From Octopus vulgaris (taxonomy: Eukaryota): 64,000 nucleotides of DNA. Below the pieces are notes generated by a model that did not search any database, had not been told where the DNA came from, and saw only the letters and a list, made by a program, of their open reading frames with translations. Location: positions 1,240,001 through 1,304,000 of the forward strand of contig OX597826.1 of assembly GCA_951406725.2 (NCBI GenBank), given 5' to 3'. The translations under genes were made by a program, and so were the position numbers. Below are positions 1 through 64,000 of the stretch, one piece after another; the first letter of the stretch is position 1; each line of letters starts with the position of its first letter.

Positions 1-249
1 CTTAACATTTACTGTACGTATTTTAATATGATTTTATATGCTTTTATTCTTATTTATTGTACAGTAACCTGATTTTATGTGCTTTCAACGGTTCTCTAGT
101 GATTTCACGATTCCAATATTTGTGGTGGACAGACGTAAAGTCGAATAAAATGACTTAACTTGATTTTTATTTTTCTATATATTATTTTTGAAAACTGATG
201 TATAATTGGGAACGACTAAAATCAAAATGACTAAGTCGAGGTATGCCTG
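1..249. mobile_element. Right end of a Tigger/pogo-type DNA transposon
   Basis: Ends ...cgaggtatgcctg|TA, the reverse complement of the Tigger-type TIR CAGGCATACCTCG, followed by TA. Confidence 0.6.
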
Positions 250-483
250 TACGTGTAATAATTAAAACCTAGGCTAGCCTAAATTGTTTTTATGTTAGCC
301 TGTGAATTTGGTAAATTGTTAGGCAAGCCTTGGCTGCTTTTATATTAGAAGGAAATAATTTCAAATACTGTACTGTTACCTACCTGATGGCTGATGTAGG
401 TGTTACTCGTTGAGGCTGGTGTAAGAGGAGGAGGAGGAGATTACTCACTAGGATGTCGATGGTTGGGGATGGTCAGCTGACTC

Positions 484-2864
484 CTATTCCGATGGTGTAG
501 ATCGTTGTGTGAACTCGTCTAAAGTTCCTTGAACTGTCTTTTTCTTCTTCTCTTCAAGGATTAGGTAATAAGTTGCAAAAGTATCTTGACAACCCCCAAT
601 ATTTTTACAAAACATTGGGGGTTGTGCACTGGGATCCATTTCCTCAATTAAAGCGAGACATTTATCTTCATGAGAAAAAGCCTCTTGCATTTTCTTCAAC
701 GTAAAATGATTAGTCTAGGGATCAGGTTTTTCTTCTTCCTTTTTCTGTCGTTAATCAAGTTCCTTCAACTCTTTTTTTATCGGGGACTGTTTATCTTTTT
801 CAAATAATTCATTAAAATCCTCTTCTCCCAACTCCATTTCCAGTTCATTGCTCAACTCCACCAACGTCTTGTTCTCAACAACATTGTCAAAGCCCTTAAA
901 GTCACTGACAAATTGTGGGCACAGTTCCTTCCACACACCATTCAGAGCCGTGGTCTTCATCTCATTCCTCACAGCTGCTATGTTCACTATGGCTTTGCAG
1001 ATGTCATAACTTTTCCAAAAGTCATGGACTGAAATGCTTTCGTCGATGTCAGTTGCACATATTGCTTGGTGTAATGTATGCTTTATATAATAGCACTTAA
1101 AGATGGCAATTATCCCCTGGTCAGTTGGTTGCAGCAGTGAGGTAGTGTTAATGGTAACATTGGGATGGATACCTCTGATGTTTTACGGGTGGCCTGGAGT
1201 GTTATCTAAGACAAGCAGAACTTTAAAAGGAACTCCCTTTAGCCTTACAGTACTTTTCTGCTTCAGGAACAAAATGATGGAAAAGCCATTCTTCAAAATT
1301 AATGACAGTGACCCAAGCCTTTGAATTAGCCATCTATATTACAGGAAGGGTTGCCTTAGGTACGTTCTTAAGAACTAGGGTGTTCAGCGCATGATACACA
1401 AGCAGTGGTTTTAGCTTGCTATCACCTGCACAATTACCTCCCAACATCATCAACATTAAGGTCAAACATTCTTTTGATACTTTGTAACCAGGAATTCTTT
1501 TCTCTTCCTTGGATATGAAAGAATGATCTGGTAATTTTTTCCAGTAGATACCGGTTTCATCAACATTGAATATTTGTTCAGGTAGAAATCTATTGTGGAG
1601 GCACATGGCCTAGTGGTTAGAGCAGTGGACTCGCAGTCAAGGGATCGCAAGTTCGAATCTCAGACCGGGTGATGTGGGTGTTTATGAGTGAAACACCTAA
1701 GCTCCACGTAGTTCCGGAAGAAGGTAATGGCAAACTTCTGCTGACTCTTTCGCCACAACTTTCTCTCACTCTTTCCTCCTGCATCTTGCAGCTCACCTGC
1801 GACGGACCGGCATCCCGTCCAGGTGGGGAACCTATATGCCAAGGAAACCGGGAAACTGGCCCTTATGAGACAGGCATGGCTCGAGAAGGAACAAACAATA
1901 GAAATCCATTATCTTTAATAATCTTCGCTAATGTAGCAGGAAATTCCACTGCAGCAACATCATCAGCTGATGCACTTTCGCCTTGTTTTTTGAGAGAGTG
2001 CAAATTCTGCTGCTGCCTTAAATTCTACGTCTTTCTCATCTGAATATTTTTTTTTCAAATCTTCAAACAAAGACAATGCTTTCTCCTGAATTATTTCCTG
2101 TCTACAATTTGCTTGCTGACGATTCTGCTTTTCAATCCAAAAGACAAGAAGCTCTTCCATCTCTTTGTAGATTCGTCCTCTTGTTGATGATAATGTTTTT
2201 CATCGCTGGAACATCATCTTTCACATGTGCCATAATCCTATCTCTACGGTTTTACGGATCATCCCAAACGATCATGCAATGGCTACAATCTTTTCATCCT
2301 CTTCGTATCGTTTCATCACATCCACTTCATCTTCCAACAATATAGCTTTGCGCTTACCAATTTCACTAGGATTCTTTTTCGGAGCCATGGGGCTAAAAGG
2401 GCTAAAATGTAAATCGCAAAAATACCAAAAATACCAAATTTTACAGCATAGTCAACATGAACACATTTGAAAAGCTTGCAGCTGGAGCATGAATGCCACC
2501 TATCAGAAAACATCTGAACTAGTACACTTGTTCTAATTTGTATTACTATTAACCTGTAACTTTTAATGCTTTTGTTTTTGAATGAAATTTAATTCTTGAT
2601 GATGCATTCTGTATTTTAACATTAATTTTAATATACTATACAGATTATGTTTCTATTGCTTTTTAAAAAAATTTGTTTCCCGATTACAAGTGTAACCAAT
2701 CAATACAACCCAGGACTAATAGTACAGTTTAGTATGAACATTATTGCTGTTTTGCCAGGCAATGTAAATTAATACTGTATTGAATATTTATTTAATATTC
2801 TAGAAAGACTGATGTATCTTCGGAAATGACGTAAGTCATTTCAACTTAACCAGAGATATATGTG
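484..2864 (-). mobile_element. Degenerate pogo/Tigger (CENP-B-like HTH + DDE_1) transposon
   Basis: ORF fragments MEELLVFWIEKQN..IIQEKALSLFEDLK, PEQIFNVDETGIYWKKLP, GGNCAGDSKLKPLLVY and VWKELCPQFVSDFKGF, broken by stops and frameshifts. Degenerate TIR near 2825-2864. Confidence 0.85.
1595..1897 (+). mobile_element. tRNA-derived SINE inserted in the Tigger transposase
   Basis: A box tggcctagtgg and B box gttcgaatc. Flanking direct repeat tagaaatc(t/c)att is the likely TSD. Confidence 0.85.
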
Positions 2865-2868
2865 TATA

Positions 2869-2963
2869 CAGTAATCCCTTGGCATATCGTTTCTACTTCG
2901 CAGATTTTCACCTATCATTGGGTGTTTTGGAATGTAACACCTGTGATAGTTGAGAGATTACTG
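2869..2963. mobile_element. 95-bp Tigger-type MITE
   Basis: TA|cagtaatccct ... agagattactg|TA. Confidence 0.75.
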
Positions 2964-3049
2964 TACACACACATTTACATATATACACTGGGTTTTTGGG
3001 TTAAATTTGATTTTTATATCTCCTTTTTGGCAAACAGTCAATGGCAATG

Positions 3050-3660
3050 TAGAACATGAAGAAAAAAGCTGTAGTTGAGAAAAAGTTAGTTGAAGTGGAG
3101 GACTGGAAAGCATCCGAATATTGGAAAAGAGTTGCCTGTATCTGGATGATTCACGCTTGACATCAAAATGCCGATGTTATGACTGCTGTTCAATACTGTG
3201 TGAACAGTGTAACGGCTGTAAGACGTGACATGGACAGTTGCAATGAAGGCTATGAAGCCATGGCCGGCAGGAAGGGACGCAGCAGGCATTCTGACTGCAT
3301 CCACATGACAGAATTTATCCCAGATCTTTGAATGGGGTTTAGGATCAATTCAGATAGCTATGTGAAGCTGCTGGAGGCTGGTCAGTCGCTGACTGGAGAG
3401 GGTTTCTGTTGGAAGGTCATGTGTGGCAGTAAGATCTGGCACCTCAACATTCCTCCAGAAGAAAGAGTCAAAAGTGGTTGTTGGAGAATTTTGGGGACTT
3501 TGCCAGCCTCAGTTTCTGACCTCCTAACCTCCCTGATTGTAATTCCATAGATTGCATGGGGCATGGTTGAGAAAAACACCTTCTGCTCTGCCAGCAGCCC
3601 CAAGGCTGAGCTGGTGGCCAAGATTAAGGAAGTGTTTGAAGCTCTTCTCAGGGACACAGT
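3050..3660 (+). mobile_element. Highly degenerate Tc1/mariner-superfamily transposase fragment
   Basis: Remnants GFRINSDSYVKLLE, an SPDCN-like segment and WGMVEKNT, interrupted by frameshifts. Confidence 0.55.
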
Positions 3661-4586
3661 TAGGAATGCAATGTTTATGTCACCATAACTTAGCAGTTCA
3701 ACAAAAGAGATCAATAACAAAAGTACCAGACTTAGAAATATGTTCTAGGATCAATTTGTTCAACTAAAACCCTTCGATGCTGTACAATGACTGAAACAAG
3801 TGAAAGACAAAAGAAAGATAGGCACAAGTCTTTGAGTTTTTAAAACAAAAGAAATGGGAGGTCTGGGTGTTTCCAATGGCATTAATCCTTTTGTTACCAT
3901 ATTTCTCTTGGTGTGTATGTATATATATATATATATATACATATACACACACACACATACATACTACCTTTCTCTTGGTATATGTACACTACCTTTGTTT
4001 GAAGTAATTTCAAAAACAGTGAAGAATTCTGTCGTTATTAAGCTGGTGTTTAGAACATAAATTAACATGAAATGGTAGGTTTTAAGTTAAAACCCTTCAA
4101 GAGAAGAAATTTCTTTCACAGGTGTAGGGGCAGTTTTAGGCTGGTTGGTATCGAAAAGGTTAATAGCTTCAGCCATCAATTAGATGTCCAGCGGTTAGCT
4201 TGCCAAAATTCTCCAGTCTCCTCCGTGTCATGCTGGATGCATACACTCAGCCATTTTCTTGTCTCCGGTCCAATCTTTGATCTCGTTAGTCCCTGTGCAT
4301 CCTTTCCAGTCGCTTGCTCTCTTCTTCTGAACACTTCTTGTGAGGATAGTCTTTGGTGCTGGATACACTTTTCATCATATTCTTCTTCACCTGATTCCCG
4401 ATAAAGGTGTCTTTAGACTTTTGGCTTTCTTGCAGTACAGCATTTGTGACTCTGTTTTCATTGTTTATGTAAGGTGAAATAATGTTTTAATATTTTATTA
4501 AGGCATTGGTGGAACTAATAACCAGGTGTAGAACTCAATATATGTATGCTTTAGAAAGAAATATTAGACGAATATAGACCTGTAAG

Positions 4587-4764
4587 AAGAAAATGAGATG
4601 ACGAAGGAATAAACAATTATCTTGTGAACTTCATTAGCTTACAGTTGTTTCTGTTATAAGAAGTGCCTGATTAACACCTTATAACTTCATTCGAACCTTG
4701 AAACAGCTGTAAGCTAATGAAGTTCACAAGATAATCGTTTACTCTTTTGTCATCTCATTTTCTT
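4587..4764. repeat. Inverted repeat with ~65-bp arms, Penelope-type terminus remnant
   Basis: 4587-4651 is the imperfect reverse complement of 4700-4764. Each arm carries GAAACA(G/A)CTGTA. Confidence 0.75.
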
Positions 4765-4876
4765 AAGGTGAAATGACTTCAACTGAAGTGTGAAACTCTG
4801 CTGTGTTCTCTGCTGCTTGCTTTTTTTACAGTGTTTGCCAAATAACAGTGATCTCTTTGCTTGACTTTTGTTACAG

Positions 4877-4962
4877 GAACAGGTAAAACTCGCTTGAACA
4901 TCATTGTACAATCTTTATTGTTAAGAAGAACCAAAGATCAGACGGTGAATGGGAAACCACTG
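4877..4962 (+). CDS. TTF2: SNF2-family ATPase (TTF2/lodestar-like), internal coding exon; earlier exons lie outside the window
   Basis: ttacag| acceptor and |gtaaat donor. Translates to TGKTRLNIIVQSLLLRRTKDQTVNGKPL, containing the LLRRTK motif of SNF2 ATPases. Confidence 0.85.
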
Positions 4963-5004
4963 GTAAATAGGATGTTTTGTTTTACCAAATTTCTTAAAAA
5001 CTGG

Positions 5005-5705
5005 TATGCTACTTGGCAGTGAGACATGAGCTGTGACTACTGAGGATATGTGGAGGCTTGAAAGAAATGAAGCCAGTATGCTCCACTGGATCGGTAATGT
5101 TAGTGTACATATATGACAGTGTAAGTGATTTTAGAGAAAAACTGGGTATACGAGGCATCAGAATAGTGTGCAAGAGAGAAAACTGCACTGGTATGGCCAT
5201 GAAATGTGTATGAATGAAGACAGTTGCATCAGGAGGTGCTGATCTCTGATTGTAGAAGGGGTAGACCCAGGAAGATGTGAGATGAAGTGGTGAGAAAAGA
5301 TCTACAGCCGTCGGGACCCAAAAGGAATGACAGGACCAAGACACCCTGCGGTTTGCTGCGCTTGAGAAAACATGCCAATCCAAGTAAAAGCATGGTTGTC
5401 CTTGTGTACAGGCATCTCCTTTGCATTCCTCTTCAGCTGAGCATTCCTAATCTTGCAGGCTTGTGGGTGCTGGTGCCACATGATAAAACACCCATGCCAG
5501 TGCCATGTAAATGTACCCCTGTCAGTGCTGTGTAAAAGCAACCAATACACTCTCTAAAGTGGTTGGCATTAGGAAGGGCATCCAGCCATAGAAACCATGC
5601 CTAAACAGGCATGGAACCCGGGCAGCGCTCCAGCTGGCCATCACCTGTCAAACCATCCAAACGTCTGTTTTGCAGCATGGAAAACAGACATTAAATGATG
5701 ATGAT
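5005..5705 (+). mobile_element. Old 5'-truncated RTE LINE 3' fragment
   Basis: Degenerate 'TWAV..EDM.RLERNEASML.W' coding remnant, RTE 3' end (ggttggcattaggaagggcatccagc) and (GAT)n tail. Confidence 0.8.
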
Positions 5706-6434
5706 GAAGTAGTGTCACAAACTGAAACTGCAATTCAGATGTGGTGGTCACTTTTCTTTTACTCTGAAACTGAAAGAAGCCTGTCATATGTATGTGTGTG
5801 TGTGTGTGTGTGTCTTTGTATTTGTGTGTGTCTCTACCATCACCACTGCTTGATAATAGTTATGTTTATGTCCCCCCATAACTTAGCAGTTTGGCAAGAG
5901 ACTGATAAAATAAGTACCAGACTTAAAAAAAATTTCTTCAAGGCAGTGCCCCAACATGGCCACAGTCTAATGATTGAAACAAGTAAATGGCCTTGGAAAA
6001 CTTATGAATGTCAGCTATGGCACAAGAAAGGCATTCAGTATAAACTGGAAAAGTTGGCGTTAGGAAGGGCATTCCGCTGTAGAAACCATTGCCAAAGTTT
6101 ACATTGAACCATGATGCATGCATGATGATGATGATGATGTCACAACTCAGAATTTCCTGACTCCACTGAAATCAATGAGGATCGATTAATCCATCATTAT
6201 TATCATTTAACATCTGTTTCCATCTGAAATGGGTTGGGCGGTTTTACAAGATCTCAATTTTGTGGTGGTAGGCCGATGGTTTTCCCCTAGAGACAGTATT
6301 TCTGAGCAAAAGATGGGTTAGTCAAGAAGAAAATGTTTTGGAATATAGTTCAGCCTGATAAGAGCTTGGTCTAGACAACAACACTGACAACAACAACAAC
6401 AAGTAACTAATTTAAAGCAAATTATTTTTTCCAG

Positions 6435-6526
6435 ATTAAAATGACCAAGAAGAAACTATCAAATTACAAGCTGACATTGTCACCCGAGGAACAAAAGCTG
6501 TACAGTAAGATTTTCAAAAGAATTCA
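6435..6526 (+). CDS. TTF2: TTF2-like coding exon
   Basis: ttccag| ... |gtgagt. IKMTKKKLSNYKLTLSPEEQKLYSKIFKRI(Q) matches the SNF2 'L.LS..E...Y' segment; phase fits both neighbouring exons. Confidence 0.8.
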
Positions 6527-7775
6527 GTGAGTATAGTTTGGAATTAGTTTCAGCTACTGATTCCTTATTACTTTACCAATATTCGCACTCTTTTTCTTTC
6601 TGCTTTTCTAAGTTTCTTCAGTTTCTTCATGCATATGGAGTTGATAGAAAAGGAACAAGGCTTATAATCAGTCGATGAGAAACTGAAAGAAGCCCCGTCG
6701 TGTGTGTGTGTGCGTGTGTGTGTGTGTATGTATTTGTGTTTGTCTCCACTATCACCACTGCTTGATAATAGTTATGTTTACGTCCCTCCATAACTTAGCA
6801 GATTGGCAAAAGAGACTGATAAAATATGTACCAGACTTTAAAAAAAAATTCTTCAAGGCAGTGCCCCAGCATGGCCACAGTCTAATGACTGAAACAAGTA
6901 AAAGAGTAAAAGATATATTTGTGTGTGTGTGTGTGTGTAGTGGTTAAATGTGTATCAGGTGAACAAATGCGATAGGCAGGTGGACGCCTTTGAAGTAAAC
7001 AAATAAATGACATCAGTTCATAGTTAAAATGATTTATTTACTGAATTCCGTTTGCCTTTGGTATACAATATTCTTCACTACATGTAATTGTTGACAACTG
7101 CAACGAGTTGCTAGTAATAGAAACATGGCACATCTGTAGAGGTGATATTTCGGAACTGAATATGTTTGTGTGTGTGCGTAGTTCATCTGAGAAGGTAGTC
7201 TGCCATGAAACTTTATTCAAACATTTCTCTCGTTCTCTGCGTGTCTGTCAAAGCCTTCTGTCTGCGTTCTGGGCCTTTCCTTGTCTCTCCCTCTGCTGAC
7301 CATGATATTTATAACAGCTGTGGCAGCTAGAAGGACAGACATACAGCAGCAGAGATTGTGCCTAAATAGGTCAGCTCCTGTCCATTTGAACTTTGCCCGA
7401 CGTGGCTGAGGTCAAAGGGAGATGATTTATCATTTTTCTGACGGGACAAAGAAAACCTTTTTTCGTGCCTGTTGGTTGTGGTAGTTTAGATGACCCAGAA
7501 TCCTTAGATTTAGTTTCGATTCTAAGCTTGGGGAAGAAAGTGTTAATTTTTACATATATATAAAGTAACAAACTGAGGAAAAGAAATGCTTCAAATGGGT
7601 TAAACATCCCAGTCACTGGTATGCGTCAGTTGGATGCCATATAAATATTGGTATAATTCAATTATAAAGATAAAATATAGAGACATACTATTGACAATCC
7701 AATAATTTATTTATATTACAATATTACATTAAATACTATGAATAGAATATAACATAACAATATTATATAACATAA

Positions 7776-9685
7776 ATAACTACAGGGGTATTAAACTGCT
7801 GGATCAGGTGATGAAGGTCACAGAGAGGGTCATAGTCTATCTCATTGGGGAGAGAGTCTGCTTAGATGAGATGCAGTTCGGTTTTGTTCCGGGTAGAAGC
7901 ACCACTGATGCCATATTCCTGGTTCGACAACTGCAGGAGAAATACCTAGCTAAAGATAAACCCCTCTACGTAGCTTTCGTGGACTTGGAGAAAGCCTTTG
8001 ACAGGGTCCCCAGATCCCTTATCTAGTGGGCAATGCGGAAACTGGAGATAGACGAATGGTTAATGAGGGCTGTACAGGCCCTTTACAGAGAGGCTGTTAG
8101 TAAGGTTAGGATTGGCAATGAGTATAGTGAAGAATTCTGGGTAGAAGTAGGGGTCCACCAAGGTTCAGCCCTCAGTCCCCTTTTATTCATCATAGTCCTC
8201 CAGGCAATAACAGAGGAATTCAAGACGGGTTGCCCCTGGGAGCTCCTCTATGCTGATGACCTGGCTCTCATAGCAGAATCACTACCGGAACTAGAAAAGA
8301 AATTTCAGATGTGGAAGCTAGGTTTAGAATCAAAAGACCTTAGAGTAAATGTAGCAAACACCAAAGTTATAGTAAGTAGGAAGGCAAACCCATCACACAC
8401 CCCCTCACGTAGGTGGCCCTGCTCGATCTGTAGAAAAGGTGCAGGTAAAAACTCCATAAGATGTACCCAGTGTAAGCTATGGACGCATAAGAGGTGCAGC
8501 AACATCAAAGGAAAATTAACCGAGAAGATAGCTTTCGTGTGCAGCAGATGCACAGGGGCAGTAGACACCACAGATGCTCAGAAAACAGATTCCATCACAC
8601 TCCTGAGGGAGAAACTAGAAGTAGTTGATAGTTTCTACTACCTAGGTGATCAAGTTAATAGTGGAGGTGGATGCCCAGAGAGTGTCACCACTAGAATATG
8701 AATAACCTGGGCAAAGTTTAGAAAGCTTCTACCCCTACTGGTGACAAAGGGCCTCTCGCTCAGAGTGAAAGGTAGATTGCACGACACATGTGTGCGAACT
8801 GCCATGCTTCATGGTAGTGAAGCATGGGCTGTGATTGCAGAGGATATGTGCAGGCTCGAAAGAAATGAAGCTAGCATGATCCTCTGGATGTGTAATGTTA
8901 CACTACAGAGTGTAAGAGTCCTGAGAGAAATGCTGGACATAAGAAGCATCGGATGTGGCATGTAAGAGAGACATTTGTGCTGGTATGGTCATGTACTACG
9001 GATGGATGAGGAGAGATGTGTGAAGAAGTGCCGCTCCCAAACAGTTGAAGGAATCTGGGGTAGAGGTAGACCCAGGAAGATATGGGATGAGGTGGTCAAG
9101 CATGACCTTTGAACGTTGGGCCTCACAGAGGCAATGACGAAAGACCGAGACCTCTGGAGATATGCTGTGACTGCGAAGACCCGACAAATAACGAGTTCAT
9201 GGCTGTTTCCTGCACCAGCTTCACATAGCAGCCCCAACCCATCCAAAGTACCTTGGATCGCAGAACGGCCTGCTGTGCTTACCTTGGATCGTAGGGTGAC
9301 CTGCTGTGCTTAAGGAGACCTATTGAGTCAAGTACATCAACATCAAAATAAAAAATCAAATGGAAAATGTAGTTGTGATACCTGTGCCGGTGGCATGTAA
9401 AAAGCACCATCCGAATGTGGCCAATGCCAGCGCCGCCTTGACTGGCTTCCGTGCCGGTGGCATGTAAAAAGCACCAACCGATCGTGGCCACTGCCAGCCT
9501 TCCCTGGCATGTAAAAAGCACCTACTACACTCACAGAGTGGTTGGCATTAGGAAGGGCATCCAGCTGTAGAAACACTGCCAGATCAGACTGGAGCCTGGT
9601 GCAGCCTCCTGGCTTCCCAGATCCTGGTCGAACTGTCAACCCATGCTAGCATGGAAAACGGACGTTCAACAATGATGATGATGAT
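7776..9685 (+). mobile_element. 5'-truncated RTE-clade LINE (RT pseudogene plus 3' UTR)
   Basis: NNYRGIKLL, FVDLEKAFDRVPR, GVHQGSALSPLLF and YADD motifs with in-frame stops; (GAT)n tail. Confidence 0.93.
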
Positions 9686-9890
9686 AAATAATTATAAAAA
9701 CCATAAAAGGCCAACAAATTGTTTTGACTTATATATATTTTTTTCTGATATCTATAATCACAGTTCCCCTATACATAAAGTTTCTTTAGGGTCATGGTTT
9801 AGAAAAAGACGAATTCACACGGAATATATTTATTATTTAGTTTTTGTCATGGATTTATCCTGTCTGTATAAAATATTTAATAAAATCGTA

Positions 9891-11475
9891 TCAGGTTGTC
9901 TCACATGAAATGTCGCATTTGTAAAAGGAAACATTAAAATTGCTTTTTAAGTTTTAGAATATTTATTTAATTAAAATATGGTCCTTGTTCATTTATGAAC
10001 TTCATACAATATTCCTAAGGCATATATTCCATCTTCAAAGAATTTGTCATCTTTTACACTGATATTGAATGCTTCAATTATCTCTTCTTTGGAAATAATA
10101 CATTTCTAAATCTCTCAGAGAGATTTATGCAGTAGCAGCACAATAGAGTGATAGTATGTTGTCAACTTAATGTGACAGTCCCATGAAAGGGAAGAATGCT
10201 ACTGTTATTTAGCCCTAGGAAACACCGTTTCCTGTTGGACCTGACACATTTCCTGTGTCTTTATGTTTTCAAAGTGGAGACAAGCGTCTCCGCCCAGCAA
10301 AGCCAGCATCCAGAGACTAGTTTCAGAGTCATTGCTCATCATCAGTCTGGAGTAGCATGGCTTGCTGGCTGCCAGTGTCTATCTGCCTTTGAAAACATAG
10401 ATTTCAAGTGAAATACATTCACTGATCAGTGAATGTTTTATTATCAATGAATGTTTTATTGCATGTAGCTCGAAGCATTTAGATATGTGATAATCAGTAG
10501 GAGAGATATAAGGAGGATGTGCCAAAATTTCATAATTCAGGCTTTGCAACTTGTGGACTGTAGCTTGAGAAGTGTGAGGAGGCTGTGCATTATCATGAAG
10601 CAAAATTGGGCCATCTCTCTTCGCTAATCTGGGTTGCTTCTTTATTAATTTTTCATGCAAACAATCAATTTCCTGACACTAGGATGTTGCTGTTACAGTT
10701 TTTCCTTGTTGCAAGAATGAATAATGAATAACCCCCTTTGTTGACCACCATATAGTGTCCATCAACTTTTTAGGGTGCAATGGTGGTTTGGGGTAGTGTT
10801 TTGGCAACTCTTCTGCATCTAAGCACTGTCCTGTCCTCCTGCTGTTATCAAAGAGTATCCATTTCTCATCACATGTAATGAATCAATACAAAAATGATTC
10901 TCTTTCCAACCAAGAAACCAACAGGGAACACACTGTAAGGCGTCGGTTTCTTTGAATGTGTTTAAATTGATGGGGAACAAACCTATCCATCTTTTTGACT
11001 TTTCCAATTTTCTTCAAGTTTTAAGATGCAGTTGCAGGAGATGTCTGCAGCTCTGATCCAATTTTTCAGATCGTTCTCAGATTTTGTTTAATCAAAGCTT
11101 TCAATTCATCATGCTGAATAACTGATTTTGTTCCCCCTCCTGGTTCATTTTTAAGGCCTTCATTTCCTGAATGAAATCTTTGGAACCATCTCGGAATGGT
11201 TCTAATGTCAACAGAATCATTACCAAAAGCCCGTTTCATGTTTTGTAGAGCTTCAGTGGCAGAGTGACCCAACTTGTATTCATACAAGAAAATCACTCGG
11301 TATTGTTCGGTTGTCAACATTGTCATAAGAGCTGTGGGTAGCAATTTTGAATAATAGACAATAGTCTAGAACGAAAAAGAGTTAAGGGTAAACACAAGCA
11401 TAATACATAGAAGCTCATTAAAAATCCATTTATAGAAACCCATTTAAAATATGACATTTCATGTGAGACGACCTA

Positions 11476-11476
<1 letters not shown>
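9891..11476 (-). mobile_element. Degenerate mariner transposon (Hsmar1/cecropia-like TIRs)
   Basis: TA|tcaggttgtctcacatgaaatgtc ... gacatttcatgtgagacgacctaa|TA. ORF fragments FLYEYKLGHSATEA..RWFQRF, LLHDNAQP and HPPYISPTDYH. Confidence 0.9.
10294..10368 (-). ncRNA. Extended type I hammerhead ribozyme motif
   Basis: Minus strand: CCAGCAAGCCA-UGCUAC-UCCAGA CUGAUGA U GAG CAAUGA CUC U GAAA CUAG UC^ UCUGGA-UGC-UGGCUUUGCUGG. Intact core, 6-bp proximal plus 11-bp distal stem I, palindromic stem III. Confidence 0.8.
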
Positions 11477-11531
<55 letters not shown>

Positions 11532-11959
11532 TAGATAGATAGCTAGATTTATGTCAATATTTGTAAAACTGGTTATTGATACTTTCAGTTACTTTTGGGT
11601 ATAAATGAGGAAAAATAGGACATTAAACTACACATCATTTAACGGGTGCCCTAGTATATATATATAGTTAATCCAAACATGAAAACACAAAGAGAAAAAA
11701 CACAACAATGCGAGGATGTGCAACAAGTATAGTGTTATTGGACGGCCAGGAAAGGAAAGAAAGAAGGAGGATTTAACGTTTTGAGTGGAGCTCTTTGTCG
11801 GAAACATAGGAAAAGGAAAGATCCAAGGAAGGGAAGACGGAGGGAAAAAAAATCGCCAATGGTACACATGCGGTCACATTTTGAATATACACACACACAC
11901 AGTTGTTTTTTTGAAGTTTATGTTGTGTTGTGTTGACTTGCACTTAAAATTCCCATGTT

Positions 11960-12168
11960 TTTAATCAAAACTTGTTGCTATAGTGACAACCATCCACCTG
12001 TCTACCTTTCACACAAACACACACTCTCTCTCTCTCTTTCTCTCTCTCTCAACAACAACCTTTTTCTCCTCTTCATTTAACACACACACAGACAACCAAA
12101 AAACTATTTATATCTTTCACAGCTTGTTAGTTATGATGGTGACACCTATATATCTATCTATCTCTCTT

Positions 12169-12218
<50 letters not shown>

Positions 12219-12384
12219 TCTCTCACACACACACACTATTTTTCTCTCAACAACTTTTTTTTCCTTCCCTTCTCGTCTTCTAAAAATATGTTGTGACATA
12301 TTTTGATTCCTTCTCTGCTTTCTCTCCGTTATAGATGTTACAAACAGACAGACATGGAGATCCACTTGTCTTTTATAATCTAAG
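11960..12384 (-). mobile_element. Possible non-autonomous Helitron-like element
   Basis: Minus strand begins TCTTAGATTATAAAAG..(tgtc)n, resembling Helitron 5' ends; CT/CA-rich body. Confidence 0.4.
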
Positions 12385-12399
12385 ATTATTATTATTATA

Positions 12400-25842: not shown

Positions 25843-26450
25843 GCATACATACATGCATGCATATATATATGTGTGTTGATCTTCATCATCATCATCGTTT
25901 AACATCCACTTTCCATGCTGGCATAGGTTTGACTGAGGATTGGTGAGCCAGAAGGCTGCACCAGGCTCAGTCTGATCTGGTAAAGTTTCTACAGCAGGAT
26001 GCCCTTCCTAATGCCAACCACTCAGTGTTGTGGGTGCTTTTTGCGTGACACCGGCACGAGGGCCAGTCAGGCGGTGTGTGTATATGTATTAGTGTGTGTG
26101 TACACATATGATGTAAATGTATATACATATATGTGACAGTTCCTCTCATCTATTTATCTCTAATTATCTGTCTAATCCCATTTAAAGAAATAAATTACTC
26201 ATGGTACTATCCAATAATTATTTTATGGCTCTCTGACTTCTGACACCATAGCCATTTAAATCTAGCTAAGGCTTGCTGTGTTTTCACTCCCTTCAAGGAT
26301 GCCTAGCTGGGAGGGTCGGTCATATCTTGTGGCATTTTTTCATCCAAACCAAATTTTTAAAAGGTTTTTTTTCATGATGCTATTGAACTATGCATCAATA
26401 AAAAATGTGTGTGAAACAACTGTTGTGAACTTTCAACCCATTTGTGTTCT

Positions 26451-26866
26451 TGGAGTGGCTGTGTGGTAAGTAGCTTGTTTACCAACCACATGGTTCCGGG
26501 TTCAGTCCCACTGCGTGGCACCTTGGGCAAGTGTCTTCTACTATAGCCTCGGGCTGACCAAAGCCTTATGAGTGGATTTGGTAGACGGAAACTGAAAGAA
26601 GCCTGTCGTATATATGCATATATATATATATATATATATATAAGTATATGCGTGTGTGTGTTTGTTCCCCTAGCATTGCTTGACAAGCGATGCTGGTGTA
26701 TTTATGTCCCTGTAACTTAGCAGTTTGCCAAAAGAGACTGATAGAATAAGTACTGGGCTTACAGAAGTATAAGTCCCGGGGTTTAATTGCTCGATTAAAG
26801 GCGGTGCTCGAGCATGGCCACAGTCGAATGACTGAAACAAGTAAAAGAGTAAAAGAGTAAAAGAGT
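26451..26866 (+). mobile_element. Full-length tRNA-derived SINE with CR1-type tail
   Basis: Near-identical to 18362-18735; tail (gtaaaaga)n. Confidence 0.88.
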
Positions 26867-26941
26867 AATATCTATTTATGTAGTTATTTTTCAACTATAG
26901 CCTTTGATTTGTATGGGTTCTCAACCCCTTTTCTACTAAAT

Positions 26942-27118
26942 GAGAGGGGTTACTGAAAAGTTCCTGGCTTTGGGTAAAAGAAAATATTCACAGATTCACA
27001 CACTTATTGCAGCAGCCCTTCGGTATTTCTAAGCCCTATAAAAGAACTTGCAAGGTTGGGCCTTCAACCAGGGCTTTCATGATCTCCTTAAAGCCAGGAA
27101 CTTTACAGCGCTTCCTTG
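26942..27118. mobile_element. Mariner-derived MITE
   Basis: gaggggttactgaaaagttcctggcttt ... aaagccaggaactttacagcgcttccttg|TA, imperfect TIRs. Confidence 0.65.
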
Positions 27119-27311
27119 TATGTCTGTGTACGCGTGTGCACACACGCACACACACACACACTGTGATTGCCTCAGTAAACAACTCTTCCTGAAAGCAACA
27201 ATGCTATTTTCACAAATCTCAAATATAAAATGAATAAATAAAATATAATATGTTAGTTTTTGTGCAGTATACTCAGCCAGTTGTACTATTTTTCCTTTCT
27301 TTCCTTTGTAG

Positions 27312-27465
27312 TGTTGTTGTATCGCAGTGGACAAAACTATTGATGATTGTAAAATACCACATTACACAGGCTCATTTTACCTATCATCTCATTGATGGGG
27401 CCGTTCCTCCAAAGAAACGGTCAGAGATTGTTGATGACTTCAACACAAATCCAAACGGTGCAAAG
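27312..27465 (+). CDS. TTF2: TTF2-like coding exon (helicase C domain, motif IV)
   Basis: tttgtag| ... |gtaagc. VVVSQWTKLLMIVKYHITQAHFTYHLIDGAVPPKKRSEIVDDFNTNPNGAK. Confidence 0.92.
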
Positions 27466-28411
27466 GTAAGCAACTCTATATCATCATCATCATCATCATT
27501 AAGCATCTGTTTTCCATGCTGGCATGGGTCAGACTGTTTGACTGGACCTGGTAAGCTGGACATCATTGTTATAATGTCCACTTCTCCATGCTTGCATGGG
27601 TCAGATGGAATTTGCTGTGCCAGATTTTCTACAGCTGGATACCCTTCCCGTCCCCAACCTTTACCTGTTTCCAAGCATGACAATATTTCCCCATATCTAT
27701 TTTGTACTTGTTTCAGTCATTTGACTGTGGCCATGCTAGATCCCGGCTTATCTAGCCATATTCTTCATAGAAGACTGGAAACTAACAACACTGCTTGTAT
27801 AACAGTGACACTCATTTACAACCATCAAATGATATCAAAACAAAGGTACACATAAGCACACACACTTATATCTATGTATGTACATGATGGGCTTCTTTCA
27901 GTTTCCTTCTACCAAATCTACTCTGATAAGCCTAGTTCAACCTGGGGCTGTAATATCTTAGATGCTTGTCCAAGATGCCAAGCAGTGGGATTGAACCACA
28001 AACAATGCAGTTGGGGAGTAAAAACATCTTAATTACAAAACCACACCTGCTGCACCATGGCAACTAAAACAATAAACCGGAGCATGTTAATTGGTTCTGT
28101 GTTTTGCTCTGTTGGGGTTGACAGCCATGCTGTGCTTACACTGTTGCTATCTATCATTCTTTTATCTATTATATATACCGCAACGGAAACTCTCATTTCA
28201 TTGAAAGGTGTCTTGGGCCAACAAGGGAACCCCTATACAGTTGTTCATACTGCTAGAAATAGCTAAATCTCCTGAAAAATGTCAGCTTGCCATCTTAAAA
28301 TAAGACAGTCATTATAAAATGTTGTCATAGATAAATCTGAAAAAAAGAAATGATGAGGTGGTCACTGTTGGAACACATTTGATCATAGGTCAACTTGATG
28401 ATCAAGATTGA

Positions 28412-28466
28412 GGTGGTTAGGTGTGTATCCCGGTGGTTAGGTGTGCAGCCCGGTGGTTAGGTGTGT
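28412..28466. repeat. 20-bp tandem repeat, ~3 copies
   Basis: (ggtggttaggtgtgyakccc)n. Confidence 0.8.
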
Positions 28467-28532
28467 AGAATGATGCTGAAATGAAAGAGCCCTATGATCT
28501 AATAACATTACTCACGGCCCAAAATAAATCTA

Positions 28533-29824
28533 CAAGGGACGTTCAATAAGTAATGTCCCTGAACCATTTGCAGTTGTTTGATCTAGCTGAAATTTTTCAT
28601 GTGCAATCATTTATATCTCTATAGAGTAAGTGACAAATTACAGCTCTGAACTAATTGTGGTTTCTGATTTACAGGTGTTTGAACTGAGTCAAGTGTGAAA
28701 TGGAGCCTGTTGAGTGTCGAGCAGTGATCCGGTTTTTGTATTTGAAAGGACGCACACCACGGGAGACTTTTGATGAAATGAAAGTAACTTATGGTGATGA
28801 TGCCCCATCATATGACCTTGTAAAATGCTGGCATTGTGAATTCAAACATGGTCGGAACTCTGTGGAAACAGCTCCCAGATCTAGTCGCACCCCTTCTGCC
28901 ATTGATGAGGCATCTGTCCGTCAAGTTGAGGCTGCCATTTTGGAAGATCGACGCATAGTTATTCGCCAAATAGCCCATGAGGTCAAGATTAGTACCAGGT
29001 CTGTGGAAACTATCATTCATGACCATTTGCATATGCAAAAGGTGTCTGCCAGATGGATTCCCAGGTTGCTCACGCCTTTCCAGAAGCAAGAACGCGTCGA
29101 GTGCTCGAGGATGAATTTGGAGATGTGCCAAGAAGATGAGTCAAAATTTTTCAAAAGACTGATTACACAGGATGAAACCTGGGTCCATCACGATGATCCA
29201 GAGACCAAAGCCCAGTCAATGCAGTGGAAGCACCGTGACTCACCCCCTCCAAAGAAGGCAAGGGTGCAGTCCTCCGCTGGCAAGGTCATGCTCACAGACT
29301 TCTGGAACCAGGACGGAGTAGTGATGACAGATTTCCTGGCAAAGGGTACCACAATTACAGGAGCCTATTATGCTTCACTTTTGAGGAAATTAAGAGAAGT
29401 TATCAAAATCAAGAGGCGGGGCAAGATTAGCAAAGGCATCCTCCTCCTGCAGGACAACGCTCCGGTCCACAACTCGCTTGTCGCCAGATCAGAAGCACAG
29501 GCGTATGGCTATGAACTCCTTCCCATCCCCCCTACTTTCCTGACCTTGCACCCTCTGATTTTCACCTTTTCCCAGTCATGAAGTTGTTTTTGAAAGGAAA
29601 GCGTTTCCCAGATGATGCAGCCTTGATTTCTGAAGTCACGTTCAGGTTGGAGGACCAAGCTGGGGTCTTCTACAAAAACGGTCTCCAGAGCCGCATCAAA
29701 CGATGGTAGAAATGCGTAACTCTGGGTGGTTCCTATGTAGAAAAAGACTAATAACTGTACCAAGTTTCGTTGCTCTACTGCTATGGGAAGTGGGTCAGGG
29801 GCATTACTTATTGAACGCCCCTCG
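28533..29824 (+). mobile_element. Full-length ~1.29-kb mariner element (DD34D type, irritans-like)
   Basis: TA|caagggacgttcaataagtaatg ... cattacttattgaacgcccctcg|TA. Confidence 0.95.
28700..29752 (+). pseudogene. Mariner transposase, frameshifted near 29520 with a later stop
   Basis: KVSARWIPRLL, ITQDETWVHH and LLQDNAPVH. HPPY(F)PDLAPSDF continues in a shifted frame. Confidence 0.9.
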
Positions 29825-30283
29825 TATATCTACAAATGTCTAAGTAGAAAATTTTGTCCCAAAACTATTCCGGCTGTGAAAGATCTTCTCGCATCCAATT
29901 ATATTCAACAATGTCAAACATGACAATACACAAATATATGAAGGTTCATGGCTCACTGGTTAGAGCATTGGACTCACAATCATGAGATAGTGAGTTCAAT
30001 TCTTGGACCAGGCAGTGTGTTGTATTCTTAAGCAAGACACTTTATTTCATGTTGCTCCAATTCACTCTGCTGTAGAAATGAGTTGTGATGTCATTGGTGC
30101 CAAGTTGTATCAGCCCCTTCGCCTTTCCCTTGGATAACATCAGTGATATGGATAGGGGAGGCTGCTGGTCTTCCATAAACAACTTTGCCTGGACTTGGAC
30201 CTTAGAGGGAATTTTCTAGGTTCAATCCCATTGTTATTCATGACAGATAGGAGTCTGTATTAAACTAAAGTCTTATATTCCAG

Positions 30284-30366
30284 ATATTGCTTCTGTCATT
30301 AAAAGCTGGTGGTGTTGGTCTAAACTTGATTGGTGGCAGACATTTGTTTTTACTTGATAATCACTG
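30284..30366 (+). CDS. TTF2: TTF2-like coding exon (helicase motif V)
   Basis: ttccag| ... |gtaaat. [27 protein letters not shown](W). Confidence 0.92.
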
Positions 30367-30973
30367 GTAAATATTTTTCCTCTTTCTTTTCTTCTTCTTC
30401 TGATGCTGAAACTGGAATGTTCAATCAGCCAAATTATTTGCTTATTAAATTAATAAGTGGCTGAGTATTTTTCAGGTGCATGTACCTTTTAAGGCAATTT
30501 TCAGATAGAATTTACCTGTTAAAATGCATGACAATGGTATACCTTTAAATTGCAGATACAATCCGCTCAGTAGGCTTCTTTGCAGTTTCTATCTTCCCAG
30601 TTTCACTCAGAGAGTTTGGTTCAACCTGGGTCAAAAGAAAATGACATTTACCCAAGATACTATACAGTGTGATTGAACCTGGGACATTGTGGTTTTAAAG
30701 CAAACTTCTTAACCATTCAGCCGTATTGCATACCTGCATTATGCAGGCATGCATACATATCATCATCATCATCACCATTTAACTTCTGTTCTCTGTGCTG
30801 GCATGGAATAAACAGTTCGACAAGATGCCAGAGAGCTGTGCCAGGCTCCATTTGTCTGCATTGGCATGGTTTCTACTGCTGGATGTCCTTCCTAGTGCCA
30901 ACCACTTTACAGAGTGTACTGTGTGCTTTATACATGGTACCAACACAGGTGCTTTTTACATAGCACCAGCAAA

Positions 30974-31017
<44 letters not shown>

Positions 31018-31038
31018 GACAAGTGATCAAGGCCTCTG

Positions 31039-31562
31039 ATGTAGCTGTGCTTGAGAAATCACGTGAAGCCAAGCCATAGTCACGGCCAGTGCCATGTAAA
31101 AGACACCTGTGTTGGTGACAAGTAAAAGTCACCTGTACTGGTGACATGTTAAAAGCTCCCCTCCTGGTAACACGTAAGAGGCACTTGTGTGAGTGACATG
31201 TTGGAGGCACCTGTGCCAGTGACACATAAAAGGCACCTACTACAGGAAAAGGCATCCAGTTCTCTGGCATCTTCTGTCGACTGGAACTGGTAAGCTGGAG
31301 AGCTGTACTATGCTTGGTTTGTCTTGGTTTGATTTCTAAGGCTGGATGCCTTTTCCTGTAGTAGGTGCCTTTTATGTGTCACTGGCACAGGTGCCTCCAA
31401 CATGTCACTCACACAAGTGCCTCTTACGTGTTACCAGGAGGGGAGCTTTTAACATGTCACCAGTACAGGTGACTTTTACTTGTCACCAACACAGGTGTCT
31501 TTTACATGGCACTGGCCGTGACTATGGCTTGGCTTCACGTGTCTTCTCAAGCACAGCTACAT
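31039..31562. repeat. Near-perfect inverted repeat (~220-bp arms, ~80-nt spacer) made of RTE 3' UTR sequence
   Basis: 31039-31259 is the reverse complement of 31342-31562; the ORF track shows mirror-image ORFs. Confidence 0.92.
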
Positions 31563-31724
31563 AGAAAATGGACAGTAAATGATGATGATGATCAACACTC
31601 ATGTTGTAGATGAGAGATGGGAGTTCTACCATTCCTTGTTGAACAACCTGCATACAGGGTTTTTACAGTGATTGAGTATTTGTGCTGAAATTATAGCTAT
31701 TAATTATAGATATTAATTATAGAT

Positions 31725-31783
31725 ATTAAACTATAGTCTTATATTCCAGATATTACTTCTGTCGTTAAAAGCTGGTGGTAAAT
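31725..31783 (+). pseudogene. Partial duplicate of the 30284 exon with its splice acceptor
   Basis: tattaaacta(t/a)agtcttatattccag|ATATTACTTCTGTCGTTAAAAGCTGGTG|gtaaat. Confidence 0.85.
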
Positions 31784-32004
31784 TGACATTGCCTGTACAG
31801 GTGCACTAAGATGTTTTGCTCACAAACACAATATACAGCCAGGTCTGGGAATTGAAACTACGTTCTTGCAGCTGTGAGTGCAACACCCTAATCACTCGGC
31901 CACTCCATTTATACATTATGCATGCTTTATATGTAATATACGGTCAGTCATTCAATAATGTTTTTTTCAGTTTTTAAAAATGTTCTTTTTTTCACTTCTT
32001 GCAG

Positions 32005-32079
32005 GAACCCAGCTTTGGAAGAACAAGCCAGTGACCGTATCTATAGAGTTGGTCAAAAACATGATGTTGAGATTCATCG
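32005..32079 (+). CDS. TTF2: TTF2-like coding exon (helicase motif VI)
   Basis: ttgcag| ... |gtaagt. NPALEEQASDRIYRVGQKHDVEIH(R), the QAxDRxxRxGQ motif. Confidence 0.93.
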
Positions 32080-32314
32080 GTAAGTTTTGAGTCTTTTATT
32101 TCCATTATTCCACATCATGCCAGTCATTCCTTTTATGATTTAGTCAGAGGGGAAGTTCAGCAACTGTGACCTGGACATGTTTTTTACAGGAGAATGGAAA
32201 GGACCAACGCTGGTTGTATGAATGGTGATGTTCCTTTACTATTGTCACACAATGTCATGACAAGGAGACATTAACACATACACAATGGCATGCGCATACA
32301 TACACACACACACC

Positions 32315-32665
32315 TTTTTACATGTTTCAGTCATTTGACTGTGGCCATGCTGGAACACTGCCTTTAGCTGAAGAAATCGACCCTAGGACTTATTCTTTGT
32401 AAGCTTAGTACTTATTTTATCAGTCTCTTTTGCTGAACCACTAAGTTTTGGGGACATAAACACATCGACATTGGTTGTCAATAAAGACACACACACACAC
32501 ATAAATATATATACGACAGGCTTCTTTCAGTTTCCATCTACCAAATCCACTCACAAGGCTTTGGTCGGTCTGAGACTATAATAGAAGACACTTGCCCTGG
32601 GTGCTACGCAGTGGGACTGAACCTGGAACTATGTGGTTGGGAAGCAAGCTTCTTACCACACTGCT
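32315..32665 (-). mobile_element. tRNA-derived SINE
   Basis: Reverse complement of the 18362 family. Confidence 0.85.
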
Positions 32666-33249
32666 ACACCTTATACACACATGTAGCTGAGATTGGATGA
32701 AACTTTTGGATGGAACTTGTGAAAGAGGGAGACCCAGGAAAACATGGGGCGGTTTCAGGACACTGAACCTTATGGAGGAGATGACAAAGGGCCCAAATAT
32801 CTGGTGCCTTGTTGTACTCAAGAAGACCCTTGCTCCACAGCAGAAGTGTTAATGTTGTTTCCCTTGCTGAAGAGGATTGGCCTGTAAGGGCCCTGTGCTG
32901 GTGCCACCTAAAAGGCACCCAACACACTTTGTAAAGTGGTTGGCATTAGGAAGGGCATTCAGCTGTAGAAACCAAACCGAATCGGACTGAAACCTTGTGC
33001 ACCTCTCTGATCAAACTCTCCAACCCATACCAGCATGGAAAACAGACATTATAGGATGAGGATGATGCTGTATATATACACAAACGATGGGCCTCTTTCA
33101 CTTTCTGTTTATTACATCCACTTAAAAGGCTTTGGTCAAGCTATATAGAAGACATTGCGATGGGATGAGGCTGAACCTGTAATCAGGTGGTTGAGAAGGA
33201 AACGGTTTAACCTTGCAACCACGCCTCTGGCTAAGTTTTATATTTCTTG

Positions 33250-33490
33250 TCAAGGTGGTGAGCTGGCAGAAATGTTAGCATGCTGGACCAAATGCTTAGT
33301 GGTATTTCGTCTGGCGCTACATTCTGAGTTCAAATTCCCCCGAGGTTGACTTAGCCTTTCATCATTTTAGGGTCGATTAAATGAGTACCAGTTATGCACT
33401 GGGGTCGATGTAATCGACTTAATCCCTTTGTCTGTCCTTGTTTGTCCCCTCTATGTTTAGCCCCTTGTGGGTAATAAAGAAATAAGAAAT
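33250..33490 (+). mobile_element. tRNA-derived SINE of another family (also ~15772-15990; fragments ~50390-50630 on minus strand)
   Basis: ggtggtgagctggcagaa..gagttcaaattcc..ggggtcgattaaatgagtaccag..aataaagaaataagaaat. Confidence 0.8.
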
Positions 33491-33588
33491 AAGTTTTATA
33501 TTTCTGAATTTTATTTTGTTAAAGAAAACCCAAGTTTTATCAAGGCAGAATCTCAGACAAATTTTTATCTATTTATTTTTTTTCTAAG

Positions 33589-33672
33589 GTTTGTCTGTCT
33601 GAACACAATTGAGGAGAAGATTTTAACATTACAAAGTCAGAAACGTAAATTGGCCAAAGATGTATTGACAAC
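33589..33672 (+). CDS. TTF2: TTF2-like coding exon
   Basis: ttctaag| ... |gtaagt. FVCLNTIEEKILTLQSQKRKLAKDVLT. Confidence 0.9.
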
Positions 33673-34505
33673 GTAAGTTTCTCTTTACATGTCTTCACAC
33701 TGTTTGACTATTTCATTTTAATATCTGGTTTGCGTGCTTCTTGATGTGAACTCGTGTGTTTAAAGATATTTCGTTGTATTTCAGGGTGGGGTTGGTCATT
33801 ATACCAATAATAAACACACATGCTGGTTTTATTTTACTTCTTTGTTTTCATTAGTAAGTTGGTCAATGAATTAACTAATCAATTATTTCATTAATTGTTC
33901 GGTTAATTAGTCAATCAGCTAGGTTTGTCAGACTCCATTTTTGTTTTTTTATTGCTGTTTGTGACCACAACAACAACAACATGCCCTGAAACAGACCTGG
34001 AATAGAGAGGGCATATTATAAGGTTGTGAATGATAATGACAGGACTTTGACAACCTTGGCTGATTGATTGACTAACTGAACGTTAAAAGCACACTCTGTA
34101 AAGTGGTTGGTATTGGGAAGGGCATCCAGCCATAGAACCCATACCACAACAGACCATATGTCAGTATGGAAAATGGACATTGAATGATGATGATGATGAT
34201 GATTGAAACAAATGGAAAGTGGCTTATTCAGTTGAATCGATATCTGGTCCTTGTATATGAGATGTTCACTGTTGGAATCTCTGCATTGGATGTCTGCAAA
34301 TGACTAGCATGGTCAGCTTCTTGTGAAACTGGGTTCACTTGCTGGAATGAGTTCATTTCCTCCGAGGGTTGAATACCAACACAAGTGCAATTATTTTGCT
34401 GCTCCAGCTAGGGAAAGATGGGGAAGAATCTATAAACATTGCCTTTTCTTAAACACATCAATAAAGGTTGAAGAAAATTTACTCTCCTTTTCTTTTTGTT
34501 AACAG

Positions 34506-34569
34506 GTCAGGACAAAGCAACAGTCGCTTGCAACTGAATGACTTGCGAATGCTGTTTGAGATTAAATGA
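34506..34569 (+). CDS. TTF2: TTF2-like last coding exon with stop codon
   Basis: taacag| then SGQSNSRLQLNDLRMLFEIK-TGA. Resembles the vertebrate TTF2 C-terminus (KLTLADLRVLFGI). Confidence 0.88.
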
Positions 34570-35164
34570 ACAGAGAAAAAGACAAAAAAGGCAAATCTTC
34601 CACTTGTGTCTCCTTCTTGTTATGGTTTATTCTTTTAATAAGATTATATTTTTATATTCGTGAAATATCCAAAACAACTGGACTCTAAATTGAGATGATC
34701 TAGTGTAGTTATTTAGCTAAGTTGTTCCTAGTTCAAATCTTGTAGAGTTTCACTTCATTACTGTTACTTGTTAATTATTAAATAATTATAATTACCCAAT
34801 GCTGAGAAAACAGCAGAAAGATTGGCTATTTTACACTTATAAAATGGAAAAAAAGGTTGCCAAGGGTGACTGATAATATTTTTTTGTCTTATCTTAAAAG
34901 GGTTGAAATATCCAGCCTTTCTACTGTTTTCTTAGCTATACTACATTTGAAATTTACTTTCTTCTCTGTAAAATACCAAACACATTTGATGCTTCCAAAG
35001 TTTGTTTATAAAGTTATAACTATTGTTAGAAACTGTGGAACAATGAAAAGCATTTAGTTTCCTTGTTGGCATCTTGAATTCAAATTCTGCAGGGATCAGA
35101 TGCATGGACGTATCAGACAATTTAGGCAGTACATATTCAGGAAGAAATGATTTTAGTGCATTAA

Positions 35165-35384
35165 CCTTTTAGCTTTCAAATTACTCCATCGAATATAGTG
35201 CCTTTTTTTATACAAACTGTTTTGACTTAACCTTGCATTATCTTATAATTTTCAGACTTCCATGATATGATTGTTTCTTTTTAGAATGTTAGTGTAGGTT
35301 GGGTGTGAAAGATTAGATGTGGCCAATTTGAATGTCAAACATAGAATATTTGGACTGGATTTGGCTGGTTTAAATGCTAAAGGA
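35165..35384. mobile_element. TTAA-flanked MITE (piggyBac-like), probably within or near the TTF2 3' UTR
   Basis: TTAA|ccttttagc ... gctaaagga|TTAA. Confidence 0.65.
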
Positions 35385-35989
35385 TTAAAAATTATGTGAG
35401 ACCCAACTTCATCTATAGGATACAGAGTGATGTTTTATTTTGAGACATGCTTTTCAAAAACATGCATGTTAAGCCATCAAATATGGCACTACTAATTAAT
35501 TTTGTACTTAATTTGTAAGATAATTATTTTTATTAAAATTGTTTTTAATATTTGTTCTCACGTGTACAGTGATTATTTTAAAATAAGCAAATTAAAATCA
35601 TATCTTCTTTTGTATTTATATTAAGCCACAAATTTATATTGTAGCAGAAAGACGGTCGACTTCTATAGAAGGTAATCAAGCTGTGTAGCTCTGAGAGAGT
35701 GTTAATCTCTTTTTGAACTGACCATTGTCGTCATGTAATAACAGAGGACTTAAAGATATCCATCTGTGAGTGACAAGTAAAGCCTGATTGAGATAACGAG
35801 TGTGTCCACTTTTTGAAAGATGAACGTAAGTGTAGCTTTCTTGCCCCCTCCCCATCATTTCTGTCCCATATATACACACACACATGTATATACTCATACG
35901 TGAATACATACATGTATGTATATACACATATATCCATACACGTATATATACACACATATCTATACATACATGTATATAAATATATATAT

Positions 35990-36427
35990 TGGTAAACACG
36001 GTAAGATAACAAAAGAAAGAAAGAGACCTCAATATTATGTAAATAGAAGAAATTTATCTATAAATTAATATGTTACAATTACTCAATAGTCAAGATAAAA
36101 CTCTGAGTTTCAGATGCCGAATTGGAAATCCACAACACGATCCCTTTGGTTATCTGGCCATCTGAAAAAACGCTATGAAAAAATACCGTTATACAAAGGG
36201 AAATTACTGTGTTATAATTCTTCTACTTATATAAAATAAGATTAAAAGTTCATAGTAAACATGTAAACACGGCTAGTCATATGCTCACATGTGCACTCGG
36301 TATTTTTTCATAGCGTTTTTTCAGATGGCCAGATAACCGAAGAGATGGTGTTGTGGATTTCCACTTCGGCATCTGAAACTCAGAGTTTTATCTTGACTAT
36401 TGAGTAATTGTAACATATTAATTTATA
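35990..36427. repeat. Inverted repeat (~130-bp arms), Penelope-type pLTR pair with mutated hammerheads
   Basis: 36059-36188 is the reverse complement of 36298-36427. Confidence 0.85.
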
Positions 36428-36449
36428 TATATATATATATATATGTATA

Positions 36450-36492
<43 letters not shown>

Positions 36493-36540
36493 AAACAAGT
36501 CAAGATAGAAAATGCTTAAATAATTTTATAAAGAACATTT

Positions 36541-36578
36541 CAGTACCGGTTTCGGTCATTTTGAGACCTTTTCAACTG
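36541..36578 (-). ncRNA. Minimal hammerhead variant (U3-A8)
   Basis: Minus strand: CAG UUGAAAA GGUC UCAAAAU GACC GAAA CCGG UA^ CUG. Confidence 0.6.
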
Positions 36579-36599
36579 TAACGATTAAATAATTGAATT

Positions 36600-36606
<7 letters not shown>

Positions 36607-36631
<25 letters not shown>

Positions 36632-37995
36632 TTAGCGTCCGTTTTCCATGCTAGCATGGGTTGGACGGTTCTGCTGGGGTCTGTGAAGCCAGAAGGCTTC
36701 ATCAGGCCCAGTCAAATCTGGCAGTGTTTCTACGGCTGGATGCCCTTCCTAACGCCAACCACTCCGTGAGTGTAGTGGGTGCTTTTTACGTGCCACCCGC
36801 ACTGGTGCCAGACAGAGCTGGCAAACGGCCACGAACGAATGGTGCTTTTTATGTGCCACCGGCACGGGGGCCAGGCGAGGCTGGCAACGGACACGAAACG
36901 GGGCGGTGCTGGCAACGGTCGCGAAACGGAAAGTTCTCTTACATGCCACCGGCACTGGTAACACATCTGCAATTTCCATTGATCGATTTCGATTCTGATC
37001 CTCACTTGCCTCAATGGGTCTTCACAAGCAGAGTTTCGACATGCCACCGGCACTGGTAGCACATCCGCAATTTCCATTGATCGATTTCGATTCTGATCCT
37101 CACTTGCCTCAACACGTCTTCACAAGTAGAGTTTTGTGTCCCAAGAAGGGAAGGTATGCATACGTAGGCTGGCTCCATCCCATGTAGAAGGCCACGGGTT
37201 GTGGACTCACTTGTCCTGCCGGGTCTTCTCGTGCACAGCACACTTCCAGAGGTCTCGGTCTCTAGTCATTTCCTCAGTGAGACCTAAAGTTCGAAGGTCG
37301 TGCTTCACCACCTCGTCCCAGGTTTTCCTGGGTCTGCCTCTTCCACAGGTTCCCTCAACCGCTAGGGTGTGGCACTTTTTCACACAACTATCTTCATCCA
37401 TTCTCGCCACATGACCATACCAGCGCAAACGTCTCTCTTGCACACCACAACTGATGCTTCTTAGGTCCAGCTTTTCTCTCAAGGTACTTACACTCTGCCG
37501 AGTGTGAGTACTGGCATTACACATCCATCGGAGCATACTGGCTTCATTTCTAGCGAGCTTACGCATATCCTCAGCAGTCACGGCCCATGTTTCACTGCCA
37601 TGTAGCATGGCTGTTCGTACACACGCATCATACAGTCTGCCTTTCACTCTGTGCGAGAGGCCTTTTGTCACCAGCAGAGGTAAGAGCTCTCTGAACTTTG
37701 CCCAAGCTATTCTTACTCTAGCAGTTACACTTTCAGCACACCCGCCCCCGCTGCTGACTTGGTCACCTAGGTAACGGAAACTATCAACTATTTCTAGTTT
37801 TTCTCCCTGGAAAGTGACAGAAGTTGGTCTCAGAGCATTTTCAGTGTTTATTGTTCCTGAGCATCTGCCACATACAAAAACCATCTTCCTAGTTAGCCTT
37901 CCTTTGACATTGCTGCATCTCTTATGTGTCCATAGCTTACACTTGGTGCATCTGATAAGAACCTTTTCTACAGATCGAGCAGGGCCATCTACCTG
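36607..37995 (-). mobile_element. 5'-truncated RTE LINE
   Basis: ORF 37207-37884 (FRYLGDQV..AMLHGSETW..RRLRWYGHV..GRGRPRKTW), 3' UTR and (GAT)n tail. Confidence 0.92.
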
Positions 37996-40100
37996 ATTAA
38001 AAGAAAAGTTTTTTTAAGGGAAAATTTGTATAGTGTTCAAATATAAGTGGCATGTTCCTTGTTTCTGCCTTTCTCTGTCTCTCTTGTTTGCACTTGTGGG
38101 TTCCAGGTCGTTGTAAATTCTTGGTAGGGTAGAAGAAGAAGGTTGATGAGGAGAGGGGGTGGAAAAATTTGGGAGTGCCTTGATGGTCGTATTTTGAATG
38201 GTCAGTGACAGTTAGCAGTTAGCAGTCAGTGACAGTTAGCTAGCAGTTGCAGTTCAATTCAGGAGAATATTTCTATTGAAAGGTTTGTTTATGGAATTTG
38301 CTTAGGTGTTATACTATAAAGCATTAGTGATAAAGTTAAGAGGTAGAAGGTGGAGCAGAAGAAGAAGAAGAAGATGACGATGATGATGATGATGAAGAAG
38401 AAGTAGAAGTAGAAGAAGATGATGATGGTGATGATAATGATGACGACGATGATGATAATGATGATGATGAGGAAGAAGAAGAAGAAAGAGAAGGGAGAAT
38501 ATGAATGAGTGGAAGTAGTGAGGTGTTGTATGACTTGAAGTTGGCACGTTATGGGTTATAGCTGTGATTGGGGCTGATTTGTAATGGATTCTTTGGAATG
38601 TAATATTTGCGTGTGTATTTGTGTTATTCTAAAGCTGAGGTGTATAAATCGTTTGTCGTAGACCCGTTAAGAAGTGGCCTGTATTTTGTAATAAAGAGAG
38701 TTTCTTTACTTATTCGTTGTCTCGAGGTTGTATCGTCCCTAAATTGGTAGAGGGGGAAAATCGTGAAGCCTGGTGTTTTGTTGTTGGCGCAAGTATCTAT
38801 ATGTTGGCTGAAAGCTATTTTTCTGTTTTGGGGAATTTTTATCTGGGATCTGTGCAGGGCCATTCTTTTACGCAAACTATTTTTTGTTTGACCTATGTAC
38901 TGCTCTTGACACCCAGAGCAGGTTAGTGTGTATATCAGGTTCTCCGAAGCACATGTGAAGTTGCTTTTCACTGTAAACCGTTGTCCCTGTTTGAAGGAGA
39001 ACTCTGATCCCTCAATTAGATAATCGCATATCCCGCAATTGGGTCTTCGACATTTTTTTTACTGTCGGCTTCTGTGTTGAAGAGTGAATTCGGGCTTGTG
39101 TTAGGAGACTTTTCATGGATCTAGGCTGTCTTTTGCTTTTTATGATCGTGTGTGTTTGGAGGATTGTGTTTATTCTGTGGTCTTTTTTTAGGAGGGGTAT
39201 GTTGTGGAGGATGGTGCCGAAGGCTTCATTATTGAGAGGGTTGTGTGTGATGTATGGTAAGGCTTTTGGTCGTAAGTTTTTCTTTGATTTGTGATGTCTC
39301 AGTTCCTGGATGTTAAGTTGAAGGGCACGTTGAATGCACATGTCAATAAGTGAAGGTGGGTAGTTCCTGGTGATGAGGGTATCTTTTAGTTCTTGTAGTC
39401 GTGTGTCTCTGGTGTTTGCATTAGAAACTATAGTGCATATCCTTTTTGCTAGATTGAAGGGGATATTCATTCTGGTGTGTCTGGGGTGGCATGAATTGAA
39501 TGGAAGATATTGCTTAGAATCTGTAGGCTTATAATATATGTCTGTTTCTATTACATTGTTAGCTTTCTTAATGAGGATATCGAGGAAGGGGAGTTGTTGC
39601 TGGCTATATTCCATCGTGAATTGGATGTTTACGTCCAGTCCGTTTAAAATTTCCTGGAATTCTATGAGTTTTTGTCGGTAGAAGTTGTCTTTGAAGGCGA
39701 AGAAGTTATTTCCAGGATGAATTTAACCCCTTCTATCACGAATTCTTTTTTGATGCGATGTGGTAGTTCGTTGGCGTGATTCTCTAGCCAGAATTGGATT
39801 GCCTCTATTCCTAGGTTGTGGGGGATATTGGAGTAGAAGTTGACTACATCGAAGGATACCAGTAGGGTGTTTTTGTTTATAGTATTCGGTAGGTGATTGA
39901 GCATATCCAAATCGTCCCTTATATAGCTTTTGACATGTTTGAGGAGTGGTTTTAACAGGGTGTCTAAAAAGTTACTGAGGCGGTGGGTTTTGCATGCGGG
40001 ACCTGCTATTATGGGTCTCAATTTGAGGTCATTAGGATTAGGGACTTTAATTATTTTGTCTGTAGCTATCTTGCATGCGTTACTTATTTTCTCACTTTTG
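37996..40100 (-). mobile_element. Penelope-like retroelement (RT + Cys linker + GIY-YIG endonuclease), defective
   Basis: RPIIAGP, LVSFDVVNFYSNIP, LPFLDI..IYYKPT, a C-x4-C-x2-C linker across a frameshift, and NLIYTLTC..C..QYIGQT..LRKR..H. Confidence 0.93.
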
Positions 40101-40107
40101 TGTATCT

Positions 40108-40705
40108 TAGGTCATAGTGTTGTAGGAGCTGAGTTAAGCAGCTTCTTCTTGGTCGGAAACCATGTTGGGTGTCAGGCAGCAAGTCATTTTCTTCAAGGAA
40201 GGTGATCAGTTTCCTTCTGACTATTCGTTCCATGACCTTGCTGATGTGTGAGGTCAGAGAGATAGGTCTGTAGTTCTTGGCCTCCGCTCTGCTACCTCCT
40301 TTATGAATAGGGCATATTTTACCTTCCTTCAGTTTTCTTGGAAGTTTGCCAGTTGCAAGGAAGCTTTGAAAGAGGAACTGCAGTGGTCTTCCTAGGACTC
40401 TCTTACATACTTTTAGGAGGATTGCCGGGAATCCATCGGGGCCAGTAGCTGAGTTTGTTTTCATTTCATCTATAGCCTTTATTACATCGTCTTCCTTTAT
40501 ATTGATGTAATCAATCATCGCTGCCTCCGATTTTATATCTGCAGTGGTAAAGAAGTCAGTTGGATTGGTGATTTGGAAATGCCCAAGGGGTGGAGTGAAA
40601 ACACTTTTGAATTGCTCATTCAGTAACCCTAACACTTACCCTCATTGGATTTCCTGTGAGTGTGTCATCCTTTTCAAGGAGTGGCCTTATCCTACAGTGC
40701 ACCGT
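40108..40705 (-). mobile_element. Internal fragment of CR1-group LINE ORF2
   Basis: SATGPDGFP..NYRPISLTS..QHGFRPRRSC; near-identical to the copies at 44270-44860 and 59800-60390. Confidence 0.92.
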
Positions 40706-40734
40706 ATATATACATATATATATACATATACATA

Positions 40735-41170
40735 CTTTTCCTTCTTGGGACACAAAACTCCACTTGTGAAGACCCGTTGAGGCAAGTGAAAATCAAAATC
40801 AAAATCAAATCAAATCAGATATCAGAAAGCAGAACCAAAATCGAAGTCGATCAACATCATTGGAAATTACAGCTGTGGTACCAGTTCCGGTGACAAGTAA
40901 GCGAACCATCCGATTGTCGCCGTTGCTAGCGACCCCCCGACTGGCCTCCGTGCCGGTGGCACGTATAAAGCACCATCCGTCCGTGGCCGTGGCCAGCCCC
41001 GTCTGTGTGGGTGGCACATAAAAAGCACCCACTACACTCACGGAGTGGCTGGCGTTAGGAAGGGCATCCAGCCGTAGAAACACTGCCAGATCAGACTGGG
41101 CCTGGTGCAGACCCCGGTTGAACCGTCCAACCCATGCTAGCATGGAAAGCGGATGCTAAACGATGATGAT
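40735..41170 (+). mobile_element. RTE 3' UTR fragment
   Basis: Same 3' UTR as 36607-37150; (gat)n tail. Confidence 0.85.
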
Positions 41171-41292
41171 ACATATACACATATATACATATACACATAT
41201 ATACTCATATACATATATATACATATACATATATAAACATACATATACACACATATATACATATACATATATATACATATATATACATATAT

Positions 41293-41329
<37 letters not shown>

Positions 41330-41418
41330 CATATACATATACATATATATACATATACATATACATATACACATATACATATATATATACATATACACAT
41401 ATACATACATATATATAC

Positions 41419-41449
<31 letters not shown>

Positions 41450-41466
41450 CATATATATATACACAC

Positions 41467-41533
<67 letters not shown>

Positions 41534-41566
41534 CACATATACATATAGATATACATATATATATAT

Positions 41567-41965
41567 CTCTATATCTAAAACTGAAATGCGTTTCTACCGC
41601 TTGGATCGCTTTCAATGCCACTACGTCCCGTCCGATTCACTCCAAAATTTACATGGACATGTAGAAGGAGGTGACGATGCTCGTGGGCTACCTTAGAAAT
41701 CCCTATCTTCATAGGTGTGGTTGCTAGGGGCCATCTTCCTCACTCACGCTATTTCCTCCTTTCCCTCTCTTACTCCCCTTTATTTATAACTTTGAGAAGT
41801 CCACTACCGTTATTTAAAGTATCTGTCACTCTTGCTATTTCCTCTCTTTTTCACTGACTCTGTTTCCTACCTTCACATCACATCGCCGGCATTCTTTTAA
41901 GTATCTGTCTGTCACCAACAACACACGAGCATGAGAACAAATATTATGAATCAGATATTCTTGCG
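41567..41965 (+). mobile_element. Possible Helitron-like 5' fragment
   Basis: Begins TCTATATCTAAAACTGAAATG, resembling non-autonomous Helitron 5' ends. Confidence 0.35.
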
Positions 41966-41971
41966 TTCATT

Positions 41972-42009
<38 letters not shown>

Positions 42010-42451
42010 CTATATATAAATATGTATATATAATGTATGTGTGTGTGTTCTATATATAAATATGTATATATAATGTATGTGTGTGTGTGTGTGTGTTCTA
42101 TATATAAATATGTATATATAATGTATGTGTGTGTGTGTGTGTGTGTGTGTTCTATATATAAATATGTATATATAATGTATATATACAAAGTGTATATATC
42201 TGTATTTATGTATATTAAACTTTTTCATACTTTTTCATAGTTATATATATTTTTAAACAAATTATAAATATAATTTAATAATTTTTATTTTCAATTTAAA
42301 TAATTTAAATTTTTCAATTTTATATTTTATATATTTTATATATTATATTTTTTTTTTGTGTTTGTTTTTGGTTTTTCACTGTTTGATTTGCCTATTAGTG
42401 GTTTTATCTCTAATTTAATTTATACAGATATATATCTCATTTGTATACATT

Positions 42452-45400
42452 TGATGAAAGAAGTCACCCCCACCTGGTGATGAAAGAAGTCACCCCCACC
42501 TGGTGGACACCCGGGAAGAGGTTTTGAGTGAGAAACCTGCCCGGGAAGTGAACCCAAGTGCAAGTGCTCCTACCGGCAGCAAGGGCCATGGAGATGGAGA
42601 ACCCAGGGAAGAAGTAGAGGGAGGAAGAACTAAAGGAAGGACTAAAAGAACTGAAAGAAAAGCTCAAGCAGGACCAAAGGGTGAAACAGCCAGGAATAGA
42701 AGTGGAACCACAAAGGATGGAAACAAACAGCGCACACGGGTGTGTAGGTTCTACCTGAGAGGTACCTGCTGGCATGGAGAGGAAGGTGCAGGCTGCCGCT
42801 TTGCACATCGGGGACCCTGCAGCAGAGACACGAAACAGATAAGAAACAAACCATCAACACAAGGAAAAGGGAAGGTCCACGCACCACCTGCCCCAAAGCG
42901 GAGGTACGCAGATGTGGTGCGTGCCACAAACCGCCAACATGATGTTGTTGAAAGGGCAGCTGCTGAGCAAGAATCTTTTTTGTGCATGGCACAAAAGATT
43001 GTACAGCAGCTAACCTGGCTTCATCAAACCCAAGCTCGCAGATGGGACTACCCTCAATATACAAGACCACCACAGCAAACAGACCCAAGGTGGACACTGC
43101 CGGCAACAACATACACCTCACCTCGATGCTCCTACTGAACATCAGAGGACTGCAAACACTCAGTAACAGGACAAAAATCCCGTTCTTGAGAGACTTTGTT
43201 GCATGCAATCAAGCCTTATGCATAGCACTTACGGAAACGCACCTGAAACCGGACATAGCAGATGCGGAATTACACATACCACAGTATGTTGTACTACGGA
43301 CCGACAGAAAAGAAAGGAGTCATGGAGGAGTTGCTATGTACATCCGTGAGGACCTCACACCCCAGGTCCTTTTGTCATATTCAAACTCGGTGTGTGACAC
43401 ACTAATTGTACATATAAGGCAACTTGATGTAGTTGTGTGTGCTATATATCGCCCTCCAGATGCCCCAAGCCATGTAGGCAAGTTTGAAGACTGCCTTATA
43501 AAAATAGAAGTTCTGATTACATTAGAACAACACATAAGTGTACTTCTTATGGGAGACTTCAATCTACCCAATGTCAGATGGCCCGAGGGCCTTTCTCTCC
43601 CAGGAATGACAAGATGTGAACGAGGACAGGCGAGGTCCCTCCTGAACCTCATCAACACCCTGTACATGGAGCAAGTAATACTCCAACCAACCAGGGCAGG
43701 TAACACACTGGATCTCTGCTTCACAAATAATATGGATCTCATCCATAATATGAAAGTGACACCGACACTACTCTCGGATCACAACATGGTAGAGCTGACC
43801 ATGTACGGGCCAAAGGAAAGCACGGACATGCAGCCTACAAGAAACCCTCAGAATCTTTCCAGCTTGAACTTCCATAAGGCAAACTGGAAACAAATTGAGA
43901 AAGAGATCCTCAAACAAAACTGGCCTGAATGTCTCTCCTCGCCAGACATCAACGTGAAACTTCAACAATTCATGTCTGTAATGCAAGCCATATGCTACAA
44001 ATGTGTCCCAGAGAGAAAGGCCACTGTACACAAGAACAAAATCCCCAGAGAGAGGAAAATTTTAATGAGACGGCGTACAAAAATTTCAAATCGCCTAAAC
44101 AAACAAATTGAAAGCAGTGAAAAGTCCCGCCTGAAAATAAAACTGTTGGAAATTGAAAAATGTCTGCAACTCTCCCATGAAAAGGAAAGAGCAGACAAAG
44201 AAGCCTGGGCTATAGACAACATAAAATCTAACCCCAGAGCTTTCTACAGGTATGCCAAAGAAACAGCTACGGTGCACTGTAGGATAGGGCCACTCCTTGA
44301 AAAGGATGGCACACTCACAGGAAAACCAATGAGGGTAAGTGAAATACTGAATGAGCAATTCAAGAGTGTTTTCACTCCACCCCTTGGGCATTTCCAAATC
44401 ACCAATCCAACTGACTTCTTTACCACTGCAGATATAAAATCGGAGGCGGTGACGATAAATTACATCGATATAAAGGAAGACGATGTAATAAAGGCTATAG
44501 ATGAAATGAAAACAGACTCAGCTATTGGCCCCGATGGATTCCCGGCAATCCTCCTAAAAGTATGTAAGAGAGTCCTAGCAAGACCACTGCAGTTCCTCTT
44601 TCAGAGCTTTCTTGCAGCTGGCAAACTTCCAAGAAAACTGAAGGAAGGTAAAATATGCCCTATTCATAAAGGAGGTAGCAGAGCGGAGGCCAAGAACTAC
44701 GGACCTATCTCTCTGACCTCACACATCAGCAAGGTTATGGAATGAATAGTCAGAAGGAAACTGATCACCTTCCTTGAAGAAAATGACTTGCTGCCTGACA
44801 CCCAACATGATTTCCGACCAGGGAGAAGCTGTTTAACTCAGCTCCTACAACACTATGACTGGGTGCTGAAACGACTGCTCAACCACTCAAATGTGGAAGT
44901 GATATATCTCGACTTTGCAAAGGCCTTTGATAAAGTCGATCATGGAATGATATGTCACAAACTGCGTGATCTCAACATAGTTGGAAAGCTGGGAGAATGG
45001 CTTCATGACTTTCTGAAAGATAGAAGTCAGGTGGTAGTAGCCAATTTGTGGTAGGACCACTTCCATTAACACGCAAATAGTGAGCGGTGTTCCGCAGGGC
45101 ACTGTTCTGGGACCACTACTGTTCATAATGGCCCTCTCAGACATGCCCTCAGCCATGCAAAGAGCCACGATCACAAGTTATGCAGATGATACAAAAGTTT
45201 CACAGGCAATACAGAACCCTGAGGACACTAAACACCTGCAATGTGAGCTGGACAAAATATACAAGTGGGCTGAAAAGAATAGCATGCAGTTCAATGCTGA
45301 AAAGTTTCAAGCTTTATACTATCAGCATGCAAAACTAAATGCAATACCCAATGAATACACTGGACCCGGAGGAATTGCAATCCCAGAGGCACAATCAGTG

Positions 45401-46183
45401 CGTGACCTGGGTATTTACATGAGTGATGACGCAACCTTTCGTGTACATGTTGCTAAACTGGCAATGAAATGTAGACGACTGGCCGGATGGATTCTCAGAA
45501 CCTTTAGAACAAGAGAACAAGAAACCATGATGGTCCTCTGGAGGACACTTGTCCTAAGCCACTTTGACTATTGCTCTCAGCTATGGTCACCATCCAGTGT
45601 CAAGTTGATCACAGAACTTGAGGCGATCCAACGTAGCTACACGAAGAAGATAGCCTCTATGCAGAATATAAGCTACTGGGAAAGACTCAAGAGATTAAAA
45701 CTCTATTCCTTGGAGCGTAGGCGAGAAAGATATGCCATAATATACATCTGGAAGATCCTGGAGGGACTTGTCCCAAACTTTGGCATCGAGAGTTACACAA
45801 ATGCCAGAACTGGGCGCCACTGCGTGGTGCCTAGGACTCCAAATTTGCCATCAAGATGTAGGACAAGATACTGTGATAGCCTGGGCTTCCGAGGCCCACA
45901 GCTCTTCAATATCCTCCCGAAGAACCTAAGAGACCTGCATGGGGTGGATGCAGATGTCTTTAAAATGAAACTGGATCTCTTCCTGTCAGGTATCCCAGAT
46001 GAACCAACTTCACGGCAGGAGGTGCAGATGAGGGCAGCTGCATCGAACTCTCTCATGCACCAAATGGCAGTTGCTAAAAAGCATTCGTGAAGTAAAACCA
46101 TGTAGCAACACCAAATGGCGGTGCCCCAGCATGGCCACAGCTCATAAGCTGAAACTAAAAATCAATCAATCAATCAATCAATC
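42452..46183 (+). mobile_element. Near full-length CR1-group LINE (ORF1 CCCH finger; ORF2 APE + RT)
   Basis: ORF1 42503-43138 with CRFYLRGTC..GCRFAH. ORF2 from 43126 (LNIRGL, LTETHL, MGDFN, SDHN, DFAKAFDKV, GVPQGTVLGP, YADD) with a stop at 44743 and a frameshift near 45050. (TCAA)n tail. Confidence 0.95.
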
Positions 46184-46870
<687 letters not shown>

Positions 46871-49460
46871 CATCATCATCATCATCGTTTAACGTCCGCT
46901 TTCCGCGCTAGCACGGGTTGGACGGTTTGACCGGGTCTGGGAAGCCAGGGGCCGCTCCAGGCTCCAGTCTGAATCTGGCAGAGTTTCTACGGCTGGATGC
47001 CCTTCCTAACGCCAACCACTCCGTGAGTGGATTGGGTGCTTTTTACGTGCCACCTGCACAGGGGCCGGAGGGTCCGGCATCGTCACGATCGGTTCGAGCA
47101 TTTTAACGTGTCAGCGGCACGGGGGCAACGAGGTCCGGGGTACTTTGGGGATCGGGGTATTTTGGGGATCCAGGGTACTTTGGGGATCCGGGGTACTTTG
47201 GGGATCCGGGGTACTTAGAATGGGTAGGGGGTATGTGGAATTGCTGCAGAAAGCAGCCCGGGTCTTTGTAGTCACAGCATATCTCCAGAGATCTCGGTCC
47301 TTCGCCATTGCCTCAGTGAGGCCCAATGCTCTGAGGTCATGCTTGACCACCTCATCCCATGTCTTCCTGGGTCTACCTCTCCCCCTGATACCTTCAACTG
47401 TTTGGGAGTGGCACTTCTTCACACATCTCTCTTCATCCATCCGCAGCACATGACCATACCATCGCAAGCGTCGCTCTTGCACACCACATCTGATGCTTCT
47501 TATATCCAGCATTTCTCTCAGGATACTTACACTCTGTTTTGCGTGCACACTGACACTACACATCCAGCGGATCATGCTAGCTTCATTTCTTTCAAGTCTA
47601 CGCATGTCTTCTGCAGTCACAGCCCATGTTTCATTACCGTGAAGCATGGCAGTTCGCACACATGCATCATACAATCTACCTTTTGCTCTGAGGGAGAGGC
47701 CTTTTGTTGCCAGTAGGGGTAGGAGCTTTCTGAACTTTGCCCAGGCTATTCGTATTCTAGTGGTGATACTCTCTGTGCATCCACCTCCGCTACTAACTTG
47801 GTCTCCCAGGTAGCGGAAACTATCAACTACTTCTAGTTTCTCTCCCTGGAGTGTGATGGAATCTGTTTTCTGAGTGTCTGTTGTGTCTATTGTCCCTGTG
47901 CATCTGCCGCACATGAAAGCTATCTTATCTGTTAATTTCCCTTTAATGTTGCTGCACCTCTTATGTGTCCATAACTTACATTGGGTGCATCTTATGGAGT
48001 TTCTACCTGTACCTTTCCTACAGGTTGAGCAGGGCCACCTACCCGAGGGGATGTGTGTTGAGTACCTCTTGCTGCTTACTAATACTTTGGTCTTTGCTAC
48101 ATTTATTCTAAGGCCCTTTGATTCCAACCCTTGCTTTCATACCCGAAATTTCTCTTCTAGTTCCGGTAGTGATTCTGCTATGAGAGCTAGGTCATCGGCA
48201 TAGAGGAGCTCCCAGGGGCATCCCGTTTTGAATTCCTCTGTTATTGCCTGAAGGACTATGATGAACAAAAGGGGACTGAGGGCTGAGCCCTGGTGCACAC
48301 CTACTTCTACTCGGAATTCTTCACTATATTCGTTGCCAATCCTAACCTTGCTAACAGCCTCTCTGTATAGAGCCTGTACAGCCCTTATTAGCCATTCTTC
48401 AATCTCCAGTTTCCGCATCGACCACCAGATAAGGGAACGGGGAACCCTGTCAAAGGCTTTCTCCAAGTCTACAAAAGCTATGTAGAGGGGTTTATCTTTA
48501 GCTAGGTACTTCTCCTGCAGTTGTCGGACCAGGAATATAGCATCAGTGGTGCTTCTACCTGGTACAAAACCGAACTGCATTTCATCTAAACAAATTCTCT
48601 CCCTAATGAGATTGGTTATGACCTTCTCTGAGACCTTCATCACCTGGTCCAACAGTTTGATACCTCTGTAGTTATTTCTATCTAGAGCATCACCCTTACC
48701 CTTGTAGCAGTTGACTATGGTACTGCTGCACCAGTCATTGGGTATGGCTCCATTGTGAACTACCTGGTTTACAATGCGGGTGACTATGGCATGGCCCACA
48801 TAGCCAGCTGTTTTAAGCATCTCAGCAGTGATTCCTGATAGGCCAGGGGCTTTGCCTGGTTTCATATCCTTAATTGCCTTATCTACAAGGGAGCTGTCTA
48901 TTCGGGTAGCTGGTCCCTCTACTGGGTCAACATTTGGCAGGCTCTCCTCCTCCCATTCATTCTCCTCATTTAGCAGTCTTTCATAATGGCTTCTCCAAGC
49001 CTCTTTCTTTTCACTAGTAGTAAAAGCAAGTGCCCCATCATCCATGCGGACACATTTCTCTCCTATAACATCACTATTTTCTCTGACACACTGTCTGGCA
49101 ATCCGAAATACTTCAGCTCTTTGATCCTCGCGACGCTGGACATTGGCAAACTTCTTCTTTTCTGCTACATCTTTGGCAATGTATACCTGCCGCCCAGCCT
49201 CCCTTTTGGCTATCTGGTACAGTTCCCTGCTGCCCCCATCCTTCCAGGCTTTCCAGGCCCGTCTCTTTTCACAGATGGCTTTATCTACTGCACTATTCCA
49301 CCACCACGTAATTCTAGGTCTGGAAGGGACTTTGCACCATCCACAAACTTGGTCTGTGGCACTCAACAAGCTGTCCCGTAGGAATTCCCAGCTACCTTCT
49401 ATGTCTGACGTCTGAAGCTCCTCTTCCCTCTCATCAAATTTCTTGATGAGTATGTCCCTA
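46871..49460 (-). mobile_element. RTE-clade LINE, cut at its 5' side by the assembly gap
   Basis: ORF with GKAPG, NYRGIKLL, DLEKAFD, GVHQGS and YADD; one stop near 48137; PHD-like insert; (GAT)n tail. Confidence 0.95.
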
Positions 49461-49560
49461 NNNNNNNNNNNNNNNNNNNNNNNNNNNNNNNNNNNNNNNN
49501 NNNNNNNNNNNNNNNNNNNNNNNNNNNNNNNNNNNNNNNNNNNNNNNNNNNNNNNNNNNN
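49461..49560. other. Assembly gap (100 N)
   Basis: Run of n. Confidence 1.
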
Positions 49561-49829
49561 CTAAATATATAACACACGCGCACGATAGCGAAAGATAAGA
49601 AAACAGTTTTAAAGGTATATCTCGCAAGATCAATTTCTCCAATACACGCGATACATTTATATATATATATATATATACATACACATATATATCAACAGAA
49701 TAATTAATCAATTAGATCGATATATTACTTTTATATTGGTATTATCAAGAGCGAAGCACACGTGTGTGTGTGTCCCCCAAAACCTGTACGAAAGCACTTA
49801 CATACACAGATATCTAAATTAATTAATTA

Positions 49830-50207
49830 GAAAAACCAATAGCACAAAAACACAAATAAACACACGACATATATACAACAATACAATAAGCAAAGCAATA
49901 GCAAACAATACACTCGACGCACAAATAGAGTAAATAAACAGATAAACCGCTCTGAATCAAAACGTACTGAAATCGAAAATAAACACGCGTGCGTTTTCAT
50001 ACGAGGAAAAATGTTATACCAAAAAACCAATAGCACAAAAACACAAATAAACACACGACATATATACAGCAATACAATAAGCAAAGCAATTGTAAACAAT
50101 ACACTCAACGCACAAATAGAGTAAATAAACAGATAAACCGCTCTGAATCAAAACGTACTGAAATCGAAAATAAACACGCGTGCGTTTTCATACGAGGAAA
50201 AATGTTA
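49830..50207. repeat. Tandem duplication, 2 x ~190 bp
   Basis: aaaaaccaatagcacaaaaacac...gaggaaaaatgttat occurs twice. Confidence 0.9.
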
Positions 50208-50969
50208 TCAATTTTCATGAAAAGATGTCAAATATATCAAAAAAGTTGTCTTAATATGTTACGTTAATAAAAATATACTTATCGTAAAGTTTCACTAGCA
50301 GAACGCAGAGGATTCGTTTGGATTTTGGATTCTTTGAAGAGAGAGAAGGAAAACACCGCCGTTTCCCAAGAAAACCGGAAATATATATACATTTACTATA
50401 CAAGGGGCTAAACACAGAGGGGACAAACAAAGACAGACAAACGGATTAAGTCTATTATATACAGTATATATCTTAATTTATCGACTATATATATGAAAGA
50501 CAAAGTATATATATATATATATAACCCAGAACGTAGCGGCAGACGAAATATCTATTTCTTTACTACCCACAAGGGGCTAAACACAGATACAAACAAGGAA
50601 GGACAAACGGATTAAGTCTATTATATCGACACCAGTGTATATATATATATATATATACATATACAAAATATATACGAAATGAAATATAACAAAAATATAA
50701 CGTTTATACATATATATATTATATATATATATATACATATATATAGTATACATTATACAAAATTATATAAAATATATATATATAAAAAAATATACAGAAA
50801 TATATATATATATAAAATCATATATACAGTATTGAAATAAATAGAAAACATATATATACAGTAAATAATATACGAAGAAAATACATTTATAAACAGTAAA
50901 ATAATATCAAAACAGAAAGTACGTATATCTATATATCAATATATCTATATATATATATCTATCTATCTA

Positions 50970-51036
<67 letters not shown>

Positions 51037-51171
51037 ATCTATCTATCTATATCTATCTATCTATCTATCTATATATCTGTATATGTCTTATCTATATATC
51101 TATTATATATATCTTATATATCATATACACATATATATATTATATATATATATATTATATATATACATATA

Positions 51172-51329
<158 letters not shown>

Positions 51330-51349
51330 TACAAATACATATGTGTGTG

Positions 51350-51389
<40 letters not shown>

Positions 51390-51773
51390 ATTAAAAATAA
51401 AAAAAAAAAATAATAAAATTTTAAAAAAAAAACAACTTATTAATAAACATAATCAGAACGGAATATAAATATATATATACATAAGAAATAAAAAAGAAAA
51501 AAAAAAAAAAAATAAAAAAAAAAAATATATAATATCAAAATATTGATAGCATAAAAATAAACATAATATATCAGAAATATATACATAATATAAACAATAT
51601 AAAAATATAAATACATATATATATAACTAATATAATATTATATATACAAATATACATGTTATACATATATATCATATATTTAACATATATACATATATAT
51701 ATATAGCAGTTATATTCTTATATATACTTATATACATTATATATATATATTATATATATATATATATATACAA

Positions 51774-51804
<31 letters not shown>

Positions 51805-51850
51805 AACATATATACAAGCGGACACCATATCAAGTATATATATATACATA

Positions 51851-51890
<40 letters not shown>

Positions 51891-51919
51891 TATACATATA
51901 TATATACATATATACTTAT

Positions 51920-51950
<31 letters not shown>

Positions 51951-53984
51951 AATATATATATGTGTGTATAGAGAGTGCTATGGGGTGATGACTCTAGTGG
52001 GGATTCTGGGTGTGTGTGTGTGTGTGTGTGTGTGTTTTTTTTTTTTTTGTTTTGTTTGTTTTTTGTGTTTTTTTTTGTTATTTTTTTTTTTGTTTTGTGT
52101 TTTTTTTTGTTTGTTTTGTGTGTTTTTTTTGTTGTGTTTTTGGTTAAATATCTATTTATTATTATGTTTTTTTTTAAATATATATTATTTATTTTTTTTT
52201 TTTTTTTATTTATAATATATTTAATTTTTAAAAAAAAAATAATATCTGTTCAACATAATTATTATTATTATTATAAAATATTATTTTTATACATATATTA
52301 TTATTATATATTGTGCTTTATTTGTTTTGTTGTTATCTATATTATTATATAAAGTGTTCTGCTATTTGTTATATATATTATTTCTGTATGTTATATGTGT
52401 TTGTTACTGTGTTTATATGTTATGTTTTTTGAATATTTTTTTATTTAATTTATGATTTTTTTTATATTTTACATTCTATTATCTATTTTTCTTTTATTTT
52501 TTTTCTTTTTCTTTTATTTTTCATTTCTTTTTTCATTGTTTTATTTACATTTTTTTATTTTTTTTTTCTATATCTGTTATTGGTCTTTTGTTCTATATAT
52601 GTGTATCGGCATATCCCAGAGTATGTTGCTTTTCGTTTTCTGTGATATTTTCTATATGTTTTTCTTTTGTTGTATATCCATAATGTGGCATATCCAATGT
52701 ATGTAGGTTCCAACTCTGTCATGTCTGTGAATATATTCCTTCTTAGCCAGGACTGACATAGATAATATGATTTATTGTTTCTTGTCTTATATATATCTGC
52801 AGTTTCTGTAATATTCTTTTCTTATTTATTTTTATGTTGGTTGGGGGTGTTTTGTTTGTTGTTTGTGTGTTCTCTGTTTTGTGTTTTTTGTGGATTTTCT
52901 TTGTCTATTTCTTTTGCGTTTTGCAGTATTTACCATGAAGGGTTTTTTTCTTTTTTTCTTTATCTATTTTTATTTATCATTTGTTTTCTTTTTTTTTTTC
53001 TTCATCATCATCTTCTTTCTTTGTGTTTATTATATATGATTTCTTGTTTGTATTTGTCAGCTTCCTTAAATACTGAGAACAGTTTTTGTTTTTTTCTTAT
53101 TCAGTTTTTTTTTGAAGTATATTTCTCTATCTATCATTTTTTACATTTTTTTTTCTTCATACATATACATTTATATATATCTTTCTATGTTTTTTTTACA
53201 TATATATCTTTTTTTTCTTGTTTTCCTATCTATTTTGGACAGTTCATTTTTCATTAATTTCTTATACATATAAGTATATATACATATTATATATATTTTT
53301 ATTTTTGTTTTTATATATACTAAGTATTATACTATTATATATTTTATTTTCTTTTCATTTCTATTTCTTATCTATATCATATATCTATATATATATATAA
53401 GTATATCTTTCTATCTATATATCTTTCTTTTCATTCTTTTCATTATCTTTTGTTGTTACTTAACTAGTTTTCCTCTTTTCATGGTTATTTGGCCATTTTT
53501 CTAATATATATCATATATATTCTTTGGTAAATCCATATAACTGTTTTAATATGTTTAATTTGTCATATTTTATCATTTTAAAATATATATATATAAATAT
53601 ATCTTTTACATTTATATATCATTCTATTTAGCATATATATATACAGTAAGCAGAAAAGGAGTAGATATATACTTAATATTCCTCTTCTATATGGGGATGT
53701 CTTTGGTTTTCATATATCTTTTTTTTATTATATATTTATTTATTCTATATATATTTTATATATTTTTATATATTATGGCTAGTGTTTCGAGGATCCATGT
53801 GTGGGGGATGCTATCAAACGCCTTTTTATATATATCTATACATATTTTCTTCTTACTGTATTCTTCTTACATTTATTAATATTATATACATATATGTTGT
53901 GCGGCATCCTTTCTGCTCTTGGGGTTTTGTTTTCGTGTGTTGTTATTTATATACATTATATATACATATATATATACAATTATT

Positions 53985-54043
<59 letters not shown>

Positions 54044-54074
54044 AAGGAATCCTTATATATATATATATTATAAA

Positions 54075-57000
54075 TATTTATCAAGGACAAATCTGCCGCT
54101 ATTCCCAGCGAGACAGATTGTGTTTGCACAGGGATTGCCCCTTTACCCATCTCCCGGGGACTCGTCGGACATTTAAAGATAACCACTCACATAAAAATAG
54201 CCGCGGCCACAGTCACCTGCGGTTCCCTAGACTTGGTGAAACCACCTCTCCTTCCTCATGTCTTTTTAGCTATAATGAATCTAGCAAAAGAACTGGAAAA
54301 AAACATCCGAGCTATCACCCATCGCCATCCACCACTATTACCCCACTACACATGCCATTAAAAAGCAATCAAATAAACAAATCACCAAAACAATTAAAAC
54401 CATCCACTCTCAACCTCAACATTTCTGCTTAATGCCCAAGGCATCAGCCCTTCCACCAATACACAAAAATGGAAGGCTTGCAGATTCCTGGAGTGACTGG
54501 GTCGAGGCCCATCCAAACCACATCCCCTTTCTTCGTCCTCACTGAAACCCATCTTAGTGACCTCCACTTGGAAGCCGAGGTGAAAGTTAAAAATTTCAAA
54601 ACCATTCGTGCTGATCGTGTTGGCAGAAGAAAGGGTGGGACTGCCATTTATGTCCATGATTCATTTCAACAGAAGCCATGAACATATTTTTCGAATGGAT
54701 ACTGCGAAGCAGTCGCTGTATTCAGTCAAACCAACAACTTAACAGTAGTTGGGCTCTACAGACCACCCCAAACGTCCCTACCATGCTTCAAGGAATGCCT
54801 CAACAGCATAAAGTGTTTCATTCAGCAGTGTCAACCTGACAACATTTTAATGATGGGAGATTTCAACCTTCCCGGGGTTGACTGGTCTACAAACAGTCTG
54901 CCGCCAGGTTCTTCTCTCTCAACCCCTGACAGGGAGGCAGTGGAATCGCTTCTTGACTTCATGGATGACTTCTTCTTGTCCCAACTGGTACTCGAACCAA
55001 CGAGATGTCACAAAAACGTCTTAGACTTAATTTTCAGCAATCACACTGATACTATCCACAATATTGCAGTGGAGAAAACCCTACTCTCCGACCATGACAT
55101 GGTTCTCTGTGATCTGAGATTTCACTGGCCAAAATGCAAAACAAATGTCATCCCTCCTGTTCATCCATTTGACACTATAGTTTTCCACAATGCAAACTGG
55201 GAAAGCGATCAATAATGATCTTGCACAAGTCGATTGGTCCTTCCACGCACACATACACACCCACTAACATCAAAAAGTCCTGGCAGTCACTTGTAGACAC
55301 CATCACGAACATATGTTCAAGACACACCCCATTAAGATCTGCAAACAAATCTAAGTGTCGAATCTAGAAATAGAAAATCTCTCATAAGGAAAATTAAAAG
55401 AATCAACAAAAAGATCAACATGCTGAAATACTGTCAACAGCAACACACCAACCTGACTGCCATCTCGTCGCTAGAGATTAAAAAACATAAACTCCAAAAC
55501 AACATGATGTCTATCATCAATAGTCAGCGAAGAGCTGAAGAGGCCTGGGCCATTGAGAGGATCAAACTCAATCCCAAAGTGTTCTTTTCATTTGCAAAAA
55601 AACACAGAGTCACTGGTTCTACTGTTGGCCCTCTGATTGATGAAAATGATATTCTTCAAGACAATGCCAAAACCATGGGAGAAATATTGCAGAAACAATA
55701 TTGCTCTGTTTTCAACAATCCTGATATGACTGATCTGGGCTGTATCAGTGATGTTACTCCCCAATACACTTTATCGGACATAACATTTGGCGCTCCTGAT
55801 GTCTTAGCAGCAATAAAGGAAATGAAGCATAATTCAGCAGTAGGTCCCGATAGGTTCCCTGCTTGTGTCTTGAAGATGTGTCAAAACCAACTTGCACCCC
55901 CTCTAGCCAATCTGTGGCGGAACTCATTGGATGCTGGATATATACCAGAAGACCTTCTATCCCAGTCTGTTGTCCCAGTTTTCAAAAAAGGAAACAAATC
56001 GCTTGCCGTGAATTTACCGTCCAATCTCACTCACCTCTCATATCATCAAGGTATTTGAGAGGGTGCTGAGATCGCGTATGACTCACTTCCTTGAGAGTCA
56101 TAATATGCTGAACCCCAACCAGCATGGATTCCGTAATGGGAGAGATTGCCTGACGCAGCTACTGCATCATTTTGATGACATTTTGAGAGCCTTGGGAGAG
56201 GGTTCCAACACTGATGTCATCTACCTTGATTTCAGCAAGGCCTTTGACAGGGTTGATCATAAGATCCTTCTGAGAAAGCTGTCCAATATTGGTGTCACTG
56301 GAAAGCTGCTGCAATGGATCAAGTGCTTCCTCTCTAACAGAACCCAACATGTTGTAGTCGAAGGAGTCAAATCCAGCCCAGCCAAAGTCAGCAGTGGTGT
56401 CCCACAAGGCACTGTGTTGGGCCCACTTCTCTTCATCATCTACATAAATGATATTACTGACACCATCAAACACAGCAACATCAGAACCTTCGCTGATGAT
56501 TCCAAGCTCCAGAAGGTCATCAATGGCGTGGATGACCGAATAAACCTTCAGTCAGACCTACTGGCTGTTGTCCAATGGGCGGAAAAGAATAACATGTTGC
56601 TAAATGAAGACAAATTCGAACTGATCCACTTTGGAAGGGAGGACGCTCTGAAACTCCACATACTCTCTTCCTTCTGGAGAAATTCTCATGGCATCCAACA
56701 ACATCAGAGACCTGGGAGTAACAGTGGACAACAACATAAGCTGGGCTACACATATAAGCAGCAAAGTTGACATGGCCCGCAGAATGTGTTCCTGGATTCT
56801 CAGAACCTTCCAGTCGAGAGATTCCCACGCTATTATCCTTCTCTTCTCCACTTTTGCCCGACCCCACCTTGAATACTGCTGTCCACTGTGGTCTCCCTAC
56901 ACAAAACAAAATATTATGAGAATTGAAGCTCCCCAAAGGTCAATCACAAAAAAGATAGATGGCATGTCAGACCTTGACTACTGGGGTAGACTAGAGAAGC

Positions 57001-57465
57001 TGAAATTGTATTCACTCCAACGACGCCGTGAACGCTACATTATCTGTATGATGTGGAAAATATTCCATCAGCACTGTCCGAATGATGTTGGCATCACCTT
57101 CAAAATGCATCCAAGGCTTGGACCACGTGCCATCCGTCCACAACAAAAATCTAAATCGCATCACATAACGACAATACGGCACAACTATTTCACCTCAATT
57201 GGACCCGCTCTCTTCAACATTACACCAGGACACGTCAAAAAAGAAACTGACCACACAAAATTCAAGAAGTCTTTGGACAAATTCCTTCAAACAGTACCGG
57301 ACAAACCATCCACACCCGGATATGTCTCCGCAAACAATAACTCTCTGCTCGAATGGGCCTTGGTGCCCAAATCCTGAACTGAAAGACTTCGCCAGGTGGT
57401 GCTATTAAGTTAGACATGGCCTGGGCCAATACTGGCCAAAAACCTTTCTAAGTTATTCTAAGTTA
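54075..57465 (+). mobile_element. Second CR1-group LINE family, 5'-truncated and frameshifted
   Basis: ORF1 remnant ICRYSQRDRLCLHRDCPFTH (CCCH). ORF2 pieces LTETHL, MGDFNLP, LSDHD, DFSKAFDRV, GVPQGTVLGP and FADD. Tail ttctaagttattctaagtt. Confidence 0.93.
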
Positions 57466-58578
<1,113 letters not shown>

Positions 58579-58582
58579 GATA

Positions 58583-61500
58583 TGATTGATTGATTGATTC
58601 CAGTTCCAGCCTATGAGCTGTGGCCATGCTGGGGCACCGCCATTTGGTGTTGCTACTTGGTTTTACTTCATGGGGGCTTTCTAGCAACTGCTATTTGGTG
58701 CATGAGAGAGTTCAGATGGCAGCTGCCCTCATCTGCCCCTCCTGCCGTGAAGTTGGTTCATCTGGGACACCAGACAGGAAGAGATCCAGCTTCATTTTAA
58801 AGACAGGTCTGTATCCACCCTTCAGGAGGATATGCAGGTCTCAGTGGCAGGTTTGGAGCCCAGTTCTGGCATTTGTGTAACTCTCGATGCCAAAGTTCAG
58901 GACACTTCCCTCCAGGATCTTCCAGATGTATATTATGGCATATCTTTCCCGCCTACGCTCCAGGGAGTATAATTTTAATCTCTTGAGTCTTTCCCAGTAG
59001 CTTACATTCTGCATAGAGGCTATCTTCTTTGTGTAGCTTCGTTGGATCGCCTCAAGTTCTGTGATCAACTTGACACTGGATGGTGACCATAGCTGAGAGC
59101 AATAGTCAAAGTGGCTTAGGACAAGTGTCTTCCAGAGGACCATCATGGTTTCTTGTTCTCTTGTTCTAAAGGTTCGAAGAATCCAGCCAGCCAGCCGTCT
59201 ACATTTCACTGTCAGTTTAGCAACATGTACATGAAAGGTCGCGTCATCACTCATGTGAATACCCAGGTCACGCACTGATTGTGCCTCTGGGATTGCAATC
59301 CCTCCGGGTCCAGTGTATTCATTGGGTATTGCATTCAGTTTTGCATGCTGATAGTATAAAGCTTGAAACTTTCCAGCATTGAACTGCATGCTATTCTTTT
59401 CAGCCCACTTGTATATTTCGTCCAGCTCACATTGCAGGTTTTTAGTGTCCTCAGGGTTCTGTATTGCCTGTGAAACTTTTGTATCATCTACATAACTTGT
59501 GATCGTGGATCTCTGCGTGGCTGAGGGCATGTCTGAGAGGGCCATTATGAACAGTAGTGGTCCCAAAACAGTGCCCTGTGGAACACCACTCATTATTTGC
59601 GTGTTAATGGAAGTGGCCCCATTGGCTACTACCACCTGACTTCTATTCTTCAGAAAGTCGTGAAGCCATTCTCCTAGTTTTCCAACTATGCCAAGATCAC
59701 GCAGCCTGTGACATATCATTCCGTGATCGACTTTATCGAAGGCCTTTGCGAAGTCGAGATATATGACTTCCACATTTGAGTGGTTGAGCAGTTGTTTCAG
59801 CACCCAGTCATAGTGCTGCAGGAGCTGAGTTAAGCAGCTTCTTCCTGGTCGGAAACCATGTTGGGTGTCAGGCAGCAAGTCATTTTCTTCAAGGAAGGTG
59901 ATCAGTTTCCTTCTGACTATTCGTTCCATGACCTTGCTGATGTGTGAGGTCAGAGAGATAGGTCTGTAGTTCTTTGCCTCCGCTCTGCTACCTCCTTTAT
60001 GAATAGGGCATATTTTACCTTCCTTCAGTCCCCTTGGAAGTTTGCCAGCTGCAAGGAAGCTCTGAAAGAGGGACTGCAGTGGTCTTGCTAAGACTCTCTT
60101 ACATACTTTTAGGAGGATTGCCGGGAATCCATCGGGGCCAGCAGCTGAGTCTATTTTCATTTCATCTATAGCCTTTATTACATCGTCTTCCTTTATCTCG
60201 ATGTAACTTATCGTCGCCGCCTCTGATTCTATATCTGCAGTGGTAAAGAAGTCAGTTGGATTGCTGATTTGGAAATGCCCAAGGGGTGGAGTGAAAACAC
60301 TCTTGAATTGTTCATTCAGTATTTCACTTACCCTCATTGGTTTTCCTGTGAGTGTGCCATCCTTTTCAAGGAGTGGCCCTATCCTACAGTGCACTGTAGC
60401 CGTTTCTTTGGCATACCTGTAGAAAGCTCTGGGGTTAGTTTTTATGTTGTCTATAGCCCAGGCTTCTTTGTCTGCTCTTTCCTTCTCATGGGAAAGTTGC
60501 AGACAATTTTCAATTTCCAACAGTTTTATTTTCAGGCGGGACTTTTCACTACTTTCAATTTGTTTGTTTAGGCGATTTGAAATTTTTGTACGCCGTCTCA
60601 TTAAAATTTTCCTCTCTCTGGGGATTTTGTTCCTGTGTACAGTGGCCTTTCTCTCTGGGACACATTTGTAGCATATGGCTTGCATTACAGACATGAATTG
60701 TTGAAGTATCATGTCGATGTCCGGCGAGGAGAGACATTCAGGCCAGTTTTGTTTGAGGATCTCTTTCTCAATTTGTTTCCAGTTTGCCTTATTGAAGTTC
60801 AAGCTGGAAAGATTCTGAGGGTTTCTTGTAGGCTGCATGTCCGTGCTCTCTTTTGGCCCGTACATGGTCAGCTCTACCATGTTGTGATCCGAGAGTAGTG
60901 TCGGTGTCACTTTCACATTATGGATGAGATCCATATTATTTGTGAAGCAGAGATCCAGTGTGTTACCTGCTCTGGTTGGTTGCAGTATTACTTGCTCCAT
61001 GTACAGGGTGTTGGTGAGGTTCAGGAGGGACCTCGCCTGTCCACGTTCACATCTTGTCATTCCTGGGAGAGAAAGGCCCTCGGGCCATCTGACATTCGGT
61101 AGATTGAAGTCTCCCAGAGAAGTACACTTATGTGTTGTTCTAATGTGGTTAGAACTTCTTCTATTTTTAAAAGGCAGTCCTCGAACTTGCCCATATGACT
61201 TGGGGCATCTGGAGGGCGATATGTAGCACACACAACTACATCAAGTTGCCTTATGTGTACAATTAGTGTGTCACACACCGAGTTTGAGTATGACAAAGGA
61301 CCTGGGGTGTGAGGTCCCCACGGATGTACATAGCAACTCCTCCATGACTCCTTTCTTTCCTGTCGGTCCGTAGTACAACATACTGTGGTATGTGTAATTC
61401 CGCATCTGCTATGTCCGGTTTCAGATGCGTTTCTGTGAGTGCTATGCATAAGGCTTGATTGCATGCGACAAAGTCTCTCAGGAACGGGACTTTTGTCCTG

Positions 61501-62284
61501 TTACTGTGTGTTAGTAAACCTCTGATGTTCAGTAGGAGCATCGAGGTGAGGTGTATGCTGTTGCCGGCGGTGTCCACCCTGGGTCCATCTGCTGTGGCGG
61601 TCTTGTGAACTGTGGGCAGTTCCATCTGCGAGCCTGAGCCTGATGGAGCCAGGTTAGCTGCTGTACAATCTTTTGTGCCATGCACAAAAAGATTCCTGCT
61701 CAGCAGCTGCCCTTTCAACAACACGTTGGTGGTTTGTGGTACGCACCACATCTGCGTACCTCCGTTTTGGGGCAGGTGATGCCTGGTCCATCCCATTTCC
61801 TTTCGGTGGTTGGTTTCTGTGGCAGGGTCCCGGATGTGCAAAGCGGCAGCCTGCACCTTCCTCTCCATGCCGGCAGGCACCTTTCAGGTAGAACCTACAT
61901 ACCCGTGTGCGCTGCTTGTTTCCATCCTTTTTGGCATATGGACCGTTAGGTTTGCCTCTGTCCCTGGCTGCCTTGTCCCTTGGCTTTGTCTGAGTTTTAG
62001 CTTCAGTTTTTCCTCTTTTTTTGGCCTCTTCATCTCCATGTCCACGGCTTTTGGAGCCGGTAGGAGCATCCGTACCTGGGTTCACCTCCCGGGCAGGCCT
62101 ATCGTTGGAGTTTTCTTCCTGGGCGTCCACCAGGTGGGGGTGACCCTCCTCATCTGCGCCCACGTCTCCATCCTTGCCATCTTTACTTTGTTCGCGTTTT
62201 TCGCTGTTAAAAATGGCATCCAGTGTGTTTATGTGCGATCTGACAAGTGCGTATGAGCGTACGAACTCTTGCCTCTTCCGCTCT
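58583..62284 (-). mobile_element. Apparently full-length CR1-group LINE (same family as 42452-46183)
   Basis: Short 5' UTR starting at the (TA)n edge, ORF1 with CCCH finger, ORF2 from 61541 with frameshifts and a long open RT stretch (YVDD), and a (TCAA)n tail. Confidence 0.95.

Positions 62285-64000
<1,716 letters not shown>

What the first reader, a model, noticed from the sequence alone, without database searches (positions are those of the whole stretch)
10137..10453. ~320-bp non-coding insert carrying an intact extended type I hammerhead ribozyme (retrozyme-like element)
Seen: the mariner transposase is interrupted by unrelated non-coding sequence, bounded by an imperfect direct repeat (tttatgcagtagc / tttattgcatgtagc). 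Its minus strand has a complete hammerhead: stem I UCCAGA/UCUGGA, CUGAUGA, stem II GAG/CUC with loop CAAUGA, GAAA, palindromic ACUAGU stem III, and a GUC cleavage triplet (cut between 10315 and 10314). An 11-bp distal stem I lies beyond an internal loop (UGCUAC/UGC). Known: this layout resembles the Schistosoma Sm-alpha hammerhead (loop II CAAAUA) and metazoan non-LTR retrozymes, which are small monomers that form circRNAs and are thought to use Penelope machinery. Inference: this is a monomer of a cephalopod retrozyme or ribozyme-SINE family. A Penelope RT/GIY-YIG element lies in the same window. Caveats: the 10.1-11.1 pair is U-U, and the very short stem III probably needs dimerisation.
Basis: partly seen in the sequence, partly recalled or inferred. 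Interest (0 to 1): 0.85.

Follow-up and report, generated by a model that had tools for sequence, protein, structure and literature searches.

The report
Octopus hammerhead retrozyme with Penelope footprints
This is one copy of a 348-base repeat, present hundreds of times in the genome, that carries a predicted self-cutting hammerhead RNA, was likely spread by borrowing Penelope retrotransposon enzymes, and in many other copies holds a second, protein-coding mobile element at one fixed site.

Summary
The hammerhead is real and as described, but the boundaries are wrong. The element spans 10426→10092 (minus strand), and the 'direct repeat' is not a target-site duplication: one copy is mariner DNA, the other lies inside the element. 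It is a 5'-truncated monomer of a dispersed, non-coding 348-nt repeat (114 exact core matches), i.e. a non-LTR retrozyme. Its copies carry the Penelope insertion footprint. There are two fixed 3' ends 52 nt apart and an inverted 5' arm. Of 58 two-ended insertions, 50 have one end of each kind and none has two alike; 35 have a target duplication, mostly 8–14 bp. Copies read through the cleavage site and into the previous unit, so the template was circular or uncleaved. No autonomous Penelope carrying this unit was found, and the Penelope in the window shares no sequence with it. Unexpectedly, ~1.8–2.1-kb zinc-knuckle ORF1-only elements sit at one fixed site beside the ribozyme in this and sister families, with 12–17-bp duplications, and the composites re-transpose Penelope-style. 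Cleavage and circular RNA remain untested. This copy is antisense in an intron of a SNF2-family gene and has only one ribozyme.

The parts
10092..10426 (-). Retrozyme monomer, positions 12-348 of the 348-nt family unit; 95.4% identical to the family majority sequence
10294..10368 (-). Extended type I hammerhead (distal stem I, internal loop, stem I, core, stem II, stem III)
10314..10315 (-). Predicted cleavage site after GUC (after unit position 125)
   Evidence: cleavage itself not tested
10316..10321 (-). Palindromic stem III (ACUAGU), predicted dimer interface
10092..10143 (-). 52-nt 'tail' between the family's two preferred 3' ends (unit ~296 and 348), with a hairpin at about 10107-10127
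10355..10371 (-). Site (unit 69-85) duplicated by ORF1-only elements in other copies; unoccupied here, one base changed
10427..10448 (-). 22-nt 5' junction filler: a 12-bp repeat of the mariner target plus short inverted element bases
10449..11299 (-).
9970..10090 (-). Host mariner remnant, downstream part
27307..27468 (+). Context: exon of a SNF2-family helicase whose upstream exons lie just before the window, placing the element antisense in an intron
38624..40111 (-). Context: broken Penelope copy of a young family; shares no sequence with the retrozyme unit

Best explanation
It is a 5'-truncated single copy of a non-coding 348-nt retrozyme, a repeat with a predicted self-cleaving hammerhead, that was likely copied into an old mariner by the reverse transcriptase and endonuclease of an as yet unidentified Penelope-like element. 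SHOWN from sequence: a dispersed family with an exact 348-nt period; two fixed 3' ends 52 nt apart; head-to-head inverted arms; target duplications mostly 8-14 bp; copies running through the cleavage site and into the previous unit. INFERRED: source loci with two or more ribozymes are transcribed; the hammerheads cut as dimers through the palindromic stem III and release 348-nt monomers; a host ligase closes these into circles. A Penelope RT/GIY-YIG protein binds the conserved block around the unit junction, makes a staggered cut in AT-rich DNA, and primes one cDNA from each strand at the two internal start sites. The cDNAs run round the template for variable lengths and are joined, giving an inverted arm plus a partial tandem. 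The circle step is about 0.6 likely; an uncleaved tandem transcript is the alternative. The window copy is one-armed, has a single ribozyme and lies antisense to its host gene, so it is most likely an inert offspring.
For: Copy number: 114 exact 31-nt core matches and 306 exact matches to a 3' 25-mer, reversed-pattern controls 0; 2816 first-look candidates, 40 scored. Period 348 nt with seamless 348>1 junctions. In 88 insertions sampled by the 3' 25-mer, 58 have two outer ends: 50 have one short end (281-304) and one tailed end (>=338), 8 have one atypical end, none has short/short or tail/tail. This is the Penelope 'tail' and inversion pattern (PMC8557442, passages), which PMC11167929 maps to two internal RT start sites with both DNA strands extended. 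35 of the 58 share a non-simple >=8-bp repeat between flanks, against 2.3 for shuffled pairs. Truncation runs through the cut site without a step: 2 of 42 segments stop at 123-129, 12 of 99 cross the unit junction; 41 of 100 core-bearing copies cross it. Core positions differ at 6 of 502 cells against 473 of 8401 overall (best-hit sample). Sister families keep the fold with changed stem I pairs, and stem III is palindromic in 5 of 6 representatives and in the Penelope's own ribozyme. A U-U stem II base occurs in the active axolotl HHR_Amex2 (PMC7229834). Circular unit folds at z -8.
Against: No autonomous partner found: none of 80 Penelope loci (30, 30, 20, partly overlapping) carries the unit as its terminal repeat. 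No long tandem arrays: at most about 2.6 units among the 40 scored hits of a dimer query, whereas described retrozymes are typically tandem. Rfam has no match. The monomer's minimum-energy fold closes the core and is 7 kcal/mol below the open form. In the one reconstituted Penelope, ribozyme cleavage was dispensable and uncut RNA was the template; 8 of 9 predicted Xenopus retrozymes did not cleave in vitro. The cross-family pairing count (52 of 54) is partly by construction, since pairing was a search criterion. The window copy itself has no target duplication.
Confidence: 0.8

Rival explanations
1. Same non-autonomous, Penelope-mobilised element, but no circle: RT copies uncleaved linear transcripts from partial-tandem loci, and the hammerhead is a passenger or acts at another step.
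For: Ribozyme mutants did not impair insertion by the anole Penelope in vitro. The monomer fold predicted here is inactive. Read-through of the cut site fits uncut RNA as well as a circle.
Against: 5' truncation would shorten tandems each generation, and no long arrays were seen to replenish them (only 40 of 3174 candidates scored). The core and the palindromic stem III are kept across diverged families. Related elements in coral, mussel and axolotl make abundant circles.
Confidence: 0.3
2. The insert is only the pseudo-LTR or 3' end of an autonomous Penelope, left by 5' truncation.
For: Same insertion footprint. Xenopus retrozymes are homologous to Penelope pLTRs (bioRxiv 10.64898/2026.07.22.740005), so such an origin is likely in the past. 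Only a small part of the genome's Penelope loci was examined.
Against: The 3' end joins straight to position 1 of the same 348-nt unit. A Penelope ORF hit occurs in only 2 of 277 loci tested. Unit-like pieces near Penelope ORFs (L366, L371, L374) are not in terminal-repeat position; for L371 the piece lies outside the stretch shared with a sister copy.
Confidence: 0.07
3. A polymerase III ribozyme-SINE mobilised by a LINE.
For: Short, dispersed, high-copy, non-coding (longest Met-ORF 95 aa on the doubled unit).
Against: No A or B box on either strand (simple consensus patterns), no poly-A or simple-repeat tail of its own, two internal 3' ends and paired inversions.
Confidence: 0.03

Closest known systems
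Metazoan non-LTR retrozymes (coral, mussel, axolotl; PMC7229834, parts 2-4 of 6 read)
   Same: Size (mussel 350-390 nt), type I hammerhead, GC 40%, non-coding, highly self-paired unit, target duplications longer than 4 bp, weak palindromic stem III; U-U stem II base as in HHR_Amex2.
   Different: Mostly dispersed partial tandems with inverted arms rather than arrays; two defined 3' ends; expression and circles not shown; a resident site-specific ORF1-only element is not described in the text read.
Penelope-like elements, e.g. Poseidon of Anolis (PMC11167929, parts 1-2 of 4; PMC8557442, 12 passages)
   Same: Tail present at one end only, inverted 5'-truncated arm, partial tandems, AT-rich targets (flanks 68% AT), a hammerhead upstream of the RT start sites.
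   Different: No ORF; tail 52 nt rather than 30-40; extended canonical hammerhead rather than the minimal variants in this genome's Penelopes.
Vertebrate non-LTR retrozymes as non-autonomous PLE derivatives (bioRxiv 10.64898/2026.07.22.740005, parts 1-3 of 5)
   Same: Same conclusion on the mobilising partner; monomers dispersed over chromosomes.
   Different: That work argues from co-occurrence and pLTR homology, sampled no mollusc, and does not describe insertion ends. Here the evidence is the footprint, and no homologous pLTR was found.
Schistosoma Sm-alpha hammerhead / Rfam Hammerhead_1
   Same: Extended type I layout and a CAA.A-type loop II (recalled, not from a call).
   Different: No Rfam match; no pol III boxes.
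Target-specific Tx1 elements and SINEU-3 (PMC4494074, 12 passages); HAL1 half-L1 elements (recalled; search listing only) - for the resident insert
   Same: Insertion at one site of another repeat, about 16-bp duplications, tandem inserts separated by one duplication; ORF1 without ORF2.
   Different: The target is a ribozyme retroelement, the homologous site is used in sister families of different sequence, and composites are then moved with the Penelope footprint. Tx1 ancestry is not shown: only a CCHC knuckle and language-model resemblance to ZCCHC3-type/CCHC proteins.

Membership tests
Type I hammerhead ribozyme | Conserved core CUGANGA / GAAA / NUH with three stems, stem I open | tested here: met
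   26 of 30 copies intact
Type I hammerhead ribozyme | Covarying stems | tested here: met
   Double changes in all six stem I pairs across six homologous families; pairing was a search criterion, so the count is inflated
Type I hammerhead ribozyme | G10.1-C11.1 pair closing stem II | tested here: not met
   U-U in this family; variable (A-U, C-A, C-G, U-A) in sisters; active precedent HHR_Amex2
Type I hammerhead ribozyme | Match to an Rfam hammerhead model | tested here: not met
Type I hammerhead ribozyme | Self-cleavage | not testable with these tools
   needs in vitro assay
Non-LTR retrozyme | 150-450-nt non-coding, low-GC repeat with type I hammerhead | tested here: met
   348 nt, GC 0.40, longest Met-ORF 95 aa; no ORF of 120 aa or more over the window copy
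Non-LTR retrozyme | Tandem units with two or more ribozymes | tested here: met
   Met for the family (L025, L047, L060, L065), at most ~2.6 units; not met by the window copy
Non-LTR retrozyme | Target duplication longer than 4 bp when present; no LTR | tested here: met
   35 of 58 two-ended insertions; absent at the window copy
Non-LTR retrozyme | Expressed as linear and circular monomer RNA | tested here: inconclusive
   short cDNA reads cannot tell circles from genomic tandems
Penelope-mobilised element | Tail at one end, inverted 5' arm, partial tandem | tested here: met
   also in sister family B (ends 363 and 310-312)
Autonomous Penelope-like element | RT plus GIY-YIG ORF between pseudo-LTRs | tested here: not met
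SINE | Pol III A and B boxes; LINE-type 3' tail | tested here: not met
Tx1/HAL1-type element (resident insert) | Fixed target with 10-20-bp duplication; ORF1 with CCHC knuckle; no ORF2 | tested here: met
Tx1/HAL1-type element (resident insert) | Autonomous Tx1 partner sharing target or 3' end; RT phylogeny | not tested
   no partner identified

The most novel reading that the evidence does not exclude
A three-tier parasite: ORF1-only retroelements home to the base of the hammerhead's distal stem in several retrozyme families, thereby gain the retrozyme's ribozyme and Penelope-recognition ends, and spread as ~2.1-kb protein-coding retrozymes, ribozyme-processed RNA circles encoding a gag-like RNA-binding protein and integrated by Penelope twin priming.
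Probability: 0.3. Interest if true: 0.85.

Novelty: new variant of a known kind. Interest (0 to 1): 0.6.

Why it matters
How animal retrozymes are copied into genomes is an open question; Penelope machinery has been proposed from co-occurrence and homology. This family shows the Penelope footprint directly and maps two candidate RT start sites (unit ~296 and 348) and a ~12-bp stagger. That makes the proposal testable with a defined 348-nt template and the intact 781-785-aa Penelope ORFs in the same genome. The pairing of one short and one tailed end also supports two-strand priming as the source of Penelope inversions. The site-specific ORF1-only inserts are a parasite of a parasite that I did not find described. 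The window copy itself is probably inert.

Tried and rejected
Rfam: no hammerhead match. Flanking direct repeat as a target duplication: rejected by empty mariner sites. Window Penelope as source of the unit: no shared sequence beyond chance words. Search for an autonomous partner through GIY-YIG loci: none among those examined. 5' ends piling up at the cut site (linear cleaved template): not seen. The 5' pile-up at unit 69-70 was first read as an RNA 5' end with template jumps onto SINEs; rejected when longer flanks showed duplicated-target insertions. The apparent pile-up at unit 41 comes from self-complementarity at inversion junctions. RNA: no RNA holder listed. Laying three raw RNA runs (about 6% of each read) and one contig run on L010 gave 591, 593 and 465 reads, mostly 90-95% alike and only partly fitting, on both strands, with no end peak at the cut site; on the family-B composite L312, 11-16 reads with none over the ribozyme. 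The runs may not be the same species and cDNA libraries can miss circles, so this is inconclusive either way. ORF1 protein: no solved relative; one longer homolog, an uncharacterised Octopus protein. Earlier scan findings: none. Papers PMC10886601 and PMC9004415 (passages) were not relevant.

Full report
Observation. A descriptor finds it once in the window and never in 200 shuffles. Rfam does not recognise it. The limits were wrong. Other genomic copies align from 10426 to 10092. Fourteen uninterrupted mariner copies show that the insertion occupies 10091-10448, removed about 6 bp and added a 22-nt filler, without a target duplication. One arm of the 'direct repeat' (10455-10469) is mariner, the other (10124-10136) is inside the element. 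SNF2-domain exons just upstream of the window and a helicase exon at 27307-27468, all on the plus strand, put the element antisense in an intron, so the host pre-mRNA would not carry the ribozyme strand.

Family. The 31-nt core occurs exactly 114 times and a 3' 25-mer 306 times in the 2.8-Gb genome, with 0 for reversed controls. The unit is 348 nt, defined by seamless tandem junctions, 40% GC, without a long ORF or pol III boxes. The 30 best copies average 5.6% divergence from their majority sequence but 1.2% at core positions, and 26 have an intact core (a sample biased to good hits). At least five diverged sister families (67-80% identical where aligned) keep the same ribozyme plan with altered stem I pairs. 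Stem III changes sequence yet stays palindromic in 5 of 6 representatives, and the sixth family has a palindromic variant. Pairing was part of the search, the palindrome was not. A short palindromic helix III is the known mark of dimer-dependent cleavage (PMC4209133, passages). The monomer's best fold closes the core (7 kcal/mol below the open form), and the intermolecular stem III duplex is worth about -6 kcal/mol.

Insertion footprint. I sampled the first 100 of the 306 matches to the 3' 25-mer, giving 88 insertions after removing three duplicate loci and merging nearby hits. 3' ends fall at unit ~291-298 or 345-348. Fifty-eight insertions are head-to-head, with an inverted arm and a forward arm: 50 have one short and one tailed end, 8 have one atypical end, none has two alike. 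Thirty-five of the 58 have a flanking direct repeat of 8 bp or more, mostly 11-14, against 2.3 expected. This is the Penelope pattern of a tail at one end with an inverted truncated copy (PMC8557442). In the reconstituted anole Penelope the tail is the interval between two internal RT start sites and both target strands are cut and extended (PMC11167929). I infer twin priming: one cDNA from each strand of a staggered cut, one at each start site.

Template. Truncation is spread along the unit with no step at the ribozyme: 2 of 42 segments that reach it stop at 123-129, and 12 of 99 continue into the previous unit; among the 100 listed core-bearing copies 41 do so. The template was therefore not a cleaved linear monomer. 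A ligated circle explains read-through and the regeneration of tandems, since no array beyond about 2.6 units appeared among the 40 scored hits of a dimer query. An uncleaved tandem transcript is the live alternative, because cleavage was dispensable for the anole element. RNA data did not decide this.

Partner. The Penelope in the window belongs to a young family with many intact 784-785-aa ORFs. It has its own minimal U3-A8 hammerhead and no homology to the unit. Fifty further Penelope loci of several families, some overlapping, also lack the unit as terminal repeat, and only 2 of 277 loci tested (retrozyme and ORF1-insert loci) hold a Penelope ORF hit. The element is non-autonomous and its partner is unidentified.

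Resident parasite. Twelve of 100 core-bearing copies begin sharply at unit 69-70; 11 of these follow the AATAAA-type 3' end of a longer element. Longer flanks show ~1.8-2.1-kb inserts between unit 1-81/86 and 69/70-348, a 12-17-bp duplication of the 5' strand of distal stem I, sometimes as tandems of different inserts separated by one duplication. They encode one ORF with a CCHC knuckle and language-model resemblance to CCHC/ZCCHC3-type RNA-binding proteins. No RT or endonuclease was found downstream in 60 loci with an ORF1 hit (probes were the window's own LINE ORFs and many loci extend only about 2 kb). Sampling from the insert's side: 21 of the 30 best ORF1 loci sit at the exact junction or its duplication (2 of them already known), 8 more have retrozyme-family sequence in the locus, 1 has none. 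For a younger subfamily, 17 of 30 3' ends run straight into sister family B at the homologous site and 3 into the duplication plus another insert; 10 did not meet either test. Specificity is not universal: 11 of 20 more distant ORF1 loci had no retrozyme. Composites have themselves moved with the Penelope footprint: inverted arms are joined to truncated inserts in L138, L196, L261 and L273, so counts overstate independent insertions. A third group of upstream ends (L171, L209, L241) showed no ORF1 hit. Targeting of other repeats by Tx1 elements, with tandem inserts around a duplication, is known (PMC4494074). Membership in Tx1 or HAL1 is a resemblance, not tested by phylogeny.

Prior art. Non-LTR retrozymes are known from coral, mussel and axolotl, with Penelope mobilisation proposed (PMC7229834), and a 2026 preprint links vertebrate ones to Penelope pLTRs. 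Searches for octopus or cephalopod retrozymes, for insertion-end evidence and for elements targeting retrozymes returned no such description. A 2026 Octopus repeat annotation has no occurrence of 'ribozyme' or 'retrozyme' in its main text. Supplements were not read and subscription journals, Repbase and Dfam were not searched, so these families may be catalogued there.

Verdict. The window feature is a real but probably inert monomer of a known kind of element. The family adds direct genomic evidence for Penelope-driven retrozyme integration and an undescribed site-specific ORF1-only passenger. Interest 0.6; new variant of a known kind.

Noticed in passing
L266, L268, L269, L312, L313 and others: ORF1-only zinc-knuckle retroelements (1.8-2.1 kb; over 10,000 first-look candidates) inserted at a fixed site in several retrozyme families; some subfamilies have intact 457-476-aa ORFs and form their own tandem arrays (L305, L314).
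   Followed up: partly
L181:430-560 (G000:C29, about 13588940-13589060): A short piece made of the 5' half of a family-B-type hammerhead joined at its cut site to the 3' fragment that follows the Penelope's own ribozyme cut site; possibly an RNA-level ligation or template switch. Single exact occurrence.
   Followed up: partly
window 38624-40111 and L071-L100, L355-L356: Young Penelope family (period about 4.4 kb, many intact 784-785-aa ORFs, 16,403 candidates) with a U3-A8 minimal hammerhead and palindromic stem III; inserts into TA microsatellites. At least three more Penelope families with distinct hammerheads.
   Followed up: partly
L054, L104, L174, L303, L321, L322, L343, L371: At least six further retrozyme-like sister families, some with core variants (CCGAUGA; cleavage triplets AUA, GUA).
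   Followed up: partly
window 27307-27468 (+), with exons at G000:C13:1232569-1237559: SNF2-family helicase gene spanning the first half of the window; TTF2-like by recall, not tested.
   Followed up: partly
window 19700-25030: Large inverted duplication of a TA/CA-rich block (same translated stretches on opposite strands at 19703-21905 and 22970-25034).
   Followed up: no
window 13430-14085 and 28688-29581: Two further mariner remnants; the second has a 297-aa open frame.
   Followed up: no
window 42458-46090, 54682-57377, 58841-62283, 47111-49711: Several near-complete LINE copies (CR1/L2-like and RTE-like by recall) with long open frames.
   Followed up: no
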